From an uncultured Candidatus Saccharibacteria bacterium (GTDB lineage Bacteria; Patescibacteriota; Minisyncoccia; Phycocordibacterales; UBA9973): a stretch of DNA of 64,000 nucleotides. The stretch covers positions 6,110-70,109 of the forward strand of contig CAZKJE010000001.1 in NCBI GenBank assembly GCA_964553015.1. Reading direction: 5' to 3'. Within the stretch, counting starts at the first letter, position 1. Each line of letters starts with the position of its first letter. Both the position numbers and the translations under genes were made by a program. This document shows, one piece after another, positions 1 through 64,000 of this stretch. The notes beneath the pieces were generated by a model, which was given only the letters and a program-made list of their open reading frames with translations, ran no database searches and was not told where the DNA came from.

Positions 1-301
1 AAGCTTGTTCATATGCCGAGTAAAATCTAAAATAATTGATTCGCCTATGGCCCCGCCCGACATATCTGTCCCTGCGCACCGAGCTGTAATATAAAGACCC
101 ACACCATCATTGCCCGGGTGCACATACATGTCTTTATTTTGCGAAACCCATTTCACTAGATTTTTTACATCTTCAGAATCTCGTGGAAATAAAACCAATT
201 TAGGCCGCACTTCAAGCAAGCTCGCATCGTGTGAGTATTTTGTGAGCGTCTCTTCGCTATCCTCCACCTCTCCCCTAAAAAATTTTAGTATTTCTTCTTT
301 C
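1..301 (-). CDS. FAD-binding (PCMH-type) oxidase, N-terminal part; gene continues beyond the window start
   Basis: Reverse-complement translation from the ATG at 301 reads MKEEILKFF...ITARCAGTDMSGGAIGESIILDF, a typical FAD-binding domain of glycolate-oxidase/D-lactate-dehydrogenase-type enzymes. The listed + ORF 110..367 is antisense to it. Confidence 0.55.
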
Positions 302-309
302 ATTATAAT

Positions 310-582
310 CTATTCTATAATTCTAACGAATTGTAGAATACTCTTTCCACGTTTTGTTAATTTATGACGTACCATATTTGCATCATGTCTTTTCATAACC
401 AACCCTGCAGTAGCCATCTTGTTTATGTGCGCAGAAATATTTTTAAACGCCGACTTTAGTTTATCAGAAATCTCTTGAACCGACAATTCTGGATTTTTGT
501 ATAAAAGCTCAAGTATCTGCAATCTTCTGTGATTTGCAAATCCTTTTACTATTCTTTCCAGCTGCATGTTTGTCTTTTTCAT
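310..582 (-). CDS. ArsR/SmtB-family HTH transcriptional regulator
   Basis: 90 aa with a winged-helix region ELSVQEISDKLKSAFKNISAHINKMATAGLV, typical of ArsR. Confidence 0.65.
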   Translation of the reverse strand: MKKTNMQLERIVKGFANHRRLQILELLYKNPELSVQEISDKLKSAFKNISAHINKMATAGLVMKRHDANMVRHKLTKRGKSILQFVRIIE

Positions 583-624
583 GTTTTTTCTATTCTATAA
601 TTCTATAGAATATTAGACTATTAA

Positions 625-942
625 TTACTCCCAAAAAATTAAAATAAGAGCTATTATCCCTAGTGCTATGCCAGCAAGCTGGAATCTATTTGTTTGCTCG
701 CCGTAAAAATAAATTCCTACCACAGAAACAAAAATTACATTTGCGAGCAAATAAACGAGAGCGCCCCGCGCAAGTCCTGATCCTGATCGTATGCTCCACA
801 GCCAAAAAATATTTCCAATGGTATACCCCAGTAACGCCAGCACCCAAAAATACCAATGACCGCTGAGTGAGTATTCCTTAGAAAAAACATCTGCTATTAA
901 CGTAAGCGTTATAAAAATTATGAGTGGGATTATCCAGAACAT
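625..942 (-). CDS. Small 4-TM transporter (SMR/EamA-like, DMT superfamily)
   Basis: 105 aa, four hydrophobic helices, a Gly-rich TM pattern and a charged Glu in TM (FYGEQ). Confidence 0.45.
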   Translation of the reverse strand: MFWIIPLIIFITLTLIADVFSKEYSLSGHWYFWVLALLGYTIGNIFWLWSIRSGSGLARGALVYLLANVIFVSVVGIYFYGEQTNRFQLAGIALGIIALILIFWE

Positions 943-1953
943 TTATTTTATATATTCTCCTATACTTGCTAAGCTGTTCGCTTTTGCTTTTTCTAAAAGT
1001 AGGGTCTGCGCATGTGCAACACTGCCCGGATCTTTTGCCCAACTTTGTAAAGCTTCATTCTGAATTGCACGACCATAAGAAAAAGTAAGTGGCCACGGCA
1101 GAGTACCCATTTTATGCATAGCATTCAAATTTACTGTTGCTTCTTCGTCTGTCTGCCCGCCGGAAAGGAATACTATACCGCCTATATCTCTAGGTACGTG
1201 TTCTTTCAGGCATTTTATGGTCATTTCAGCAACTTTTTCAATAGAAGCTTTATTTTTTGCATCTTTCCCAGAGAGCACCATGCTCGTTTTTAAAATCACC
1301 CCTGGAATAAAAACATTTAGATTTTTTAATTCAGAAAAAACTAAATCAAGGTTATGCGTCGTAACTTCATAACACTCCTCTATCGTATGATCGCCGTCTA
1401 TCATTATTTCCGGCTCAACTATTGGAACAATGTCTTCTGATTGGCATATCAAGGCGTATTGCGCTAAACGTTTTGCATTTTCTTTCAAAAAATCTTTGGT
1501 TGGAAGATTTTTCCCAATTCTAATCATTTCACGCCATTTAGAAAAAACAGCTCCTTGTTTTTTATAATCCTTTATTCTTAAGGGAAAATCTGTAAGTCCC
1601 TCCGTTACTTCTTCTTTAATATCGTCATTTTTCTTATTAAATAAACTATAACCAGTATAAGCAGTAACGCCAACAGAAATTCCTTTTTGAATTAAAATAT
1701 CAATAAAGGGTACGTTATCTTTGGTCTTTTGAAAGGCGGTCTCATGAACAAGAATATAACCGCTGATATATTTTTCAATCCCTTGGGTTGTAATAAGTAG
1801 CTCTCTATATTCACGGCGCTTTTCTTCTGTAAATGGCACGCCTAGCTTTTCAAAACGGCCACGGCATGTGCCTAAACTCTCATCTATCGCCAGAATTCCT
1901 TTCGGAGATTTTACCAAACGAGCTACAGTATCTATCAATATATTTTTATCCAT
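943..1953 (-). CDS. fba: Fructose-bisphosphate aldolase, class I
   Basis: GILAIDES near the N-terminus and the LSGGQ...EEATVNLNA motif. Collinear with eukaryotic-type class I aldolases. Confidence 0.85.
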   Translation of the reverse strand: MDKNILIDTVARLVKSPKGILAIDESLGTCRGRFEKLGVPFTEEKRREYRELLITTQGIEKYISGYILVHETAFQKTKDNVPFIDILIQKGISVGVTAYTGYSLFNKKNDDIKEEVTEGLTDFPLRIKDYKKQGAVFSKWREMIRIGKNLPTKDFLKENAKRLAQYALICQSEDIVPIVEPEIMIDGDHTIEECYEVTTHNLDLVFSELKNLNVFIPGVILKTSMVLSGKDAKNKASIEKVAEMTIKCLKEHVPRDIGGIVFLSGGQTDEEATVNLNAMHKMGTLPWPLTFSYGRAIQNEALQSWAKDPGSVAHAQTLLLEKAKANSLASIGEYIK

Positions 1954-1958
1954 GATTT

Positions 1959-3410
1959 TTATTTTAATAAACCTTTTAATATTTCTATGACCACTTTTGG
2001 ATTTGCGCTGCCACTACTTTCTTTGATTACTTTTCCGACGAGAGACATTATGGCGTTCTCTTTTCCGCCTTTATAGGAAGCTACGACATCAGGATTTTCA
2101 GAAACCACTTTTTCAGCAATGGATTTTATCGCGCCTTCGTCACTGCTTTGAAGCAGATTTTTATCAATGGCAATTTTCATCGGCGATTCATCGTGATTTG
2201 CTATCGCCACTAAAATATCTTTTGCAGCGCGAGAGCTTATGAGAGACTCCGCAATCATAGACGAAAGTTCAGCCATATTTTTTGCGCTTGGGGTTTTAAT
2301 TTCCGGATTGCTTTTTTTTATACCAATAAAATCTGTTGTAATATAATTAGACGCAATTTTTATCTTTCCTTGCCCGCCGGCAGGCAGATCTTTATTTTCA
2401 AGGATTCTGGCAATAGCTTCAAACCAAGCCCCCAGTAATAATGGATCATTTATATAAACTTCTATATCTTCTTCCTTGATTCCAAAATCGTTTTGATAAC
2501 GCGCTCGCTTTTGTGCCGGCAATTCCGGCAATTCTTTTTTAATTTTTTCAATATCAAAAGCTTCGTGAAGCTTCATTTTCGGCAGATCCGGATCCGGAAA
2601 ATATCTATAATCAGCGCTGCCTTCTTTTTTTCTCTGAGAAAATGTCGTCTGCTTGTTTTCATCCCAGCCTCGCGTTTCTTGTACTATCTCTTCTCCTTTA
2701 TCAGTTTCCATAAGCCTCGTCATCCTGTCTACTTCGTGTTTTATAGCTCGCTCAACACTTCTGAAAGAATTTAAATTTTTCACCTCCACTTTTGTACCAA
2801 GGACTTTTTTGTCAGCTGAAATAGAAATGTTCGCTTCAACACGCATTTCTCCTTTTTCCATATTGGCTTCAGATACATTCAAATACCAAAGAATAAGCTG
2901 GAGCTCTTTTGCAAACTTCGTAGCGACTTTTCCTGCTTCTTCCGCGGTTTCAAAAGTATGCGGTTCGGTCACGAGCTCCATGAGCGGCACTCCGGCGCGG
3001 TTGAAATCTATGAGTGAAAAGTCTCCTCTATCGTGTTTATTGTTTGCGGTGTCTTCTTCTAAGTGTATGCGAGTAACGTCCATATCTGCCAATCGCCCGC
3101 CCTTAACTATAGGGTATTTATATTGCGAGATCTGATAGCCTTTTGGAATATCAGGATAAAAATAATTTTTGCGGTCAAATTCTGAAAAGTCTGCAATTTC
3201 GCCGTTTATTGCTAAGCCGACTTTGATCACGTTTTCTATGGCCTTTTTGTTTGGCACCGGCAAAGCTCCCGGATGTGCCATGCAGACGGGACAAATATTT
3301 ACATTTGGTTTTTCCTCGTCCGGATCGTTCTTGCACGAGCAAAACATCTTTGTCTGCGTCTTCAGTTCCGCATGTATTTCGAGCCCTATGGTTGGATAAT
3401 ATTTAGTCAT
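1959..3410 (-). CDS. gatB: Asp-tRNA(Asn)/Glu-tRNA(Gln) amidotransferase subunit B
   Basis: N-terminus MTKYYPTIGLEIHAELKTQTKMFCSC and a C-terminal GatB/YqeY domain. 483 aa. Confidence 0.9.
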   Translation of the reverse strand: MTKYYPTIGLEIHAELKTQTKMFCSCKNDPDEEKPNVNICPVCMAHPGALPVPNKKAIENVIKVGLAINGEIADFSEFDRKNYFYPDIPKGYQISQYKYPIVKGGRLADMDVTRIHLEEDTANNKHDRGDFSLIDFNRAGVPLMELVTEPHTFETAEEAGKVATKFAKELQLILWYLNVSEANMEKGEMRVEANISISADKKVLGTKVEVKNLNSFRSVERAIKHEVDRMTRLMETDKGEEIVQETRGWDENKQTTFSQRKKEGSADYRYFPDPDLPKMKLHEAFDIEKIKKELPELPAQKRARYQNDFGIKEEDIEVYINDPLLLGAWFEAIARILENKDLPAGGQGKIKIASNYITTDFIGIKKSNPEIKTPSAKNMAELSSMIAESLISSRAAKDILVAIANHDESPMKIAIDKNLLQSSDEGAIKSIAEKVVSENPDVVASYKGGKENAIMSLVGKVIKESSGSANPKVVIEILKGLLK

Positions 3411-4414
3411 TATTTTTTTCGTAAAATTTTCGTCAGTTCGTCATTAAACTTCTTTACCATTTTATCATCATATAGCGAAAGTACAAAAACTTTTTTTGAT
3501 ATTTTTTTGAATTCTGCCAATTTTTTATCTATTGTTTTCTGATCTGTTGTATCGCTTTTGGTGAGAATTATAATCTCTTCTTTTTCATCTAAACCGTTTC
3601 CGTATTTTTTTAGCTCTTTACGAATTTCTTTATAGCTTGCAAGCATTTTAGGATTTCCTGCCCCGTTGGAAGCACTCTTTCCTTCGGGGTCAAAAGACAC
3701 GAGATGCGCCAGCATTTTCGTGCGCTTGATATGACGCAAAAATTTCACCCCGAGACCTTTCCCTTCGGATGCTCCTTCTATGATTCCCGGAATGTCGGCA
3801 ATAATATATCCATAAAAATCTCCGAGGTTTGGATCGAGAGTCGTAAAAGCATAATCCCCCACTTTCGCATCAGCATTTGTAAGCGTATTCAAAAGCGAGC
3901 TCTTGCCGGCGTTCGGCAAACCGATAAGGCCAATATCTGCAAAAAGCTCCAGCTCTATTTTAAAAATTCCTTTCTCGCCCTCTTGTCCCTCGCGAGATTC
4001 CTTGGGCGTAGTATTGGTAGAACTTTTAAAATGCTCATTGCCGAAACCTCCGTACCCGCCTTTTAAAATTAAAAATTTCTCTCCTTCCTTTGAGAGCTGC
4101 CAAGTTTCATCCGTGCCAAGATTTGTAATGACAGACCCTATAGGCAAATCTAAAACAAAATCTTCGCCATTTTTGCCATGCAAGCTTTTATTTCCGCCGT
4201 CTTCTCCCCGTCCCGCCAAAAATTCTTTTTTAGCTTTGTATTTTGAGAGAATATGAATATCCCGCACAGCTTTTACAAAGAAATCTCCCCCTCGCCCGCC
4301 GTCTCCGCCCGAAGGTCCGCCTTTTGGCACGAACTTTTCCTGTCTCCAGCGCACAACGCCATTCCCGCCCCTGCCGGCAGCGGCTTCTATTTTCATTTCA
4401 TCTATAAAAGGCAT
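3410..4414 (-). CDS. obg: GTPase Obg
   Basis: The Obg fold MPFIDEMKIEAAAGRGGNG...GGPSGGDGGRGGD is followed by a G domain with GLIGLPNAGKSSLL. The ORF extends to 4558 upstream but is run-in noise. The true start is likely the ATG at 4414, abutting the upstream gene. Confidence 0.85.
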   Translation of the reverse strand: MPFIDEMKIEAAAGRGGNGVVRWRQEKFVPKGGPSGGDGGRGGDFFVKAVRDIHILSKYKAKKEFLAGRGEDGGNKSLHGKNGEDFVLDLPIGSVITNLGTDETWQLSKEGEKFLILKGGYGGFGNEHFKSSTNTTPKESREGQEGEKGIFKIELELFADIGLIGLPNAGKSSLLNTLTNADAKVGDYAFTTLDPNLGDFYGYIIADIPGIIEGASEGKGLGVKFLRHIKRTKMLAHLVSFDPEGKSASNGAGNPKMLASYKEIRKELKKYGNGLDEKEEIIILTKSDTTDQKTIDKKLAEFKKISKKVFVLSLYDDKMVKKFNDELTKILRKK

Positions 4415-4416
4415 CC

Positions 4417-5346
4417 CTATGATTCTACCGCAATTTGCGCCAATTTGACAGCGCCTTCTTTTGATTTCGCTCCTGCGAGGAAAAGCGCGCGGTGACAAAA
4501 AAGCGCATCTCCTACGCCTGAAACATTTACAAATTCTTCGTCGGAAAGTCCTGCCCAAAGTTTCGGCAAATTTTTTCTATTTTTAAAAGTTTTTATATCT
4601 GCCCTTATAGCTTTTACGCCCCAGCCGCCGGTCTTCCTGGGATACACTACAAAAAGAGGCTCGGGAAAATTCGAAACTATATATTCAAAAGGATAATTTT
4701 TATCTAAAACAACAATTCGCTTGTCTCCAGAGCTGTTATAAGAAGAAATCACGTCTTCTTCTGCTTCCAGCATATCCCGCGCCTGTACGATTTCCCGCGT
4801 CAAAATAATTTTGGCCATCTGTACGCATTCTAAAAATACCTCGTCGAGCTTGGTACTGTCTTCCTTCCATGTAGGCATCATAGAAAAGAAAATATTCTGG
4901 ATATAATATGGCGCCACGTCATATTTGTTTTCTGTCAGGTCAAATCCGTTATCGGCTGCATCGATAGGAGCGCACAGCCGTTTTTCAATTATTTCTGCCG
5001 CTCGTTTAGACCCTGCGATCTTTTCTCCGAATTTTTTCCACACCAGTCCCAAAGAAGAATATTCTATATTTCGGAGACTCTTGCCCGCCCCGCCGATTTG
5101 GTGATGATCAAAAAGATTCTTGCTCTCGTCATATATTCCGCCGACGTCGTATACATAATCCCCGGTTTTTATGACTTTCGGATCCCGGCTTCTTATTATT
5201 TCAAAAGCTGTATTTTCTTTTTCCAGCATCATGGAAAGTGCAGCCGTCGCAAAAATATCGTCAGCATGGAAAGCTCCGTCGTGCGTTATCAGCTTCTTTT
5301 TTAAATTTTCGTGCATGTTATGGTCTGTCATTATAATATTCTTCAA
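4417..5346 (-). CDS. MYG1/UPF0160-family metal-dependent hydrolase
   Basis: N-terminal ITHDGAFHADDIFATAAL motif (THxGxFHxDE) and a size of 309 aa. Confidence 0.6.
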   Translation of the reverse strand: MKNIIMTDHNMHENLKKKLITHDGAFHADDIFATAALSMMLEKENTAFEIIRSRDPKVIKTGDYVYDVGGIYDESKNLFDHHQIGGAGKSLRNIEYSSLGLVWKKFGEKIAGSKRAAEIIEKRLCAPIDAADNGFDLTENKYDVAPYYIQNIFFSMMPTWKEDSTKLDEVFLECVQMAKIILTREIVQARDMLEAEEDVISSYNSSGDKRIVVLDKNYPFEYIVSNFPEPLFVVYPRKTGGWGVKAIRADIKTFKNRKNLPKLWAGLSDEEFVNVSGVGDALFCHRALFLAGAKSKEGAVKLAQIAVES

Positions 5347-5923
5347 ATAATTCGTATATCCAGCTTACCAGTTTATCAAACAATATAAACATTATCACGA
5401 GCACAAGAACTACCATTGAAAATCTCCAGATTTCTCCGCTCACCTGCAAGGCAGTATAGCTGAAAATATACCCTAAAGAAAGGAGAAAAGGAGCCCAGAG
5501 TACAGTAGCCAATACTTCGGCTTTTAAATATTTTTTGTAATTTATTTTTTCGAAGCCAGAAAATATGATGACGACATTGTTCGCTCCTATGATAAATTTT
5601 GAAATAAAAATGGACCAGAACGGTTTTGTTTTAAATTTCGGTAGAAGCAGATACACACGCTTTTGAATGTAGCGAAAAAATCTGTGATGATTGAATTTTT
5701 TAAACAGAAACTGCCCGAGAGCATATCCGAAAAAAGTTTTAGCAAAAGCGCCGAGCAGGATGAATATGATAGCGACAAATACATTGAGCGCGCCCAAGTG
5801 CGCCAGAACTCCGGTAAATATTATCACAAACTCGCCCTCAAATATAATTCCGAGGAGAATTATAGCGTATATGAGAACCTGATGATTCTCCACTATGCCA
5901 GACAGAATTTTTACAGTGTGCAT
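5318..5923 (-). CDS. DedA/TVP38-family membrane protein
   Basis: Polytopic membrane protein of 201 aa with a DedA-like core. Confidence 0.45.
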   Translation of the reverse strand: MHTVKILSGIVENHQVLIYAIILLGIIFEGEFVIIFTGVLAHLGALNVFVAIIFILLGAFAKTFFGYALGQFLFKKFNHHRFFRYIQKRVYLLLPKFKTKPFWSIFISKFIIGANNVVIIFSGFEKINYKKYLKAEVLATVLWAPFLLSLGYIFSYTALQVSGEIWRFSMVVLVLVIMFILFDKLVSWIYELFEEYYNDRP

Positions 5924-5924
5924 T

Positions 5925-6209
5925 TTACTCTATGTAAGATTCCATGATCTTAATTTCAGCTTCTTCTTTATCTACCAAATCCTGACGATTTCCTTGTTTA
6001 AATAATTCTACAGCTTTTTTGCCTTTTTTCACCATACGCCTGATGACCGTGAGCGCCTCTTCATCTGTAAGTATTTCATTGGGCTTTCTGTTTTTACTTA
6101 CAAGCTCATTTGTAAAAGCTGCAGACATGCCTCTGTATGTTTCCAAGCTTATGCTGTCTTTGGCCATCATGGCCCCTTTTATTTTATTTTTTATTTGCTC
6201 ATGCAGCAT
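5925..6209 (-). CDS. GatB/YqeY-domain protein
   Basis: 94 aa. Segments ETYRGMSAAFTNE...EALTVIRRMVKKGKKAVELF match the YqeY family. Confidence 0.65.
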   Translation of the reverse strand: MLHEQIKNKIKGAMMAKDSISLETYRGMSAAFTNELVSKNRKPNEILTDEEALTVIRRMVKKGKKAVELFKQGNRQDLVDKEEAEIKIMESYIE

Positions 6210-6247
6210 ATAAATAAATTATAACAGAAATGTGCTAAAATAGCACT

Positions 6248-6964
6248 ATGCCTAAACTAATATTTTTTGATACAGAGACCACCGGAAATACCGAAAAAGA
6301 TTTTCTCGTTCAGATCGCTTTTAAAACTAGCGATGATACTTTTACTGAACTTTATAAACCACAAACAAAAATTCCGCCCGAGGCTTCGGCGGTTCATCAT
6401 ATCACAAATAAAATGGTAGCTGATAAACCGACTTTTAAAGAAAGTACCGATCAGCCGATCATTAAAAAACTTTTTGAAGACAAAGATTCTGTCGTCGTCG
6501 CTCACAACGCGCCTTTTGACCTAATGATCATAGCCAAAGAAGATATCGTGCCGAAAAAATTCATCTGCACCCTGCGCATCGCCAGAGAACTGGATAAAGA
6601 AGGAAAAATTGAACGATATAACTTGCAATATCTGCGATACTTGCTTGACCTTGATGTGGAAGCGACGGCCCATGATGCTATGGGAGATGTTTTAGTGCTC
6701 GAAAAACTTTTTGACAGGCTAAAAAAGAAAATTATAGAAGAACAAAAAATATCAGAAGAAGAAGCGATACAAAAAATGATAGAAATCTCTTCGCACCCGT
6801 CTATGATGCGCTCTTTTAGTTTTGGCAAGCACAACGGCAAAAAAATTGAAGAAGTACTAGCGACTGATCGCGGATACTTGGAATGGTTACTCGCTCAAAA
6901 GCTCGAAAGCGACCAAATTGAAGACGATTGGATCTACACTCTCCAGCATCATTTAGGAAAATAA
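6248..6964 (+). CDS. DEDDh 3'-5' exonuclease (DnaQ/exonuclease X-like) with a C-terminal GxYxG...EV...YLxWL domain
   Basis: Exo I FFDTETTG, Exo II VVAHNAPFDL, Exo III ATAHDAMGDVL. C-terminus KHNGKKIEEVLATDRGYLEWLL. Confidence 0.7.
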   Translation: MPKLIFFDTETTGNTEKDFLVQIAFKTSDDTFTELYKPQTKIPPEASAVHHITNKMVADKPTFKESTDQPIIKKLFEDKDSVVVAHNAPFDLMIIAKEDIVPKKFICTLRIARELDKEGKIERYNLQYLRYLLDLDVEATAHDAMGDVLVLEKLFDRLKKKIIEEQKISEEEAIQKMIEISSHPSMMRSFSFGKHNGKKIEEVLATDRGYLEWLLAQKLESDQIEDDWIYTLQHHLGK

Positions 6965-6971
6965 GTTTTTC

Positions 6972-7008
6972 TTGACAAAACGTTTTTTATGTGCACAATA
7001 GTATGTGA
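6972..7008 (+). promoter_or_regulatory. Promoter-like element (TTGACA at 6972-6977 with an AT-rich -10 region) upstream of the GC-rich unit
   Basis: cTTGACAaaacgttttttatgtgcacaatagtatgtg. The spacing to the -10 is ambiguous. Confidence 0.3.
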
Positions 7009-7009
7009 A

Positions 7010-7330
7010 ATAAGTTCACTAAACGAGAGGGAGATATTCCGCGAATGCAAATGCATTATGAGGATGTAGTGCTGGAAAGAGGAGATCATGCGATAATGCT
7101 GGAATCGAGAGGAATCCTTGAGGTCATCGTCGTTTTTAAGACGAAGGGACCCGTAGGGTTACTTGGGGTTCCTCAGAACTACAAGGAAGTGTGCAGCCAC
7201 TTCCTCACACAGGCTGCTAAACGCAGTCTTCCGGCCAAGCAGGTCAACTCGATGGTAATTCTCATCGAATAACTTAAACCGCATTCCCCACCGCCGGAGC
7301 CATCGCGCCCGCGCGGTGGTTTCTTTTTGT
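7010..7330 (+). ncRNA. Unclassified GC-rich transcription unit: candidate structured ncRNA or foreign 75-aa ORF
   Basis: About 50% GC against roughly 38-40% in the flanks. Promoter-like TTGACA upstream. Ends in the hairpin CCACCGC...GCGGTGG followed by TTTCTTTTTGT at 7289-7330. Conflicting ORFs on both strands (7045..7272 + and 7159..7356 -). Codon usage is unlike the neighbours. Confidence 0.3.
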
Positions 7331-7350
7331 ATGCATGCTAAAATATAAAT

Positions 7351-8406
7351 ATGCAAAATAGTTTTGAAATAATAATTGGATTAGTAATCGGCGGTATTTT
7401 TGTTTATTTTATTTTCGGCAGAAAGAAAGAAGAGAAGAAAGACGATCTAGGTCTGCAGTTAATTCTCACTCAATTAAACGAACTCTCGCGCACGGTAGAT
7501 AACAAAATCGGCGAATCACACAAACAAGTCAATGAAAGTCTTAAATTTCATTCCAGCGAATCAAATAAAATCATCAGGGACGTCACTGAACGCCTCACCA
7601 GATTGGACGAAACGAATAAACAAGTTATCTCTTTTGCCGATCAATTGCAAAGCTTGGAAAATATTTTAAAGAATCCCAAACAGCGCGGAATACTGGGAGA
7701 ATATTATTTGGAAACACTTCTAAAAAATGTTATGCCACCAGGAAGTTTTGAAATGCAATACAAGCTAGGAAAAAATGAAAATGGTGATGAATTAATACCA
7801 GATGCAGTAATATTTGTAAAGGATAAAATAATTCCAATAGATTCTAAATTCTCATTGGAAAATTATAATCGTATAGTGGATGAGCGAAATCCCGTAGAAA
7901 AAGAAAAATTGGAAAAAACTTTTGAAAACGACTTAAAAGACAGGATTGTTGAAACTTCAAAATATATACACCCAGAATTAGGCACCATGGAATTCGCCTT
8001 TATGTTCATTCCCCATGAAGCAATTTATTATGATTTACTAATAGGAAGAGTCGGTAAGGGTGAAGACGAAAATTTAATTCAACGTGCAGCAAATAAATAC
8101 AAAGTCATTATAGTGTCGCCTACCTCATTTCTTGCCTATCTACAAACAGTATTACAGGGATTAAATGCACTTAAAATTGAAAAAGATGCAGTTGAAATAA
8201 GGAAAAGAGTTGGAGAACTTGGCACACATTTAAAATCTTATGAAAAATATTATAACAGTCTTGGAAATGCTTTAGGAACTGTATTTAATCAATACTCTTT
8301 ATCTGGTAAAGAACTAAAAAAAATAGACAAAGATATTTTACGTATAACTAATTCTTCCCCTGAACTTACGTTGCTTGAGGTAGAAAAACCAAAATTTGAA
8401 GAGTAA
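7351..8406 (+). CDS. rmuC: DNA recombination protein RmuC
   Basis: N-terminal TM, a coiled coil, and an RmuC core (GILGEYYLETLLKNVMP...IPDAVIFV...IDSKFSLENY). Confidence 0.75.
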   Translation: MQNSFEIIIGLVIGGIFVYFIFGRKKEEKKDDLGLQLILTQLNELSRTVDNKIGESHKQVNESLKFHSSESNKIIRDVTERLTRLDETNKQVISFADQLQSLENILKNPKQRGILGEYYLETLLKNVMPPGSFEMQYKLGKNENGDELIPDAVIFVKDKIIPIDSKFSLENYNRIVDERNPVEKEKLEKTFENDLKDRIVETSKYIHPELGTMEFAFMFIPHEAIYYDLLIGRVGKGEDENLIQRAANKYKVIIVSPTSFLAYLQTVLQGLNALKIEKDAVEIRKRVGELGTHLKSYEKYYNSLGNALGTVFNQYSLSGKELKKIDKDILRITNSSPELTLLEVEKPKFEE

Positions 8407-8488
8407 AGCTCTCTAAACGTACAAAGGGGGAGCGCCAATCAGCCGAAGCTTCAAGACACTCCCCCTCTTACGATAACTAACCGACGCT

Positions 8489-8854
8489 TCATGGGCCGTT
8501 CGTACCCCGATTCATCAGGTCGAAGATTGCCTGAGGAACACGTGGAGCAAGATCCCATACATCCCACGGGCAAAGTGGTTTACCCGCCAAGTGTACTTTT
8601 TCTTTGTACTCTTGGTAGGTAATTTCGACTCGTTGCCCCTCTATTTCTTTAAAAGAGGGGTTGTCGAAAAACTTGTACAGCACCACTTCTCCGTTCATAC
8701 CCACAACCAAGATCCGGTATCGGATCATTTCACCTGTCCGCTCGTCCCTGTAACAGAGACAAGCTTTTTTGGGAGAGTTTTCCGACGGCTCGGAAGGCAC
8801 GACAGTCGCACAACCGGACAACAACATCCAAAAAAGAACGATCCAGTATTTCAT
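8489..8854 (-). CDS. Hypothetical lipoprotein (GC-rich islet)
   Basis: Signal peptide with a lipobox LLSGC. GC clearly above the flanks. Confidence 0.4.
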   Translation of the reverse strand: MKYWIVLFWMLLSGCATVVPSEPSENSPKKACLCYRDERTGEMIRYRILVVGMNGEVVLYKFFDNPSFKEIEGQRVEITYQEYKEKVHLAGKPLCPWDVWDLAPRVPQAIFDLMNRGTNGP

Positions 8855-8894
8855 TTCCCTGTTCCCTTTCTTTCGACTACTGTTGATGGTTGTG

Positions 8895-9248
8895 TCAGAT
8901 GCCTGGTTGTTCCACGTAAACCTGAACTTCTTTTTCCTCCTCTCTCCTTCTTAAGGACTTACGTCGTGGTTTCTTAGGAGTCCACTGCTTCTCGATCAGA
9001 TCGGCAACCTCTTTTGCTGTCCTGTTTTCGAAAAGAATTCTCCAAGATTCACGCCGTTTGTCGGTCTCAAGACCTATTACTGAAATGAGATGAAGAACTT
9101 CTGCTGGCAACAGGTTTGAAAAAAGATTGTGCCATGCCGAATGTACTTCATGCGTCAGCATGACAAGGTTCCACTTTTCGTTAGAACCTCCGCGACTCCG
9201 AGGAATTAAGTGGTGTTCGGAAAGACTGTAATTAATTACCAGACTCAA
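8895..9248 (-). CDS. HNH endonuclease
   Basis: The EHHLIPRSRGG...N...HEVHSAWHNLF segment is an HNH motif. 117 aa, GC-rich. Confidence 0.7.
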   Translation of the reverse strand: MSLVINYSLSEHHLIPRSRGGSNEKWNLVMLTHEVHSAWHNLFSNLLPAEVLHLISVIGLETDKRRESWRILFENRTAKEVADLIEKQWTPKKPRRKSLRRREEEKEVQVYVEQPGI

Positions 9249-9379
9249 CTTTTACCCCCCTCCTTTATCGGTTAGTTGTCAAAGTAACTGCGTTAGAATG
9301 CAGACCTACATCCGCCTCTAACAGGTCTGCTATTATTATAACATTTTATAAATATCCTGTCTAGTAAAATTCTATATCC

Positions 9380-9775
9380 TTAATAGTCGTCGCTGTACGG
9401 ATCCCATTTGTTAGTAATAGGTTTTGGTTTTTTTCTTGAATTTTTTTCCAGTTCTCTAGCCTCTTTTGATATTTTAAAAGCTCCAGTCAGTTCATTTAAA
9501 TCTATATTGTAAGCTTGCGCAATGTCCGGAAGCCTACTTTCATCTGGAAATGTTTCACCTGTTTCCCAAAAATTAATTGATGTGGTATCAACCCCGAGTT
9601 TTAATGCCACATTTTTCTTAGTACTTTTTTCTAGTCTGTTTCTTGCCTCTTTTAATTTATCTCCGAAAAGTGTTCTGTCCTCTACTGTAACTTTCTTTTT
9701 TTCCGGAGCTTTATTTAAACTATTAAATCCCGATGACATGCTGTTATTATAACAATAATAAATTATTTTATGCAA
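9380..9775 (-). CDS. XRE-family (Cro/CI-type) HTH transcriptional regulator
   Basis: LKEARNRLEKSTKKNVALKLGVDTTSINFWETGETFP is a classic HTH_3. The real start may be the internal Met at about 9739. Confidence 0.65.
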   Translation of the reverse strand: MHKIIYYCYNNSMSSGFNSLNKAPEKKKVTVEDRTLFGDKLKEARNRLEKSTKKNVALKLGVDTTSINFWETGETFPDESRLPDIAQAYNIDLNELTGAFKISKEARELEKNSRKKPKPITNKWDPYSDDY

Positions 9776-9837
9776 TTTTTAATTCTTGATTCCCTTTACC
9801 CATACTAGCGTAAACTAATTGACAGAAGTGCTGGGAC

Positions 9838-10209
9838 ATGACATACTCTTTTTTAGAATTTTCGTGGACAACAAACACACAGTACAAACTCTTAGGAGGG
9901 TTTATGAGGATAGAGGAAGCAGAATTTCGGTTTGTGCTGGAATCCCAGCTTGACGGTTTCTGGGATCGTGCTTTGGTGGTTTTTCGGAACTACCATAGTA
10001 AAAACTTGGAACAAAAGGTGGTGAATCTGATTATTGAGGCAGTTGAACGAAAAAAGGTAGATGTGGTGCTTAAGATGATGGAAGTGTACTACGACACCTA
10101 CCTGATGCCCAACGGAAAAACCCCCAGCCCAGGTGTGGACGAGTTGGAGAAAGTGTTGTTGATCATCAGGACACAGGTCCTTTGCTTACCTCCGAATTCG
10201 TACATATAG
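9838..10209 (+). CDS. Hypothetical protein (island cargo)
   Basis: 123-aa ORF with moderately elevated GC and no recognisable motif. Confidence 0.35.
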   Translation: MTYSFLEFSWTTNTQYKLLGGFMRIEEAEFRFVLESQLDGFWDRALVVFRNYHSKNLEQKVVNLIIEAVERKKVDVVLKMMEVYYDTYLMPNGKTPSPGVDELEKVLLIIRTQVLCLPPNSYI

Positions 10210-10316
10210 GTAAGCACCACATGTCATAACCCCCGCCGTGAGTAATCCCGGCGGGACGGGGCCAAGAGAAGTTCTTTTTTAAAATTTGTATAAATGCGAA
10301 CCGCGAGGTTCGTGAC

Positions 10317-10349
10317 AACCTCGTGAAAAAAACTGCGCGAGGTTTTTTT
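10317..10349 (+). terminator. Rho-independent terminator
   Basis: aacctcg-tgaaaaaaactgcg-cgaggtt followed by TTTTT. Confidence 0.55.
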
Positions 10350-10409
10350 ATGCTAAAAATTTTTTGATTTTATTACTAAAAATGTTATATTTTTTCTGTA
10401 GGCATTTTC

Positions 10410-10481
10410 GGCTCTATCGTCTAACGGTTAGGACATATCCTTCTCAAGGATAGAATCGCGGTTCGATTCCGCGTAGAGTCA
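10410..10481 (+). tRNA. tRNA-Glu (anticodon CUC)
   Basis: Hand-folded. Acceptor GGCTCTA/TAGAGTC, D-stem GTC/GAC, anticodon stem TATCC/GGATA with loop TTCTCAA, T-arm CGCGG-TTCGATT-CCGCG, discriminator A, no encoded CCA. The msrA stop codon overlaps the last 3 nt on the opposite strand. Confidence 0.85.
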
Positions 10482-10964
10482 CAAATAGCTGTCAAACCAG
10501 ATAGCATGACATGTATATCCCGCGGGATTTTTTTGGAGATAATCCTGATGATATTCCTCTGCTTCGTAAAATGTATCTAACGGCTCTATAGTAGTGACCA
10601 CCTTATTCGGCCATCTGCCGGATTTGTTTACAATATCTATAAAATTTTCCGCTTCTTTTTTCTCTTCATCATTTCCGTAAAAAATAGCAGAACGATACGA
10701 GGTTCCTCTGTCGTTCCCCTGCTGATTTAGGGTTGTCGGATTATGGATCTGAAAGAAAAAATCCAGCAGTTTTTTGTAAGAAGTTTTTGTGTTGTCGTAT
10801 TCTATCTCCACGGCTTCGGCATGGCCCTCATGATTTTCATATGTAGGATTATTCACAGATCCGCCGGTATAGCCCACCCGGCTCTTCACCGCACCGGGCT
10901 GTTTCCGGATTAAATCCTGCAATCCCCAGAAGCATCCTCCTGCTAAAATTATTTTCTTGATCAT
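10479..10964 (-). CDS. msrA: Peptide methionine sulfoxide reductase A
   Basis: LAGGCFWG active-site motif near the N-terminus. 161 aa. Confidence 0.85.
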
Positions 10965-10971
10965 GTGATTT

Positions 10972-11328
10972 TTATTTTCCTTCTAAAAATTTCATTGAAA
11001 TAGAATTCACGCAGTGCCGTAAATTCTTTTCGGTGAACCCTTCGCCGGTAAATAAATGCCCCAAGTGCCCGCCGCATTTTGCGCAGGTTATTTCCGTACG
11101 CATGCCGTCCTTGTCCAGACTTTTGTGCACGGCGCCAGCTATCTCATCATCAAAACTCGGCCAGCCGCAATGGGATTCAAATTTACTCTTTGAATCATAC
11201 AAGGGCGCCTCGCACTGCCGGCAGACATACACACCAGTTTTTTTGTTGTTCACATACTCGCCCGAAAAAGGCATTTCTGTGCCCTTGTCTATGATTACTC
11301 TTTTTTCTTCCGGAGTTAATTCGTTCAT
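10972..11328 (-). CDS. msrB: Peptide methionine sulfoxide reductase B
   Basis: Zn-binding CxxC pairs (CRQC, CAKC) and the catalytic GWPSF...HLGHLF. Confidence 0.85.
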
Positions 11329-11373
11329 GCGATAATTATATCATGAATGAAAAAACTATTACAATAATTAAAA

Positions 11374-12714
11374 TTAGTTTTTCTTAAGCCACTCTGGATC
11401 CTGTCGTACAAGAAGACTATATTTATTTCCTTGTTCTAATAAAATCTCTCCCACTATCCGCTCCATGCGCATGCCTTGCGAGCCTTTTACCAGTATGATG
11501 TCTCCATTTTTTATAAAAGTTTTTACAAAGTTTGCAGCTTCCCGCGAATCTAAAAACTCAAAAATACTTTCAGGATTCATTCCCGCCCCGCCTTCTTCGG
11601 GGTAAACTTCCAGCGCGCCTTCTTTTATGGATTTCGCGCGAAGACCAACTACAATCAAAATATCTGCATTTTCTTTAGCAATTTTACCAATATTTTTATG
11701 CGCTTCCACTGTATGCTTTCCGAGCTCCAGCATGTCGCCAAGTACTGCGATTTTCCTTCCCCGAGGGGAACCCTCGGGAAATTTTATATCTCCCAAAGTT
11801 TTGAGCGCGGATTCGCAGGCAAACGGAGAAGAGTTGTACGTATCGTCAATAATCAAGCTTTCTTTTTTCCCTTTTAAGAGGCGCATCCTCCCCGGAGGAA
11901 CATCATAATTTTTAAGCGAATCAGCAGCCGAAAGCATATTGAATTTCAGTCCGTAAGATAAGGCGAGAGCCGCGAGCGAGGCGTACACATGATTCCTGCC
12001 AAACACTCCTTCGATGGCGACGGGTACGCTTCTGCCCTCTTCGTCAACACGAAACACGACTCCTTCCGGAATTCCATTTTTATCATAGGCAATACTTTTG
12101 CCAGATCCCAAAATATCCGCGCCTTCTTTGAACCCATACGTAACCACGAGGCATTTTGTCTTTGATTTCATTTCAAGCACAGATTCATCGTCACTATTCA
12201 ATACCAAAAGCCCCTCCGGCTTTAGGGTTTTTATAAGTTCGGATTTTTCTTCTATCAGGTGCTTGCGCGATGTAAAGAATTCTATATGCGCCGGAGTTTC
12301 CCCGATGGCAGTCATGATCACTGCATCAGTTTTGAGCCAAGAAGCAGTATCGCGCATATCATTCGGCTTGCCGACGCCGACTTCAAGGATAAGCCATTTA
12401 GGATATTTGTGAAGCCCAAAAGGACTAAGAATGAGCCATGCGCCTTTTAAAATATTTTGTATCCATGCGATAGGGTTGTTCCATCCATTTGGCAAGCCGA
12501 GGACAGTGAGCGGCAAACCCAACTCGCTGTTAAAACTTTTCTCGCTTTTTCGAACATAAGAAATTTTTGAAAGCACGGCGTATACGGCATCCTTGGTGGA
12601 AGTCTTGCCGACCGAGCCGGTGATGGCTATAACCTTAGGCTTATACCTCATTAAGACGAGCTTGGACTCTGCCTTCAGAACACAAGCTAATGTTTTTTTG
12701 AAAATTGGTTTCAT
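11374..12714 (-). CDS. murF: UDP-N-acetylmuramoyl-tripeptide--D-alanyl-D-alanine ligase
   Basis: Mur ligase P-loop ITGSVGKTSTKD. 446 aa. Sits in dcw-cluster context next to ftsI. Confidence 0.8.
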   Translation of the reverse strand: MKPIFKKTLACVLKAESKLVLMRYKPKVIAITGSVGKTSTKDAVYAVLSKISYVRKSEKSFNSELGLPLTVLGLPNGWNNPIAWIQNILKGAWLILSPFGLHKYPKWLILEVGVGKPNDMRDTASWLKTDAVIMTAIGETPAHIEFFTSRKHLIEEKSELIKTLKPEGLLVLNSDDESVLEMKSKTKCLVVTYGFKEGADILGSGKSIAYDKNGIPEGVVFRVDEEGRSVPVAIEGVFGRNHVYASLAALALSYGLKFNMLSAADSLKNYDVPPGRMRLLKGKKESLIIDDTYNSSPFACESALKTLGDIKFPEGSPRGRKIAVLGDMLELGKHTVEAHKNIGKIAKENADILIVVGLRAKSIKEGALEVYPEEGGAGMNPESIFEFLDSREAANFVKTFIKNGDIILVKGSQGMRMERIVGEILLEQGNKYSLLVRQDPEWLKKN

Positions 12715-12716
12715 GG

Positions 12717-14423
12717 TTACCTATCCGGCGGAATATTATAATAATTAAGCAAAAATTTTGTGATTTCCAAAAACGGATCGCTCCACGTCGTCGCCGCATA
12801 TTGCACTCCTTTTGGATTTACAGCATACAGGAGTATTATAAATTTCGGATCATAAGCTGGAAAATATCCAACAAAAGAATGCGTGTGCCTGTCTTCATAA
12901 TATCCTCCGGAAACATTGTCTGCAACCTGCGCTGTACCTGTTTTTACCGCGACGCTAAAATGTTCCAGTCCTTTTTTTAATCCCTTGTCCATCACAGTCA
13001 CCAGCATCCTCGTAATCTCTTGCGAAGTTTGCGGGGTTATTTTTCCGGAAGTAACAGGATATGTCATTTCTTTTTTTAATCCGCTGTTGTAATTTATTTC
13101 TTTTACCACATGCGGCACGACAAGGTTTCCTCCGTTGCCGAGACTCGATAGCGCGCGGGCGAGTTCTACCGGAGTGAGCGCTATTCCCTGCCCGAAGGCA
13201 GCGTTTGCATATTCAATTTCTCTCGGACTTTTTAAGATGCCTCCGATAAGGCTTGATGTCTCATTCGGCAGATCTATGCCCGTTTTTTCTTTGATGCCAT
13301 AGGAAAGCAAGTATTCCCGAAGTTTTGTCTTTCCGAGTTTTTGTTCCACAAATACCATTCCGGTATTAAGAGACTGGCTTAAAACATCCTGCATCGTCGT
13401 ATTGGCTCCGCGAGCTTTCTTATCAAAATTAAATATTTCTTTTTTTTCTACAATGACAGAGCCCTTATCTGTGTACGTCGTGCCTGCGGTGACCACGCCG
13501 GCGTCTATGGCGCCTGCCATCACGAGCGGTTTTACGACCGAGCCAAACTCTAAAACATTTTCCACTAGTGGATTTGAAAAAACAGAGATAGTATTAGCCT
13601 GCGAAAATTTATTCGGATCAAAATCCGGCTTGGCGGCAAGAGCATAAATAGAACCATCTTTTGGATTCATTATTATGCCGCCGATAGAGTCCACACTATA
13701 TTTATCTCTCACTTCTCCTAGCTTTTTTTCGAGAAAACTCTGCACCTGCGGCTCAATGGTCGTAACCACGTCGCCCTCCGGCTCGGAATTCTCAAATATT
13801 GTGTCTTCTATGTTGGAAAAAACTTCGGCAAAAAAATTCACATACGGATTGTCTACATTTCTAGAAAGCAAAGAATCATACTGCCGTTCTATGCCGTAGC
13901 GTCCGCCGAGTTCCGAGCCTTTGTATCCCACAAACCCGAGAGTGTGCGAGGCCAGACTTTCCCCGGGATAAAAGCGCCACTTTTCCTTAAAAATACTTAC
14001 GCCCGGAATTTTTAGGGCGGATATCGCATCCGCTTCTTTTTTTGAAAGGTGTCCGACTATCTCTTCATAAGGATCGCTCTTGTCCTCGGCTCTTTTTATA
14101 AAATCTTCATAATCAATAGCCTTAATTTTTGAAATTTTTTGATACGCGTCTTCAGTGTCCGGAATTTTCTCCGGGGTTATCGCTACTTTAAAACCAGAAA
14201 TCTGCGTCGCCGCCGATACAAGCTCGCCATCCTTTCGGCTGAAATAAATATTGCCCCGCTCGTAAATATCCGAGGACGGCGTCACATACTGCCTGTCTGC
14301 GGCATTGGAATAAAAATTACCATGTACAACCTGCACATAAAAAAGCTTGGCGGAAAGTATGCAGGCAAAAAGAATAAAGCCTAGCAAAATTATCCTTGAT
14401 CGAAATAGAAAACTAGATTTCAT
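12717..14423 (-). CDS. ftsI: Peptidoglycan D,D-transpeptidase (PBP2/FtsI class)
   Basis: N-terminal TM, PBP dimerisation and transpeptidase domains (SVVKP, KTGTA). Position between ftsL and murF. Confidence 0.8.
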   Translation of the reverse strand: MKSSFLFRSRIILLGFILFACILSAKLFYVQVVHGNFYSNAADRQYVTPSSDIYERGNIYFSRKDGELVSAATQISGFKVAITPEKIPDTEDAYQKISKIKAIDYEDFIKRAEDKSDPYEEIVGHLSKKEADAISALKIPGVSIFKEKWRFYPGESLASHTLGFVGYKGSELGGRYGIERQYDSLLSRNVDNPYVNFFAEVFSNIEDTIFENSEPEGDVVTTIEPQVQSFLEKKLGEVRDKYSVDSIGGIIMNPKDGSIYALAAKPDFDPNKFSQANTISVFSNPLVENVLEFGSVVKPLVMAGAIDAGVVTAGTTYTDKGSVIVEKKEIFNFDKKARGANTTMQDVLSQSLNTGMVFVEQKLGKTKLREYLLSYGIKEKTGIDLPNETSSLIGGILKSPREIEYANAAFGQGIALTPVELARALSSLGNGGNLVVPHVVKEINYNSGLKKEMTYPVTSGKITPQTSQEITRMLVTVMDKGLKKGLEHFSVAVKTGTAQVADNVSGGYYEDRHTHSFVGYFPAYDPKFIILLYAVNPKGVQYAATTWSDPFLEITKFLLNYYNIPPDR

Positions 14424-14781
14424 TGTTGCCTAAAGTTAGGCTGCCCAGAGATTTTCGAGTTGCGAAATTTGCTTTTATTTCTTTGAATCCCATTTGAGAT
14501 GACATGGCGAGATCCATATTGCCGGCTGTAGATAAATACGAGAGTTCTAATTGGCCGACTTCGTTTGCAAGCGTTTGCATTTCTTTTTCCAGAGTTTTTC
14601 TTTGCACTATATCAAAGACCATATTTCCAAGGATAAGCACATAGCAAAGAGCAAGTGCAGCTATTACAAAAAGCATAGCATGGAGCATTACTCCCTTCAT
14701 TTCCAAATTATTATTGGTAATGCTTATGTTGCTGCCTGCATTCTGTATGCTTGTCTTTAGTTTTAAGGTCGCTTGTCTCAT
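14413..14781 (-). CDS. ftsL: Cell division protein FtsL-like (small bitopic coiled-coil protein)
   Basis: Single TM plus coiled coil, sitting between rsmH and ftsI as in dcw clusters. Confidence 0.45.
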   Translation of the reverse strand: MRQATLKLKTSIQNAGSNISITNNNLEMKGVMLHAMLFVIAALALCYVLILGNMVFDIVQRKTLEKEMQTLANEVGQLELSYLSTAGNMDLAMSSQMGFKEIKANFATRKSLGSLTLGNNEI

Positions 14782-14786
14782 GTTTT

Positions 14787-15665
14787 TTATATTTTTTCTA
14801 AAATTCTCAACTTTGCGCTTCGGGCTCTCGGGTTTATTTTTAATTCTTCATCTCCTGCTAAAATTGGTTTTTTGTTTATTAGTAACGCTATTCCTTCTTT
14901 TGCTTTTCCCTGAAAAAATCTTTTTACTATCCGGTCTTCTAGGCTATGAAAACTGATTACTGCCATTCGCCCCCCCGTATTTAATAACTCAAACCCTTTA
15001 TCTAATCCTTCTTGCAAATTGCCTAATTCATCATTCACTGCTATCCGTATCGCCTGAAAGGTCCGTGTAGCTGGGTGCAATTTCTGTCTCTTGTATGTCT
15101 TATGTCCTCTTGCCACTGCCCCTTCTATGATTTTCACTAAATCAAACGTGGTTTTAATCTCTTTCTTTTTTCTCGCCTCCACGATTGCTTTCGCTATTCT
15201 CCTGCTAAACTTTTCTTCGCCATAGCCGTATATAATATCTGCTAAACTTTTCTCCTCCCAATTATTCACGACATCATATGCCGTCAAATCTTCTGGAGAA
15301 GGATTTTCTTTCATGGTCATTAAAAGCGGCTCATCTTTCATAAAGGAAAATCCTCGTCCGGAATTTTCTAACTGATCAGAACTCAAGCCTAGATCCATAA
15401 TAATTGCATCTGCCTGTAAGCCCCCAAGCTCGCGAAAGTTTTTATTCAGAAAAGTTACATCACAACCCGACAACTTTTCCCTTCCTCGCTCTATTGCACT
15501 TGCGTCCTGGTCTATGGCAATAATTTTTATACCCGGATAATTTTTACAAATCTGAAGGGTATGCCCGCCGCCGCCGAAAGTGCAATCTATGACTAAAGAC
15601 TTGTCAGATAAATTTAGGCCGTCTATTGTTTCTTTTAAAAGAACTGTCTTGTGTATGCTTTCCAT
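14787..15665 (-). CDS. rsmH: 16S rRNA (cytosine1402-N4)-methyltransferase
   Basis: N-terminus HKTVLLKETIDGL...DCTFGGGGH. 292 aa. Follows mraZ. Confidence 0.9.
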   Translation of the reverse strand: MESIHKTVLLKETIDGLNLSDKSLVIDCTFGGGGHTLQICKNYPGIKIIAIDQDASAIERGREKLSGCDVTFLNKNFRELGGLQADAIIMDLGLSSDQLENSGRGFSFMKDEPLLMTMKENPSPEDLTAYDVVNNWEEKSLADIIYGYGEEKFSRRIAKAIVEARKKKEIKTTFDLVKIIEGAVARGHKTYKRQKLHPATRTFQAIRIAVNDELGNLQEGLDKGFELLNTGGRMAVISFHSLEDRIVKRFFQGKAKEGIALLINKKPILAGDEELKINPRARSAKLRILEKI

Positions 15666-15678
15666 CGTGCGAGCTATC

Positions 15679-16113
15679 TTATTGCGCTAACTTCTCCGCC
15701 AATTGCTCCGCCTCTCTCGCAACTTTTTCCTTCTGTTCCGACCATGCTTTTTCATTCCAAACCTCCACTCTGTCTTTGACTCCGATGATCGCGGCTTTAT
15801 CACGAAGCTTGATGCCTTCCTGTAAAAATTCCGGTATGAGCATCCGGCCGATAGAATCTATTTCCACTTCCGCCGCGCGGCCAAACATGTATCTATTAAA
15901 ACTTCTCTGGTCTGCTTTCAGGAAAGAAAGATCGGAGTCTGAATCAGAAAGTTTCTTGGAAACTTTTTCCCATTCTTTGATTGTAAAAATAAACAAGCAC
16001 TGTCCGAGGCCGGGAGTAATAATAATTTTCTTGCCAATTTCTTTTCGAAATTTTACCGGCAATGAAACTCTGTTCTTTTCATCTATTGTATGTATATATT
16101 CGCCGATGAGCAT
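15679..16113 (-). CDS. mraZ: Transcriptional regulator MraZ
   Basis: MLIGEYIHTIDEKNRVSLPVKFRK duplicated-domain signature. 144 aa. Confidence 0.9.
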   Translation of the reverse strand: MLIGEYIHTIDEKNRVSLPVKFRKEIGKKIIITPGLGQCLFIFTIKEWEKVSKKLSDSDSDLSFLKADQRSFNRYMFGRAAEVEIDSIGRMLIPEFLQEGIKLRDKAAIIGVKDRVEVWNEKAWSEQKEKVAREAEQLAEKLAQ

Positions 16114-16132
16114 AAAAATCTAGAAAATTAAT

Positions 16133-16187
16133 TTCCCACTTTTTCCCACTTCATATACATTATATTCCACCGGAAAAAAGAGTGCAA
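16133..16187 (-). promoter_or_regulatory. mraZ promoter with GTGGG direct repeats (putative MraZ operator)
   Basis: On the minus strand: -35 TTGCAC (16187..16182), a 17-bp spacer, -10 TATAAT (16164..16159). Direct repeats GTGGA (16170..16166), GTGGG (16149..16145) and GTGGG (16139..16135) at 10-11 and 21 bp spacing. Confidence 0.45.
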
Positions 16188-16547
16188 ACCCCGCCAAGCC
16201 CTTCCCTGTGGATAACTTTTAGCCCCTCGTTTGCCCTTGAAACACGAGGTGGTATAATGCTTTTTATGACTACAGGCATAGGAGGATATGAAGAAAAGCT
16301 CCCCGGAAATGTTCCGGGCTTAAGTAACGAGGCTTATAAAAAGAAAGTACTCGATAATTTAGATAGGTTTATAAGAGAAACAGAGTTTGATGGTAAGAAA
16401 AATTGGCCTCCCCAATACTTTCTGGACCCAAAAATGAAAAAAGAATTGATAAATAAACTACATGAACTTACAAAAGGTTTTCCATTTGATCAGTTTGAAA
16501 TAGTAGATTTACTTAAAATTTTGCAAGAAAGAAGAATAAGAGTTTAA
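16182..16547 (+). CDS. Hypothetical protein
   Basis: The ORF has an RBS-less long N-terminus. The probable start is the ATG at 16257 (MLFMTTGIGGYEEK). No recognisable domain. Confidence 0.35.
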   Translation: MQTPPSPSLWITFSPSFALETRGGIMLFMTTGIGGYEEKLPGNVPGLSNEAYKKKVLDNLDRFIRETEFDGKKNWPPQYFLDPKMKKELINKLHELTKGFPFDQFEIVDLLKILQERRIRV

Positions 16548-16559
16548 TAAAAAAATCAG

Positions 16560-16594
16560 CCCTCGTGCAATGACGAGGGTTTTGCGATTTTTTA
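16560..16594. terminator. Bidirectional rho-independent terminator
   Basis: ccctcg-tgcaatga-cgaggg with an A-run upstream and ttttgcgatttttt downstream, placed between convergent genes. Confidence 0.6.
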
Positions 16595-16607
16595 CTATAA
16601 GTTTATT

Positions 16608-16949
16608 CTACTTGGCCAGATTGACCGGGCCGATCACCTCCTCCTGGTCGATCGTGACTTGTGTTTCGATTCCGACGATCTTAAAACTCCAGACCGTCTT
16701 GACCACCATCCCGTCCGAGAAAAAAAACTTGGAACGGCCGGTCCCCCGAAGAAGTCCCCCTTCTTCGGAGATTTCCAAGTTCACCGAAGAGGTTGTTTTT
16801 TTTAACTTCGCCCCGTTAGCGGGGACAGGAAGTTGCTCCTTGACCATCTTGTTAACTTCCTTGAGACTTTCCGTACTAAGCGTTAATTTCGTCATGAACT
16901 GCCCCTCCTTATTCTCTAGCATTATACTGCTTTGCATTAGAAATGTCAA
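16608..16949 (-). CDS. Hypothetical small protein (GC-rich)
   Basis: 113-aa ORF. Likely start at the internal Met (MTKLTLSTESL, about 16895). GC-rich compared with the flanks. Confidence 0.35.
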   Translation of the reverse strand: MTFLMQSSIMLENKEGQFMTKLTLSTESLKEVNKMVKEQLPVPANGAKLKKTTSSVNLEISEEGGLLRGTGRSKFFFSDGMVVKTVWSFKIVGIETQVTIDQEEVIGPVNLAK

Positions 16950-17010
16950 TTAAAACGTGGCGAATTCAATATTTGCGTTAATTTTATGGAAATTATATAA
17001 TTAAAAACCT

Positions 17011-17445
17011 ATGGATAAACCGCTCATATTTGAAGTACCACCAGATTATAAAAAAGGAAAAACAATAGAAGAAATTGGTCTTTTGAAAGAGATGTTGGCT
17101 GAAATTTGGGATGTACCGACAGAAGAAGTAATGAAATCTATTCTTGAAAAATACGAAGAAAAAATAAAAGCTAAAAAAGTTTCTCCTGAATCGCTTCCCG
17201 AATTACCAAAGGCCACAATAGAGGCAGCTGTAGATGTTTTAAATCAAGTCTTGCCTGCAAATGCAAAACTTTCTCATGATTTAACATCAGAAGAAATGCT
17301 TCGTGCGTATAGGGAAAATCACGAAAACCTTCAAAAATTTTTAAACCTTCCAGTTGAAGATTGGAAGCCATCTGGCGATGACAAAAAGGATTTAGAACTC
17401 ATAGCAAGACGTTTTAAACCCGTTGCATCTTATTCGGTTGAGTAA
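17011..17445 (+). CDS. Hypothetical protein
   Basis: 144-aa acidic helical protein with no motif. Confidence 0.35.
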   Translation: MDKPLIFEVPPDYKKGKTIEEIGLLKEMLAEIWDVPTEEVMKSILEKYEEKIKAKKVSPESLPELPKATIEAAVDVLNQVLPANAKLSHDLTSEEMLRAYRENHENLQKFLNLPVEDWKPSGDDKKDLELIARRFKPVASYSVE

Positions 17446-17457
17446 CAACAGCAGATT

Positions 17458-18915
17458 TTATTTTAGCGGCTTCATCAGCGGGAAAAGTTGAGTCTCGCGA
17501 AGCGGTTTGTCTGCGAGTATTGCAAAAAGTCTTTCGCCAAATCCAAACCCGCAGGTCGGAGGCATGCCGTGCTCGAGCATCTCTACAAATTCATCGTCTT
17601 GCATCATTGCTTCGGTGTCTCCCCCTTCTATAAGTTTCTGCTGCGAAATAAAACGCTCCATCTGATCTATCGGATCATTTAATTCCGAATACCCGTTGCC
17701 CACTTCGCTCCCGGCTATAATAGGACTGAATCTTTCCGTGGTCTTCGGATCGTCTCTATTTATTTTTGCGAGCGGCGCTACAAGTACTGGATGATGCACT
17801 AAAAACGCCGGACCGGAAATTTGCTTTCGGCAATATTTCCACAGCGAATCAGTCAGCCGCTCTTTGTTTTCTCCGTCAAATTTTACACCGAGCTCTGTAA
17901 GCTTAGCTTTCATTTGTTTTTCGTTCGCAGACAAGACATCTACTCCGGTTCTGTCTTTTATCTCCCTTACATAATCAACCATCTTCCACTCATCAGAGAG
18001 ATCAAAAGTGTGTCCGTGCGTGGTGAATTTTGTTGTGCCGAAAACTTCTTTCGCAATTTTTATATACATCTCGCGCACGAGATTCATGCCGTCTTTATAA
18101 TTCGCATAGCCCCAGTAAAATTCCATATTGGTAAATTCCTGCGCATGCTCCGGGCTCGTGCCTTCGTTCCTATATGCTCGTCCGATTTCAAACGTCTTCG
18201 GAAAACCCGCAGCCATGAGGCGTTTCTGCCAAAGCTCGCCGATAGATATGCGCATATATACGTCTAGATCGTAGTCATTGTGATGAGTTTTAAAAGGAGT
18301 AGCCTCTGCCCCGCCAGTCGTCGTCTCCAATGTCGGCGTCTCCACCTCCAAAAATCCTTTTTCTTTCATAAATTCACGGGTAACGTCCCAGAATTTTGAC
18401 TTTTTGATTATAATTTCTTTCAACTCCGGATTCATTAAAATGTCAAGATATCGTTTTCTATATCTTTCTTCCACGTCTGTAAGCCCGTGCCATTTTTCCG
18501 GAAGCGGCCGCAGGCTCTTGGAAAGCATCCGCCAGTCCTTGGCTTCCAGAGTTTTCTCCCCTCTTTGCGTCGTAAAAAAAGTCCCCTGTAATTCTACAAA
18601 GTCTCCGATGTCTACCACTTCATTCCAGAAGTTTAATTTTTCCTCGCCGAGAATATCTTTTTTTAAGAGTCCCTGAAATAAAGCTGTGCCGTCATTTAAA
18701 GTTATGAAAATTATCGCCCCCTGTCCGCGGATAGACATGATTCTGCCAGCGATCCACTTTACTTCTTTGTTTTTTTCTAGAGTATCGAAATTTAATACAG
18801 TTTCAGCAAGTGAAATTTCCCTTTTTGCTTCTGCGGGGTAAGGGTTTATACCTCTTTTCTGTAAGAGTTTTAATTTTCTGATTCTGGTGTCCCTAATTTC
18901 ATCAATTGAAGACAT
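17458..18915 (-). CDS. lysS: Lysine--tRNA ligase, class II
   Basis: N-terminal OB-fold anticodon-binding domain plus a class II core with motifs 1-3 (e.g. GFLEVETP, FTNMEFY). 485 aa. Confidence 0.9.
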   Translation of the reverse strand: MSSIDEIRDTRIRKLKLLQKRGINPYPAEAKREISLAETVLNFDTLEKNKEVKWIAGRIMSIRGQGAIIFITLNDGTALFQGLLKKDILGEEKLNFWNEVVDIGDFVELQGTFFTTQRGEKTLEAKDWRMLSKSLRPLPEKWHGLTDVEERYRKRYLDILMNPELKEIIIKKSKFWDVTREFMKEKGFLEVETPTLETTTGGAEATPFKTHHNDYDLDVYMRISIGELWQKRLMAAGFPKTFEIGRAYRNEGTSPEHAQEFTNMEFYWGYANYKDGMNLVREMYIKIAKEVFGTTKFTTHGHTFDLSDEWKMVDYVREIKDRTGVDVLSANEKQMKAKLTELGVKFDGENKERLTDSLWKYCRKQISGPAFLVHHPVLVAPLAKINRDDPKTTERFSPIIAGSEVGNGYSELNDPIDQMERFISQQKLIEGGDTEAMMQDDEFVEMLEHGMPPTCGFGFGERLFAILADKPLRETQLFPLMKPLK

Positions 18916-18945
18916 TTTTTGCTTGCCCCGCCACGGCGGGGTAAA

Positions 18946-19413
18946 TTAAGAAACGCTGATGATTTTATAATTGACTGTGCCGCCCGGAGTCTGAAAAGTT
19001 ACTTTATCGCCTTTCTTTTTTCCAAAGAGGGCCTCGCCAAAAGGAGAACGATTGGAAATTTTTCCATTTGCCATATCCGCTTCCTCACTTCCTACTATAA
19101 CATAATTTTTTTCTTGCTGCGTGTCTTCTTTTTGCACGACAACTTTAGAGCCTATCTCTATGATGTCTCCGCCGCCGCCTTTGACCGTGACAGACGTCTG
19201 AAGAATCTGTTCAATTTTTGCTATGCGCGCCTCCAGTTTGCCCTGCTCTTCGCGGGTCTGATGATATTCCGCATTCTCTGAAAGATCGCCAAGGGATTTT
19301 GCGTACTCCAAAGCCGCCAGAATTTCTTTTCTTTTTGGCCCCTTCAGGTCTATAAGTTCGGCTTCCAAAGCCTTGCGCTTTTCTGCCGTTATGTAATCTG
19401 CTCCTGCATTCAT
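18946..19413 (-). CDS. greA: Transcription elongation factor GreA
   Basis: N-terminal coiled coil with acidic tip (LGDLSENAEYH) and a C-terminal FKBP-like domain. 155 aa. Confidence 0.85.
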   Translation of the reverse strand: MNAGADYITAEKRKALEAELIDLKGPKRKEILAALEYAKSLGDLSENAEYHQTREEQGKLEARIAKIEQILQTSVTVKGGGGDIIEIGSKVVVQKEDTQQEKNYVIVGSEEADMANGKISNRSPFGEALFGKKKGDKVTFQTPGGTVNYKIISVS

Positions 19414-19557
19414 CTGATTTTTTAATTGATTATGAGTAAAAACGACTAAATCCCGCTAACGGGATTCATGGATAACTAATATTAAACTTTTTTAATAAAA
19501 AGTCAATGACTCAAGTTGGGAGTTGCTAAAAATAATTTTTATGTTAGTCTTAGGACT

Positions 19558-19791
19558 ATGGCAAAAACAGTAATAGAGGTGAAGAAAAATCCAAACGAAA
19601 ACAACGCGAGCGTATTGCGCCGATTTTCACGCCGAATTCAGGAATCCGGCATAATCCGAAAAGTGAAAGGCGCCCGCTACAATGAAAGGAGTGAATCCAA
19701 ACTAAAAGTCAAAAAAAGCGCGCTCAAAAGGATGACTCGCCGAAAAGAAATTGAGAAACTCAAGAAACTCGGCAAGATGGTGACAAAATAG
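19558..19791 (+). CDS. rpsU: 30S ribosomal protein S21
   Basis: MAKTVIEVKKNPNENNASVLRRFSRRIQESGIIRKVKGARYNERSESKLKVKKSALKR follows the bS21 pattern (LRRF..R, YE.PS..RK). The ORF runs from 19516 but the internal Met is the likely start. Confidence 0.55.
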   Translation: MAKTVIEVKKNPNENNASVLRRFSRRIQESGIIRKVKGARYNERSESKLKVKKSALKRMTRRKEIEKLKKLGKMVTK

Positions 19792-19792
19792 A

Positions 19793-20206
19793 ATGGAGAG
19801 AAAATTTTCCCAAATAAAAAATGATATTTTGGGTAAAGACTATTCCCTATCTATCGCCTATGTTAGCGAGAAAAAATCTAGAGTTTTAAATAAGAAATGG
19901 AGAGGCAAGGATAAGGCGACAAACGTCTTATCTTTTTCGCTCTCCAAGACTTCCGGCGAGCTTGTGCTATGCAAAGCTGTCATAAAAAAAGAAGCACAAG
20001 AAAAAAAATTTGATAAAAATTTCTCGGACCTTCTGGGATTTCTAGTTATCCACGGCATGCTTCATTTGAAAGGACTCGATCATAGTAGTACAATGGAGAG
20101 AGTAGAAGAAAAATATGATCAGAAATATTTCGGTGGGAATAGACGTAGGGTCGTCGGTGACGCGAGTCGTCGTCGGCGAGTTCTTAAAAGGAGAAAAAAA
20201 TCCTAA
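19793..20206 (+). CDS. ybeY: Endoribonuclease YbeY
   Basis: HGMLHLKGLDH zinc-binding H3xH5xH motif. The basic C-terminal tail overlaps the start of ftsA by 92 nt. Confidence 0.75.
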   Translation: MERKFSQIKNDILGKDYSLSIAYVSEKKSRVLNKKWRGKDKATNVLSFSLSKTSGELVLCKAVIKKEAQEKKFDKNFSDLLGFLVIHGMLHLKGLDHSSTMERVEEKYDQKYFGGNRRRVVGDASRRRRVLKRRKKS

Positions 20207-21281
20207 GATTGTCGGCGCGGGCGAAGCGCAGACTCTGGGCCTTCGTCATGGCTACGTCGTAAACTCGTCTCTCGCTTCGCAATCTATCAGAGAAGCAGTA
20301 GCTCTCGCAGAAAAAACTTCCGGCGTAAAAATACGCCGCGCTTTTGTGTCGCTATCCGGCACGACTCTTCGCGGAGAGATGAGTTCCGGCTCTGCAATTA
20401 TTTCCAAGGCCGACGGCGAAGTCACCACGCTCGACATAAACAAAGCGATAGCAGACTGCGAAGACAACCTTTCTATCGGCAACAAAAAGATCATTCACAC
20501 ATACCCTGTTTCTTTCCGACTGGACGGCAAAGAAGTGCAGGGCAGGCTCGAAGGCATGCGAGGCACCAAACTTGAAGCCAAGGCCCTTTTTGTCACGTAT
20601 TCTATAGTCCATTTGGAAGATCTGCTCGGAGCCATAGCTCTTGCCGGCGTGGAAACCATAGACGTCGTCGCCTCTCCTGTCGCCCTTGAAAGTGTGGTCC
20701 TGACGGAGAAGCAAAAGATCGTAGGCGTCGCTCTCGTAGACATCGGCGCGGAAACCACAACGCTGTCAGTTTTTGAAAATGGAGCAATGGTTGCTACACA
20801 TACTTTTTCCATCGGCTCCACGGATATCACAAACGACATCGCTCTCGGATTTAAAATTAATCTTGAGGAAGCAGAAAACTTTAAGTTTGGAAATTTAAGC
20901 GAGGGCTATTCCAAGAAAAAACTCGATGAGATCATAGAAGCGCGATTGTGCGATATTTTTGAATCAATCGAAAATCACTTGAAAAAAATAAAAAGATCCG
21001 AGCTCCTGCCGGCCGGCATTGTCTTTGTCGGCGGAGGAGCTGGCACTCCAAACCTGATAGAGCTGTCAAAAGATATTTTGAAGCTTCCTGCGCTCCTCGG
21101 AGGAACGGAAATGTTTGGAAATACAAAGACAAAGCTTCGGGATTCCGTATGGTTTACAGCCATAGGGCTTTTGTCTGCCGGTTCTTCGAGCGGAGGCGGA
21201 TATTCAGACGGATCTTTCAAAGGTTTAATGCGCGACATCAAAAATACCTTTAAATCAAGCCTCAAACAGCTGATGCCATAA
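20115..21281 (+). CDS. ftsA: Cell division protein FtsA
   Basis: Actin-like ATPase with N-terminus ISVGIDVGSSVTRVVVGE. 388 aa, directly upstream of ftsZ. Confidence 0.85.
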   Translation: MIRNISVGIDVGSSVTRVVVGEFLKGEKNPKIVGAGEAQTLGLRHGYVVNSSLASQSIREAVALAEKTSGVKIRRAFVSLSGTTLRGEMSSGSAIISKADGEVTTLDINKAIADCEDNLSIGNKKIIHTYPVSFRLDGKEVQGRLEGMRGTKLEAKALFVTYSIVHLEDLLGAIALAGVETIDVVASPVALESVVLTEKQKIVGVALVDIGAETTTLSVFENGAMVATHTFSIGSTDITNDIALGFKINLEEAENFKFGNLSEGYSKKKLDEIIEARLCDIFESIENHLKKIKRSELLPAGIVFVGGGAGTPNLIELSKDILKLPALLGGTEMFGNTKTKLRDSVWFTAIGLLSAGSSSGGGYSDGSFKGLMRDIKNTFKSSLKQLMP

Positions 21282-21313
21282 AAGAAGTTGCTTTTTTCCC
21301 TTCTAGTGATAGT

Positions 21314-22513
21314 ATGTTTGATATGCCAAAAGTAAATCAAGAGATAGAGAGTTTCGCCCGAATTATGGTCATCGGTATCGGAGGTTCCGGCAAGAATGCA
21401 GTGAACCATATGATCAACTCAAAAGTTAAAGGGGTCACCTTTATCTGCATGAATACTGACACTCAAGACCTGCATCACTCCATGGCAGAAAAGAAAATTC
21501 ATATCGGAAAAAATTTGACGAAAGGCCTCGGCGCCGGCATGGATCCGGAGATCGGAAAAAAAGCTGCCGAAGAAACAAAATCTGAAATTCAGGACGTCGT
21601 AAAAGGCGCGGACATGATCTTCCTTGCCTGCGGAGAAGGCGGCGGCACCGGCACCGGCGCGGCTCCGATAGTCGCTCGCGCCGCCCGAGAGCAAGGAATA
21701 CTCACTGTAGCAGTTACTACCAAGCCTTTCTTTTTTGAAGGAAGTCATCGAATGAAAATCGCAGAAAAAGGCATTGAAGATCTTGCAAAAGAAGTGGATG
21801 CGATCATCATAATTCCAAACGACAAATTGCTCCAATTGGCTGAAAAAGATACTAATTTCAAGGACGCTTTCGTCCGCGCCGACGACGTTTTGAGGCAGGC
21901 CGTAGAAGGCATTTCCGACCTTATCACCACTCCGGGAGTTATAAACGTGGACTTTGCAGATATCAAGGCCGTGATGGCCAATGCCGGCTCTGCCCTTATG
22001 GGTATTGGTAGCGCCAGTGGTGAAAAACGAGCAGAAAAAGCAGCTCTCGGAGCGATCAATTCCCCTCTGCTTGAAATTTCAATACACGGCGCCAAAGGCG
22101 TGCTCTTTGCGATTTCCGGCGGCGATGATCTGACAATAAATGAAATTCAGGAAGCTGCGAAAATAATTACCGAGTCCATAGACAAAGATGCGAAAGTTAT
22201 ATTCGGAACAATTCACGATGAAAAATTAAAGAAGGGAGAAATAAAAGTTACAGTCATTGCAACAAGCTTCCCTGCCGACATGCCTCGAAAGAGCTTGTTT
22301 ACCGGCGCAGCTGGGGCACTAGTAAAAGACGAAAAGCCTGAAGTTCTAAAAAAAGAAATACACAACAGCTTGCAGAATGGCAACCTAAACAGCAATAATG
22401 ATTTCATCAAAAAGCCGGACATCAGAAAAGAAGCAAAAGAAGAAATGGTTATAGAAGACGACGGCGACGACTGGAGCGCTGTCCCGGCATTTTTGAGGAG
22501 AAATAAGAAATAA
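21314..22513 (+). CDS. ftsZ: Cell division protein FtsZ
   Basis: Tubulin signature GGGTGTGAAPIVA, the T7 loop, and a disordered C-terminal tail. Confidence 0.9.
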   Translation: MFDMPKVNQEIESFARIMVIGIGGSGKNAVNHMINSKVKGVTFICMNTDTQDLHHSMAEKKIHIGKNLTKGLGAGMDPEIGKKAAEETKSEIQDVVKGADMIFLACGEGGGTGTGAAPIVARAAREQGILTVAVTTKPFFFEGSHRMKIAEKGIEDLAKEVDAIIIIPNDKLLQLAEKDTNFKDAFVRADDVLRQAVEGISDLITTPGVINVDFADIKAVMANAGSALMGIGSASGEKRAEKAALGAINSPLLEISIHGAKGVLFAISGGDDLTINEIQEAAKIITESIDKDAKVIFGTIHDEKLKKGEIKVTVIATSFPADMPRKSLFTGAAGALVKDEKPEVLKKEIHNSLQNGNLNSNNDFIKKPDIRKEAKEEMVIEDDGDDWSAVPAFLRRNKK

Positions 22514-22611
22514 AAGACCTCGCGAATCTTCGTGAGGTCTCGACGAACCTCTCGGTTCGCACTTGTTCAATGGACAAGATTTTGATGCTAAAAATAAGAA
22601 TCACCTACGCA

Positions 22612-22644
22612 GAGCCTCCACCCGAAAAAAATGGGCGGAGGCTC
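22612..22644 (-). terminator. Hairpin terminator candidate downstream of the GC-rich orphan gene
   Basis: gagcctccaccc-gaaaaaaa-tgggcggaggctc, a stem of about 12 bp. The U-rich tract that follows on the minus strand is weak. Confidence 0.3.
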
Positions 22645-22659
22645 AAGAATTCAAGAGGA

Positions 22660-23316
22660 TCAGGCCTTCAAGGATTCCAGGTTCAGAATCCGTGAGGCAC
22701 CGACGCCGACATAACTGGTGCGGTAGTCGCTCCAATTGTAGACGCTGAGGCCGTGCTCAGAGAAGCCACCGACACACGAAACGTCACCAGCGCCGGCCGT
22801 AGCAGTCTTCACCGTCCTTTCCGAGCACGCCGCCCAAAAATTCTGGTTGGACCGTTTGCCGGTCTTTCGAAAAACGAGGATGTTTTTCGTTACCTCGGCT
22901 ATGGTCGTCGGCACTTCGTAGCCTTCTGGGAGCAACATCACCTGCTCTTCGAGCGTCTTGTACCTAGAGTCGGGAACGATGTCCCGGAGCATGATGTACA
23001 ACCGCGGTTCTAGTACTGCGATGTCCGTGTGGGGCTGTCCCGCGTGCCACGGATTCGTGTTGAAGTAGAACTTCGGCTGACCCGAGAACGGATGCAACTC
23101 GAGCCACTTCGCGACCGTGAGCGGATCGCCGTTGATGTCCGGCACGCCCATGAAAGCAAAGTGAGTATCTGCGACAAGCTTGCCCTTGTGGAAAGGGCAG
23201 GTGCTCATCAGAATTTCTTCGACCTGCGGGTCTAACTTCTCGGTCGGGCCGTAGTAGCTAGCCCAGTATCCCAACCCCCATACCCGAACGATGCCCTGCT
23301 GTATTGTCGTTGTCAT
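22660..23316 (-). CDS. Hypothetical protein, GC-rich orphan (likely horizontally acquired)
   Basis: 218 aa with no recognisable motif. About 55% GC in a roughly 40% GC context. Flanked by long hairpins. Confidence 0.4.
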   Translation of the reverse strand: MTTTIQQGIVRVWGLGYWASYYGPTEKLDPQVEEILMSTCPFHKGKLVADTHFAFMGVPDINGDPLTVAKWLELHPFSGQPKFYFNTNPWHAGQPHTDIAVLEPRLYIMLRDIVPDSRYKTLEEQVMLLPEGYEVPTTIAEVTKNILVFRKTGKRSNQNFWAACSERTVKTATAGAGDVSCVGGFSEHGLSVYNWSDYRTSYVGVGASRILNLESLKA

Positions 23317-23467
23317 AACTTTTCCTTTTTCTTTCCCCGGATTCGCCCCGAGTACTATTTTGCGGCACCGTCCTTGTGAGACGAGCTTTATAAGTCCTAA
23401 GATTTAAGGCTCAAAAAGCTCGTCTCGTATAAGTGATTCTTGTAAAAGAACTTTTTTAAATTACATA

Positions 23468-23483
23468 TTTGTGATATCACAAA
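23468..23483. promoter_or_regulatory. Perfect 16-bp palindrome TTTGTGATATCACAAA upstream of trxB
   Basis: Exact palindrome with TGTGA/TCACA half-sites, about 50 bp upstream of the trxB ATG. -10 TATATAAT at 23521-23528. Confidence 0.35.
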
Positions 23484-23534
23484 AAAACTTTTCTGTCAAT
23501 AATAAAAATTAGTACATTAGTATATAATGAGTTT

Positions 23535-24458
23535 ATGACTTATGACCTAATAATCATCGGGGGTGGGCCTGCCGGCTCGGCGGCGGCTGTATATGCTGCG
23601 CGCAAAAGACTAAAGACCCTTTTTATAACTGCCGAATGGGGCGGGCAGTCTGTCGTTTCTGAACAAATATACAACTGGATTGGCACACTTTCCTTGTCTG
23701 GTAATGAGCTTGCCGAAAATTTTAAAAAGCACGTAATGGCCAACATCGGCGAAAGCTTGGAGGTAAAAGAAGGAGAAAAAGTAGCAACCATAGAAAAAGA
23801 GAGTGAAATTTTTAAAGTAAAAACAGAATCCGGCAAAGAGTTTGAATCCAGAACAATTTTAATCGCCTCGGGTAGCAGTAGAAGAAAAATCACCGCCAAG
23901 AACGCAGATGTGTTTGAAAACAAAGGCCTCACTTATTGCGCCTCCTGCGATGGTCCCCTTTTTGCAGATATGGATGTCGCCGTCATCGGCGGAGGCAATG
24001 CCGGTTTTGAGACAGCCGCCCAGCTGCTTGCCTATTGCAAATCGGTAACTCTTTTAAACAGAAGCGGCACTTTTCGCGCGGATGAAATAACCGTGGAAAA
24101 AGTTCTGGCTAATCCGAAAATGAAAGCGAAAAAAAATGCGGAGATTTTAGAAGTTACCGGAGATAAATTTGTAAATGGGATAATTTATAAAGACGATGCA
24201 GGTAAGGAAATAAAACTTGATGTAGCCGGAATTTTCGTGGAAATCGGGCAGATTCCTAATACTGGTTTTGTGAAAAACCTCCTGCCGCTTGATGAAATAG
24301 GCAGAGTAAAAATTAATTTTGCAGATCAGAAAACCGAAGTAGCCGGAGTCTGGGCTGCCGGAGACTGTACAAACGTCCTCTACCACCAAAACAACATCGC
24401 CGCCGGCGATGCCGTCCGAGCTCTTGAAGATATTTATTTGGCTATACACGCCCGCTAG
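23535..24458 (+). CDS. trxB: Thioredoxin-disulfide reductase
   Basis: FAD motif IIGGGPAGSAAAVYAA, redox CxxC (CASCDG) and NADPH motif VIGGGNAG. 307 aa. Confidence 0.8.
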   Translation: MTYDLIIIGGGPAGSAAAVYAARKRLKTLFITAEWGGQSVVSEQIYNWIGTLSLSGNELAENFKKHVMANIGESLEVKEGEKVATIEKESEIFKVKTESGKEFESRTILIASGSSRRKITAKNADVFENKGLTYCASCDGPLFADMDVAVIGGGNAGFETAAQLLAYCKSVTLLNRSGTFRADEITVEKVLANPKMKAKKNAEILEVTGDKFVNGIIYKDDAGKEIKLDVAGIFVEIGQIPNTGFVKNLLPLDEIGRVKINFADQKTEVAGVWAAGDCTNVLYHQNNIAAGDAVRALEDIYLAIHAR

Positions 24459-24476
24459 TACAAAAACAGTCCTATG

Positions 24477-24563
24477 CGGAGGCGGTGAGATTTGAACTCA
24501 CGATCAGGTTTCCCCGATGCCGGTTTTCGAAACCGGTGCCTTCAACCACTCAGCCACGCCTCC
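24477..24563 (-). tRNA. tRNA-Ser (anticodon CGA)
   Basis: Hand-folded 87-nt class II tRNA. Acceptor GGAGGCG/CGCCTCC, anticodon stem CCGGT/ACCGG with loop TTCGAAA, long variable arm, T-arm GTGAG-TTCAAAT-CTCAC, discriminator G. Confidence 0.8.
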
Positions 24564-24597
24564 TACTCTGTTGACACGCCTCTGTATATTTGTCAAG

Positions 24598-24672
24598 TGG
24601 TGACCCTACCGGGAATCGAACCCGGATTACCGGCTTGAAAAGCCGATGTCCTAACCGTTAGACGATAGGGCC
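24598..24672 (-). tRNA. tRNA-Glu (anticodon UUC), CCA encoded
   Basis: Acceptor GGCCCTA/TAGGGTC, D-arm identical in style to the tRNA-Glu(CUC), anticodon loop TTTTCAA, T-arm CCGGG-TTCGATT-CCCGG, 3' ACCA. Confidence 0.8.
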
Positions 24673-24786
24673 ATATAAAACTCAAGCCAAAATAATATAA
24701 CATTTTTCTGCTTAATTGCAAAACAAAAACCTCGCAAACGTTTGACTTGCTATAATTTTCATTAGTTATGAGGTATAATTAATCTC

Positions 24787-26061
24787 ATGAACAAAAAAAT
24801 AATTATAGCATTGGTCATCGCGTTTGTCTTGGGTGGCATAGTCTATTTATTGTTAAATTATTATGGAAGCAGTTTTTTTAGTTCGGGGTTTGTAAAAGAA
24901 GAAAATGTTGCCAAAGTTTCCGGAGGAGGAGCATCTGCTCCGCTCGTCGCTCCGACGTCACTTTCCGCGACGGCAATCTCCGCAAAAGAAATTCGTCTTA
25001 ATTGGCAGGACACCAACACAAATGAGACGGGATATGATATAGAGCGAAGCATTATCAATTCTTCCGGAGTCAAAGAAACTTCCCCCGTCATATCGGTTGG
25101 GAAAAATATAGTTTATTATCTTGATGCGGGATTGTCCCCTCTTACTACTTATTATTACCAAGTAAGAGCAAGGGGAAGTAAAGGAAAAAGCTCGCCTTAC
25201 TCCACTGCCGCATCAGCTACTACGGAAGTTGCTTGCGCAAATTCATCTTATCCCCTTCTGCCTCGCAACCTATGGACATGGCAGAGCGCTGTCGCGACAG
25301 ACACCACGGCGCGCGCAAATTTCTTTACCTTTGCCGACGCTCATGCTGTCCGTACTATTTATCTTGAAAGCCAAGGACTTATAGCAAACAACCAGGCTTC
25401 ACTTGACAGTTTTATTAAAGAAGCCAAAAATCAGCATTGCATGGATGTAGAACTTCTCTTCGGAAATGCAAATTGGACCCTTACCCAAAACCACGCTACT
25501 GCAGTTGACCTCGCCCAAAAGTCAGTGCAATTTTTTGCGGGAGCAACCGGCGCTAAGCCAATCGGCGTACATTTTGACGTTGAGCCATACGCGCTAGCAG
25601 AATGGAGTACGGATCAAAACGGCGTGGCAAACCAATACCTTGACCTGCTTGAAAAGATCTCTGCGGTCACGACAGGAACCGGTCTTAAATTTACGGTAGA
25701 TATGCCTTTCTGGTTTGATGGAAGGACGGTGGTACGGGCTGACGTATCGCGCGTTTTGAGCGAGGCGATTATTGACAGAACAGACGGAGTCGTGATCATG
25801 GATTACCGCGATACTGGCAACTCTATTATTAGTCTGGGAGAAACTGAAATAATTTATGCGCAAAGCGTCGGCAAGGAATTGACTATAGGCGTGGAGACCA
25901 GATGCAGCACTTCCGAGCCGGAATATATCTCGTTCTGCGAAGAGGGTGCAAACTATATGGAAATTGAACTAATGACAGCTTGGAATTATTTTAAAAATTA
26001 TTCCAAGTTTAAAGGATTCGCCGTACACGACTACAAGCACTATGGTCTTTTAAATCAGTAA
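24787..26061 (+). CDS. Membrane-anchored protein with a fibronectin type III domain and a C-terminal putative glycoside-hydrolase-like (TIM-barrel-like) domain
   Basis: N-terminal TM (IIIALVIAFVLGGIVYLLL). FN3-like segment (IRLNWQDTNTNETGYDIERS...YYYQVRA). A roughly 250-aa C-terminal domain of unknown family. Confidence 0.45.
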   Translation: MNKKIIIALVIAFVLGGIVYLLLNYYGSSFFSSGFVKEENVAKVSGGGASAPLVAPTSLSATAISAKEIRLNWQDTNTNETGYDIERSIINSSGVKETSPVISVGKNIVYYLDAGLSPLTTYYYQVRARGSKGKSSPYSTAASATTEVACANSSYPLLPRNLWTWQSAVATDTTARANFFTFADAHAVRTIYLESQGLIANNQASLDSFIKEAKNQHCMDVELLFGNANWTLTQNHATAVDLAQKSVQFFAGATGAKPIGVHFDVEPYALAEWSTDQNGVANQYLDLLEKISAVTTGTGLKFTVDMPFWFDGRTVVRADVSRVLSEAIIDRTDGVVIMDYRDTGNSIISLGETEIIYAQSVGKELTIGVETRCSTSEPEYISFCEEGANYMEIELMTAWNYFKNYSKFKGFAVHDYKHYGLLNQ

Positions 26062-26145
26062 AGGTTATAAATTGAATTTCCTCGCGAAAATTATTTGACA
26101 GATTCAAAAATACGAGTAGTATCAAAAACAGAAAGGAAGGTCATC

Positions 26146-26766
26146 ATGAAGAAAATCGCCCTCTTCTGCTATTTGTTCTTTCTATTAAAACCAAACTCAG
26201 TTTTCGCGTATGCGCCAAGCAATGTGGTCATGTTACTTACCGAATTTTGGGCAGAAATGGGACCTGAAAAACCAGAGAACGCGTGGTACCCGGAGTACGC
26301 TAAGCAGAACATTTCCTGGGCACTGGAAATGTTCGAGAAAAAAGAATTGAAGCTGCAGTTCATTTATTTTGAAGATGCCCCATCCTTCTTGATGTGTTCC
26401 TATCACTCCGATAACAAGCATGTGATTGGAATATCCCCAGAGGCTTTCTCAATACTTATTTGGATGGCTCGTTTGTCCGGCCAAGATGTAAAAGAGTCCA
26501 TGAGAAATATATTTCTGATTGGGATAGTCCACGAGGCGGAACATCTTCGCTTCTGGCAAGATCCCCACTCCTGTGAAGACTTTGTCTTGGAAGAGACCAG
26601 AGTTTGGTATATGGTAAACGAATTCATGGTTTCTGGGATGATCGCTGATTGCAGACCGGTACTTCCGAGCTCTCTGGAACTTGACCGGATATTAAGTAAA
26701 CATGGTCCGAAAAGTCCGGAATTCCAAGATTTCGTTTCAGAAATTGTAAATTGTAGAGACGAATAA
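26146..26766 (+). CDS. Secreted HExxH-motif protein (putative zinc metallopeptidase-like)
   Basis: Signal peptide MKKIALFCYLFFLLKPNSVFA. GIVHEAEHLRFWQD contains HExxH. The ORF starts at 26095 but the signal-peptide Met at 26146 is the likely start. GC-rich. Confidence 0.45.
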   Translation: MKKIALFCYLFFLLKPNSVFAYAPSNVVMLLTEFWAEMGPEKPENAWYPEYAKQNISWALEMFEKKELKLQFIYFEDAPSFLMCSYHSDNKHVIGISPEAFSILIWMARLSGQDVKESMRNIFLIGIVHEAEHLRFWQDPHSCEDFVLEETRVWYMVNEFMVSGMIADCRPVLPSSLELDRILSKHGPKSPEFQDFVSEIVNCRDE

Positions 26767-26783
26767 AAGCAGAGTTATCCTAA

Positions 26784-26816
26784 AAAAGACCGCCCGAGGC
26801 ACGGTCTTTTATTTTA
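26784..26816. terminator. Bidirectional rho-independent terminator
   Basis: aaaagaccg-cccgaggca-cggtctttt followed by attttat. Sits between convergent genes. Confidence 0.6.
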
Positions 26817-26849
26817 TCATCTTTAGAAATTCCTTCTCGCTGATTATTT

Positions 26850-27083
26850 TTATTTCACACCTAGAGATTTCAGGTAATCTTCTGCAACTTTTCTTATTTC
26901 TGCTAAATGTTTTTCTTGTTTTTCTAATTCTTTTATTCTCTGTTCCAAATAAGTTCGTACAGCCTCATCTTCATCTTTTTTCTCTTGCTTTGCCTGGGCA
27001 CGCACTTTCTCTACGGCATTCCTAATCTCCACTACAGCGGGTGAGTCTTCCCTTTTCCCAAAATTTTTTTCTACATTATTCAT
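26850..27083 (-). CDS. Small coiled-coil hypothetical protein
   Basis: 77 aa, charged helical sequence. Confidence 0.3.
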   Translation of the reverse strand: MNNVEKNFGKREDSPAVVEIRNAVEKVRAQAKQEKKDEDEAVRTYLEQRIKELEKQEKHLAEIRKVAEDYLKSLGVK

Positions 27084-27256
27084 ATCTCTATATTATATCA
27101 CCTATTGATAAATTGCGCAAGCTGAATTTATGCCAAAATACTAGTTCTTAAACAAACAAGGCCTCAAATGCGAAGCAGATGAGGCTAATTAAAGGCGGTA
27201 CAGACACGCCATGTATTTTTTTATGAAAAAGAAAAAAGAACAAACTGCTAGTTCCT

Positions 27257-27294
27257 CCCCGCCGTGACCAGAGGACTTAATTGTCACGGCGGGG
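27257..27294. repeat. 12-bp perfect-stem hairpin CCCCGCCGTGAC...GTCACGGCGGGG (probable terminator of the 27313..27651 gene)
   Basis: Seen directly. The related CCCCGCC/GGCGGGG hairpins at 10230..10256 and 18926..18941 share the core. Confidence 0.45.
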
Positions 27295-27312
27295 ATGCGA
27301 TAGAAGAAACTG

Positions 27313-27651
27313 TCAGCAGTCAGATTCGGAAAGAACAAGAACGACATCCAGCATAGCTTGTCTTTCCATGACAGTGACAACCTCCTCCAGCTGCTCATAT
27401 CTGGGCTCCGCACACGCCCAGATCACCTGGCCCTTGTGGTTGAGGATGAACAAGTACGGGTAGCCGGCTATCTGCCTGTTGCCAAACTTGCCCCTGTTGC
27501 AGGCCTCTAGCCAAAGCTTTTCAGCCTCTGGAGACTCCGGAACCTCTTCTCGTACATCGTTTGGGTAATCCTGTAGGAAATCTATGACTCTCCGAGTGTG
27601 ATAACAGGTTTCGGAACCTTCCGGGTGCGGAATAAATACAATGTGCTTCAT
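27313..27651 (-). CDS. Hypothetical protein, GC-rich orphan (possible thioredoxin-like fold)
   Basis: 112 aa, about 52% GC. Thioredoxin-like C-terminal pattern YPYLFILNHKGQVIWA. No canonical CxxC. Confidence 0.3.
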   Translation of the reverse strand: MKHIVFIPHPEGSETCYHTRRVIDFLQDYPNDVREEVPESPEAEKLWLEACNRGKFGNRQIAGYPYLFILNHKGQVIWACAEPRYEQLEEVVTVMERQAMLDVVLVLSESDC

Positions 27652-27747
27652 GACCGCCTCCTCTCTGTTGAAACAATACCCTAGTATGAAAATATGTCAA
27701 CTTCACTAAATTTTTAGAAATTGTTCCTTGTGTTATAATTAAAAATC

Positions 27748-28059
27748 ATGAAATACTTAATAATTTTAGCTCTCATAGTTTCGGCGTGGAGTCCTTGGCT
27801 TAAAGCCGAAGAAGCTATGCAATTAGTAAATGCGAAAGTTATAAAACTGCAGGAACAAAAACCGAATTTGTGCGCTACGTTCATTCATGAGGATACAATA
27901 CGCAAGGTTCCTTTTGGGTACACGGAACAAGTTTCTTACGACTGCACGGTTACTGATGTCGTATATGGAGTAGAGCAATCCAGGAATATTGTGTTCGTGA
28001 CATTTTACAAAGGAGTCATCGGCATGCCAAGCAAAACTACAACACGAACACCTTATTAA
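27748..28059 (+). CDS. Small secreted hypothetical protein
   Basis: Signal peptide MKYLIILALIVSAWS. 103 aa. Confidence 0.35.
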   Translation: MKYLIILALIVSAWSPWLKAEEAMQLVNAKVIKLQEQKPNLCATFIHEDTIRKVPFGYTEQVSYDCTVTDVVYGVEQSRNIVFVTFYKGVIGMPSKTTTRTPY

Positions 28060-28067
28060 ATATCTCA

Positions 28068-28655
28068 ATGGATAAAACCCAAGAATTACAAAATCTGCAC
28101 AAGAAATGGATGGAGGAGTGCAAATGCGAATTGAAACAGACTGCCACTTTGGCCGTGCCGGGAGCCGGCAGTGCAGACGCAGAAATGGTTTTTATAGGTG
28201 AAGCGCCGGGGAAAAAGGAAGATGAGCTCGGAGAACCTTTCGTCGGCGCCGCCGGAAAGTTTTTGAACGAAATGCTCGGAGTTATAAATTTGAAGCGCGA
28301 AGACATTTACATCACAAACATCGTAAAATACCGCCCGCCGAACAACCGTGATCCTAGTCCCGAAGAAAAAGCCGCTTGCAGGGAATGGCTTTTAGATGAA
28401 CTAAAAATAATAATGCCGAAACTAATAATTTTTTTAGGACGGCACGCGATGAATAATTTCTTTCCGGAGCTTCAGATATCGCAGACGCACGGCAAGCTTC
28501 TCATAAAACCGTTTAAGGGAATGTCTACCAAATACTTCTTCCCTCTTTATCATCCGGCGGCGGCGCTGTATGACGGATCAATGCGCGAAGTTTTGATGGC
28601 AGATTTTAAAAAAATTCCGAAGGTTTTGAAAGAAATTGAAAAAAGAGAGAGCTAG
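28068..28655 (+). CDS. udg: Uracil-DNA glycosylase, family 4
   Basis: VFIGEAPGKKEDELGEPFVGAAGKFL motif A (GEAPG) and motif B HPAA near the C-terminus. Confidence 0.8.
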   Translation: MDKTQELQNLHKKWMEECKCELKQTATLAVPGAGSADAEMVFIGEAPGKKEDELGEPFVGAAGKFLNEMLGVINLKREDIYITNIVKYRPPNNRDPSPEEKAACREWLLDELKIIMPKLIIFLGRHAMNNFFPELQISQTHGKLLIKPFKGMSTKYFFPLYHPAAALYDGSMREVLMADFKKIPKVLKEIEKRES

Positions 28656-28674
28656 TGTATACTCTAATATAATT

Positions 28675-29415
28675 ATGGAAAGTGATTCTACAGCAGTAAT
28701 ACTTGCCGCGGGTTTGGGCAAAAGAATGCAAAGTAACGAACCAAAGGCAATGATAGAGGTTGCAGGAAAGCCCATGCTTGGGCATTTGCACGCATCAGCA
28801 ATGGGGGCTAATATTCAAGCTACTACGGTGATTTCTAGGCAAACAGAAGAAATTTTTAAATCAAAATTTCCGAAGCAGCCATATAGAATTCAAGAAGTAC
28901 AAGAAGGTACGGCTCATGCCCTAAAAGCTGCTAAAGATGCTTGCGGTAATGCAAAAAGAATTTTGGTTTTATATGGAGATCATCCGTTTGTTTCTTCAGA
29001 TACAATAAAAAAACTTTTTGACAAAAGCGAGGAAACTGATGCAGAAATAACTTTAGCTAGTACAGAAGTTCCTAATTTTGAAAATAAATACAGAATTTTT
29101 TCCAATTTCGCTAAAATTTTGCGAAGAAATGGAAAAATTGTTGGAATTCGTGAGTATAAAGATGCAAAGGAAGAAGAGAAAGATTTGAGAGAAGTAAATC
29201 CAGGATATTATGTATTTAAAGCCTATTGGCTCTGGCCAAATTTAGAAAAAATAAAAAAAGATAATGCGCAAGGTGAACAATATTTGACTGACTTGGTGTA
29301 TATGGCTGAAGAACAAGGGATGAAGATAGAAAACATAAAAATAAACCCGCGCGAGGCTGTTGGAGCAAATTCTAAGGAAGAATTAGATATAATTAAAAAC
29401 TGGGATAATAATTAA
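28675..29415 (+). CDS. Sugar-phosphate nucleotidyltransferase (GlmU N-terminal-domain-like)
   Basis: AVILAAGLGKRM...KAMIEVAGKPML pyrophosphorylase signature. The ORF begins at 28636, overlapping udg. The Met at 28675 is the likely start. Confidence 0.6.
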   Translation: MESDSTAVILAAGLGKRMQSNEPKAMIEVAGKPMLGHLHASAMGANIQATTVISRQTEEIFKSKFPKQPYRIQEVQEGTAHALKAAKDACGNAKRILVLYGDHPFVSSDTIKKLFDKSEETDAEITLASTEVPNFENKYRIFSNFAKILRRNGKIVGIREYKDAKEEEKDLREVNPGYYVFKAYWLWPNLEKIKKDNAQGEQYLTDLVYMAEEQGMKIENIKINPREAVGANSKEELDIIKNWDNN

Positions 29416-29418
29416 ACT

Positions 29419-30666
29419 ATGCAAAACCCCTTCCAAAATGCTATGAAGCAATTAGAGAAAGCTGGCCAAATTAAAAATTTTGGGGAAGAATTTATTGAAA
29501 AGCTTCGTTATCCCGATCGGGATATCAGAATTTCAATTCCGGTAAAAATGGATGACGGAAGCTTAAAAATATTTGAAGGCTATAGAGTAGAGTACAACAA
29601 TGCCCTCGGGCCCTACAAGGGCGGAATCAGATATCATCCGGATACAGAAATAAACGAAGTAAAAGCCCTCGCCTTCTGGATGGCTATAAAATGCGCTGTC
29701 GCAAACATACCTATGGGCGGAGGAAAAGGCGGAGTTACTGTTGATCCGAAAAAACTTTCAAAGAGCGAACTGGAAAATTTGTCCCGCGGGTGGGTCCGAA
29801 AACTTTCTGATATTTTAGGGCCGTATAAAGATGTGCCTGCGCCGGACGTCAACACGACTCCCGAGATAATGTCTTGGATGAATGATGAATTCATGAAAAT
29901 AACAGGCGAAGAAACTGGTGCCACATTTACAGGCAAACCTCTAGACGAGCGCTTGCCGGCCGGCAGGCAGGGTTCAGAAGGCAGAAGCACGGCTACGGGT
30001 TTGGGAGGATTTTATGTTTTTGATGCACTCCGAACACAAATTGGCTTGCCAGAAAAATGCAAAGTCGTAATTCAGGGATTTGGCAACGTCGGAGCACATG
30101 CTGCTCATATTTTCGCGGAGAACGGACACGCAGTTATAGCGGTTTCGGATTCCAAAAGCGCAATTTTTAATGAAAATGGATTAGATTTGGATAAAGTTGA
30201 AGCACACAAGAAAAGCACGGGCGCGCTAAAAGATTTTTCCAAGATAGACCCGCAGGCAAAAAATGTTAGCAATGCTGAATTACTGGAACTCACCTGCGAC
30301 TTGTTAGTGCCTGCGGCTTTTGAGAATGTGATTACAGAAGTAAACGCCAAAAATGTAAAAGCAAAAGCAATAATGGAGCTGGCAAATGGGCCGATAACTC
30401 CAGAGGCGGATGAAATTTTATTTAAAAAAGGCATTCCTGTAATACCGGATGTGCTCGCAAATTCCGGCGGGGTTACCGTATCATATTTTGAATGGGATCA
30501 GAATTTAAAAAATGAACACTGGAGCGAAGAGCAAGTTTTTGACAAATTAAAACTAATACTTGAAGACGCCGCACACAAAGTTTCAGAAAAAGCGAAAGAA
30601 AATAAAACATATCTGCGCATGGGCGCGTTTATTCTAGCGCTTGAAAGAATTAAGGAAAAAAGCTAA
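29419..30666 (+). CDS. gdhA: Glutamate dehydrogenase (Glu/Leu/Phe/Val dehydrogenase family)
   Basis: Catalytic motif ALGPYKGGIRYHPD and Rossmann GFGNVGAHAA. 415 aa. Confidence 0.85.
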   Translation: MQNPFQNAMKQLEKAGQIKNFGEEFIEKLRYPDRDIRISIPVKMDDGSLKIFEGYRVEYNNALGPYKGGIRYHPDTEINEVKALAFWMAIKCAVANIPMGGGKGGVTVDPKKLSKSELENLSRGWVRKLSDILGPYKDVPAPDVNTTPEIMSWMNDEFMKITGEETGATFTGKPLDERLPAGRQGSEGRSTATGLGGFYVFDALRTQIGLPEKCKVVIQGFGNVGAHAAHIFAENGHAVIAVSDSKSAIFNENGLDLDKVEAHKKSTGALKDFSKIDPQAKNVSNAELLELTCDLLVPAAFENVITEVNAKNVKAKAIMELANGPITPEADEILFKKGIPVIPDVLANSGGVTVSYFEWDQNLKNEHWSEEQVFDKLKLILEDAAHKVSEKAKENKTYLRMGAFILALERIKEKS

Positions 30667-30690
30667 TATCTAAAGCATGTTTCAATATCT

Positions 30691-30763
30691 GCGCGGTTAG
30701 CTCAGTTGGTAGAGCGACCCCTTGACGTGGGGTAGGCCACAGGTTCGAATCCTGTATCGCGCA
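30691..30763 (+). tRNA. tRNA-Val (anticodon GAC)
   Basis: Acceptor GCGCGGT/ATCGCGC, D-arm GCTC-AGTTGGTAG-AGC, anticodon stem ACCCC/GGGGT with loop TTGACGT, T-arm ACAGG-TTCGAAT-CCTGT, discriminator A. Confidence 0.85.
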
Positions 30764-30769
30764 CTCTGT

Positions 30770-31894
30770 ATGAAAATTTTAAGCATAGAGACGAGCTGCG
30801 ATGAGACAGGAATAACAATAATGGAAGCGAAGGGAGGCGCGACAAACGCTTCCTTTAAGGTTTTAGGAAATAACGTTTCTTCCCAAATAGACTTGCATAT
30901 CCCCTACGGCGGAGTATTTCCCGCTCTGGCAAAAAGAGAACATATAAAGAACCTGCCTCTGGTTTTGGAAAAAACATTAAAAGAAGCTAACCTCACCCTT
31001 ACTCCTTCTCCTGAAAGGAGAGGGCTGGGGAGAGGTATCGATGCAATAGCTGTGACTTACGGTCCCGGACTCGAGCCTGCGCTGTGGACAGGAATCGTTC
31101 TTGCTAAAGAACTTGGAAAAAAATTGAATGTGCCTATAATCCCCGTAAATCACATGGAGGGGCATTTGCTTTCTGTCTTTGGGAAAAATAAAGGAAAATT
31201 CACAATACCAAAAGTAAAAATGCCTGCGCTCTCTCTCCTTGTCTCCGGAGGACATACAGAATTAGTGCTGGTAAAAAAATGGATGAATTATGAGATACTC
31301 GGCGAAACTTTGGACGACGCTGTCGGCGAGGCTTTTGACAAAGTAGCCCGTATGCTCGGACTTCCATATCCCGGCGGTCCGCAAATTTCAAAATTAGCAG
31401 AGCAGGAGAGAAAATTGGTTAAATTGGAGCAAATTAAAAAATTTTCTCTCCCCCGTCCGATGCTGCACACCAAAGATTTTAATTTTTCTTTTTCCGGACT
31501 GAAAACTGCAGTGCTTTATAAAATCAGAGATTTGGAAAAATCAGGTAAAAAATTAACTCATGAGTTAATTACTGAGTTAGCTCATGAGTTTGAGAACGCA
31601 GCCATTGAATGCCTGACTCACAAAACAAAAAAAGCTATAGAAAAATATAAAATCAAAACTTTGATTGTCGGAGGCGGAGTTTCTGCAAACCAGCATTTAA
31701 AAAATGAAATAACCCGCTTTCGCCAAGGCTCCGGCAAGGCAAATAAAAATTTGAAAATTTACTTCCCCACCAAAGAACTGTCTACCGACAATTCGCTCAT
31801 GATAGGCATTGCTGGATATTTAAATTATATAAAAAATAAAAGGAAGGTGCCTAAGGCGAGCAGCATAAAAGCAGTTGGCAATTTAAGGCTTTAA
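30770..31894 (+). CDS. tsaD: tRNA N6-adenosine threonylcarbamoyltransferase
   Basis: MKILSIETSCDETG...HMEGHLL Kae1/TsaD signature. The ORF's upstream extension into the tRNA is spurious. Confidence 0.85.
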   Translation: MKILSIETSCDETGITIMEAKGGATNASFKVLGNNVSSQIDLHIPYGGVFPALAKREHIKNLPLVLEKTLKEANLTLTPSPERRGLGRGIDAIAVTYGPGLEPALWTGIVLAKELGKKLNVPIIPVNHMEGHLLSVFGKNKGKFTIPKVKMPALSLLVSGGHTELVLVKKWMNYEILGETLDDAVGEAFDKVARMLGLPYPGGPQISKLAEQERKLVKLEQIKKFSLPRPMLHTKDFNFSFSGLKTAVLYKIRDLEKSGKKLTHELITELAHEFENAAIECLTHKTKKAIEKYKIKTLIVGGGVSANQHLKNEITRFRQGSGKANKNLKIYFPTKELSTDNSLMIGIAGYLNYIKNKRKVPKASSIKAVGNLRL

Positions 31895-31911
31895 TTGATA
31901 TTATTAAGAGT

Positions 31912-34080
31912 ATGGACGAAAAATTACTCAAACCCTACGACCCGAAAGCAACCGAAGACAGGATTTACAAGCTCTGGGAAGAGAGCGGTTTTTTTAATCC
32001 GGATAACTTACCGGAAAGACACAAGGAGTCTTTTTCTATTGTATTACCTCCTCCAAACGTTACCGGTGTACTTCATTTGGGCCATGCACTAGAAAATTCA
32101 ATTCAAGATATGATCGTACGATACCAGAGAATGCAGGGGAAAAAAACTCTTTGGATACCGGGTACAGATCATGCCGCTATTGCAACTCAATCAAAAGTTG
32201 AAAAAGAAATTTATAAAAAAGAAGGAAAATCTAGACACGATTTAGGGAGAGAGGAAATGTTACTGAGAATAAAAGAATATGCTCAAAATAGCCACGATAC
32301 CATCGTATCCCAAGTAAGAAAGCTAGGCTCATCACTCGACTGGTCAAGAGAAGCATTTACTCTCGACGATAAAAGGAATCTTGCTGTCAATACTGCATTT
32401 AAAAAAATGTACGATGCGGGCTTAATTTATCGCGGAAATAAAATAGTAAATTGGGACCCCAAAGGTCAGACTACTATATCTGACGATGAAATCGTTTACG
32501 AAGAACGCCCCTCTAAATTATATACCTTCAAGTATTCGACGGACTTCCCTATTCCCATATCAACAAGCCGGCCAGAGACAAAAGTGGGCGATGTGGCCGT
32601 AGCAGTACATCCAGAAGATTCAAGATATAAAAAATATGTCGGTAAAGAATACGAAATAAAAGATTTTTGTGGAGTAAAATTAAATATAAAAATAATTGCC
32701 GACGAAGCAGTGGAGAAAGATTTTGGCACAGGTGCGCTTGGTGTAACTCCTGCACATTCTATGATCGACTGGGAAATGGCTGAAAGACACGATCTTCCCC
32801 GTCCGCAAGTTATAAATGAATATGCAAAAATGATAGTAAGTGAGGAAAAATTAGCCGGGAAAAAAACTACTGAGGCGCGTGAACTTATCGTAGTATGGCT
32901 CAGAGATCAAAAACTTTTAGAGAAAGAAGAGGATATAAAACAAAATATTGGTACAGCAGAACGTACTGGAGGAATTATAGAACCTATTCCCAAGCTCCAA
33001 TGGTTTATTGATGTAAACAAACCCATTCCCGAAAGAGAAAATAAAACCCTCAAAGACTTGATGCGGGAACCGATACAAAAAGAAACTATAGCCATAATTC
33101 CAGATCATTTTGAAAAAGTTTATTATAACTGGATAGAAAATCTGCGCGACTGGTGTATATCCCGCCAGATATGGTACGGGCATAGGATACCCGTCTGGTA
33201 CCATGAGCCAAAATGTGTTCCGATACCCGGACGAGAAGAAGAAATAAAAGATTGCGAAGAAATTGCTGTTGGTAAGGAAATAAAAGATTGCCCCCATTGC
33301 AACGCTAAATATGTTCAGGATGAAGATACTCTTGATACATGGTTTTCTTCGGGGCTTTGGACTTTTTCAACACTTGGCTGGCCGGAAAAAACGAAAGATC
33401 TAGAAACTTACCATCCCACAACACTGGTAAATCCTGGGTATGAAATTTTATTTTTCTGGGTAGCCAGGATGATTTTAATGTCCCAATTCTTGCTTGGAGA
33501 AATACCTTTTGAAAAAGTGTATCTTCATGGCATGCTCCGAGATAAAGACGGTAAAAAATTTAGCAAATCATCAGGAAACAACATAGACCCAGTCTCAATT
33601 ATAGAAAAATATGGAGCCGATGCTCTTCGCATGTCGCTCATTGTAGGCACCGCACCAGGCATGGATAGTAAAGTTTCGGAAGAAAAAATTAAAGGCTATA
33701 AAAATTTTGCTAACAAGATCTGGAACATAACTCGATTTATTTTAGATAATACAGGTAGCAGTAATTTTGAAAAAAATACAGAAAATAATTTAATAGGAGA
33801 ATTTAATAAAATTAAGGAAGATATAACCTCTGATATGGAAAATTATCGTTTCCATCTAGCTTCAGAAAAAATTTATCAGTATATATGGCATAGATTCGCG
33901 GATGAAATAATAGAAGAAAGTAAAAAGGATAAAAATATACTGCCTACCCTTTTATCCATCTGGACAGACTGCATAAAAATGCTTCACCCCTTCATGCCTT
34001 TTGTCACTGAAGAAATCTGGTCTATGATTCCTGAAGCAAAAGAAAAGAAGTTATTAATGATTGAACCATGGCCACTTTAA
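31912..34080 (+). CDS. valS: Valine--tRNA ligase (C-terminally minimal)
   Basis: PPPNVTGVLHLGHA HIGH region, the CP1 editing domain (TSRPETKVGDVAVAVHP, GTGALGVTPAHS) and KMSKS as KFSKSSGN. At 722 aa it lacks the usual C-terminal coiled-coil. Confidence 0.85.
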   Translation: MDEKLLKPYDPKATEDRIYKLWEESGFFNPDNLPERHKESFSIVLPPPNVTGVLHLGHALENSIQDMIVRYQRMQGKKTLWIPGTDHAAIATQSKVEKEIYKKEGKSRHDLGREEMLLRIKEYAQNSHDTIVSQVRKLGSSLDWSREAFTLDDKRNLAVNTAFKKMYDAGLIYRGNKIVNWDPKGQTTISDDEIVYEERPSKLYTFKYSTDFPIPISTSRPETKVGDVAVAVHPEDSRYKKYVGKEYEIKDFCGVKLNIKIIADEAVEKDFGTGALGVTPAHSMIDWEMAERHDLPRPQVINEYAKMIVSEEKLAGKKTTEARELIVVWLRDQKLLEKEEDIKQNIGTAERTGGIIEPIPKLQWFIDVNKPIPERENKTLKDLMREPIQKETIAIIPDHFEKVYYNWIENLRDWCISRQIWYGHRIPVWYHEPKCVPIPGREEEIKDCEEIAVGKEIKDCPHCNAKYVQDEDTLDTWFSSGLWTFSTLGWPEKTKDLETYHPTTLVNPGYEILFFWVARMILMSQFLLGEIPFEKVYLHGMLRDKDGKKFSKSSGNNIDPVSIIEKYGADALRMSLIVGTAPGMDSKVSEEKIKGYKNFANKIWNITRFILDNTGSSNFEKNTENNLIGEFNKIKEDITSDMENYRFHLASEKIYQYIWHRFADEIIEESKKDKNILPTLLSIWTDCIKMLHPFMPFVTEEIWSMIPEAKEKKLLMIEPWPL

Positions 34081-34778
34081 CAGCAGATCCTAAAATATTA
34101 TTCTTAGCATTTCTCGGAGGAGTCATCCCCTCTCTTTTATGGCTGTGGTTCTGGCTCAAAGAAGACGAAATACACCCTGAACCAAAATTGCTTCTGACTT
34201 TTGTATTCATCCTCGGCATGATTGCAGTAATCATCGTATTCCCTATTCAGAAATTTATACAAACCCTGGTAAGCTCTCAAAACGGGCAGCTGATATTGTG
34301 GGCCAGTGCTGAAGAATTGTTAAAATATCTGGCTGTGCTTATAATTTTGTACAGAACAAATAATGCAGACGAGCCTATAGACTGGCCGATATATCTCATC
34401 ACAGCGGCCCTGGGCTTTGCTACGCTTGAAAACACTCTTTACCTCATAAAGCCTCTGTCAATAAGCGGAACCACTGTTAGCCTCTTAACAGGACAGCTCC
34501 GTTTCCTCGGCTCTACCCTCCTGCACACCATTTCGAGCGGAACAATAGGTATTTTCATAGGAATTTCTTTCTTTATGCGCGAATTCAAAAAGATATGGTT
34601 TCTCTTGTTCGGTTTTATTATCGCCATCGCCTTGCATAGCGCCTTTAATTTTTTTATAATACAGAATGATGGTAATGATTTTCTGAAAGTGTTTGCGTTT
34701 TTGTGGGTCGTCACAATTATCGTAATGCTCTTATTTGAAAAAGTAAGAAGAATGAGCGAAACGATCGAGAGAAGCTAA
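34068..34778 (+). CDS. PrsW-family intramembrane metalloprotease-like protein
   Basis: Polytopic membrane protein with EELLK (EExxK), FATLEN and HSAFNF motifs. Confidence 0.5.
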   Translation: MATLTADPKILFLAFLGGVIPSLLWLWFWLKEDEIHPEPKLLLTFVFILGMIAVIIVFPIQKFIQTLVSSQNGQLILWASAEELLKYLAVLIILYRTNNADEPIDWPIYLITAALGFATLENTLYLIKPLSISGTTVSLLTGQLRFLGSTLLHTISSGTIGIFIGISFFMREFKKIWFLLFGFIIAIALHSAFNFFIIQNDGNDFLKVFAFLWVVTIIVMLLFEKVRRMSETIERS

Positions 34779-34805
34779 TTATTATTTAAATAAAAAAGAA
34801 AAAAC

Positions 34806-35312
34806 ATGGAAAATAAAAAAAGGAGTTTTTTTGAAAGATTAACAGGCAGCATGAGCATGGACGACGAGGAAGAACTGGATTCAAGAAAAGAATATTTAGT
34901 AAAAGGATTCAAAAACGACAGAGCAGACAAGGGAGACAAGGGCGAAAAGAAAAACGGCAGCTGGATGGAAGAAGAGAACGACGAAGCCGAGCTTACTGTC
35001 GACGTGTACCAGACGCCGACTGACATAATAATTCAGACCATGGTCGCCGGCGTAAAACCCGAAGATCTGGAAATATCAATAGCGCGCGACGTCGTATCTA
35101 TCCGAGGCAAGCGCGAAGAGAACAGGAGCATAGATGAAGACAATTATTTCACCAAAGAACTGTACTGGGGAAAATTTTCCCGCACCATTACCCTTCCCGC
35201 CGAAGTAGAGCCGGAAGAAGTGGAAGCGACAGAGCGCCACGGCCTCTTAACTGTCAAAGTCAAAAAGGTGGACAAAGAAAAGAAAAATACTGTCAGAGTC
35301 AAATCTATCTAG
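34806..35312 (+). CDS. Hsp20/alpha-crystallin small heat-shock protein
   Basis: Alpha-crystallin domain (TVDVYQTPTDIIIQ...FSRTITLPAEVEPEEVEATERHGLLTVKV). Confidence 0.8.
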   Translation: MENKKRSFFERLTGSMSMDDEEELDSRKEYLVKGFKNDRADKGDKGEKKNGSWMEEENDEAELTVDVYQTPTDIIIQTMVAGVKPEDLEISIARDVVSIRGKREENRSIDEDNYFTKELYWGKFSRTITLPAEVEPEEVEATERHGLLTVKVKKVDKEKKNTVRVKSI

Positions 35313-35327
35313 GAACTACAAATTTTG

Positions 35328-35400
35328 TGCCGAGGACCAGAATCGAACTGGTGACCTATCCCTCTTCAGGGGAGCGCTCTACCAACTGAGCTACCTCGGC
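35328..35400 (-). tRNA. tRNA-Phe (anticodon GAA)
   Basis: Acceptor GCCGAGG/CCTCGGC, D-arm GCTC-AGTTGGTAG-AGC, anticodon loop CTGAAGA, T-arm ACCAG-TTCGATT-CTGGT, discriminator A. Confidence 0.8.
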
Positions 35401-35405
35401 ATTTT

Positions 35406-35651
35406 TTACTGACTAAACTGCTTAAAATTGTCCAGCACATCGCTTGCTCCGCTGTATACATTGAGGAGATCATTTAGATACGGCTGTAAAAGATAAAATG
35501 CGCCTATAGCCGAGCCTATAATAAACAACCAATAAATTAGAGTCATAACACGCGCCAGCCGCATGGAACGTCTCATGGAAAGCAATAGTTTATTATTCTC
35601 TTCTCCGAGCGCTACGCTCCTTTCCAAAAGCTCTCTTTCTTCGGGCGACAT
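35406..35651 (-). CDS. Small membrane hypothetical protein
   Basis: 81 aa with one TM. Confidence 0.3.
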   Translation of the reverse strand: MSPEERELLERSVALGEENNKLLLSMRRSMRLARVMTLIYWLFIIGSAIGAFYLLQPYLNDLLNVYSGASDVLDNFKQFSQ

Positions 35652-35687
35652 ATTAGAATACTAGCAAAAATAAATAAAAAAATCCAA

Positions 35688-35759
35688 TTCAAGCTTGTGT
35701 CCTCGGCAGGAATCGAACCTGCAATTACTCCTTAGGACGGAGTCGTTATATCCATTTAA
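35688..35759 (-). tRNA. tRNA-Arg (anticodon CCU)
   Basis: Acceptor GTCTTCG/CGAGGAC with one G-U pair, anticodon stem ACTCC/GGAGT with loop GTCCTAA, T-arm GCAGG-TTCGATT-CCTGC, discriminator A. Confidence 0.75.
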
Positions 35760-35907
35760 CTACGAAGACGTACTTACAATCTAGCATATTAAAGGCTTTT
35801 TTGGAATTAAAAAATAAACTCATGCAGACATAAACTGTAATGATATTTAATTTTGCTCGTCTGGTACATATAAGCAATTATTAAAAATATATTAAAATTA
35901 GAAATTT

Positions 35908-36519
35908 ATGAAGATGTTCCCTGTTGCGATTAAAATACTGCCGGTGATAGCGCTTTTTCTGCTGGCCTTTCCCTTTTTATCCGCAAACGCAGCAACCTAC
36001 CCTGCCTCCGAACGCGACAGTATTTATTTGTACTATGCTTTAGAAAACCAAGCCTCTATAGATGAAATGCTGGCAAGCAAAGACATCGCTCTTTTGCTGG
36101 AAGAAGACGAATCGCTCCGAGAATCTCTGCCGATTTGGATTAGAAGCAGTTACTTTGATAGAAAATCCGAATTGCTTGATCCTGCAGATTTTGAAATAGC
36201 CCTAAATGAACTGACTGAAAAACAAACTTTTGCCATGAAAGATGCGGAAGAAGCTATAAATAAAGTAAGCAAAAAAACAGAGCTTGGGACTATTCTCCTC
36301 GGCAATAATTTAGGCACGCTTGAGTTTCAGTTGGTGCAAATAAAAGGGTTGCAAGCTTTACTTAATTCATTAATTCCAAAAACTACGGACGTAACTATTA
36401 AAATGCAGATAAGAGATCAGATTTATATCCTAAAAGAAGAACAAAAAAAGATAGAGACTCTGCTCTACGAGAAAGAAAACGACTTCAGTTTATTTGGCTG
36501 GCTGGTAGCGGCTATTTAA
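35908..36519 (+). CDS. Secreted hypothetical protein
   Basis: Signal peptide ending ...LSANA. 203 aa, helical. Confidence 0.4.
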   Translation: MKMFPVAIKILPVIALFLLAFPFLSANAATYPASERDSIYLYYALENQASIDEMLASKDIALLLEEDESLRESLPIWIRSSYFDRKSELLDPADFEIALNELTEKQTFAMKDAEEAINKVSKKTELGTILLGNNLGTLEFQLVQIKGLQALLNSLIPKTTDVTIKMQIRDQIYILKEEQKKIETLLYEKENDFSLFGWLVAAI

Positions 36520-36752
36520 GCAAGTTCAAGAAGCTTAGCGATCTTTGGCTGGTCAAAACCCACAGTAAGCTCGCCTCCTATTATGATTACAGGCACGCCG
36601 AGCTGGCCGCTTTTTTCTACCATTTCTTTTCTTTTTTCTAAGTCAGAAGCTACGTTGTATTCTGTATAAGCTACATTGTTTGCCTTGAAATATTCTTTGG
36701 CCATATGGCAGAAATGGCAGGTCGGGGTGGAATAAATTGTTACGTCTTTCAT
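36516..36752 (-). CDS. Glutaredoxin-like protein (NrdH/Grx family)
   Basis: 78 aa. TPTCHFCHMAK CxxC active site and a thioredoxin-fold C-terminus (GVPVIIIGGELTVGFD). Confidence 0.7.
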   Translation of the reverse strand: MKDVTIYSTPTCHFCHMAKEYFKANNVAYTEYNVASDLEKRKEMVEKSGQLGVPVIIIGGELTVGFDQPKIAKLLELA

Positions 36753-36793
36753 AATTTTTTCTTTTTACCTGTTAATCTATTTATTATAGCATG

Positions 36794-36822
36794 CTTGTCA
36801 AGCATAAAAAATAAAGCTATAT
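36794..36822 (+). promoter_or_regulatory. Sigma70-like promoter for tRNA-Gly
   Basis: TTGTCA (36794-36799), a 17-bp spacer, TATATT (36817-36822), about 10 nt before the tRNA 5' end. Confidence 0.45.
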
Positions 36823-36832
36823 TTTATTTAAT

Positions 36833-36903
36833 CGCGGGATTAGTTTAGTGGCAAAATGAGTCCTTCCCAAGGATTAGACGGGGTTTCGATTACCCCATCC
36901 CGC
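36833..36903 (+). tRNA. tRNA-Gly (anticodon CCC)
   Basis: Acceptor GCGGGAT/ATCCCGC, anticodon stem AGTCC/GGATT with loop TTCCCAA, T-arm GGGGT-TTCGATT-ACCCC, discriminator A. The D-arm is unusually AT-rich. Confidence 0.7.
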
Positions 36904-36908
36904 ACTTT

Positions 36909-37916
36909 TTATTTCACTACATTGACCGGCTCTCCTTTTAGAAATGCCTGTATGTTTACAATAGTGGTTTTTAATATTTCAGCCACTGCTTCGCGGGAGT
37001 AAAAAGCGATGTGCGGGGTAACGATCACCTGCGGCATATCTATTAGAACCTGATCTTCAACTATTATTTTATAATCTATTTTTTCTCTTTTATCGAAGCC
37101 AATAATTTCTTTTTGTATTTTTAAATCTCTTTCCCCTTCCAAAACATCCAGGCCGGCGCCGGCAATAATTCCCTCATTAATGCCCCAAATCAGAGCCTCG
37201 GTATCTATCAAAGCCCCGCGCGCGGTATTTATAAGATATGACCCCCTCTTCATTTTGGATATATTCTCTTTATTAATTAAGTGATAATTTTCTTTGGTAT
37301 AGGGAGTATGCAGAGTTATGATATCAGATTCTGCGATAACATCATCAAAACTTTTATATTCAAAATTGTTCTCTTCCGCAAAGGCCATGTCCGAATGAAG
37401 ATCATAGGCAACGACATTCATTTCAAAGCCTTTTGCAATTTTTATAACATTCTTGCCAATCCGGCCGACGCCTATAACTCCGATGGTCTTGCCCTGCAGA
37501 TCAAAACCCTGCAGAGAAGAATAAAAATTAAAATCCATTGAATCTCGCAGGTGATTATTAGCATTGATGATATTTCGTGAAAGATTCAAAATTAAAGAAA
37601 AAGTAAACTCTGCCACCGTATGGGGGCCATAAGCCGGCACGTTGGAAACCTTTATACCCTTTGTGGAACAATATTCTAAATCAATATGATCAAAACCGGT
37701 TGACCTAGTGGTAATAAATTTTAAATTAGGCAGCAAGGCAATGATATTTTTACTGACTATTGAATTGATAAAAACAGAAACAACTTCAGCGTCTTTTGCC
37801 TTACCGGCATTTTTTTCATCTAATTTTTCCTCAAAAAACAAAACATCCGGATTATTAAAAGCTTTTAAAAACATCGGCTGCTCTTCTTTCGGCACCTCAA
37901 AAAATGCGATTTTCAT
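36909..37916 (-). CDS. D-isomer-specific 2-hydroxyacid dehydrogenase (NAD-dependent)
   Basis: GVIGVGRIGKNV Rossmann motif and the catalytic R/E/H arrangement. 335 aa. Confidence 0.8.
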   Translation of the reverse strand: MKIAFFEVPKEEQPMFLKAFNNPDVLFFEEKLDEKNAGKAKDAEVVSVFINSIVSKNIIALLPNLKFITTRSTGFDHIDLEYCSTKGIKVSNVPAYGPHTVAEFTFSLILNLSRNIINANNHLRDSMDFNFYSSLQGFDLQGKTIGVIGVGRIGKNVIKIAKGFEMNVVAYDLHSDMAFAEENNFEYKSFDDVIAESDIITLHTPYTKENYHLINKENISKMKRGSYLINTARGALIDTEALIWGINEGIIAGAGLDVLEGERDLKIQKEIIGFDKREKIDYKIIVEDQVLIDMPQVIVTPHIAFYSREAVAEILKTTIVNIQAFLKGEPVNVVK

Positions 37917-38005
37917 AGGCTTATTGTAGCATATATACCTAAAAGAAAAAAATGTTTAACACCGAGTGTTGAACAATTTTTAATAAAGCTATATAATAGA
38001 AGCAA

Positions 38006-38671
38006 ATGAGAAACATAAAAATAGCGCCTGGTGAATATTACCACGTTTTCAATCGTGGAATGAGCAAGCAAACAATTTTCCATGATAATCGTGATCGAGT
38101 GCGATTTCTTTTTTTAATTTTATACTTTCAATCCCCTCTTATTCTGCAAAACATAGGCCGTTCTATAAAATCATTTGTTCAACACTCGGTGTTTAACATT
38201 GATCAAGAAATTATGCAGACAATAATCAAGGGTAGATTCGTAGAACTTACTTCTTTTTGCCTGATGCCGAATCATTTTCATTTAATTATAAAAGAGGTTG
38301 AAGAAAATGGTATAGCTAGATATATGCAAAGAGTCTTGAATAGTTATACTAAATATTATAATACAAAATACAAAAAATCAGGGCATCTTTTTCAGGGTCC
38401 ATATAAAGCCGTTCACGTAAAAAATAATAATCAACTTTTATATTTATCTTCATATGTTCACAGAAATCCGAGAGAACTAAAAGATTGGTTTAATAAAGAA
38501 GATAGTTATGAGTGGTCAAGCTATAGAGATTTTGTGAAAAATAACAGATTTAAAAAATTGCTTGTTTTTGATATTATACAGGAGCAATTTAAAAACAAAG
38601 AAGAATACGACCACTTCGTAAAAAGCAGCACAGCGAAATTATTAAAGGAGGAATTAGATTGGATAAGTTAA
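38006..38671 (+). CDS. tnpA: Y1 (HuH) transposase, IS200-like/REP-associated tyrosine transposase
   Basis: YHVFNRG N-terminal motif, HuH motif LMPNHFHLI, catalytic Tyr context SYVHRNP. 221 aa. Confidence 0.7.
   Translation: MRNIKIAPGEYYHVFNRGMSKQTIFHDNRDRVRFLFLILYFQSPLILQNIGRSIKSFVQHSVFNIDQEIMQTIIKGRFVELTSFCLMPNHFHLIIKEVEENGIARYMQRVLNSYTKYYNTKYKKSGHLFQGPYKAVHVKNNNQLLYLSSYVHRNPRELKDWFNKEDSYEWSSYRDFVKNNRFKKLLVFDIIQEQFKNKEEYDHFVKSSTAKLLKEELDWIS
38177..38197. repeat. REP-like hairpin copy (inverted orientation) inside the transposase ORF
   Basis: GTTCAACACTCGGTGTTTAAC is the reverse complement of the flanking repeat with a 1-nt difference. Confidence 0.6.
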
Positions 38672-38698
38672 ATTGTTTAACACCGAGTGTTGAACAAT

Positions 38699-39076
38699 CT
38701 ATTTAAATAAGTTCGCAAAAAAAGAGAAGAATCCCGACAGCGGAGACTTTTTTGGGGCTTCAGCTGGTTTCTGGTCTTCTACCACTACTATCATCTGCTC
38801 TCCTTCTTTTGCCAAACCGTAATTTTCGCGGAAAAATGCTTCTTTGCCCTCTTCGGTGTTTAAGCTTTCTATATCCAGTTCCAGTTTTTCTTTTTTATCC
38901 CGAAGCGCAGTAACTTTATCTTCAACTATTTTTTTATTATTTCCTGTTTCTTCCATTTTATTCCAAAACTTAAGTACGCTCCACGCAAATATCAATATCA
39001 AAATACCAAGAATAATCAAAACCGGCTTAGACTCTGCTACTTTTCTCCAGTTTATTTTTCGCTCGTAATTTCTCAT
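38699..39076 (-). CDS. Septum formation initiator (FtsB/DivIC-like)
   Basis: Single TM plus coiled coil, then EAFFRENYGLAKEGEQMIVV, a typical DivIC C-terminus. The ORF runs to 39208 but the Met at 39076 is the likely start. Confidence 0.5.
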   Translation of the reverse strand: MRNYERKINWRKVAESKPVLIILGILILIFAWSVLKFWNKMEETGNNKKIVEDKVTALRDKKEKLELDIESLNTEEGKEAFFRENYGLAKEGEQMIVVVEDQKPAEAPKKSPLSGFFSFFANLFK

Positions 39077-39209
39077 AAATATGCTATACTTCAGTATATG
39101 CTTTTCAATAAAAAACATCAAAAGAAGATACAGTTCGCCTGGGCGATAGTCAGCGTTTTGATCATCATAAGCATGATTTTGCTCTATTCGCCTATATTTA
39201 GGCTGCAAT

Positions 39210-39250
39210 AAAAACGACTAGGCAAGAAATCGTTTGGCCTAGTCGTTTTT
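39210..39250 (-). terminator. Rho-independent terminator after lepA
   Basis: aaaaacgactaggc-loop-gcctagtcgttttt, a 14-bp stem. The lepA stop codon lies in the 3' arm. Confidence 0.5.
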
Positions 39251-41089
39251 ATTGCCAGTACGCATCATCTTTAGGAATACATCTTGAGGAATGTTTACTT
39301 TGCCTCGCTCCTTCATTTTCTTCTTGCCTTTTTTCTGCTTCTCGCGAAGTTTCATCTTGCGGGTGATGTCGCCTCCGTACATATGCTGGGTAACATCTTT
39401 TTTCATACCGGACAGCGAGCGCGAAGAAATGATGCGCCCGAACGCTTTGCCTTGGATTTTCATGGTAAACATCTGACGCGGCAATAAACCTGCAAGCTTG
39501 GATACCGCATCCTCGGCTTCCTCTTCGGCGCGCTTTTTGGAAACCACTCTGGAAAAAGCCGGAACTAGTTCATCAGCGACGAGTAGATCCAAACGGGTGA
39601 CATTGGCCTCCCGCATTTCACCTATTTCATATGAAATAGAACCATAGCCGGAGGAAACACTTTTTAATTCATCAAAGAAATTCCGCATCAGCTCGCGCAA
39701 GGGCATTTTTACAGATACAATGGCACGATTGCCTGCCTGCCGGCCAGACAGGTCTCCGAAATTGTCCGTCTCGCCTATTTCTCCCTCATGGTCAAATAAA
39801 AGCTGCATGATGTTTCCTACGTATTCTATCGGAGTAATTATTTTTAAATTTACCCAAGGCTCAAATACGGTATCTATGTTTCCGTCGTCTGGAAAAAAGT
39901 ATGGCGAATATATTTTTTCTTTTTTGCCACTTATTAAAAGCACTTCATAAGTTATAGACGGCGTGGTGATGACGAGTTCCAGATTGAATTCTCTTTTTAG
40001 CCTTTCAGTAATAATTTCCAAATGCAGCATGCCGAGGAATCCGCAGCGGAATCCTTTGCCGAGAGAGCCGGAGGCTTCTTCTTCATAAGAAAATGCGGAG
40101 TCTGATAATTTTAATTTGCCCAAAGCCAGTTTTAATTCCGCAAAATCGTCCGCATCTTCTGGAAACACAGAGGCCCAAACCACAGGCAGAGGCTGCATGT
40201 ATCCCGGAAATGCCGGCAGCGGATTTTTAAACATGGTGATAGTGTCTCCGACGGAAGCTATGCCGGGCTTTTTTATGCCGGTAACTATATAACCTGTCTC
40301 TCCGCTATTTAAAGAATCTCTCGGAGTTTCTTCCGGAGAAAACGTGCCGACCTCCAGCGCTGAAAATTTTTCACCGGAAACTGCAAAAAGCAGCGTGTCT
40401 CCTTTTGCTACTTTTCCATCAAGCACCCTCACAAACACTATCACTCCTCTATGATTTGAATACTTGAAATCAAAAACGAGCGCTCTTAAAATGTTTTCGC
40501 CGTGGTGTGTTTCTTGGGGTTCCGGTACACGCTTTATGACTTCCTGCAATAGGTTTTCCACCCCCTCTCCTGTGCGTCCAGAAACAAGCAGTATGTCTTC
40601 CGGAGAGCAGTTTAAAAGCTTTACCACCTCTTCTTTTACGTCTTCTACCCGAGATAGCGGCGAATCTATCTTGGAAAGCACGGGAATGATTTTAAAGGGC
40701 TCCTCGCCCCGCCCAAGGCGGGGCAAGCGCGCCAGAGCAAGCGTGGTAAGGGTTTGAGCCTGCACACCCTGCGTAGAGTCTATGAGCAATATAGAGCCTT
40801 CCACGGCCTTTAGGGCGCGAGAAACCTCATAGGAAAAATCTATGTGTCCAGGAGTGTCTATAAGGTTTAAAATATACTTTTCCTCATTCATTTCGTACTC
40901 CATCCGCACGGGCTGCATCTTGATGGTAATGCCTCTTTCTCGCTCCAAATCCATAGAATCTAGAACTTGATCTCGCATTTTACGCGTTTCTATGGTGTGG
41001 GTAATTTCAAGCATTCTGTCGGCCAAGGTGCTCTTGCCGTGATCAATGTGCGCAATTATTGAAAAATTTCTGATGTGTTTTAGGTCCAT
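39239..41089 (-). CDS. lepA: Elongation factor 4
   Basis: N-terminus MDLKHIRNFSIIAHIDHGKSTLADR, EF4 domain order and the unique C-terminal domain. 616 aa. Confidence 0.9.
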   Translation of the reverse strand: MDLKHIRNFSIIAHIDHGKSTLADRMLEITHTIETRKMRDQVLDSMDLERERGITIKMQPVRMEYEMNEEKYILNLIDTPGHIDFSYEVSRALKAVEGSILLIDSTQGVQAQTLTTLALARLPRLGRGEEPFKIIPVLSKIDSPLSRVEDVKEEVVKLLNCSPEDILLVSGRTGEGVENLLQEVIKRVPEPQETHHGENILRALVFDFKYSNHRGVIVFVRVLDGKVAKGDTLLFAVSGEKFSALEVGTFSPEETPRDSLNSGETGYIVTGIKKPGIASVGDTITMFKNPLPAFPGYMQPLPVVWASVFPEDADDFAELKLALGKLKLSDSAFSYEEEASGSLGKGFRCGFLGMLHLEIITERLKREFNLELVITTPSITYEVLLISGKKEKIYSPYFFPDDGNIDTVFEPWVNLKIITPIEYVGNIMQLLFDHEGEIGETDNFGDLSGRQAGNRAIVSVKMPLRELMRNFFDELKSVSSGYGSISYEIGEMREANVTRLDLLVADELVPAFSRVVSKKRAEEEAEDAVSKLAGLLPRQMFTMKIQGKAFGRIISSRSLSGMKKDVTQHMYGGDITRKMKLREKQKKGKKKMKERGKVNIPQDVFLKMMRTGNKND

Positions 41090-41096
41090 AAAATTA

Positions 41097-42857
41097 TTAT
41101 TCTAAAAATCCTCCGGTTTGATGATTCCAGAGTTCGGCATAAAAACCTTTCTTTTCTAAAAGTTCCTTGTGGGTTCCTTCTTCTACTATTTTACCAGCAT
41201 CAAGTACTATAATCCTATCCATTTTTTGTATAGTGGATAGCCTATGCGCTATAACTATCGTAGTCTTGCCCTTCATCAGTTCGTTAAAGGCATCCTGAAT
41301 ATAGGATTCGCTGATACTGTCGAGCGAGCTTGTGGCTTCATCCAAGACTAATATTGGCGAATCTTTAAGCATTGCCCGCGCTATTGCCACGCGTTGCCGC
41401 TCCCCGCCGGAAAGTTTTACGCCCCGTTCGCCGACCAAAGTGTCATAGCTATGAGGCAATTTTGAAATAAATTCATGTGCGTGCGCTTTTTTGGCAACAT
41501 TAATAATTTCTTCCATTGACGCTTCAGGTTTTCCATAAGAAATATTTTCCTTAATGGAACGATGAAATAAAAGTGGTTCTTGAGGCACATAAGAAATAGC
41601 ACTTCGAAGATTGTCCTGGGTCACATTTATTATATCTTGCCCGTCTATGGTTATACTTCCATTTGTTACATCATTCAGCCTAAGGAGAAGGCGGGTGATT
41701 GTTGATTTTCCAGCCCCAGAGTGCCCCACAATTCCCACTCTTTCTCCCGGTTGAATATCTAGATTAAAACTCGACAAAACTTCATCACCCACTTGATACT
41801 TAAAACTGATTTTGTCAAAAACAATTTTTCCTTCTTTCATCTTAAGTTTTTCCGGATTTATGGGGTCAACAATATCCTGCTTCAATTCAAAGATATCTAT
41901 GAGCTCGTTCATGTCCCCGGCGGATTTCATAAAGCTAGTTAGCGCGTTACTGAGATCCCATAGTCTAATCAGGATCAGCACTACATATCCCTGTATAATC
42001 ACTAGAGTACCGGTAGAAATTTCGCCCTTAATCCAAAAATAAATTAACACATATAAGAGAACCGCCTGTATTATAAAACTAAAAATACTCTGTATTATTT
42101 CGATTTTCCCGGCATAGTAAAGCGAGTCCTGGCTCCGTTTTGCACCCTCGTCGGTATACAGCTTGAAAGAAGAAATCTCTTTTTCCCGTGCTGAGAAAAA
42201 TTTCACTGCGGAAATATTACTAAACACATCGGCCAGTCTTCCACTAATCACCGAATCTTGTGCAGCCTCCAAAAGGTCAAATTTTATTTTCTTTTTTATA
42301 AAAAATAAGATTATTACCATATATATAAAAGTCACTCCGAAAAGAACAGAAGTAATCTTTGGGGATTCTTGAATCATAACCACAAATACCCCTATTAAAA
42401 TTATAAAAATTTGAAGGAAATTAAAAATAGCTATATCTAGCATCCGCTCAAACCCATTTATAAAACGCCTTACTTTGGTTACTAGACTTCCTGCAAAAGT
42501 ATTAGCAAAAAATGTTTGAGAATTGTTTTCAATTTTCTGAAACGCGTAATTTCGCAAATTTCGCGTAGTATTAATTAGGAAATCAAAATATAAAAATTGC
42601 CGTGCTCGCGCTGTAATGCTAACCAAAAAATGAAATATTATGATAATAAAGACCAAGATAAAAAGCTCTCGAGAGGCTAGGACAGGGTCCACTGCGGGAG
42701 CTGAAATAATGTTTATTATGTATTTAAAATATATAGGAATGATAATGAAATCAATTACCACCCTGACTGTAAAGAGAAATATGACAGCCAAAAAGGCCCA
42801 TTTCTGATCTCGCATTTGCGGCCACAAATATTTAGCTATCTTTTTCAATAAAGACAT
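41097..42857 (-). CDS. ABC transporter, fused permease/ATP-binding exporter (MsbA-like)
   Basis: Six-TM N-terminal domain, Walker A GHSGAGKST, signature LSGGERQR, Walker B ILVLDEATS. Confidence 0.8.
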   Translation of the reverse strand: MSLLKKIAKYLWPQMRDQKWAFLAVIFLFTVRVVIDFIIIPIYFKYIINIISAPAVDPVLASRELFILVFIIIIFHFLVSITARARQFLYFDFLINTTRNLRNYAFQKIENNSQTFFANTFAGSLVTKVRRFINGFERMLDIAIFNFLQIFIILIGVFVVMIQESPKITSVLFGVTFIYMVIILFFIKKKIKFDLLEAAQDSVISGRLADVFSNISAVKFFSAREKEISSFKLYTDEGAKRSQDSLYYAGKIEIIQSIFSFIIQAVLLYVLIYFWIKGEISTGTLVIIQGYVVLILIRLWDLSNALTSFMKSAGDMNELIDIFELKQDIVDPINPEKLKMKEGKIVFDKISFKYQVGDEVLSSFNLDIQPGERVGIVGHSGAGKSTITRLLLRLNDVTNGSITIDGQDIINVTQDNLRSAISYVPQEPLLFHRSIKENISYGKPEASMEEIINVAKKAHAHEFISKLPHSYDTLVGERGVKLSGGERQRVAIARAMLKDSPILVLDEATSSLDSISESYIQDAFNELMKGKTTIVIAHRLSTIQKMDRIIVLDAGKIVEEGTHKELLEKKGFYAELWNHQTGGFLE

Positions 42858-42906
42858 TCTTAAATGTTATCACAAAAAACCCTTATTTAAAAGCGTAGAA
42901 AAGATT

Positions 42907-44586
42907 TTAGAGCTCTTCGGCGGATGGGGCGATAATTTTTGCGCGCCAGAATTTGGTTTTTAGGGCTTTGATGAGATCGCTTAATTCTTGATTCTTAAGC
43001 AGGTACAAGACTACAAGAGCTGCCATGATTCCTATAATTCCAGAAATAAATCCTTGAAGAAATATGCCCCAGAATGTCGTCGTGCCGAAAACCGGAGAAA
43101 GAGCATTTAAGGATAAATAGGTTACCAGGCCCAGAAAAAAAGACCCGCCGAGACTCTGGAAAAATGTTTGAAATATAAAAGTCTCGTTCCGCATAAAATC
43201 TCTTCTGATAAAAATCCAATGCAGAATAAAATTGATAATAGTGCCGAGAGAGTATGCAAGAGGGAGCATCAAGATCTCGGTGCCGGGAATATCATTTACC
43301 TTCAGCAGGGATTCTATGAAATAGCGGAAGAAGAGAATATTTTTAAAAATATAAATAAATAGATAAGACAAAATAATAATAAGTATGGAACAAAGGAGAT
43401 TGATGATGAGAGGCCGCTTGGTGTCACCCGTAGCATAATATGCTCGTGAAAGCAGTGTAATCATTCCCTGGGCGAGAATGGATACGGAAAAAATAGCGAG
43501 ACACGCGGCTACAAGGCGGGTATTGTCCCAGGAGAAAGATCCGGAGCCGAGGATCACCCGCACTATCTGCGCCCGAAGCACGATGAAAAGAAATATTACC
43601 GGCAACGACCAGAACACGATTGCTCTCGCCGCTCCCTTTAGATGTTTTTTAAATTCATCTTTCTCTCCATTGCTGAAAGATTTTGCCAAAGTTGGAAATG
43701 CCGCGACAGCATATGATATGCCTATGATGTTAAGCGGGACTGACTGGAGATTGAATGAAAAATTAAACACGGAAATAGAACCGCTTTTAAAAAATGAAGC
43801 AAGGGAAATTATAAAAATGAGGGCAATATTATTAAAAGCAAGCCCGAGAGTCCGAGGCATCGAAGTCAAAGCCACATTCTTGATATCTTTGAAATTAATT
43901 GCAAAAGAAAACCTCGGAGTAAACCCGGAGCTGTGTGAGGCAAAGGCCTGGACAATGAAATGCATAAAAGCCCCCAATGCTACGCCCAGAGCCAGCCCGT
44001 AAATTCCAAAAATCGGATACAGAAATATCACGCCGATTATTATTCCGAAGTTATAAAAAATCGGGCTCAAAGAAAAAATAAAAAATTTGCGGAAAAGCTG
44101 GGTGACTGTCCCGAAAAGATTGGAAAGGCCCATCAGAATCGGCGAGAGCAGCATTATCCGGGAGAGCAGAACTACTTCGCTCTGAAATTCGCGGGTGAAG
44201 CCCGGCGCAATGTAAAAAATCAAATGGGGCATCAGGATAAATGCAAAGGAGGCGACCAGAACCATCAGGCTAAAAAAAACGGTGAAAATGTCGTTCAGGT
44301 ATTTCTTGGCCTCTGGCGTAATTTTATCTCCCGGCATTTTCGCCACCAGAAAAGGAATGATCACAGTGATGGAAGCAAGCGAGGCGACGCTGATGAAGAG
44401 AAGATCCGGCACGCGAAAAGCCGCATAGTAGGCATCCAGCGATGCGGATGGCCCGATAAAATGCGCAATAGAACGATCCCGAAAAAGCGCCAAAATCTGA
44501 GACAGCAAAGTAAGCGAACCTAAAAGGAGCGCCGCTTGGTTTATGCTGCCGGATTCTTTAGTAAAAATTCTTAGAATCTTCTCCAT
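42907..44586 (-). CDS. murJ: Lipid II flippase MurJ (MviN family)
   Basis: N-terminus LLLGSLTLLSQILALFRDRSIAHFIGPSASLDAYYAAFRVPDLLF and about 14 TM segments. 559 aa. Confidence 0.7.
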   Translation of the reverse strand: MEKILRIFTKESGSINQAALLLGSLTLLSQILALFRDRSIAHFIGPSASLDAYYAAFRVPDLLFISVASLASITVIIPFLVAKMPGDKITPEAKKYLNDIFTVFFSLMVLVASFAFILMPHLIFYIAPGFTREFQSEVVLLSRIMLLSPILMGLSNLFGTVTQLFRKFFIFSLSPIFYNFGIIIGVIFLYPIFGIYGLALGVALGAFMHFIVQAFASHSSGFTPRFSFAINFKDIKNVALTSMPRTLGLAFNNIALIFIISLASFFKSGSISVFNFSFNLQSVPLNIIGISYAVAAFPTLAKSFSNGEKDEFKKHLKGAARAIVFWSLPVIFLFIVLRAQIVRVILGSGSFSWDNTRLVAACLAIFSVSILAQGMITLLSRAYYATGDTKRPLIINLLCSILIIILSYLFIYIFKNILFFRYFIESLLKVNDIPGTEILMLPLAYSLGTIINFILHWIFIRRDFMRNETFIFQTFFQSLGGSFFLGLVTYLSLNALSPVFGTTTFWGIFLQGFISGIIGIMAALVVLYLLKNQELSDLIKALKTKFWRAKIIAPSAEEL

Positions 44587-44597
44587 CCTGTTCTCTT

Positions 44598-46574
44598 TTA
44601 CTGCTTAGGCTTATCGGGAGCTGGTTCCACTGCAGGTGCAGATAATTTGTTTTTTATAGAATTTACGTATTCAATTATATCTTTATTGTTCGGCATAAGG
44701 GCCAGAGCTTCTTTTGCATAAATTAAAGCTTCTTCTCCTTTTCCGTCGGCATATAAAGAATTTGCTATAGCAATTTTTAAGCCTGGGTTAAGCGGATTTA
44801 AATTGGAAGCATTTTGATACGCTAAAACGGCTTGGCTGTAGGCATCTTTAGTTCCGAGAGCTCCCACAGCCTGATACACAGAACCCAGTAGTTGGAAATT
44901 AAGGTAATTGGACGGATTATAAGAAACAGCCAATTGCGCGCTTTTTACGACTTGATCAAAGCTGGTCTGCAAATTTGCTTTTTCTTCGTCGGATAAATTG
45001 GAGCCCTTAGCAGCTATGGAATTTAATTCAAGAAGATATATCTGTGAATAAGTTCTTAAATATAAATCATTGGAGTACAGAGAAAGCGCTTTGCCTATAT
45101 TTTCTTGCGCCAGAGGAATAGTCTGTGCGGAGAGAGCCTTGCCGAAATATGAAATAGAAACAAAACGTTCCGTAAACTTAAAGGAAGCGGTGATAGAAGT
45201 GATGATTAAAAGAATCAGAACTAAAATGGAGAAAAAACTTTTTCGGTGGTCATTTAAGAACGAAATTGATAATTCCTTGCCGGAGTTTGAAACCGCTAGC
45301 CCAGCAAACACCCCCATAAATGCAAAAGCCAATAAAAAGATTACAACTCCGGTAGCGTAAAAGAACGAAGCGATAATCAAATAGAGCGATAACACGAAAA
45401 ATGCCATCATTTCCCAGTTGGCTCCATTTTTTATGCTAGAAAATACGGATTTAACTCCAGCTATCAGGAAGAGAACCAAGAAAACAAGCCAGGATAGGAT
45501 TCCTAAACCACCCGTAGTAGATAAAAGCGTGGGCAGTGCACCGAAACTAGAATCAAAAGAAACATCCCAAAATTGAGTATTGTTTATGACGGCAGGTTTG
45601 TAAAGAGACCAAGCTTCGCTGAATCTGTTTGGGCCGATTCCTAATAGAGGATGCTTCAAGAGGACACCTTTGGTTACAGCAAAAGTAGCGCTAATAGAGG
45701 GGCCAACTTCGGTATTAGAAATTTGCAGACGATCAGGAATGAAACTGCCGATAAATTGGCCGGAGATAAAGAAGAGCAAGGATATCATCACCACCACAAA
45801 AGAAATCGTCGGAAAAGGCTTCTTTTCAGCTTGCTCCCCTTCGCTTCTTTGCAGAGTAATTGAAACTTTATAAACAAAAATAATAAGACCGGAAATGCCA
45901 AGCAAAATCCAAACCAATGTAAAGTTTACGGAAGCTATGACAAACATCGAAAGCAAGATTAGTATTTGCAGGAAAACCTTTTCAAATTTTGAAATCGGGA
46001 AAAATTCTATAACTAATAGGAACATCAGGGCCGAAAATCCGGCAAATAGGCCTAGCGCATTCCAAGAACCGAGGACGTTCCCTGTTTTACCTGACAAAAT
46101 ACCCAACGAAAGAGTCTCGGGGAAAAAGAGATGGACAGTTTGAAAAATTAAAACTAAAGCGGAGGATAATATCGTTCCAAGCAGGAAAATTTTTGCTTGT
46201 TTGGTGTTTTTAAAAATAATGGAAGACATGAGCATCAAAACAAAAGCGGCAAAAATAAACCAGAAGCTGCCGACATCAAACATTGTCCCGAATAAAGACA
46301 CTTGCGGAGTTGAAGACAAAAGAGAAGAAAGTAAAAATATCAGAGAAATGCCCGCGCCGGAAAGTATTATCCAAGATTTTGGCAAGATAATATTTCCGTC
46401 CAAGAATTTGGCGATAGCCCAGAAAACTATACTGATGGCAAGCCCTAAAACCAAGAGCAGACCTTTGGAAGCCTCAACCGGAATGTTTGTAAAAGGAAGA
46501 GCAAAAAGAGGCAGCAACACTACTACTAAAAATAATGCTAAAAATGAAAGCTTATCAAATATGTTTGAATTCAT
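44598..46574 (-). CDS. Polytopic membrane protein with O-antigen ligase/polymerase-like core and C-terminal TPR repeats
   Basis: At least 10 TM helices, a large periplasmic loop, and C-terminal TPR-like repeats (ALSLYSNDLYLRTYSQI..., AQLAVSYNPSN...). 658 aa. Confidence 0.5.
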   Translation of the reverse strand: MNSNIFDKLSFLALFLVVVLLPLFALPFTNIPVEASKGLLLVLGLAISIVFWAIAKFLDGNIILPKSWIILSGAGISLIFLLSSLLSSTPQVSLFGTMFDVGSFWFIFAAFVLMLMSSIIFKNTKQAKIFLLGTILSSALVLIFQTVHLFFPETLSLGILSGKTGNVLGSWNALGLFAGFSALMFLLVIEFFPISKFEKVFLQILILLSMFVIASVNFTLVWILLGISGLIIFVYKVSITLQRSEGEQAEKKPFPTISFVVVMISLLFFISGQFIGSFIPDRLQISNTEVGPSISATFAVTKGVLLKHPLLGIGPNRFSEAWSLYKPAVINNTQFWDVSFDSSFGALPTLLSTTGGLGILSWLVFLVLFLIAGVKSVFSSIKNGANWEMMAFFVLSLYLIIASFFYATGVVIFLLAFAFMGVFAGLAVSNSGKELSISFLNDHRKSFFSILVLILLIITSITASFKFTERFVSISYFGKALSAQTIPLAQENIGKALSLYSNDLYLRTYSQIYLLELNSIAAKGSNLSDEEKANLQTSFDQVVKSAQLAVSYNPSNYLNFQLLGSVYQAVGALGTKDAYSQAVLAYQNASNLNPLNPGLKIAIANSLYADGKGEEALIYAKEALALMPNNKDIIEYVNSIKNKLSAPAVEPAPDKPKQ

Positions 46575-46620
46575 ATGACCCTATTATACTATGGGCTGTT
46601 AAAAAAATACAATAAAAAGA

Positions 46621-49392
46621 CTATAAAACTATGTTGATAAGTCGGTTTTTGACATAGATAACTTTTTTAATAGGCGAATTTTTTATATGCCTTTCTATAG
46701 TTTCATCTGCGAGAGCCTGATTCTTAATGTTTTCCTCTGTGTCCTCTGTGCTTATCATAAGTTCGGCGCGCACTTTTCCATTTATCTGCACAGCTATTTT
46801 CATTTCTTCATCAGTAATTTTATCGGCATCCCATTTCGGCCAACTGGAAAGATTTATAGACTTTTTCTCTCCGAGCATGCTCCATAATTCTTCTGCGATA
46901 TGTGGTGCAAACGGAGCCAGAATCTGCAGAAATTTTTTATAATCTTCTTTACTAATTTCGCCCTTATCCATTTCATTTACGAGGACCATCATGGAAGATA
47001 CAGCCGTATTAAATCGCATGTCTTCTATGTCTTCCGAAACTTTTTTGATCGTTTTATGTAGAAGTTTCTGAGGTTTTGGCACAGAAAAATTTGAACCGTG
47101 TCCTGACCCACTTCCAGCTAAAGCGGGCGAATTTTTCTGCTGCGAAAATTTTATCCCTATTCTCCAAACTTTTTCCAAAAATCTCCTAGGGCCTATCATG
47201 CTATTTGTACTCCAAGATACTGATTGGTCAAAAGGCCCCATAAACATTTCGTACAGGCGAAGCGTGTCTGCGCCGTAGGTTTTTATTAAATCATCCGGAT
47301 TTACTACGTTGCCTTTGGATTTAGACATCTTCTCTCCCTCTTCCGCTAAAATAAGCCCGTGCGAGGTGCGTTTCATGTATGGTTCGCTGGTCGGTACTAA
47401 TTTCAAATCATATAAAAACTTATGCCAGAAACGCGAATACAGCAAATGGAGCGTCGTGTGCTCCATGCCCCCGTTGTACCAGTCAACGGGCGTCCAATAT
47501 TTTAAATTTTTTTTGCTGGCAAATTCTTTATTATTTTTTGGGTCAGTATATCGCAAGTAATACCAGCTCGAGCCAGCCCAATTCGGCATAGTATCCGTTT
47601 CTCTTTTGGCCCTCCCCTTACACTTCGGACATTTTACATTTACCCACGACTTTATATCGGCAAGCGGACTCTCTCCATTGTCTGTAGGTTTATATTTTGC
47701 CACCTTCGGCAGAACTACCGGCAAATCTTTTTCGGGCACCGGCACCCAAGTATTTGAGCAAGGACTCCCCTTGCTCATGCAATAGATTAGGGGTATAGGT
47801 TCGCCCCAATAACGCTGGCGGGAAAAAATCCAATCGCGAAGCTTGAAAGTGGTTTTTTCTTTTCCGCCGACAAATTTTATGATTTCTTTCCTAGCGATTT
47901 GCGAATCCAGACCGTCAAATTTGCCCGAATTGATTAGTATTCCGTCTCCCGAATAAACTTCTTGCCCATTTATTAACTCAAGGGCACGACGATGAGAATC
48001 CGCAGTCAAGTTTTTCTTGAGTTCATCTTTTGTAAGCCAAATTACATCATGAATTTCTTTTTCTTCCTCTGTAATATTTTCACATTTATTATCCTGTAAC
48101 TCAAAAACCATAGTATGCGAATGCGCGTAGCGATTGACCCCCTTTGGAACATGGTAAAACTTACCATGTAATCGTCCTAAATTAGAAATTAACTTTAAAT
48201 TTATATATCCTGTTTCTTCTTTGATTTCCATCCGTGCAGCTTCTTCAGGTGTTTGATTTTTCTCAATGCCTCCCGTAATAAATGTCGTCCAAGCTACTTT
48301 TTTCCAACGCAATGCTATATATTTTTCTTCAGACCAGTGCTTAACAATAGCAATAATTGCATCTCTGTGTTCAATGGGCAGATCTTCCCTTATTTTCCCA
48401 GGTTCTGTGGTCTGAAAAAAAGACGGCTCAATCACTTGTCTTATCGGCAAATTATATTTTTTAGCAAATTCAAAATCGCGCTCATCGTGCGCAGGCACGG
48501 CCATTATCGCTCCGGTGCCGATTTCTGACATAACATATTCCGCTTCCCAAACAGGGATTTTTTCTTTGGTTGCCGGATTAGTGACATATCGGCCGGTGAA
48601 TTTATCTTTCTCTCCGGCAATGGCGACAAAAGTGGCACCAAAAATCGTATCCGGCCTAGTAGTAAAAATATCTATACTGCCTTCTTCTCCTGCAAATTTA
48701 ATCACTGCCCCATTTTTCTTCCCTATCCAATTCCTCTGCTGAATTTTTATTTTTTCTAAATAGTTAACTGTATCTAAATCCTTATCCAGCCGCTCTGCAT
48801 ACTTTGTAATTGCCAGCATCCACTGCTCTTTTTCTCGCTTTTCTGTGGGGTTACCGCAGCGTTCGCACATGCCATCTATCACTTCTTCGTTGGCTAGGCC
48901 GATTTTGTCTACTGGACACCAGTTTATTTCAGTTTTGCTTTTATAAGCCAGACCTTTTTTATAAAATTGTAAAAATATCCATTGCGTCCATTTGTAATAT
49001 TTTGGATCGGTAGTATTTATTTCTCGCGACCAGTCAAAAGAAAAACCGAGAGCCTTGAGTTGTCGTCTAAACGTGTCAGTGTTTGTTTTAGTAACTTTTG
49101 TCGGATGAATGCCAGTCTTGATGGCATAGTTTTCCGTTGGTAATCCGAAGGCATCCCAGCCTATCGGATAAAGCACATTGTACCCTTCCATCCGGCGTTT
49201 GCGGGAAATGATGTCCATCGCAGTATTGGAGCGTATATGCCCCACATGAAGCCCCGAACCGGACGGATAAGGGAATTCTATCAAGCTATAAAATTTCGGC
49301 TTTTTAGAATTATCTTTTACTTGATAGATTTTATTTTTCTCCCATTCTTTCTGCCATTTTTTTTCGATTTTTAAATGGTTATATTCTGTCAT
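46621..49392 (-). CDS. leuS: Leucine--tRNA ligase with an inserted Nudix-like domain
   Basis: HVGH, the CP1 editing domain (TTRPDTIFGATFVAIA, GTGAIMAVPAHDERDFEFAKKYNLPI), KMSKS. Residues about 323-482 form an extra domain with the Nudix box GGIEKNQTPEEAARMEIKEETGY. Confidence 0.9.
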   Translation of the reverse strand: MTEYNHLKIEKKWQKEWEKNKIYQVKDNSKKPKFYSLIEFPYPSGSGLHVGHIRSNTAMDIISRKRRMEGYNVLYPIGWDAFGLPTENYAIKTGIHPTKVTKTNTDTFRRQLKALGFSFDWSREINTTDPKYYKWTQWIFLQFYKKGLAYKSKTEINWCPVDKIGLANEEVIDGMCERCGNPTEKREKEQWMLAITKYAERLDKDLDTVNYLEKIKIQQRNWIGKKNGAVIKFAGEEGSIDIFTTRPDTIFGATFVAIAGEKDKFTGRYVTNPATKEKIPVWEAEYVMSEIGTGAIMAVPAHDERDFEFAKKYNLPIRQVIEPSFFQTTEPGKIREDLPIEHRDAIIAIVKHWSEEKYIALRWKKVAWTTFITGGIEKNQTPEEAARMEIKEETGYINLKLISNLGRLHGKFYHVPKGVNRYAHSHTMVFELQDNKCENITEEEKEIHDVIWLTKDELKKNLTADSHRRALELINGQEVYSGDGILINSGKFDGLDSQIARKEIIKFVGGKEKTTFKLRDWIFSRQRYWGEPIPLIYCMSKGSPCSNTWVPVPEKDLPVVLPKVAKYKPTDNGESPLADIKSWVNVKCPKCKGRAKRETDTMPNWAGSSWYYLRYTDPKNNKEFASKKNLKYWTPVDWYNGGMEHTTLHLLYSRFWHKFLYDLKLVPTSEPYMKRTSHGLILAEEGEKMSKSKGNVVNPDDLIKTYGADTLRLYEMFMGPFDQSVSWSTNSMIGPRRFLEKVWRIGIKFSQQKNSPALAGSGSGHGSNFSVPKPQKLLHKTIKKVSEDIEDMRFNTAVSSMMVLVNEMDKGEISKEDYKKFLQILAPFAPHIAEELWSMLGEKKSINLSSWPKWDADKITDEEMKIAVQINGKVRAELMISTEDTEENIKNQALADETIERHIKNSPIKKVIYVKNRLINIVL

Positions 49393-49394
49393 TG

Positions 49395-50423
49395 TTATCT
49401 TACTGGTTTTGGGAACGGCGGGTATAGATCTTTATCTATAGTGCGAAGAAAACAAGTTCGTCCGGCTTCATGGCTCCACGATTCATTTGTGCCGCCGCCC
49501 GGATACGGGTAAGACACAGCCGCGTCTTTCTCGTAATACGGCATCATAGGAGGTATCCCTCCTCCGTAACTGTACTCCCTCCAGCCTTTCGGTATGGGTT
49601 GAGAAAAGGTAGCGCAAAGTTCAAACTGAAGAGAACCTTTCACTGCATACTCGTATGTTTTTCCTTTTTCAAATTCAGGTTCTACGGGCAAGGACCATCC
49701 GGAAATCGGGTCCGCCAGCTCGCTTAATGTTGCCGGTAATTTTTCTTTCTGCTGCCAGAAGTTAATTACCTGATATTGGATAGTCTGCAAATCATTTACT
49801 CTCCTGTCGTCTAAACGGAGAGATCTCTGCTTCATAGGACTGCCGAGAATAGCAAAACTGTAACTGACGGCCGTTATCACAATGACAATTCCCACGCCTC
49901 CCAAAATCATGCCGAGTTTTGATTGTGTTTCTTCTTTGGCTTTAAGATTACGTACATAGTAAAAACCTACAAGTCCGGCCACTATTAATACAGTTATAAC
50001 TTTATAAATAAATCTTGAAGTTATTTCTCCGGAAATAAAATACCTGACAAGCGTAACGAGATCGCCAGCGATAACAAGAGAAGAAAGAAAAAGAATAATA
50101 TATATCACCCATTTTTTAAACATCTCGTCGATCTGCCCCAAATACATCTTTGAAAATTTATTCCAAAAATAAGATATTGTGAGGAATATCGGAAAAACTA
50201 TTATGAGGGTTGCGAGCGCCGTGCGGATACCTTCATATTCGTACGTAGAATATCCGTATTGATAACTGGAATTTAAAACATCGGGAAAACGCTTGTTCAA
50301 TGTTTCAAAAACAAGATTTAGAAAAGATACGACCGAAGTTATTAAGGTTATTAATACCCCCAGACACAAGAAAAAGAACCCGACATTAAACTTTGAACTT
50401 ATAACGTTTGTTTGTGTTTCCAT
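49395..50423 (-). CDS. Hypothetical membrane protein with a C-terminal extracytoplasmic domain
   Basis: Five to six TM helices then a roughly 130-aa soluble domain. No motif recognised. Confidence 0.35.
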   Translation of the reverse strand: METQTNVISSKFNVGFFFLCLGVLITLITSVVSFLNLVFETLNKRFPDVLNSSYQYGYSTYEYEGIRTALATLIIVFPIFLTISYFWNKFSKMYLGQIDEMFKKWVIYIILFLSSLVIAGDLVTLVRYFISGEITSRFIYKVITVLIVAGLVGFYYVRNLKAKEETQSKLGMILGGVGIVIVITAVSYSFAILGSPMKQRSLRLDDRRVNDLQTIQYQVINFWQQKEKLPATLSELADPISGWSLPVEPEFEKGKTYEYAVKGSLQFELCATFSQPIPKGWREYSYGGGIPPMMPYYEKDAAVSYPYPGGGTNESWSHEAGRTCFLRTIDKDLYPPFPKPVR

Positions 50424-50468
50424 GTCTATTATTATATCATATGTAAATTAGGCAACAATAGAGAATAT

Positions 50469-50849
50469 ATGCGGAAAAAATTCGAGAATTTTTCAAAAAA
50501 ATTGACTCGCTGGATTGGTTCGCCCCAGTCTATATTGGTGCACACTCTTTTTTTTGCGGGAATGTTAGGCCTGCGGTTATTTGGCATATCCTCTTCGGAT
50601 GTTCTGCTAATTTTAACAACTGTTGTATCCCTTGAAGCGATATATTTATCAATTTTTATACAAATGACGGTAAATCAGCATGCGCAGGAGCTGGAAGAAG
50701 TTTCTGAAGACATTGGAGAAATTCAGGAAGACGTGGAAGAAATTCAGGAGAACGTCGACGAGATTCAGGAAGACGTTGAGGATATTCAGGAAGAAATTCA
50801 GGATGAAGAAAATGGGCCGGTGCTGCCGGAACAAAATAAATCTATTTAA
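50469..50849 (+). CDS. Small 2-TM membrane protein (DUF1003-like) with an acidic heptad-repeat tail
   Basis: The ORF begins at 50412 and overlaps the upstream gene. The likely start is the Met at 50469. C-terminal EIQEDVEEIQENVDEIQEDVEDIQEEIQDEE. Confidence 0.4.
   Translation: MRKKFENFSKKLTRWIGSPQSILVHTLFFAGMLGLRLFGISSSDVLLILTTVVSLEAIYLSIFIQMTVNQHAQELEEVSEDIGEIQEDVEEIQENVDEIQEDVEDIQEEIQDEENGPVLPEQNKSI
50716..50805 (+). repeat. Tandem 21-nt coding repeat (4+ units) encoding the EIQEDVE heptad
   Basis: gaaattcaggaagacgtggaa / gaaattcaggagaacgtcgac / gagattcaggaagacgttgag / gatattcaggaagaaattcag. Confidence 0.7.
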
Positions 50850-51777
50850 CAGAGTGCCAAATAGCTGTATTAGCAAGCGGAATGATGCGACTGTTTGATC
50901 TTTCTAGAACGCAAAGCTCTCCCTGTTCTGTTTTTCCCTCAAAACTTTTCATCATATCTTCTAGCGCGTAGCCGAGAGATAGTGACGAAGAATCTATCGC
51001 GTACGAAGTTATAATTACAAAAAGCGGCTTATCAGAGAGAACTTTTTTTACTTGTGCAAGAAGTTTCGGGAGCATTTCTTCTATTTTCCAGACTTCGCCT
51101 TTTGGCCCCCTGCCAAATTTCGGCGGGTCCATGATAATCGCATCATATTTATTTCCCCTCTTTTCTTCCCTTTCTAAAAACTTTATAACGTCATCTTCTA
51201 TAACCCTCATAGGTGCAGGAGCAAGCTCAGCGTTTAATTGTTGGTTTTCCTTGGCCCAGTTCAAAGTCTGTTTTGAGGCATCTACGTGCGTCACTTCCGC
51301 GCCGGCCCGCAAAGCAAACAAACTTGCTACTCCGGTATAGCCAAATAAGTTTAAAAATTTCACTTGTCCGCCTCTGGCGGATTTTGCTTTTTTTATTTCA
51401 TTTTCTATAAAATCCCAGTGGCTCGCCTGCTCTGGGAAAAATCCCAAATGCCGAAAAGGCGTCGGGGTCGCCAAAAATTTAATGTCCCTATATTCCATCT
51501 CCCACTTAAAAGGACGGTCCTTAAGAGAGTTTCCCAAAGGACCGTCCTTGGATATAACCCAGCCCTTTTTTGCCCCCTGTTTTGAGCTCCAAAATTTTCC
51601 ATCTGCACTCTTCCACATTTGTTTAACACTCGGTGTTGAACATTTCGGCCAGACAGCATCTTCGTATGGGCGAATAAAAACATATTGCCCGAACCGCTCG
51701 AGCTTCTCTCCTTCGCCGGTATCTAAAAGCTCATAATCTTTCCATTCTTTTGAGTAAAAAAGTTTAATTTCTTTCAT
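50842..51777 (-). CDS. Class I SAM-dependent rRNA methyltransferase (RlmI/RlmK-like)
   Basis: N-terminal PUA-like region, methyltransferase motif I LNLFGYTGVASLFA, motif IV DAIIMDPPKF. 311 aa. Confidence 0.7.
   Translation of the reverse strand: MKEIKLFYSKEWKDYELLDTGEGEKLERFGQYVFIRPYEDAVWPKCSTPSVKQMWKSADGKFWSSKQGAKKGWVISKDGPLGNSLKDRPFKWEMEYRDIKFLATPTPFRHLGFFPEQASHWDFIENEIKKAKSARGGQVKFLNLFGYTGVASLFALRAGAEVTHVDASKQTLNWAKENQQLNAELAPAPMRVIEDDVIKFLEREEKRGNKYDAIIMDPPKFGRGPKGEVWKIEEMLPKLLAQVKKVLSDKPLFVIITSYAIDSSSLSLGYALEDMMKSFEGKTEQGELCVLERSNSRIIPLANTAIWHSVK
51621..51642. repeat. REP-like hairpin copy embedded in-frame in the methyltransferase ORF
   Basis: GTTTAACACTCGGTGTTGAACA has the same stems as the transposase-flanking repeat with an inverted loop. 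It encodes CSTPSVK. Confidence 0.6.
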
Positions 51778-51778
51778 G

Positions 51779-52597
51779 TTATATCAAAAATTCTATTACG
51801 TCGCCATCTTGCACTATATATTCTTTGCCTTCCGTACGCACCCAACCTTTTTCGCGGGCTTTGGCAAAACTTCCGGCTTCTATGAGTTGCACGTATGAGA
51901 CGACTTCCGCGCGGATAAATTTCTGCTGAAAATCGGTATGGATAGAACGGCCCGCAAAAGGCGCAGTTGCTCCGCGTAAAGTTGTCCAAGCCCGCGATTC
52001 ATCTTCTCCGGTGGTGAAAAAAGTAATCAAGTTTAATAAATCATATCCGGCATTAATTAAATTATCCAAACCCGTTCCAAACACAGGATCTACTTCTATA
52101 AAAGGGCCGGGCAATTTCGCCATAAAATCATTCTTTATATTTTCTGCTGCTTCTGATTTATTTAATACATAAAGTGTCGGCTTTTTTATCCCTGCCTGCT
52201 CCAGTTCAAAATTTATAACTTCAATATCGAACATGGGGTCTACTTTATCATGCACGTGAATGGTATTTGGATCTTCAAAAATTCGCACGACTTCAATGAT
52301 TGCGTCCACCTCGCGTATGTGGGATAGAAATTTATTACCGAGCCCTGCCCCCTCCGAAGCGCCTTTCACGAGTCCGGCAATATCTACAAATTCCACTACC
52401 GCGGGAATAGTTTTTTTAGATTTGGAAATTTCTGAAAGTTTGTTTAGTCTCTCGTCCGGTACAGGCACAATCCCCACCGATGGATCAATGGTACAAAATG
52501 GATAATTCTCCGCCGGCACGCCTTTTTTAGTAAGTGCATTAAAAAGCGTGGACTTTCCCACGTTTGGCAGACCGACGATTCCGATTGACAGCGACAT
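51779..52597 (-). CDS. ychF: Ribosome-binding ATPase YchF (short form)
   Basis: G1 GIVGLPNVGKSTLFNA, G3 FVDIAGLV, TGS domain (TGEDESRAWT...GRSIHTDFQQKFIRAEV). At 272 aa the helical insert is reduced. Confidence 0.8.
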   Translation of the reverse strand: MSLSIGIVGLPNVGKSTLFNALTKKGVPAENYPFCTIDPSVGIVPVPDERLNKLSEISKSKKTIPAVVEFVDIAGLVKGASEGAGLGNKFLSHIREVDAIIEVVRIFEDPNTIHVHDKVDPMFDIEVINFELEQAGIKKPTLYVLNKSEAAENIKNDFMAKLPGPFIEVDPVFGTGLDNLINAGYDLLNLITFFTTGEDESRAWTTLRGATAPFAGRSIHTDFQQKFIRAEVVSYVQLIEAGSFAKAREKGWVRTEGKEYIVQDGDVIEFLI

Positions 52598-52639
52598 ATG
52601 GAAAATATAACAGAAAAAACCTAATTTTCAAAAGAATTT

Positions 52640-53026
52640 CTATTCCTCGAAATTCACTTCAAAACTATACATCCCCATTCCGCACAGGCCATTAAGCGGC
52701 TCACCTGCCTTAGGAGTTCCTATATCTATTTCTGTTTCTCCGGTTTTAGGCAAAATTTTCTGGAACCCAAGAGACCGGATCACCAAGGCGGAAGAACAGT
52801 CAAAGGTGTTGTTTGTATCTACGATAAGCTTCGTAGGAATTCCGGCTTTGGCGGTAGATACCGACGGCGAATATCCGCCTTTGGCATTTATTCTGACATA
52901 CTGAATACCATTTTTTATTTCCACATTCTGAAGGGAGGCAGGCCGACTAGAGCCGTTTCCCCAAAAAATAAAACCAAAAACAAACAGTAGGGCTATGCTT
53001 AATATTATGAGAGCTGTTTTGTTCAT
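52640..53026 (-). CDS. Cupredoxin-like copper-binding protein (secreted/membrane-anchored)
   Basis: N-terminal TM/signal, a beta-rich domain ending GEPLNGLCGMGMYSFEVNF (Cys plus Met-rich, as in Cupredoxin_1-type proteins). Confidence 0.45.
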   Translation of the reverse strand: MNKTALIILSIALLFVFGFIFWGNGSSRPASLQNVEIKNGIQYVRINAKGGYSPSVSTAKAGIPTKLIVDTNNTFDCSSALVIRSLGFQKILPKTGETEIDIGTPKAGEPLNGLCGMGMYSFEVNFEE

Positions 53027-53045
53027 AAAATAATTATATCACAAT

Positions 53046-54065
53046 TTATATACTGAATAATGGAGGGATAAAGCCCAGTCCTGCAAGTCCTGCGAGTAAT
53101 GAAAACAATCCGAGCCCTATGACTACTACGCCCGCGGATTTAAAGAACAGGGGTGCATGCTTCCCGTGCGCAAAAGATGCCGACCCAAAAGATAGGAGCG
53201 CAAGCATCGGCAGTGTTCCTAAAGCAAATGCAAACATAATTACCGCTCCGGCGCCAAAAGACCCGCTCGAAAGCGCCACGACCTGCATTGACTGTGTAAA
53301 TCCGCAAGGCAGAAAAAAAGTTCCGAAACCGATAATGAGAGGCGTAAAAGTTTTGTGCTCTATTTTTCTGAAAAAATTAAACACTCCTGTTGGCAGAGTA
53401 ATTTTACTTTTTGCAAATATGCCGACTAAGTTTAAGCCAAGAGCTAGCATGACAAGCGAAGCGATAATTCCCAAAATAGCCGTGAAAGTAAAATTTATTC
53501 CTATTGCCTTGCCGAGCGCTCCCAAAACTCCGCCTAAAATTGCAAAACTAAACAATCTGCCGGCGTGGAAAAGCAGGAAAGTTTTTGTATCGCTTACGTT
53601 GTCTTCCGATATTTTCGCCGACAGAGATAGCACCAAGCCTCCGACGACAGCCAGACAACTGGAAACCGAAGCAACCAGCCCAATAATAAAACTGGTAACG
53701 TAAGTAGTTTGACCGCCAATGCCAAAATTCAGGATTCCAGATTTTTGCAGCAGAAAAAATAAAACCAAGAACACGAGCCCGATAGGTATGGCTTTCCAGA
53801 TGATATCATCGTCCTGTTTTTCTTTAATTATTTTTTCTACAGAAAGAGTATAGCCATTTGGTTGTATTTTTTCAGTTAATATCTCCGCAAGTTCTTCCGG
53901 AGTTTTTTCACTTTCGGTTTCAATCAGGATTTTTTCCTTATTCAGATCTACCTGAACTTTTTTTACCGATTCTTGTTCACCCAAAATATCTTCAATCAAT
54001 ATTTTACACGAGGCACAGTGCGTGCCGGAAACGTGAAATGTATGGGTTTTTTGGCCTGTTTTCAT
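53046..54065 (-). CDS. Heavy-metal-associated (HMA) domain fused to a DsbD/CcdA-like polytopic membrane domain
   Basis: N-terminal HVSGTHCASC ferredoxin-like metal-binding domain. Membrane domain with conserved Cys (SSC, LPCGF). Confidence 0.55.
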   Translation of the reverse strand: MKTGQKTHTFHVSGTHCASCKILIEDILGEQESVKKVQVDLNKEKILIETESEKTPEELAEILTEKIQPNGYTLSVEKIIKEKQDDDIIWKAIPIGLVFLVLFFLLQKSGILNFGIGGQTTYVTSFIIGLVASVSSCLAVVGGLVLSLSAKISEDNVSDTKTFLLFHAGRLFSFAILGGVLGALGKAIGINFTFTAILGIIASLVMLALGLNLVGIFAKSKITLPTGVFNFFRKIEHKTFTPLIIGFGTFFLPCGFTQSMQVVALSSGSFGAGAVIMFAFALGTLPMLALLSFGSASFAHGKHAPLFFKSAGVVVIGLGLFSLLAGLAGLGFIPPLFSI

Positions 54066-54097
54066 TTGCCTATACTAGCACAAAAAATAAATTAATG

Positions 54098-54835
54098 TCA
54101 GGCTAAGAAAAATTTTTTAATTTCATCTACTGTTTCATTTAGATGTTTAAGCGGTGCATAGTGGCCACCCCGCAAAGTCTTTGTCATTACATTTTTTTGA
54201 GCAATATGATTATTAGAAAGCAGATCATTGTCTGCTATGATATTTAAGACCGGCACGGAAATTGAAGAGAGTAGTGGCAGCCCGCTGGTATCAAGAACAA
54301 TATTTTTAAAAGTATCACTCAAACTTTTAAACGTATGTAAATGATAATCCGAAAAAACAAGATCCGGTATATATGACGGTTTCAAAAACTTGAAGAAACG
54401 CATCAGATTATGCTGGCAAAGAATATTGCAGGCTGTCCGAGAAAAATTCGGTGCGTGTAAAAGGTAGTATCCCCAACCGATTTTGCTCTTCAAAATAATT
54501 TTTTCAGCTTCATTTTCTTCTTTGAACAATGGAGCATTCAAGAGCACAATTTTGCTTACTTTGCTTGGATTTTCCTTCGCCCAAGCCAGCGCCAAAATGC
54601 CACCCATAGAATGCCCAACTAGAAAAATTTCTCCCTTAGGAAACTTCTTTAAAATTTGAGAATTAATATAGGCAAGATGTTCTGAGAGTGTAAAATTCAT
54701 ACCTAGATCTTTGTTTTCTCCAAACCCAAGAAGATCAAAAGAAAGCGTCCGAGCGCCGAATTCCTTAAAAGACTTTTCCATTTCTTGAAAAAAATTTTTT
54801 GAGGCCGCAAGCCCATGTAAGAAAACTATTTGCAT
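54098..54835 (-). CDS. Alpha/beta hydrolase
   Basis: Nucleophile elbow GHSMGG with an HGL oxyanion region near the N-terminus. 245 aa. Confidence 0.65.
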   Translation of the reverse strand: MQIVFLHGLAASKNFFQEMEKSFKEFGARTLSFDLLGFGENKDLGMNFTLSEHLAYINSQILKKFPKGEIFLVGHSMGGILALAWAKENPSKVSKIVLLNAPLFKEENEAEKIILKSKIGWGYYLLHAPNFSRTACNILCQHNLMRFFKFLKPSYIPDLVFSDYHLHTFKSLSDTFKNIVLDTSGLPLLSSISVPVLNIIADNDLLSNNHIAQKNVMTKTLRGGHYAPLKHLNETVDEIKKFFLA

Positions 54836-54909
54836 TGAGTTATTCTTTAATTAAAGATTCCACAAGAATGTCCTGTCTGACCATTATTTAATTAATGCTA
54901 ATAATTTAC

Positions 54910-55440
54910 TTAGACTGGAGCCTTTTCGGGCGCTCTGTCGTTATTTGTTTCTATGAATTCTTTGATTTTACTTTCATCAACTGTATCAAGTTTTAGAAGG
55001 TAGCCCCAAGACGTCAGAGCGACGGGAACATCCAGATCTTTGCGGGCTAACATTATTTTCTTGCCATCAGCGCCGATGAATGCTTTTTTGATTTTATCCA
55101 CCTCACCTTGCTCCAGGTCTTCTCTATACCAAACCACTGCCGCACCATGCTCCATACTATGAAGCACGAGTTCGTCAGGGACTGTCTCATCTTTTATTCC
55201 CGGCCCTGCTACGCCTGCCCAATGCGGTCCGGAAGTCGGAGGGTTTGATTTATATGCCGGATGCGTTTCATTGCGACCAACATGCCCTCTACCCTCATCA
55301 GCCATTTTTTCTCCCATCATAACTTTGCTAAGTTTTTCTTGATTTTTAGCTCCTTCTTTACTTGAAAACCATACTCCCCCAGCCATAATAATTAATGTTA
55401 ATAATGTAATTCCTCCTACTACTTTATGTTCTGTTGTCAT
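54910..55440 (-). CDS. DUF3105-domain membrane-anchored protein
   Basis: N-terminal TM, PPTSGPHW and HSMEHGAAVVWY motifs typical of DUF3105. Confidence 0.5.
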   Translation of the reverse strand: MTTEHKVVGGITLLTLIIMAGGVWFSSKEGAKNQEKLSKVMMGEKMADEGRGHVGRNETHPAYKSNPPTSGPHWAGVAGPGIKDETVPDELVLHSMEHGAAVVWYREDLEQGEVDKIKKAFIGADGKKIMLARKDLDVPVALTSWGYLLKLDTVDESKIKEFIETNNDRAPEKAPV

Positions 55441-55459
55441 AATATTTTAATTTAAATTT

Positions 55460-56122
55460 TTACGCATTGCAACCAGTTTTTTCTATTTTTGGAAACCAAT
55501 AACCATTTACCTCTTCTGCAATTTTATACATTTCTTCTTCGCCGGCCTCCTCCGAGGCCATGAGTTCCAAGAGTCCTAGCATGGCCATGCCGTGATTGCA
55601 GTCGGGAAAATAAGCAGGGTTCTTGCAGCAAGGTCGGAAAATATTTTTTGAGACTTTTTCAACCAATACTTGCTGTTCTGGAGTCAGGGTTACAAATTCA
55701 TGCATGCTGTAATGATCCATCGCGCCACCTTTAGCCAAGGTCCAGCCGCCAGTGGAGGCGAAATTGCCTGCTCCGCCATATTTGGGATCCATCATCGGAC
55801 CGTTTTCAAGAATTGGGTTTTTATTTGAGAGTCCGAACGCCCAGAGCATATTTAGCATCATTCCGGAATTTTCAGACGTAATCTTTACTTTGCCGTTTGC
55901 GCCATCATACAACAATTTCTTATCCGCTTCCGAAAGTCCGCCTCTTTGGCTGTATAGATTTTCAAACTTTTTTGTATCTATCACGCCCGCTTCTGCCATT
56001 TTTACTCCCAAGCTGCCCCATTCCAGAGCGGAGAACACTGCCTGCTCTACTGGCGTCAGGCCTAAAAGCAATATTCCGGCAATGACGAGTGAGGCATATA
56101 AAATTTCTTTTAATTTTTTCAT
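55460..56122 (-). CDS. Hypothetical extracytoplasmic Cys-rich protein (PCC-x8-C-x-HG motif)
   Basis: N-terminal TM/signal. C-terminal FRPCCKNPAYFPDCNHGMA plus a terminal GCNA. No family recognised. Confidence 0.35.
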   Translation of the reverse strand: MKKLKEILYASLVIAGILLLGLTPVEQAVFSALEWGSLGVKMAEAGVIDTKKFENLYSQRGGLSEADKKLLYDGANGKVKITSENSGMMLNMLWAFGLSNKNPILENGPMMDPKYGGAGNFASTGGWTLAKGGAMDHYSMHEFVTLTPEQQVLVEKVSKNIFRPCCKNPAYFPDCNHGMAMLGLLELMASEEAGEEEMYKIAEEVNGYWFPKIEKTGCNA

Positions 56123-56123
56123 A

Positions 56124-56432
56124 TTAGCAGCAATCTTTTAACTTATTTTCTAATGATTCGACTTTTTTGCTTTCTCCTCCCTTTTTTTCTCTTAATTTTG
56201 AGAATATTTTTTTAAGTTCCGTTACAATACCCCCTATCGATGCGCCCATCAAAATCGCAGTCAGAAACTCATAGCGAGATACAGATAGAAGCCCGAGCCA
56301 CATGCCCAAAAGCATCCATAGCCACGTAAGTGTTACACCGGCGCAGATAGCACAGATTTGTATAGGCAATTTTTTATTAATTACCCGCACGATTAAAGTC
56401 AAGAAGAGAATTGATGATATTACTATAATCAT
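56124..56432 (-). CDS. Small CxxC membrane protein (possible thiol-disulfide oxidoreductase partner)
   Basis: 102 aa, three TM helices, CAIC in TM2, C-terminal DCC. Confidence 0.3.
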   Translation of the reverse strand: MIIVISSILFLTLIVRVINKKLPIQICAICAGVTLTWLWMLLGMWLGLLSVSRYEFLTAILMGASIGGIVTELKKIFSKLREKKGGESKKVESLENKLKDCC

Positions 56433-57208
56433 ATGAAGAAGATTAGGATACCGATAATAATCATACCAATGCCGGTCCAGAGCTTGACGCTCCCAATGTT
56501 GTCACGCTTCCACAGCTGAACTTTATCAACTAGCAGCTTGTCAGCGGATATGAACAAAACAGCAGCCAAAGGAATAATCAGGATCAAGTTATATAGGAGA
56601 AGATAGCCAAATCCGCTCATGTAAGTCACCTGATCGCGCAATAACCCGATAACCATTAAATATGGTCCACCCATGCATGGAAACTGGCAGATGCCGACGA
56701 GAATTCCGAGTCCGAATACCGCAGGGAATGATGCTCGGTCCATTAATTTACTCATAGCGCTGTGGGCAATTCCGGGAATTTTTAATTTTATCGGGAACTG
56801 CGGAAAAAAACGATTTACCAAGTTGACTACTCCGAAAATAATCAGAAGTGTCGCTCCCAGTTTCCCCATGAAGTGCGGAGTGTTGAACAAATGCAGAACT
56901 TTCAGTATCCCCAAACCTATCAGGAAGTATGCGGTGAAAATTCCTGCAATATAAGTTCCCCCCAGCTGAAGAATTTTCTCACGGCTCATCTGAATCCCGA
57001 ATAAAAATGCGATAGTAATAAGCAGAATAGAAAACGAACAGGGGTGCACGCTATCCAAAAGCGCCGACACTAAAAGAAGCGGCAAAAGCCATGTGCCTTC
57101 CCGGCTCATTTCCCAGATGATAGATGAGGTCGCCGGACTATTTTTTAGTACAACTATGCCTATCAGGGCAACTAATACGATACTGATTGTTATAATGAAT
57201 TTTTTCAT
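56429..57208 (-). CDS. ccdA: Cytochrome c-type biogenesis/thiol-disulfide transporter CcdA (DsbD transmembrane core)
   Basis: Six-TM protein with the DSVHPCSFSIL and GICQFPCMGGP Cys-containing motifs of CcdA/DsbD. Confidence 0.65.
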   Translation of the reverse strand: MKKFIITISIVLVALIGIVVLKNSPATSSIIWEMSREGTWLLPLLLVSALLDSVHPCSFSILLITIAFLFGIQMSREKILQLGGTYIAGIFTAYFLIGLGILKVLHLFNTPHFMGKLGATLLIIFGVVNLVNRFFPQFPIKLKIPGIAHSAMSKLMDRASFPAVFGLGILVGICQFPCMGGPYLMVIGLLRDQVTYMSGFGYLLLYNLILIIPLAAVLFISADKLLVDKVQLWKRDNIGSVKLWTGIGMIIIGILIFFI

Positions 57209-57213
57209 CTGTG

Positions 57214-57768
57214 TTAAGGGGTTACGTTCGCTTTAATTTCAAGTTCAAGTTTTTGTCCGTTTTCATCTACGAGGTAAATAAACCGGTCAATCGTGCCTAC
57301 CCCGGCTGGGCCATGCGCGTTCGGATCGTACACGACTTCAATGTCGCGAGATTCTCCGGCAGGAATTATTTCCCCCGCTTTGCCGTCGCCATGTCCAGGC
57401 ATATCAGTCGCACCGCCGTGACCAGGCATGCCAAACGGCCCAAGCTTGCTGCCGTCATCTTTTAATAAATAAGCCGCTGTACACATGCAGGAAGTACTGA
57501 TATTGGTCAACGCGACGTCTTCAGCGCCAGAGTTGGTGACTTTGAATATTTTGCTGACATTTCCATCTTTCATGGAGATTTGTCCGAAGTCATATAGCGT
57601 TTCTTCTGCTGAAAGTTTTCCCGCTATCTTATTTTCTACTTTAGCGGGATGCGAATTAGTAACAGATGCCTCGAGTGCTTTATCGCTGTCTACCGACTTG
57701 CTCCACCACACCAGACCCGCCACTCCTATAACAATTATAATTAACGAAACTGCAGTTTTTTTGTCCAT
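57214..57768 (-). CDS. DUF1573-domain protein (membrane-anchored Ig-like)
   Basis: N-terminal TM, YDFGQISMKDGNVSKIFKVTNSGAEDVALTNISTSCMCT typical of DUF1573, then a His/Gly/Met-rich loop. Confidence 0.5.
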   Translation of the reverse strand: MDKKTAVSLIIIVIGVAGLVWWSKSVDSDKALEASVTNSHPAKVENKIAGKLSAEETLYDFGQISMKDGNVSKIFKVTNSGAEDVALTNISTSCMCTAAYLLKDDGSKLGPFGMPGHGGATDMPGHGDGKAGEIIPAGESRDIEVVYDPNAHGPAGVGTIDRFIYLVDENGQKLELEIKANVTP

Positions 57769-57792
57769 AAATTTAAATAATTAGAATAGTAA

Positions 57793-57826
57793 AAAATCCC
57801 TTGAGGGGATTTTAAAGATACAGCTA
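57793..57826 (-). terminator. Rho-independent terminator
   Basis: aaaaaatccc-ttga-ggggatttt hairpin with a flanking T-run on the minus strand. Confidence 0.5.
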
Positions 57827-57846
57827 AAAATTTTACGACAAAATCG

Positions 57847-58266
57847 TTAGCTATACCTTGCGTATAAAAAAGACGGGCTATTTTCAAAAAACGATAGCCA
57901 TTTTATTATTTCTTCTTTAGGAGAATATAATATTTTGATATCCAGATAATACTTCCAGCTTTCAAAATATTGTTTTTCATTGAAAAAGTTATGCTTGCCG
58001 ATAAAATATAAAATTATTCCTGAAACAAAAAGGTAAAGAGCAAATAAAGACATTAGTGTTACATTTGAAAATTGCTGCCAGCCGGAGATGTGGTCTAAGG
58101 TATTTTCACATACCGAAAAGCCGTTTTCTGCATAAGGACAATTCATCATCGGCGTTTCAGTGGAGCTGGTGGTATGGCTCCATCCCACCAAACCAAACAC
58201 GCCTACGCTTACAAAAGCTAGTAAAACAAGACTGCCGATGATGAAATTGTTTTTCCAGATACTCAT
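57847..58266 (-). CDS. Hypothetical membrane protein
   Basis: 139 aa with two TM helices and a Cys pair (NCPYAENGFSVC) in the loop. Confidence 0.3.
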   Translation of the reverse strand: MSIWKNNFIIGSLVLLAFVSVGVFGLVGWSHTTSSTETPMMNCPYAENGFSVCENTLDHISGWQQFSNVTLMSLFALYLFVSGIILYFIGKHNFFNEKQYFESWKYYLDIKILYSPKEEIIKWLSFFENSPSFLYARYS

Positions 58267-58325
58267 GTTACTTAATTCTATTGCATTTTAGTGTAAAACA
58301 CTACCCCCGCATTTATATTATACTA

Positions 58326-58529
58326 CTATTGGCTCTTGTTGTCAATACCAAATGCGGTATGCAGCCAGCACCAGCCAATAAAGCTTTCAACAAGGGCTAT
58401 CCAGCCGACAATCGCAATAAGAACATTCCCCCAATTCGCGTCAAACTGCGGCGCGAGTGGCGAAAGCCACCAGAAGGCCAAGGCAAAGCGTAAAACTCTA
58501 TCTACTATTCCCAAATTTCTATAATTCAT
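58326..58529 (-). CDS. DUF2892 (YgaP-like) small membrane protein
   Basis: DRVLRFALAFWWLSP...IVGWIALVESFIGWCWLHTAFG matches DUF2892. The internal Met start avoids overlap with copA. Confidence 0.5.
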   Translation of the reverse strand: MNYRNLGIVDRVLRFALAFWWLSPLAPQFDANWGNVLIAIVGWIALVESFIGWCWLHTAFGIDNKSQ

Positions 58530-58563
58530 AAAATTTAAATTGATTATTTTAATAATTTCGACC

Positions 58564-60903
58564 TTATAATTTCTTGCTTTTAATGCGCAAAGAATTTCCG
58601 ACCACCGACACCGAAGACATGGCCATGGCAAATCCTGCAAACACGGGAGACAGCAGCCATCCGAATATTGGATAGAATAATCCTGCGGCGAGTGGTATGC
58701 CTATGACGTTATATGCAAAAGCCCAGAAAAGATTCTGTTTGATTCCTCGCATGGTCATTTTTGAGAGCTTGATGGCTTTTACAAGTTTTGAAATATCGCC
58801 ATGAAGCAGAGTTATGCCTGCGCTTTCTATCGCCACGTCAGTGCCCGTAGCCATAGCTATGCCCACGTCTGCCTGCGCCAAGGCCGGAGCGTCGTTGACC
58901 CCGTCACCCGCCATGGCCACGACATAACCATTACTCTGAAGTTCTTTTATTTTATTTAATTTATCTTCCGGCATTGCTTCAGCCACTATTTCGTCTATTC
59001 CGGCAAGATTTGCAATATGTTTTGCCGTATTTTTATTATCGCCCGTGAGCATTACCACTTTCACTCCGAGTTTATGCAGATTCTTAACTGCAAGCACTGT
59101 CTCCTCTTTTATAGCGTCAGCCACCATGAAAACTCCCAGAATTTCATTTTTCGCACCAAGAATTATAGGAGTTTTGCCTTCTAGGGTTTCTTTTTCTATT
59201 TTTTCTTTCTGATTTTCTTTGAATTTTAGATGCAAATCCTCAACGATTTTTGTATTGCCGGCAAAATATTCTACACCACCCACGACTCCCTTAAGTCCTT
59301 TTCCTTTTACAATTTCAAAATTATCTACGCCGCCTATCGCTATTTTTTTTTCTTTAGCATAACTCAGCACTGCGTGAGCAATGGGATGTTCTGATTTATT
59401 TTCTAGAGTTGCGAGAATCGAAACCAACTCATGATCGCTTTTGCCTGAAAAATTATTTATAGAAACAAGCTCCGGCTTACCAAAAGTAAGTGTCCCTGTT
59501 TTATCTACCACCACCGCATTAACTTTATGAAGTTTTTCAAGAGTGCCGGCATCTTTTATGAGAATACCCTCCTTGGCTCCCTTGCCTACTCCGACAATTA
59601 TCGCAGTCGGCGTCGCCAAACCTAGGGCACACGGACAAGCTATGACAAGTATCCCCACAAATGAAACCAAGCCAAACGAGAACGCCTGTGAAAAATCCAT
59701 GTATTGTGAACCTACCACAAGCCAGAGTAAAAGAGTTAGAGCTGCTATTCCTAAAACAATCGGCACAAACACGCTGGAAATTTTATCCGCCAGAGCTTGT
59801 ATCGGCGCCTTGCTTCCCTGCGCTTCTTCCACCATCCTGATAATGTTGGCAAGCAGAGTTTCCGAACCTACTTTTGTAGCCCTAAAAGTAAATGAGCCTG
59901 TAGTATTTATCGTCCCTGATACCACGCTGTCTCCCTCTTTTTTACCCACCGGCATTGGCTCGCCGGTGACCATGGACTCGTCAATATACGAAGAGCCTGA
60001 AACGATAATACCGTCCACTGGGATTTTTCCCGCTGGTTTTACTATAATCAAATCTCCGTGCATCACCTGCTCAACAGGTATTTCTATTTCCTGATTATTG
60101 CGAATGACTAAAGCGGTCTTCGCCTGCAAACCCAAGAGCTTTTCTATTGCATCTCCGGTCTTTATTTTAGAGCGGGTCTCTAAATATTTTCCGAGCGCAA
60201 TAAAAGCAATGACTATAATGGTAACGTCATAATATGTGCTTGCTGTATCAATAAAAGGCGCGAGAGTTTCTTCAAAGGCCGTAACGGCAAAGCTGTATAA
60301 AAATGCAACCGAGGTGCCTATGCCGATAAGCGTATCCATGTTCGCCTTGCCGTAACGCAAGAATCGGTAAAAGCCTAGGAGATAGGGTTTGCCCACCACG
60401 AATAAAATATAAGTGGCGAGTATAGGCATCAAATGGTGGAAAAATTCTTCCCACACGTACGGCATTCCGGACACAAGCCCGTACTGCTCAAGAATTTCCC
60501 ATGCCATTACAAAAGCGCTTATAGCTGCAAGCGGTATGGCAGAAATAATTTTATTCCGCATGTCTTGAAGCTCTTTTAGTTTTTCTTTTTTAGATTGATT
60601 TATGCCTAAATGCGCTTTATGCTCGTCTTCGGTCATACCCATTTCGCTCGCCGTCATTCCTCTAGCGTGAGTACCGTGGTCTTCTTTTTTATTTACCATT
60701 ATAGAATATCCAAGAGGCTCAAGTTTTTCGTTGAACTGTTCCGGACTTGTTTTGCTCTCATTAAAAGAAATCTTTGCGTTTTCGGTACCAGCATTAACTG
60801 AAATCCCCTCTACACCATCTATCTTCTTTATCGTTCTTTCTATAATGCTAGAGCAGGAAGCGCAGTGCATGCCTTTTACTTTGTAAGTTTCTGTGTGGCT
60901 CAT
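58564..60903 (-). CDS. copA: Copper-translocating P1B-type ATPase
   Basis: N-terminal [17 protein letters not shown] motif, DKTGTLT phosphorylation site, [10 protein letters not shown] hinge. 779 aa. Confidence 0.9.
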
Positions 60904-60905
60904 AA

Positions 60906-61169
60906 TTATTTTCTCTTAAGCTGATAAACTTTCAAAATTTCTTTGGTTGCTTTATCCGTCTGTCCGCCCTTTATCTGATTGACAACACAATGCCCAAGAT
61001 GCCCTTCGAGAAGCATGTCTTCTATATTGGAAAGACCCTGCTTAAGAGCTGATGTCTGAGTGATGACATCAATGCAATACGTATCTGCTTCTATCATTTT
61101 TTGCAATCCCCGCGCCTGACCTTCTAAGATTTTCAGTCTCCTGATAATTTTTTGCTTATTTGTCTTCAT
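60906..61169 (-). CDS. csoR: CsoR/RcnR-family metal-sensing transcriptional repressor
   Basis: 87 aa. Helical protein with the C-H-C copper-ligand pattern (YCIDV...HLGHC). Confidence 0.8.
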
Positions 61170-61180
61170 ACCCCAAGCAT

Positions 61181-61198
61181 ATACCCCCTAGGGGGTAT
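61181..61198. promoter_or_regulatory. CsoR operator, perfect 18-bp palindrome ATACCCCCTAGGGGGTAT, within the csoR-copA promoter
   Basis: On the minus strand: TTGACA (61208..61203) directly followed by the palindrome in the spacer/-10 region, then ATG 12 nt later. Matches the GC-rich pseudo-palindromes bound by CsoR (e.g. Bacillus TACCC...GGGTA). Confidence 0.6.
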
Positions 61199-61255
61199 TG
61201 TCAATAAAGTTTTCCACAGCAAAAAAGAGCGGATTATACACTCCCAAGGATTAGT

Positions 61256-62482
61256 TTAAATAAGCCCCATTTCTTTCCCTACTTCCGACAATACGTTAAG
61301 TGCTTGATCTATTTGTTCCCTAGTGTGCGCGGCGGAAATTTGGAACCGCAGGCGGGCGGTGCCTTCAGGCACAACGGGAAACCAGAGCCCAACCACAAAA
61401 ATTCCTTTCTCTAAAAGCTTCTTGCTCATCTCCTGCGTTTTTGCCGCATCGTTGAGCATGACCGGAACTATAGGATGAATGCCTTCCAAGACATTAAAAC
61501 CCAATTTTTTCGCGCCACTTCTAAAATATTCGGCATTTTCTTTTACTTTATCTAAAAGCTCCGGTTTTTCTTTTAAAAGATCCAGTGCTTTTATGGATGC
61601 AATTACGACAGAGGGCGGCACGGAATTTGAAAATAGATACGTGCGGGATTTTTGGCGGAGTAATTCTATTATCTCTTTAGAGCCTGCGATATATCCGCCG
61701 ACAGCTCCACCGAGCGCTTTACCAAAAGTACCGGATAGTACATCAATTTTTCCTAGAAGTCCAAAATGTTCCGGGGTTCCGGCGCCCGTTTTTCCGAGCA
61801 CGCCGATAGCATGAGCATCGTCCACAAACAGCATGGCTTCGTGTTTATCGGCAAGTTCACGCAACTTTGGCAAATCGGCAAGATATCCTTCCATAGAAAA
61901 AACGCCATCTGTAACTATGATTTTAAACCTGTAATCCTTGTCCTTGTCTTCGTCTAAAAATTTCTCCAAAGTAGCTATATCTCCATGCGGATAAATTCTC
62001 TTTATTGTATTTTCTTTTTTGCAGAGCTTGAAGGCATCAATGATACTCGCATGGTTTAGCTCATCGCTATAAATAGCATCCTGATGTTTGCCGTCTCCGC
62101 CAAAAAGTTCGTTGGTGATCGTCGCAAAGAATCCCAGATTTGCCATAAAATTCGTAGAGTATAAAATAGCATCTTCGGTTCCCAAAAATTCAGACAGTTT
62201 CTTTTCCAAAATTTTATGGATCGTTTCTGTTCCGGAAATAAATCTCACGGAAGACAATCCGAAACCATATGTATCTATGGCTTCTTTTGCAGAATTTGCA
62301 ATTTCCGGATGGTTCGCTAGTCCCAGATAATTATTAGCGGCAAACATTAATACTTTTCTTCCTTTGATTTCCACCTCTGCGCCCTGCGCGCCCTCAAGCT
62401 CGCGCTCCACCTTAAATTTCCCTGCCTGTTTCAGGGCTTCTAGTTCATGTTCTATAGCTTCTGTTATTTTTTTTGAATACAT
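61256..62482 (-). CDS. kbl: Glycine C-acetyltransferase (2-amino-3-ketobutyrate CoA ligase)
   Basis: PLP aminotransferase class II. 408 aa. Paired with tdh. Confidence 0.8.
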   Translation of the reverse strand: MYSKKITEAIEHELEALKQAGKFKVERELEGAQGAEVEIKGRKVLMFAANNYLGLANHPEIANSAKEAIDTYGFGLSSVRFISGTETIHKILEKKLSEFLGTEDAILYSTNFMANLGFFATITNELFGGDGKHQDAIYSDELNHASIIDAFKLCKKENTIKRIYPHGDIATLEKFLDEDKDKDYRFKIIVTDGVFSMEGYLADLPKLRELADKHEAMLFVDDAHAIGVLGKTGAGTPEHFGLLGKIDVLSGTFGKALGGAVGGYIAGSKEIIELLRQKSRTYLFSNSVPPSVVIASIKALDLLKEKPELLDKVKENAEYFRSGAKKLGFNVLEGIHPIVPVMLNDAAKTQEMSKKLLEKGIFVVGLWFPVVPEGTARLRFQISAAHTREQIDQALNVLSEVGKEMGLI

Positions 62483-62517
62483 GATAGTACTTACATGAAT
62501 ACGTATTTTAATACTTA

Positions 62518-63480
62518 TTATTTGCTTAATTTTCCTTTTAAATTTTTAAGCATATCAGCCACCATTTTTTCCAGATCATATTCATGCTTCCAGCCCCAGT
62601 CGGCTCTGGCAACGCTGTCATCAATGCTTTGAGGCCAGCTATCGGCGATAGCTTGGCGGGGGTCGGGCTTATAGCTGATTTCAAAACTTGGTATGTGTTT
62701 TTTTATGGCTGCAGCTATTTCTTTCGGAGAAAAACTTAAAGCCGATAAATTGTAAGACATCCGGCATTTAATTTTATCACATGGGGTCTGCATCAATTCA
62801 ATGGTCGCTCGGATAGCATCATCCATATACATCATCGGAAGATAAGTATTTTCGGAAAGAGGGCTCTCGTATTTCGCATTTTGCAGAGCTCCATAAAATA
62901 TTTCCACTGCATATTCCGTCGTCCCCGGCCCCGGTTCGCTCTTCCAGCTGATTAATCCGGGATATCTCACACTCCTAACGTCTAAATTATAACGCCTGTT
63001 GTAATATTGGCATAAAAGCTCTCCGGCATATTTAGTAATTCCATACATCGTAACCGGCTCTATGGGGGTTCTTTGCGGAGTTTCTTTTCTCGGAGTAGTG
63101 GGTCCAAATACCGCCATAGAACTCGGCCAGAATAATTTAATTTTTTCCTCCACGCATAAATCAAGAATCTGGCGCAAGCTCCCGATATTTAAACCCCAGC
63201 ATAGCTTGGGATTTTTTTCTCCGCCAACCGATAGCAGAGCCGCCAGCAGGTATATGGTATTAATACTTTCTTCTTTTACAAATTTTCTGATAGCCTCAAT
63301 ATTGAGAGCATCCAGAACTGCATAAGGGCCCGTGCCCTTGAGCAATTCATTTTCTTCTCTGATGTCGGAAGCAAAAACATTCCCGCTTCCATATTTTTTT
63401 CGGAGTTCCAGTGTTAACCCCACCCCCACCATTCCACACGCCCCTATCACTAAAATTTTTTCATTATTTTTTTCCTGCAT
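62518..63480 (-). CDS. tdh: L-threonine 3-dehydrogenase (NAD-dependent epimerase/dehydratase family)
   Basis: ILVIGACGMVGVGL Rossmann and the YxxxK catalytic dyad. 320 aa, adjacent to kbl. Confidence 0.7.
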   Translation of the reverse strand: MQEKNNEKILVIGACGMVGVGLTLELRKKYGSGNVFASDIREENELLKGTGPYAVLDALNIEAIRKFVKEESINTIYLLAALLSVGGEKNPKLCWGLNIGSLRQILDLCVEEKIKLFWPSSMAVFGPTTPRKETPQRTPIEPVTMYGITKYAGELLCQYYNRRYNLDVRSVRYPGLISWKSEPGPGTTEYAVEIFYGALQNAKYESPLSENTYLPMMYMDDAIRATIELMQTPCDKIKCRMSYNLSALSFSPKEIAAAIKKHIPSFEISYKPDPRQAIADSWPQSIDDSVARADWGWKHEYDLEKMVADMLKNLKGKLSK

Positions 63481-63570
63481 ATATTTATATTATCACCCCG
63501 TAGTGAATTTTGGAAATGCCTCTAAGGCGTGATTTTTCTAAAAATCACCTTTCCAAAATCTACTACTGGG

Positions 63571-64000
63571 TCACATCTTGGTCATGATGAGCCAATGTTC
63601 AGCTAAATCAGAAGTTTTTTCGTCAGTCTCAAAACCAAGATCCGTAATTAGCTTTGTAAAAGCATTATTTCTGTCGTCGGTACCAGTCCAAAATTTAATA
63701 TTAATGAAATATCTTTTGTAAAAATCAATAACAAATTTGCCGAAATTTTTCATCATTCCTCTTCCTCGAAAATTGGGATACGAGCGAAAAGATATCGTGT
63801 GCCAATCGCTGTCGGTTTTGCCTTCCTCTTTACCGCCAAATTTTATAGATTTCTTGCCGAGCGGTTTTGGCCCAAACCAGATTATCGCCGCCAAGGTATC
63901 GGTTTGTTTATGGATAAGGCCAAAAGGGGTGCGATTTTTCTTGTACCAATGCTCGTATGTTTTCTCTACAAAGCGCCGCCTGTCGCCGGTAAAGTTTTGC
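63571..64000 (-). CDS. GNAT-family N-acetyltransferase-like protein, partial (N-terminus beyond the window end)
   Basis: The ORF is open to the window edge. The listed TTG start at 63894 is internal. RSYPNFRGRGMMKNF resembles GNAT motif A. Confidence 0.35.
   Translation of the reverse strand, partial: QNFTGDRRRFVEKTYEHWYKKNRTPFGLIHKQTDTLAAIIWFGPKPLGKKSIKFGGKEEGKTDSDWHTISFRSYPNFRGRGMMKNFGKFVIDFYKRYFINIKFWTGTDDRNNAFTKLITDLGFETDEKTSDLAEHWLIMTKM

Follow-up and report, generated by a model that had tools for sequence, protein, structure and literature searches.

In-frame occurrence of a palindrome related to Y1 transposase hairpins in a methyltransferase gene of Patescibacteria

The methyltransferase gene and the Y1 transposase unit

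The 64-kb window, i.e. the whole stretch of DNA analysed here, contains a gene for a class I SAM-dependent methyltransferase of 311 aa (50842..51777, - strand; PF10672 superfamily, 2IGT-type) that carries a short hairpin in its N-terminal, non-catalytic region. The Pfam and NCBIfam matches of the protein are confined to residues 136-251, and in the AF2 model residues 39-90, i.e. the N-terminal region with the hairpin site, are of low confidence. An earlier reading made from the sequence only (hereafter the sequence-only reading) had labelled the gene as an essential, RlmI-like rRNA methyltransferase. The data support neither part of this label: among solved structures the closest is that of the uncharacterised protein 2IGT (phmmer E = 4e-64; Foldseek TM 0.80, 39% identity), and RlmI (3C0K) stands at 19% identity. 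With the NCBIfam RlmI model, whose cut-off is 712 bits, the protein scored 50.7 bits, on the catalytic core only, and it thus lacks the equivalog-level match with PUA and EEHEE N-terminal domains by which RlmI is recognised.

An IS200-like unit of 765 bp (37935..38699, + strand) is situated between genes for a 2-hydroxyacid dehydrogenase and a DivIC-like protein. It consists of a left hairpin, a Y1 gene with an internal hairpin, and a right hairpin. If 37935-38699 is left out, the window aligns without gaps to an empty site in a syntenic region of a single comparator genome (L213:16300-16400). This seamless absence fits an insertion of the IS200 type; the unit has neither a target duplication nor terminal inverted repeats. 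The Y1/HUH transposase ORF (38006..38671, + strand, 221 aa) matches Pfam Y1_Tnp with 42 bits (cut-off 23), and its H90-F-H92 motif and Y150 (within Y-V-H-R-N-P) are invariant in 31/31 Y1 homologues. The profile of the Y1 family matched ISDra2 TnpA weakly (E = 0.009, residues 57-143), and no match to the protein was found in PHROGs or in a single-sequence search of the PDB.

The left (upstream) hairpin A (37953..37975, + strand; TGTTTAACAC CGA GTGTTGAACA) is set 18 nt in from the unit's left end and lies 53 nt before the start codon. Its 3' arm provides a -35-like TTGAAC; a conserved TATAAT follows 17 nt downstream, and the two may form the Y1 promoter. The right (downstream) hairpin C (38674..38696, + strand) has the same arms and loop, TGTTTAACAC CGA GTGTTGAACA; it starts 3 nt past the stop codon, and the unit extends another 3 nt beyond it. 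The internal hairpin B (38176..38198, + strand; TGTTCAACAC TCG GTGTTTAACA) occupies nt 171-193 of the Y1 ORF and encodes F-V-Q-H-S-V-F-N.

This layout, i.e. one hairpin on either side of a Y1 gene that has a further one inside it at nt +171, was seen in about 16 loci, and the position of hairpin B within the ORF was identical across 16 loci. Moreover, the loop types co-vary within each Y1 element and are common to its three hairpins (again about 16 loci). Among 120 Y1 homologues, K-F and Q-L co-vary at hairpin B, and the loop residue is S or R. Flanking hairpins were present at every Y1 locus examined. The pair in the window is direct (same CGA loop, same T.G asymmetry), and the orientation of the flanking loops varies at other Y1 loci; note that in such a near-perfect palindrome only the 3-nt loop sets the orientation. 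When the left ends of the Y1 elements were compared in search of a shared terminus or target, nothing upstream of the left hairpin proved to be conserved. One locus, L081, has no Y1 gene.

The solo hairpin in the methyltransferase gene

A solo copy of the hairpin, copy D (51620..51642, strand-neutral; the + strand reads TGTTTAACAC TCG GTGTTGAACA), lies in the methyltransferase gene, 13 kb from the hairpins of the Y1 unit. Its stem has 10 bp including one T.G pair, and its loop has 3 nt; GTTTAACACTCGGTGTTGAACA maps to 51621-51642 (+), i.e. within the full palindrome 51620-51642. The stems are identical to those of the two Y1-flanking copies and the loop is reverse-complemented (TCG vs CGA), just as the sequence-only reading had described it. 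That the hairpin is in frame and encodes CSTPSVK was confirmed as well: the sense strand TGT TCA ACA CCG AGT GTT AAA CAA specifies C46-S-T-P-S-V-K-Q53 of ORF 50842..51777(-). The corresponding coding segment is C46-M54, CSTPSVKQM (51616..51642, - strand; 27 nt, 9 codons); in the ancestral allele its place is taken by 6 codons (TLSxKE). The nearest relative of copy D is the hairpin inside the Y1 ORF, with 27/29 nt identical including the flanks CATT...TT (family D7).

At up to 3 mismatches the motif occurs at four sites in the 64 kb, namely 37953-37975, 38176-38198, 38674-38696 and 51620-51642, where shuffled sequences (n=100) give an expectation of none. A covariance model of the hairpin family found the same four sites in the window and no others, with copy D at 38.6 bits (E ~2e-6). 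As folded single-stranded DNA, copy D is predicted to have -5.5 kcal/mol on the + strand and -4.2 on the - strand. We also considered copy D as a structured RNA, and dropped this reading since in the mRNA sense it folds no better than shuffled sequences do (z = -0.97). An Rfam search matched only tRNAs in the window, and 51300-51900 was without even a weak match.

Dispersal of the hairpin family

The consensus of the family is TGTT[C/A]AACAC-[TCG/CGA]-GTGTT[G/T]AACA, and a metagenome scan revealed at least 158 copies on at least 120 contigs, the hosts being Paceibacteria/Patescibacteria. Watson-Crick pairs occupy the two free stem positions in 83/106 copies. Slightly less than half of the listed hairpins (77/158, 49%) lie inside ORFs of at least 150 aa, as against 77% of random positions. 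Among the matches listed, the host genes scoring above NCBIfam cut-offs were those of IleRS, LigA, PheT, ArgRS, MetRS, MurB, MnmA and RsmI. LysRS has the hairpin as a clean insertion of 24 nt at DGS|GKIQ, which is absent from orthologues 82-92% identical. When translated, the hairpins yield peptides of 8-9 residues that follow one of three patterns, xV[QKE]H[SR]V[LF]N, C[SL]T[PL][SG]V[EKQ][QH] and [ML]LNT[ER]C[LS]T.

The hypervariable LysRS loop has other inserts too; two of them were read as DNA and neither is palindromic, so the claim of intragenic palindromes is restricted to the present hairpin family. In 818 kb of related neighbourhoods no family hairpin was found except in the methyltransferase and the Y1 unit, and a motif scan of viral contigs gave a single match, an unrelated phage iteron array. 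The 64-kb window has one solo copy, and the copy number per genome is therefore probably low for a REP. Beyond the 23 nt, conservation revealed no target motif; two flanking pairs had a weak excess of complementarity (67 observed vs ~48 expected).

Alleles at the methyltransferase site

Presence and absence of the hairpin vary among relatives. The 120 closest orthologues comprise 59 with a short 6-aa loop (TLSxKE), 45 with the 9-aa hairpin segment and 16 with a long, non-palindromic 9-aa segment. The short form occurs in all outgroups (Sphingopyxis, Chloroflexia, Levyibacteriota and others) and in the solved homologue 2IGT; to judge from these sequences, the 6-aa TLSxKE loop is the ancestral state. 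The indel of 7-9 aa that the sequence-only reading proposed to look for is thus found as a length polymorphism but not as a clean insertion: 9 aa replace 6 aa, so that the protein is 3 aa longer, and 18 nt of the ancestral loop are replaced. Likewise, the suggestion of a mobile element in the gene stands insofar as copy D is a copy of the Y1-element hairpin, but its arrival was not specific to this genome, since 45/120 of the closest orthologues share the allele.

Thirteen hairpin-type alleles were read as DNA, a non-random sample, part of which was chosen because the peptides looked like variants. Their TGT, ACA, CCG, AGT and GTT codons are without any synonymous change. In the same alleles 90% of the stem cells are paired, two-sided changes occur in 4/10 pairs, and the covariation score was reached by 0/500 shuffles. 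Two alleles are variants with a perfect 10/10 stem (L205, TGTTCAAAGT TCG ACTTTGAACA; L206, TGTCCAACAC CGA GTGTTGGACA), and 9/13 alleles retain a stem mismatch. The loop alternates between CGA and TCG across the alleles, that of L001 being flipped. In other words, the palindrome is conserved and the peptide is not, because there is no synonymous variation while compensatory changes affect four stem pairs and the loop flips.

The sequence-only reading had proposed that orthologues with the same peptide and no copy of the DNA motif would speak for a coincidence. Every CSTPSV-type orthologue with readable DNA carries the palindrome, and among the orthologues read as DNA no hairpin-type peptide is encoded by non-palindromic codons. 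The sole palindrome-free 'TPSV' is a control allele of the short type, 'TPSVKE', that encodes T-P-S-V with different codons (ACC CCT TCA GTA).

The orthologue tree is star-like and compatible with a single origin followed by recombination, or with repeated gain. On this tree the hairpin-type allele is patchy (26 Fitch steps vs 36 with shuffled labels). The methyltransferase gene has a second in-frame hairpin, whose loop GGGGAAACTCTCTT is bordered by inverted arms and whose stems covary as well. The two palindromic sites assort independently, the four combinations being represented by 5, 40, 13 and 62 orthologues.

Comparison with known systems

In the REPtrons of Proteobacteria a dispersed short palindrome also flanks a Y1/HUH transposase gene (PMC2817692; PMC3479197). 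The present family resembles REP/RAYT systems in this arrangement, in the apparent co-evolution of hairpin and protein (loops are shared within an element), and in having tandem inverted doublets, here with a 27-nt period. It differs from REPs in the absence of a GT(A/G)G head or CGTC tag: the consensus TGTTNAACAC NNN GTGTTNAACA is untagged, with unconserved A-rich and T-rich flanks around a near-perfect 10-bp stem with a 3-nt loop. Moreover, judged by the 3-nt loop, the flanking copies do not seem to be consistently inverted, about half of the listed copies are intragenic, and the genomic copy number is probably low.

RAYTs are defined by an NP(L/V)(R/K)xG motif beside the Tyr and by a conserved N-terminal Thr (PMC2817692). 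The Y1 protein has the Y1 fold with the HUH motif and the nucleophilic Tyr, and in the segments concerned (Y150-V-H-R-N-P-R-E-L-K and Y12-H-V-F-N-R-G) the N-P is present and the rest of the motif and the Thr are absent; its score with the RAYT model NCBIfam NF047646 REP_Tyr_transpos is 35.6 bits, below the cut-off of 80. Unlike RAYT genes, the Y1 gene holds a hairpin inside its own ORF, and the unit has an IS-like presence/absence polymorphism. The RAYT association put forward by the sequence-only reading is correct in that the hairpin belongs to the neighbouring Y1 element, but the transposase is without several RAYT-defining features and the unit behaves as an insertion of the IS200 type would.

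Elements of the IS200/IS605 group (IS608, ISDra2) are similar in having a single small HUH/Y1 gene, a length of ~0.7-0.8 kb, a subterminal hairpin at either end, both of them on one strand and the left one ~18 nt in, and a seamless insertion. IS200-type TnpA proteins have ~130-150 aa, whereas the Y1 protein has 221 aa and a RAYT-like Y-x-H-x-N-P tyrosine motif, i.e. it is not a small TnpA. Also unlike IS200/IS605, the two end hairpins hardly differ from each other or from the third copy inside the ORF, and solo hairpins are dispersed, which is not the case for classical IS200.

Intragenic REPs have been described that lie wholly inside ORFs of known proteins, in frame, often as dimers and sometimes at the same site of orthologues; they belong to GTAG- and CGTC-tagged superfamilies of Proteobacteria, Opitutus and others, and the intragenic copies are a minority (PMC3733652). 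The present hairpins are alike in all these respects of location and arrangement; they differ in being an untagged family of Patescibacteria with roughly every second listed copy intragenic. According to the account of Ogata et al. 2000 given in PMC3733652, the Rickettsia palindromic elements (RPEs) are selfish palindromes that lie in frame in housekeeping genes and leave the genes intact. The likeness to RPEs seen by the sequence-only reading holds for the in-frame position in many intact protein-coding genes, with the peptide added in a tolerant part of the protein; it does not extend to size and sequence family. RPE-1 type elements have ~100-150 bp and we know of no transposase of RPEs, whereas the present elements have 23-27 nt, are tied to a Y1 transposase and occur in a different phylum.

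Origin and maintenance of the hairpin

With a probability of roughly 0.8, copy D is a solo member of a REP-like palindrome family whose masters are the subterminal hairpins of a Paceibacteria IS200/RAYT-like Y1 element. It is an intragenic REP-like element of old age and patchy distribution, of a kind already known (RPEs, intragenic REPs) and in a variant that is new. We give next to no credence to a coincidence in which CSTPSVKQ is ancestral coding sequence that resembles the transposase hairpin by chance. The peptide is widespread among the orthologues and one short-type allele does encode T-P-S-V by chance; nevertheless, the 6-aa form is found in the outgroups and the solved homologue, no matches are expected by chance, the identical 23-mer occurs in dozens of unrelated genes, and in the 13 alleles without synonymous variation the compensatory changes and loop inversions alter the peptide and keep the palindrome. 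A spread without the transposase, by recombination or gene conversion between lineages and replication template switching, with the Y1 element merely carrying the same hairpin, is very unlikely. The patchy allele (26 vs 36 steps), the independent assortment of the two palindromic sites and the replacement of sequence in place of an insertion would suit it, but recombination cannot put identical 23-mers into the unrelated LysRS, IleRS, LigA and MurB, and the Y1 transposase is the sole protein consistently linked to the family. Hairpins of precisely this kind are the substrates of relatives of this transposase (Nunvar 2010, PMC2817692; Messing 2012, PMC3479197).

It is also possible, if quite unlikely, that the hairpin is a selected cis-element, i.e. 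that the folded DNA or RNA is now functional in the methyltransferase and Y1 genes, for instance as a putative Y1 binding site or as a pause or stability signal. Compensatory changes preserve the stem pairing at the orthologous site and may indicate that the hairpin is functional there in its own right; the same gene has a second in-frame hairpin with covarying stems, the internal Y1 copy is fixed in 16 loci with loop types matching the terminal hairpins, and the upstream hairpin overlaps the -35-like hexamer of the predicted Y1 promoter. Against this, the hairpin is absent in 59/120 orthologues and apparently decayed in 16, the mRNA-sense fold in the window is no better than shuffles, 9/13 methyltransferase alleles keep a stem mismatch, and host genes and positions are highly diverse. 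Furthermore, template-switch correction of quasi-palindromes can produce compensated changes without selection, and could have done so here.

As for the mechanism behind a REP-like element with Y1-borne masters, IS200/IS605 TnpA and TnpA-REP recognise a folded hairpin on single-stranded DNA. By analogy, the Y1 protein would be the mobilising enzyme: it may recognise the folded hairpin on single-stranded DNA and cut and rejoin beside it, thereby copying or exchanging hairpins. Since intergenic space is nearly absent in these genomes, the survivors would be the copies in tolerant protein loops that have a stop-free frame and a frame-keeping length, and that are then translated. In the methyltransferase, where no transposition event was seen, the element may long ago have replaced the ancestral loop K-TLSxKE-W by CSTPSVKQM. 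The manner in which the segment replaced 18 nt is a presumed step, and we know of no Y1 mechanism that predicts such a replacement in place of a simple insertion. In many lineages the allele has since stayed a palindrome, with changes in one arm compensated in the other and with the loop flipped; elsewhere it seems to have degenerated into sequence of the TLTKEVKEA type. The stem pairing may be kept by selection, by hairpin-for-hairpin exchange or by template-switch correction.

A bolder proposal, which we regard as doubtful, is that the hairpin family derives from a transposon and resides mostly within genes, and that the RAYT/IS200-like Y1 protein exchanges or overwrites short parts of coding loops with a 23-27 nt hairpin cassette, as a replacement, in either orientation and also in essential genes, and keeps a fixed copy in its own ORF, perhaps for autoregulation; the in-gene hairpins would then be maintained sites of action and not debris. 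If this cassette overwriting were true, it would be a regular source of protein loop variation in these genome-reduced bacteria. Current REP/RAYT or IS200 models explain neither the internal copy at a fixed place of the transposase ORF nor the footprint of the replacement type.

The genomes of Patescibacteria are tiny and tightly packed, and selfish DNA is expected to be scarce in them. Here a transposase-linked hairpin would persist inside genes such as those of aminoacyl-tRNA synthetases, DNA ligase and MurB by being translated. This would be a second, independent and much broader case of selfish DNA in protein-coding genes after Rickettsia, and as a candidate enzyme is attached to the family, the mechanism is testable in vitro. 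In conserved marker proteins, inserts of 8-9 residues and loop flips give rise to indels and to loops that look hypervariable, with effects on alignment, phylogeny and structure prediction for Patescibacteria. We finally note, with regard to a possible concerted evolution within one genome, that the stems of the methyltransferase copy and the Y1-flanking copies are identical in the window and 2 nt apart in the L213/L214 pair.

The hairpin in the methyltransferase gene

A 22-mer singled out in a sequence-only reading of this DNA maps to 51621-51642, and the complete hairpin D, TGTTTAACAC TCG GTGTTGAACA, occupies 51620-51642 inside a 311-aa methyltransferase ORF (50842..51777, minus strand). That reading was right in every detail of its observation, i.e. 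position, frame, peptide, same stems and inverted loop. The sense codons TGT TCA ACA CCG AGT GTT AAA CAA ATG encode C46 S T P S V K Q M54, and the stems are identical to those of two copies that flank a Y1 transposase gene (hairpins A, 37953-37975, and C, 38674-38696), with the loop reverse-complemented. The closest relative is hairpin B (38176-38198) within the transposase ORF, sharing 27 of 29 nt. When three mismatches at most are allowed, the 22-mer occurs at these four sites only in the 64 kb, and no chance matches are expected (100 dinucleotide shuffles). A covariance model of the family recovers the same four sites with 36-42 bits; with filters off and E ≤10 it finds no further site in the window save one 10-bit match (E = 8.7). 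Chance resemblance is ruled out as the origin of hairpin D.

The hairpin matches no Rfam family. In the mRNA sense its stem includes a C-A mismatch, and the fold is no stronger than that of shuffled sequences (z = -0.97); the plus (antisense) strand folds slightly better as DNA. Both results argue for an origin at the DNA level and against selection for an mRNA structure in the window's copy.

The host is a methyltransferase of the PF10672 superfamily. Its closest solved relative is an uncharacterised protein of A. tumefaciens (2IGT, 39% identity, TM 0.80). RlmI and RlmKL match over the catalytic core only and far under their cut-offs. The earlier label RlmI is unsupported, as is the description of this gene as essential. 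Hairpin D sits towards the N terminus, in a region that the AF2 model does not predict reliably.

Conservation of the palindrome at site 1

The METHYLTRANSFERASE site (site 1), i.e. the segment between a conserved W-x-K and a W, was compared in the 120 closest homologues (70-81% identity, Paceibacteria/Nomurabacteria). It is short (TLSxKE) in 59, a 9-aa hairpin segment (CSTPSVQQ. and variants) in 45 and a 9-aa non-palindromic segment of the TLTKEVKEA type in 16. The site is thus polymorphic for presence and absence, a point that the sequence-only reading had proposed to check. The 7-9 aa indel it suggested looking for was found as a 9-aa segment, but not as a plain insertion: 27 nt stand in place of 18 nt. 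Since 2IGT has the short form, as does every outgroup that genomes yielded (Sphingopyxis, Chloroflexia, Levyibacteriota and others), this form is ancestral and the hairpin segment derived.

Thirteen hairpin-type alleles, several of them picked for variant peptides so that the sample is partly biased, were read as DNA. All 13 are palindromic with 8-10 of 10 stem pairs, and the codons TGT, ACA, CCG, AGT and GTT show no synonymous variation; the same peptide without the DNA motif, which would have indicated coincidence, was not seen among them. The variants alter the peptide yet preserve the stem: TGTCCAACAC CGA GTGTTGGACA encodes CPTPSVGQ (stem 10/10), TGTTCAAAGT TCG ACTTTGAACA encodes CSKFDFEH (10/10, with two doubly compensated pairs by formal count), TGTACAACAC..GTGTTCTACA encodes CTTPSVLQ (9/10), TGTCAAACAC TCG GTGTTGGACA encodes CQTLGVGQ with the loop flipped, and others carry arm duplications (CQTQCQTLGVGQ). 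Across the methyltransferase hairpin alleles 90% of cells pair, 4 of the 10 pairs have changes on both sides, and the covariation score was reached by none of 500 shuffles; structures shifted by 1-3 columns drop to 27-45% pairing. As a control, a short-type allele that encodes TPSVKE by chance uses ACC CCT TCA GTA, so the palindromic codons are not dictated by the peptide. In other words, the alleles indicate that the palindrome is what is conserved at site 1 and that the peptide is a by-product.

The non-palindromic 9-aa class has the same length as the hairpin class, shares T-P/K-x-V-Q/K with it and matches at 13 of 27 nt (locus L016); we infer that it is a decayed hairpin copy. On a neighbour-joining tree made without the variable region, whose topology is star-like, the hairpin allele is patchily distributed (26 parsimony steps, compared with 36 when labels are shuffled), and the window's nearest relatives are short-type. 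The patchiness may reflect repeated gain, loss via recombination with short alleles, or poor resolution.

The family model was also run over 818 kb surrounding 58 loci, either orthologous ones or Y1 loci. Its only matches were site 1, the Y1 unit of the syntenic contig L213 and, in two orthologues, a second site some 30 residues further downstream. The second-site copies (L206:380-408 and L212:10249-10277, e.g. TGTCAAACAC CCG ATGTTTGACA) lie in a variable region that also holds the palindrome 51510-51549.

The Y1 transposase unit

The ORF 38006..38671 (plus strand) encodes a 221-aa Y1/HUH protein (Pfam Y1_Tnp, 42 bits against a cut-off of 23), whose homologues have invariant H90-F-H92 and Y150 (YVHRNP). 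Against ISDra2 TnpA, a profile of the family gives only a weak match. The earlier term RAYT-associated holds in so far as hairpin copies flank a Y1 gene, but the protein does not conform to the RAYT-specific motifs and scores below the curated RAYT cut-off (NCBIfam REP_Tyr_transpos, 35.6 against 80).

The start codon follows hairpin A after 53 nt, hairpin C begins 3 nt past the stop, and hairpin B (nt 171-193 of the ORF) encodes FVQHSVFN. This layout recurs in about 16 independent metagenome or genome loci with Y1 proteins 56-81% identical, and in every one the internal hairpin is at +170 from the start codon. Hairpins of one element have a common loop type, i.e. TGA/TCA (L106, L168), TTA (L185) or CGG (L108). 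Among 120 Y1 homologues the residues encoded by the paired stem co-vary (K-F 64, Q-L 18, Q-F 11, K-L 2), and the loop residue is S (TCG) or R (CGA) in a ratio of 69:33, switching even between close relatives; this codon equivalence was verified at the DNA level in L213 and the window.

The window's unit stands between 2-hydroxyacid dehydrogenase and DivIC-like genes. These adjoin in L213, the one syntenic contig available for an empty-site comparison, and the window minus 37935-38699 fits the L213 junction with no gap and no duplication (...GTA[G/A]CATAT followed directly by TATTTAAATAA...). The Y1 gene and its hairpins are therefore one 765-bp unit, which shows presence/absence polymorphism of the IS200/IS605 type and behaves as an IS200-type insertion. 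L213 carries its own Y1 unit elsewhere, beside a tRNA gene; seemingly the same tRNA gene, judged by eye, abuts the unit in three lineages (L179, L163, L213). These positions suggest that the unit has one conserved location and has moved at least once.

The 3' arm of hairpin A gives a TTGAAC/TTTAAC hexamer 17 nt 5' of a TATAAT (37966-38005 in the window; also L179, L163 and L213). This TATAAT, as read from the sequences, is conserved in several elements, and the left hairpin thus overlaps what is likely the Y1 promoter.

Dispersal across genes

Scanning metagenome contigs with TGTTNAACACNNNGTGTTNAACA gave at least 158 hairpins on at least 120 contigs. In the first 80 loci listed, one lies in the methyltransferase, 9 inside Y1 genes, 14 beside Y1 genes and 82 elsewhere. 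Stop-free ORFs of at least 150 aa hold 77 of the 158 listed hairpins (49%), against 77% of random positions in the same contigs, so the hairpins are depleted from genes yet far from excluded. Among the matches listed, host ORFs above NCBIfam cut-offs are IleRS, LigA, PheT, ArgRS, MetRS, MurB, MnmA and RsmI; further hosts are a truncated CCA-adding enzyme, LysRS, glycosyltransferases and, by eye only, PyrF. Its coding copies use three frames (xV[QKE]H[SR]V[LF]N, C[SL]T[PL][SG]V.. and [ML]LNT[ER]C[LS]T). Among the 106 copies compared from these matches, the loop is CGA or TCG in 76, the two stem positions that are free to vary form Watson-Crick pairs in 83, and no conserved flank or tag was found.

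In the LysRS of L128 the hairpin has been cleanly inserted, as 24 nt, between DGS and GKIQ, and orthologues 82-92% identical lack it. This OB-fold loop is hypervariable in Staskawiczbacteria and relatives (P0241-P0360): about half of 120 orthologues have an insert at this position, differing in sequence and 5-40 aa long. The hairpin accounts for only some of these inserts; of the rest, two were read as DNA and are not palindromic.

Inverted doublets inside ORFs have a period of exactly 27 nt. Overlapping arm-loop-arm-loop-arm triplets with a 14-nt offset (L153:2079/2093, L163:3663/3677, L164:6397/6411) and the arm duplications in the methyltransferase segment (CQTLGVGQVGQ; P0074, P0090) suggest slippage or template switching on the palindrome.

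Possible mechanism and relation to known repeats

For IS200/IS605 TnpA and TnpA-REP, recognition of a folded single-stranded DNA hairpin and cleavage and rejoining beside it are established (PMC2817692, PMC3479197). By analogy, what the Y1 protein most likely recognises is the hairpin folded on single-stranded DNA, next to which it would catalyse cleavage and rejoining, with selection sparing only in-frame, stop-free copies in tolerant loops. This fits the hairpins being the unit's ends, their co-variation with the protein lineage, and identical 23-mers at unrelated sites. It leaves unaccounted for the segment replacement, the frequent loop flips and the fixed place of the internal Y1 copy. 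A length-neutral replacement seems to apply in RsmI and in the Y1 gene, whose distant homologues have an equally long [LM]K.G.F segment. Candidate explanations are hairpin-for-hairpin exchange, re-insertion in the opposite orientation, and template-switch correction of quasi-palindromes.

In-frame palindromic repeats as such are already known, i.e. Rickettsia RPEs and intragenic GTAG-/CGTC-tagged REPs (Di Nocera et al. 2013, PMC3733652). The likeness to Rickettsia palindromic elements drawn in the sequence-only reading is one of working alike, not of membership. The present family has no tag, about half of the listed copies are intragenic, the transposase ORF itself hosts a copy, and the hosts are Patescibacteria. 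We found no description of it in the full-text literature searched by sequence, peptides and topic, the coverage of which is incomplete, so that absence is unproven.

Other palindromes and repeats

The methyltransferase gene holds a second, larger in-frame palindrome at 51510-51549, with 13-bp perfect arms AAGGACGGTCCTT (51510-51522) and AAGGACCGTCCTT (51537-51549) and a 14-nt spacer, encoding KDGP-LGNSL-KDRP (RNA fold -27.5 kcal/mol, z = -3.8). Of 120 orthologues, 18 carry it, and its presence does not depend on that of the first hairpin; the arms diverge and are still fully complementary (AAGAACGGTTCTT, AAGGACTACCCTT; a 21-bp arm in L013), and the loop GGGGAAACTCTCTT is conserved. Local loci totalling 2.1 Mb show it in this gene alone. 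In another orthologue (L081:1788-1810) an unrelated perfect palindrome, ACTTGGACAT CCG ATGTCCAAGT, lies in frame in a third variable methyltransferase loop and encodes NLDIRCPSG; this loop is 2 aa longer than the window's.

In lepA (39239..41089, minus strand) of this AT-rich genome, an in-frame GC-rich palindrome at 40703-40727 (sense CTTGCCCCGCC TTG GGCGGGGCGAG, 10 of 11 arm positions complementary) falls in an extra segment, RLPRLGRGE, diverged in the L213 orthologue (RLPRDRQGE) and not known from E. coli LepA. Compared with the L002 orthologue, the LeuRS gene (46621..49392, minus strand) has a 6-aa insertion in the zinc-knuckle region (MSKGSPCSN against NTCGT), and the palindrome TGAGCAAGGA CTC CCCTTGCTCA at 47754-47778 coincides with it. 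The whole window contains 30 hairpins in which 9 or more of 10 stem positions pair around a loop of 3-5 nt, about three times the mean of about 8.5 for shuffled sequences; several lie within long ORFs, e.g. at 11757, 16745, 42542 and 58167. A 21-nt tandem coding repeat at 50692-50808 encodes an acidic, (E/D)(I/V)QE-rich tract of a small membrane protein (ORF 50412..50849, plus strand) with a weak DUF1003 match under the Pfam cut-off; the end of this ORF overlaps the methyltransferase 3' end by 8 nt.

Follow-up and report, generated by a model that had tools for sequence, protein, structure and literature searches.

Does the dense run of minus-strand genes headed by csoR and copA form one coherent system for handling copper and extracytoplasmic thiols, as the first-pass annotation had proposed, and is it governed as a whole by a single CsoR operator? 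We addressed this question in the window, that is, the whole 64-kb stretch of DNA that was analysed. Its list of open reading frames contains an array of 12 co-directional genes on the minus strand (52640-61169), numbered g1 to g12 in Table 1, one more than the eleven counted at first. The genes named earlier are all real minus-strand open reading frames, and their families are upheld by searches of Pfam, NCBIfam and the PDB, with the refinements given below. From g1 to g12 the intergenic distances are 2, 34, 59, 78, 5, -4, 1, 19, 74, 32 and 19 nt, and the gaps of 1-5 nt or overlaps that join g5, g6, g7 and g8 suggest translational coupling. Protein topologies quoted here are predictions based solely on hydropathy, on the positive-inside rule and on what the fusions imply. 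The minus-strand run extends past the array, with an aminotransferase gene upstream and genes for YchF and a methyltransferase downstream.

Table 1 Features of the copper and thiol locus, with positions in the window
Feature	Position	Strand	Length	Remarks
csoR promoter	61176-61204	(-)		-35 TTGACA 61204-61199; -10 TATGCT 61181-61176
CsoR operator ATACCCCCTAGGGGGTAT	61181-61198			perfect 18-bp palindrome; fills csoR promoter spacer
g1 csoR	60906-61169	(-)	87 aa	PF02583 E 1.6e-23; NCBIfam RicR-like 6e-20
g2 copA	58564-60903	(-)	779 aa	TIGR01511 2.5e-177; HMA + E1-E2 + HAD
g3 YgaP-like TM (DUF2892) mini-protein	58326-58529	(-)	67 aa	PF11127 1.1e-9
Predicted sigma-70 promoter TTGACA-17-TATAAT	58317-58345	(-)		upstream of g4, inside g3 3' end
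g4 two-TM Cys-loop protein	57847-58266	(-)	139 aa	
Two-hairpin RNA element, g4 3' end	57788-57861	(-)		11-bp covarying hairpin, then terminator-like AAAATCCCCTCAAGGGATTTTTT
g5 DUF1573	57214-57768	(-)		PF07610 2e-12; OS_HP2 (seleno)protein family NF041425 3e-6
g6 divergent DsbD/CcdA-superfamily membrane protein	56429-57208	(-)	259 aa	
g7 CxxC membrane protein	56124-56432	(-)	102 aa	
g8 Cys-rich extracytoplasmic protein, membrane-anchored	55460-56122	(-)	220 aa	
g9 DUF3105	54910-55440	(-)	176 aa	PF11303 1.2e-26
g10 alpha/beta hydrolase	54098-54835	(-)		PF00561 2.7e-26
g11 HMA + DsbD_2	53046-54065	(-)		PF13386 6e-31; PF00403 2e-10
g12 CupA-type, Cupredoxin_1	52640-53026	(-)		PF13473 1.9e-8

The product of g1 matches the four-helix-bundle domain Trns_repr_metal over its full length, and its translation holds C32, H57 and C61, the x-C-H-C fingerprint of the Cu(I) ligands in CsoR. 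The spacing is identical to that of Cys36, His61 and Cys65, which we take to be the corresponding ligands in M. tuberculosis CsoR. An inverted repeat with G/C tracts overlaps the csoR promoter, as expected of a CsoR operator; it is the sole such site in the window, against a chance expectation of 0.02, its position 13 nt upstream of csoR is kept in relatives, and about 35 related loci show a TTGACA-box-TATAcT layout before csoR. As far as sequence can tell, g1 is a Cu(I)-sensing CsoR repressor, and g2, which begins with an HMA domain, is a Cu(I)-exporting P1B-1 ATPase. The g2 translation contains the motifs ACPCALG (CPC, expected in TM6), AYN (YN, TM7), MAMSS (MxxSS, TM8) and DKTGT, as well as MHCASC, an MxCxxC-type motif of the HMA domain.

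The statement that the locus lies under a CsoR operator is borne out for csoR-copA only: the one box found belongs to the csoR promoter, and the additional boxes that had been envisaged inside the locus are absent before g4-g12. The predicted promoter upstream of g4 matches the consensus at 12 of 12 positions, and the closest relative (L086) keeps it as TTGACA...TATAAC. For the two-hairpin RNA element listed in Table 1, a covariance model finds one match per locus in at least 30 loci, with compensatory changes in 10 of the 11 pairs of helix 1; an Rfam search gave no match. In the closest relative, the g3-g12 module occurs without csoR-copA upstream and without a CsoR box. The module sits upstream of csoR in many genomes; one locus (L013) has a CsoR box directly upstream of g4, and another (L011) a variant box before a g4 paralogue. 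Since no box precedes g4-g12, since a predicted internal promoter and a terminator-like element are present, and since a relative carries the module without csoR-copA, the copper response of the module is putative, and a single CsoR-controlled operon spanning the whole array is improbable.

Among the genes that follow copA, the YgaP-like DUF2892 protein (g3) had been recognised correctly; it starts at an ATG rather than as a 104-aa reading frame at a TTG, and it occurs in 8 of 80 related clusters. The g4 protein, which has no match in Pfam or NCBIfam, carries an outward loop of the form C43-x9-C53-x5-H59; C43, C53, H59 and W123 are its only conserved residues, and it is present in 57 of the 80 loci, mostly as the first gene of the module. 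The description of g5 as a DUF1573 protein with a His/Met/Gly-rich loop also stands, the loop reading GMPGHG...MPGHG. It is a membrane-anchored Ig-like protein in which the CxC of T-S-C94-x-C96-T is invariant, and it thus combines the Ig-like domain and the (U/C)-x-C motif by which DUF1573/OS_HP2 proteins are recognised. Selenoprotein forms of DUF1573 bear a UGC motif (PMC9312934), presumably the counterpart of the CxC in g5.

The name ccdA, first given to g6, is right as regards the DsbD superfamily, but g6 is a divergent member that is seen by profile-profile comparison and conserved cysteines only. A Pfam search returned no match at E<=0.01, DsbD_TM included, and a g6 homologue has a weak match to PF02683. 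Compared with the canonical 288-aa DsbD_TM family of the same clusters, the g6 family gave 96.3% in hhalign (E 1.7e-9, 191 columns). At least 90% of 58 sequences keep P56-C57 and C174-x-x-P177, in line with the two essential cysteines of CcdA/DsbD electron transporters, which lie in C-x-x-P type motifs of pseudo-symmetric TM helices. The NCBIfam matches of g6 are weak, that to the arsenical efflux permease ArsG (2e-4) being slightly better than that to DsbD (0.07), so that a transport role is possible. Adjacency to DUF1573, Redoxin and Trx genes suggests that g6 may transfer electrons from cytoplasmic thioredoxin to an extracytoplasmic partner. The neighbouring g7, for which Pfam and NCBIfam searches gave no family, has C27-x-x-C30 within a TM helix and a C-terminal Cys-Cys, and is fused to g8 in one protein (P0247, E 8e-48).

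For g8 itself, Pfam and NCBIfam gave no match, and none of its 6789 homologues carries a Pfam family. A sequence search against the PDB was without match, the best Foldseek hit had an E of 3.1 with TM <=0.2, and the AF2 model (pLDDT 81.4) is all-alpha and not a thioredoxin fold. By these searches and this model, g8 is a new family without match among solved structures; the first-pass annotation had already called the DUF families and the Cys-rich proteins of the locus uncharacterised. The homologues come from at least 581 species-level genomes, with source names such as Candidatus Nomurabacteria and Paceibacterota, which support placing this bacterium, with its tiny genome, in the CPR; the 80 loci studied in detail are nearly all labelled CPR. 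The motifs run R-P-C165-C166 ... D-C175-N-H177-G-M-A-M ... C218; identity across aligned homologues is 62-90%, with invariant non-Cys residues that include FASTGGW, H137 and H141, and the tail holds one to three Gly-Cys repeats, their number being variable. Besides the g7-g8 fusion we found HMA-TM-g8 and signal peptide-DsbC_N-g8, and in 8 representatives a 4-TM 'SCCAHY' Cys membrane protein is fused to g8. Conserved Cys, His and Met residues and the gene context suggest a role in copper binding or redox chemistry for g8, as for g4, g7 and g9.

The DUF3105 protein g9 directly follows g8 in 14 of the 80 loci; its conserved residues are H73, H94, E97 and H98, and its model gives a faint hint of a thioredoxin-like fold, at low confidence (pLDDT 61). 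The alpha/beta hydrolase g10 had been counted as part of the set, yet it occurs in 0 of the 80 related loci, where relatives have YibE_F in its place, and it is probably a local passenger outside the conserved system. In g11, a cytoplasmic HMA domain (H16-C17-x-x-C20) is joined to a DsbD_2 membrane domain (C137, P253-C254), an architecture (COG2836) listed as an inferred member of the Firmicutes CsoR meta-regulon (PMC4938975). The term cupredoxin-like for g12 was correct as to the fold but too general, g12 being specifically a homologue of CupA-type Cu(I) chaperones: in a phmmer search of the PDB, residues 33-120 match S. pneumoniae CupA (2MRY/4F2E, E 5.9e-10) and, more distantly, the CopA metal-binding domain (4F2F, E 9e-4). 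Residues C77, C115, M117 and M119 coincide in the alignment with the binuclear-site ligands of CupA and are conserved in at least 90% of 21 sequences, a single hydrophobic segment (residues 1-27) would form an N-terminal membrane anchor, and in the 80 related loci g12 always adjoins g11.

To establish how far these genes belong together, we surveyed the surroundings of g8 within a radius of 10 kb in the 80 species-level loci, 42 of which have at least 5 kb on both sides. A Cu P-type ATPase lies near g8 in all 42 full-flank loci, an extracytoplasmic redox partner (DUF1573 or Redoxin/Trx/DsbA) in 41, a DsbD-superfamily (DsbD/CcdA-type) conduit in 40, g4 in 35, a Cys membrane partner in 31 and CsoR in 25. 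By a rough estimate that assumes a genome size of about 0.8 Mb, chance alone would bring a random gene this close to copA in only a few percent of cases. More than 97% of the neighbours share the strand of g8, and the order and strand of g4-g5-g6-(g7)-g8 recur in dozens of species from many lineages. In 8 loci the ATPase gene comes immediately after g8, at gaps of 3-37 nt, and both CPC-type and CPH-type pumps are found there. Some genomes (locus L001, for example) have a canonical DsbD_TM and Redoxin pair in place of DUF1573 and g6, other related clusters contain Trx-like and DsbA-like genes, and DUF302, SHOCT, YHS, DUF305 and CopG/DUF411 genes also occur in related clusters. The conservation of gene order across CPR, proposed earlier as a check, is thus present, and the lack of co-conservation that would have spoken against a common system is clearly not what these counts show. 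Together with the fusions of g8 to HMA, DsbC_N and g7, the synteny bears out the idea of a coherent copper and extracytoplasmic thiol system. The gene set, which recurs over hundreds of related species, is probably one copper-defence system made of largely unknown parts.

On balance, we think that the locus is likely to represent a kind of copper-stress island characteristic of Paceibacteria-type CPR, in which three linked units achieve an Scs-like function with non-homologous parts. In the first unit (csoR-copA), CsoR would occupy the palindrome in its own promoter until Cu(I) releases it, and CopA would export cytoplasmic Cu(I). The second (g4-g8 and g9) would be an extracytoplasmic cysteine system supplied with reducing power: g6 would move electrons outward, by analogy from cytoplasmic thioredoxin, and the CxC of g5 would accept them outside the membrane and then keep g8 reduced. 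With its Cys-Cys/Cys/His/Met cluster and flexible C-terminal cysteine arm, g8 could bind the Cu(I) that the ATPase releases, or restore thiols oxidised by copper, or do both; g5, g9 and g4 may bind copper as well. Accessory membrane partners may be g4, with its outward Cys-Cys-His loop, and g7, whose CxxC and C-terminal CC would be on the cytoplasmic side. In the third unit (g11-g12), the CupA-type chaperone and the HMA-DsbD_2 protein would make up a second path, lined with thiols, by which Cu(I) is handed on or buffered at the membrane. More tentatively, and with some doubt, one could speculate that g8 represents a new class of extracytoplasmic copper protein, the outer-face partner of P1B ATPases in CPR, which would receive Cu(I) straight from the pump on its Cys-Cys/Cys/His/Met site and swinging Cys arm and be recycled by a DUF1573 Ig-like CxC reductase fed by a divergent CcdA. 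If true, this would constitute a complete copper hand-off and thiol-repair machine built from families without a characterised member.

The same genes could also be read as a relay for thiophilic metals in which no electrons are transferred, a reading that we consider unlikely. Here g6, g7, g11 and the 'SCCAHY' protein would be Cys-lined transporters of the Mer type (MerT/MerC/MerF), with g8, g5 and g12 as metal-binding hand-over proteins and Cu(I), possibly Ag(I) or Hg(II), as cargo. A CxxC in a TM helix combined with a C-terminal Cys-Cys is the pattern of MerC and MerF, and g7 has it; the NCBIfam model that fits g6 best describes a DsbD-superfamily permease for organoarsenical efflux, g11 couples a cytoplasmic HMA to a membrane domain with two Cys and has a CupA-type chaperone as its partner, and the Gly-Cys tail of g8 resembles a metal-fishing arm. 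However, it is electron-transfer proteins that replace g6 and DUF1573 (DsbD_TM and Redoxin) or join the set (Trx, DsbA) in related clusters, the DsbC_N fused to g8 is a disulfide isomerase domain, the selenocysteine forms of DUF1573 are typical of redox catalysis, and the locus already has a dedicated ATP-driven Cu exporter.

It seems quite improbable to us that g8 is a copper-dependent enzyme into which the ATPase, the CcdA-type reductant path and the chaperones load copper, on the model of TlpA, Sco and the CopA2-type ATPases that serve cytochrome oxidases. The identity of 62-90% and the many invariant non-Cys residues of g8 are enzyme-like, its link to the Cu ATPase is complete whichever the pump subtype, and the reduction of Cu-ligand cysteines before metallation is an established prerequisite for copper handling in TlpA-ScoI-CoxB (cited in PMC7558416). 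Yet the CsoR repressor and the resistance accessories of related clusters (DUF302 to CopG/DUF411, as listed above) point to detoxification and not to supply, no substrate-related genes co-occur in the clusters, and the C-terminal Cys repeats, which vary in number, look more like a device for metal capture than like a fixed active site. That the genes are mere co-directional neighbours in a compact genome, independently transcribed and unrelated beyond csoR-copA, is hardly credible, for although unrelated genes prolong the minus-strand run at either end, a predicted internal promoter and a terminator-like element are present and the g10 hydrolase is an unrelated insertion, the order, strand and Cu ATPase proximity of the module recur in dozens of species with different flanks, g8 gene fusions exist and the g5-g8 junctions suggest translational coupling.

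The copper-stress island that we favour can be compared with several known systems. Scs (ScsABCD of Salmonella, Proteus and Caulobacter) is likewise a copper-associated operon, with a DsbD-type conduit, ScsB, comparable to g6. To our knowledge, CPR bacteria have no outer membrane. Scs is described only in Gram-negative bacteria, where copper induces this DsbD-like source of reductant; it includes a small membrane protein, ScsA, whose CX2C lies inside a TM helix, comparable to g7 (PMC10907172). ScsC and ScsD are extracytoplasmic Cys proteins that bind Cu(I) and act on disulfides (PMC10907172, PMC8900818), a part that g5 and g8 may play here. In contrast to Scs, which is regulated by CpxRA, the CPR locus has CsoR and is physically coupled to a Cu ATPase, and the two share no sequence or fold homology beyond the DsbD superfamily, g8 being all-alpha and g5 Ig-like. 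We rejected membership in Scs, since g6 is a bare membrane core without the N- and C-terminal periplasmic domains of ScsB and the window holds no thioredoxin-fold protein to match ScsC and ScsD, which have that fold.

The pairing of a six-TM two-Cys conduit with a membrane-anchored redox protein is also seen in CcdA/DsbD with TlpA-ScoI-CoxB and in CcdA-ResA, and some related CPR clusters hold a canonical pair of this kind, DsbD_TM and Redoxin. In the window, however, g6 is too divergent for Pfam DsbD_TM and has DUF1573 as partner in place of a thioredoxin; neither the locus nor the related clusters that we examined showed a cytochrome c or oxidase context. CopG (DUF411), a periplasmic CxCC protein, resembles g8 as an extracytoplasmic copper-resistance protein with vicinal Cys and His/Met, and some of these CPR clusters also contain DUF411 genes. 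The fold of CopG is thioredoxin-like and carries a Cu4 cluster, and g8 was rejected as its homologue at an hhalign probability of 2.9%.

With the copper-efflux locus copY-cupA-copA of S. pneumoniae, the array shares the CupA fold family of g12, its N-terminal anchor and the Cys...Cys-x-Met-x-Met motif. The regulator there is CopY and here CsoR, the g12 homologues are always paired with HMA-DsbD_2, and the CopA of the window has a ferredoxin-like HMA in place of the cupredoxin-type domain that would make it a matching partner. PMC7558416 describes CupA as limited to a small number of streptococci, in which the CopA that it serves has a cupredoxin-type metal-binding domain. The Firmicutes CsoR regulon (copZA and COG2836) likewise has a G/C-tract CsoR operator overlapping the promoter, a CopA-type ATPase and an HMA-DsbD_2 'heavy metal transport/detoxification' membrane protein (PMC4938975). 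It differs in its separate CopZ, absent from the CPR cluster, which for its part adds g4, DUF1573, the CcdA-like protein, g7, g8, DUF3105 and the CupA homologue.

The minus strand between 61169 and 52640 holds twelve successive ORFs, numbered here g1 to g12 in transcription order, and not the eleven counted by the first-pass annotation, whose own list has twelve entries. Intergenic gaps from g1 to g12 are, in order, 2, 34, 59, 78, 5, -4, 1, 19, 74, 32 and 19 nt, and the copA translation shows the CPC, YN, MxxSS and DKTGT motifs.

Positions in the window of the copper and thiol genes and of other features discussed in the text
Feature	Position	Strand	Assignment or description
g1 (csoR)	60906-61169	minus	PF02583, 1.6e-23
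g2 (copA)	58564-60903	minus	TIGR01511, 2.5e-177; HMA, E1-E2 and HAD domains
g3	58326-58529	minus	YgaP-like TM/DUF2892 mini-protein, 67 aa counted from ATG
Promoter	58345-58317	minus	predicted, TTGACA-17-TATAAT, just upstream of g4
g4	57847-58266	minus	no Pfam or NCBIfam family
Two-hairpin RNA element	57788-57861	minus	directly after g4
g5	57214-57768	minus	DUF1573
g6	56429-57208	minus	no Pfam match; weak NCBIfam matches: ArsG 2e-4, DsbD 0.07
g7	56124-56432	minus	no Pfam or NCBIfam family
g8	55460-56122	minus	no Pfam or NCBIfam family
g9	54910-55440	minus	DUF3105
g10	54098-54835	minus	alpha/beta hydrolase
g11	53046-54065	minus	HMA + DsbD_2
g12	52640-53026	minus	Cupredoxin_1
145-aa ORF	50412-50849	plus	TM region and acidic repeat
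16-bp palindrome	29509-29524		TATCCCGATCGGGATA

The proposal of a csoR gene with its own CsoR operator is fully borne out. The upstream sequence reads TTGACA-ATACCCCCTAGGGGGTAT-ATGCT, a sigma-70-type promoter whose spacer is occupied by a perfect 18-bp palindrome; this palindrome occurs only once in the 64-kb window (0.02 expected by chance), the same promoter-palindrome architecture precedes csoR in about 35 related loci, and residues C32, H57 and C61 of the repressor form the x-C-H-C Cu(I) pattern. Additional boxes inside the locus had also been suggested as a check, and scanning the window with up to three mismatches, or with the relaxed pattern ACCC-N6-GGGT, returned none beyond that in the csoR promoter. 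After g4 lies a palindrome with a G/C core (AAATCCCCTCAAGGGATTT), at first a candidate for a second operator. Since its flanks do not match the TAC/GTA arms and it is followed by a T-run, we read it as an RNA hairpin or terminator instead. The relaxed scan also found a perfect 16-bp palindrome that is unrelated to the locus. Some relatives carry a second putative type of CsoR-family operator, a direct G-tract repeat (TTGACAAATAGGGGGTAGGGGTATAG) instead of a palindrome, with sites in L011 (before csoR at 1364 and before a second g4 at 9400), L013, L023, L056 and L070.

Extending this operator to the entire locus is a different matter, and from its sequence features the g1-g12 array is probably not one single CsoR-controlled operon. 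A predicted promoter agreeing with the consensus at 12 of 12 positions lies just upstream of g4 and is kept in L086, the closest relative; a structured RNA element follows g4; and in L086 the g3-g12 module is preceded by a gene of the metallo-beta-lactamase fold (Lactamase_B), not by csoR-copA, with no CsoR box found at the module. In L013 a CsoR box is located 21 nt upstream of g4, and in L011 a g4 paralogue is preceded by a variant box; by these predicted sites a direct copper link of the module exists in other loci. In the RNA element an 11-bp hairpin directly at the g4 stop codon is followed by a terminator-like hairpin (AAAATCCCCTCAAGGGATTTTTT) with a T-run; the element is present besides the window in L004, L006-L010, L012, L015-L017, L019, L020, L022, L028, L030-L032, L047, L054, L062, L075, L080, L086 and L087. 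Searched against 1.36 Mb, a covariance model made from 21 of its copies gave exactly one match per locus, always at the g4 3' end, in at least 30 loci including some outside the model set, and elsewhere only three weak reverse-strand matches (E 0.1-0.8). Compensatory changes occur in 10 of the 11 helix-1 pairs, and the covariation score is 0.373, compared with 0.247 +/- 0.018 for shuffles (0/500) and at most 0.20 for slid controls. No Rfam family matches the element. Attenuator, processing site and partial terminator are all possible roles for it, and we infer that g4 is expressed at a level different from g5-g12, by partial termination or processing; a conserved structured RNA may in this way set an expression ratio within the cluster.

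At E<=1e-3, searching with the g8 protein yielded 6789 homologues (counted as 90%-identity clusters), each annotated as hypothetical and none with a Pfam family, the named sources being Candidatus Nomurabacteria, Paceibacterota or Minisyncoccia. When one genome was scanned for each species, g8 proved to be encoded in at least 581 species, spread over Nomura-, Giovannoni-, Lipton-, Jorgensen-, Yanofsky-, Niyogi-, Colwell-, Azam-, Wildermuth-, Campbell-, Kaiser-, Vogel-, Woyke- and Peregrinibacteria. In a sample of 80 g8 loci we called ORFs, searched them with profiles of the window proteins, and counted as neighbours those within 10 kb of g8 in the 42 loci having at least 5 kb on both sides. 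A copper P-type ATPase is present in all 42, an extracytoplasmic redox partner (DUF1573, Redoxin, Trx-like or DsbA-like) in 41, a DsbD-superfamily conduit in 40, g4 in 35 and a Cys membrane partner (g7, the 4-TM 'SCCAHY' protein, or a 170-aa protein ending in CC) in 31, followed by CsoR (25/42), HMA-DsbD_2 (13/42), a CupA-like protein (11/42) and DUF3105 (9/42). More than 97% of these neighbours share the strand of g8, and the usual order is either csoR-copA-(ygaP)-g4-DUF1573-g6-g7-g8-(DUF3105)-(HMA-DsbD_2-cupA) or g4-DUF1573-g6-g7-g8-csoR-ATPase; in 8 loci 3-37 nt separate g8 from the start of the ATPase downstream, and CPC-type and CPH-type pumps both occur there. The housekeeping genes around the cluster vary from locus to locus. 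Because neighbours, strand and order recur while the flanks differ, the gene set is clearly co-conserved, contrary to the lack of co-conservation that would have spoken against the first-pass annotation. L001 and L019 lie about 560 kb apart on the same 813,355-bp contig, so that one genome holds two different cluster versions, one with canonical DsbD_TM, Redoxin and an HMBD-type ATPase, the other with DUF1573 and g6, HMA-DsbD_2 and a CupA homologue.

The alpha/beta hydrolase g10, which had been counted as part of the system, falls outside this set. YahD of Lactococcus is a copper-induced alpha/beta hydrolase, and by this analogy g10 was considered as a conserved part of the copper regulon, a reading we rejected since none of the 80 related loci has the gene. 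It is a local passenger, and in the two closest relatives its position is taken by a YibE_F gene.

Over 35 aligned homologues g8 retains 62-90% identity, with invariants that include W35, FASTGGW(121-127), H137, H141, R-P-C165-C166-x-N, F-P-D-C175-N-H177-G-M-A-M-L-G, W209-F-P, and C218 within a Gly-rich C-terminal tail. Among 1.84 billion representative proteins, profile searching recovered 538 of the g8 family, many longer than 220 aa, and in several longer ones (P0085, P0104, P0110, P0120) the tail occurs as two or three tandem Gly-Cys units (GGCGVDAG...QQGGCGI; alignment A1, columns 300-366), a variability that suggests a metal-capturing arm of variable length. The AlphaFold2 model is confident and mostly helical with a disordered tail (pLDDT 81.4, pTM 0.78), and Foldseek found no relative of it in the PDB (best E 3.1, TM at most 0.2). 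PDB sequence searches with g8, g9 and g5 gave no match, an exact look-up of the window's g8 protein returned no record, and profile-profile comparison of g8 with CopG/DUF411 was negative or insignificant; a DsbA-like profile match (91%) was disregarded, as its alignment spans the N-terminal anchor and linker region. As far as domain architecture tells, fusions provide independent links of g8 with heavy-metal binding, with disulfide isomerases and with the Cys membrane proteins: P0249 is an HMA domain without signal peptide, one TM helix and g8; P0244 is a signal peptide, DsbC_N and g8; P0247 is g7 joined to g8 (g7 part E 8e-48); and eight representatives carry the 'SCCAHY' protein fused to g8. 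These architectures place the g8 domain, by prediction, outside the membrane, and the positive-inside rule agrees (N-terminus MKKLKE).

The gene labelled ccdA in the first-pass annotation, g6, is indeed a member of the DsbD/CcdA superfamily, although a divergent one, given the profile-profile match of its family to the canonical 288-aa DsbD_TM family of related clusters (probability 96.3%, E 1.7e-9, 191 columns) and the retention of P56-C57 and C174-x-x-P177. The DUF1573 protein g5 keeps T-S-C94-x-C96-T and also has a GMPGHG...MPGHG loop; DUF1573 has selenoprotein forms carrying a UGC motif (PMC9312934), and if this is equivalent to the CxC of g5, as we take it to be, it would mark those residues as redox-active. 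In g4 the only conserved residues are C43, C53, H59 and W123, and its Cys-Cys-His loop, between two TM helices, is probably outside the membrane since it lacks Lys and Arg. Many related clusters have, just before g4, a tiny ORF (~41-50 aa) for a Gly/Tyr/Met-rich peptide with a TM tail (...MMGYGYGYGGMMGGGFG...LILLGIWLYKQINK), located about 130 nt upstream of g4 in L006, L007, L008, L010, L011, L014, L015, L020, L031 and L037, and at 8069-8194 in L002; it is absent from the window. Conserved in g7 are C27-x-x-C30, within the second TM helix, and C101-C102 at the C-terminus, both probably on the cytoplasmic side, as C101-C102 follows a Lys-rich tail. Profile-profile comparisons of g4 with g7 or with x147, another compared family, and of g7 with x147 were all negative or insignificant. 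The DUF3105 protein g9 keeps H73, H94, E97 and H98. AlphaFold2 modelled it poorly, with a pLDDT of 61 that drops below 50 at residues 32-97; structure matches of this model to thioredoxin-like proteins (E ~0.03) are a weak hint of such a fold, and profile-profile comparison with Trx or CopG was negative or insignificant.

For g12, 'cupredoxin-like' was correct and can be made more specific: the protein matches the S. pneumoniae Cu(I) chaperone CupA (2MRY/4F2E, E 5.9e-10) and the cupredoxin-type metal-binding domain of S. pneumoniae CopA (4F2F, E 9e-4), and C77, C115, M117 and M119 align with the ligand set Cys...Cys-x-Met-x-Met. CupA is membrane-anchored, passes Cu(I) to CopA and is known from few streptococci only (reviewed in PMC7558416); CupA-type chaperones are now extended far beyond these. 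In CPR loci the CupA homologue almost always adjoins g11, whose DsbD_2 membrane domain keeps C137 and P253-C254 and whose HMA domain is predicted to be cytoplasmic because it has no signal peptide. A copper link of g11-type proteins is already known, their architecture (COG2836) having been inferred to form part of the CsoR meta-regulon in Firmicutes (PMC4938975).

In the best-supported reading, a rise in Cu(I) would cause CsoR to derepress csoR-copA, and CopA would export the ion, while outside the membrane g8 would capture Cu(I) or repair copper-oxidised thiols, being held reduced by g5 with electrons drawn through g6; g4 and g7 would be membrane partners, and g11 with g12 would serve at the membrane as another path or as a buffer for Cu(I). 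The same logic applies to the copper-induced Scs system, which comprises the DsbD-like ScsB, the Cu(I)-binding oxidoreductases ScsC and ScsD, and the small ScsA with CX2C in a TM helix (PMC10907172), but its proteins are non-homologous to those of the CPR cluster except within the DsbD superfamily; it applies also to the TlpA-Sco pathway (PMC7558416), whose proteins are not homologous to those here. The main alternative reads the cluster as a Mer-like relay of thiophilic metals without electron transfer, to which the Cys pattern of g7 and the ArsG match of g6 would lend themselves. We consider this unlikely, since a canonical DsbD_TM and Redoxin pair substitutes for g6 and g5 in related clusters, or Trx/DsbA genes are present, and since the DsbC_N fusion of g8 and the selenoprotein forms of DUF1573 also speak for redox chemistry. 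That g8 is itself a cuproenzyme metallated by the cluster would suit its extreme conservation, but is made less likely by the presence, in these clusters, of a CsoR repressor and of numerous resistance accessories (DUF302, SHOCT, YHS, DUF305, CopG).

CPR bacteria account for a large share of bacterial diversity, and function is known for few of their conserved proteins. The copper and redox assignment gives g8, with its thousands of sequences, a concrete and testable context, that of a copper pump and a membrane reductant pathway. CsoR-controlled copper efflux is ordinary, and so is the notion that copper stress and the maintenance of envelope thiols are coupled. Our literature search found nothing relevant on DUF3105, PF13386, or CPR together with CsoR or copper, and no published description of a CPR-wide module built on g8, g4, g7, DUF1573 and DUF3105, of a CupA homologue paired with HMA-DsbD_2, or of the RNA element after g4. 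If true, the assignment would establish a copper-handling protein family without a match among solved structures, provide a first function for DUF1573, DUF3105 and two unnamed Cys membrane families, and imply an independent origin, in minimal-genome bacteria, of the coupling between copper stress and envelope thiol maintenance known from enterobacterial Scs.

The cluster of L086 (5714-11201; ~90% aa identity) differs from that of the window in several details. A YibE_F membrane gene replaces the alpha/beta hydrolase, the HMA-DsbD_2 gene is broken into two ORFs, and between the CupA homologue and ychF lies an extra block, missing from the window, which encodes an HTH protein, a 120-aa protein, a thioredoxin and a DsbD_TM/Redoxin fusion (579 aa). 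The plus-strand ORF of 145 aa in the window, which has a TM region, an acidic EIQEDVEEIQENVDEIQEDVEDIQEE repeat and weak DUF1003/DUF948 matches, has a counterpart at the same position in L086.
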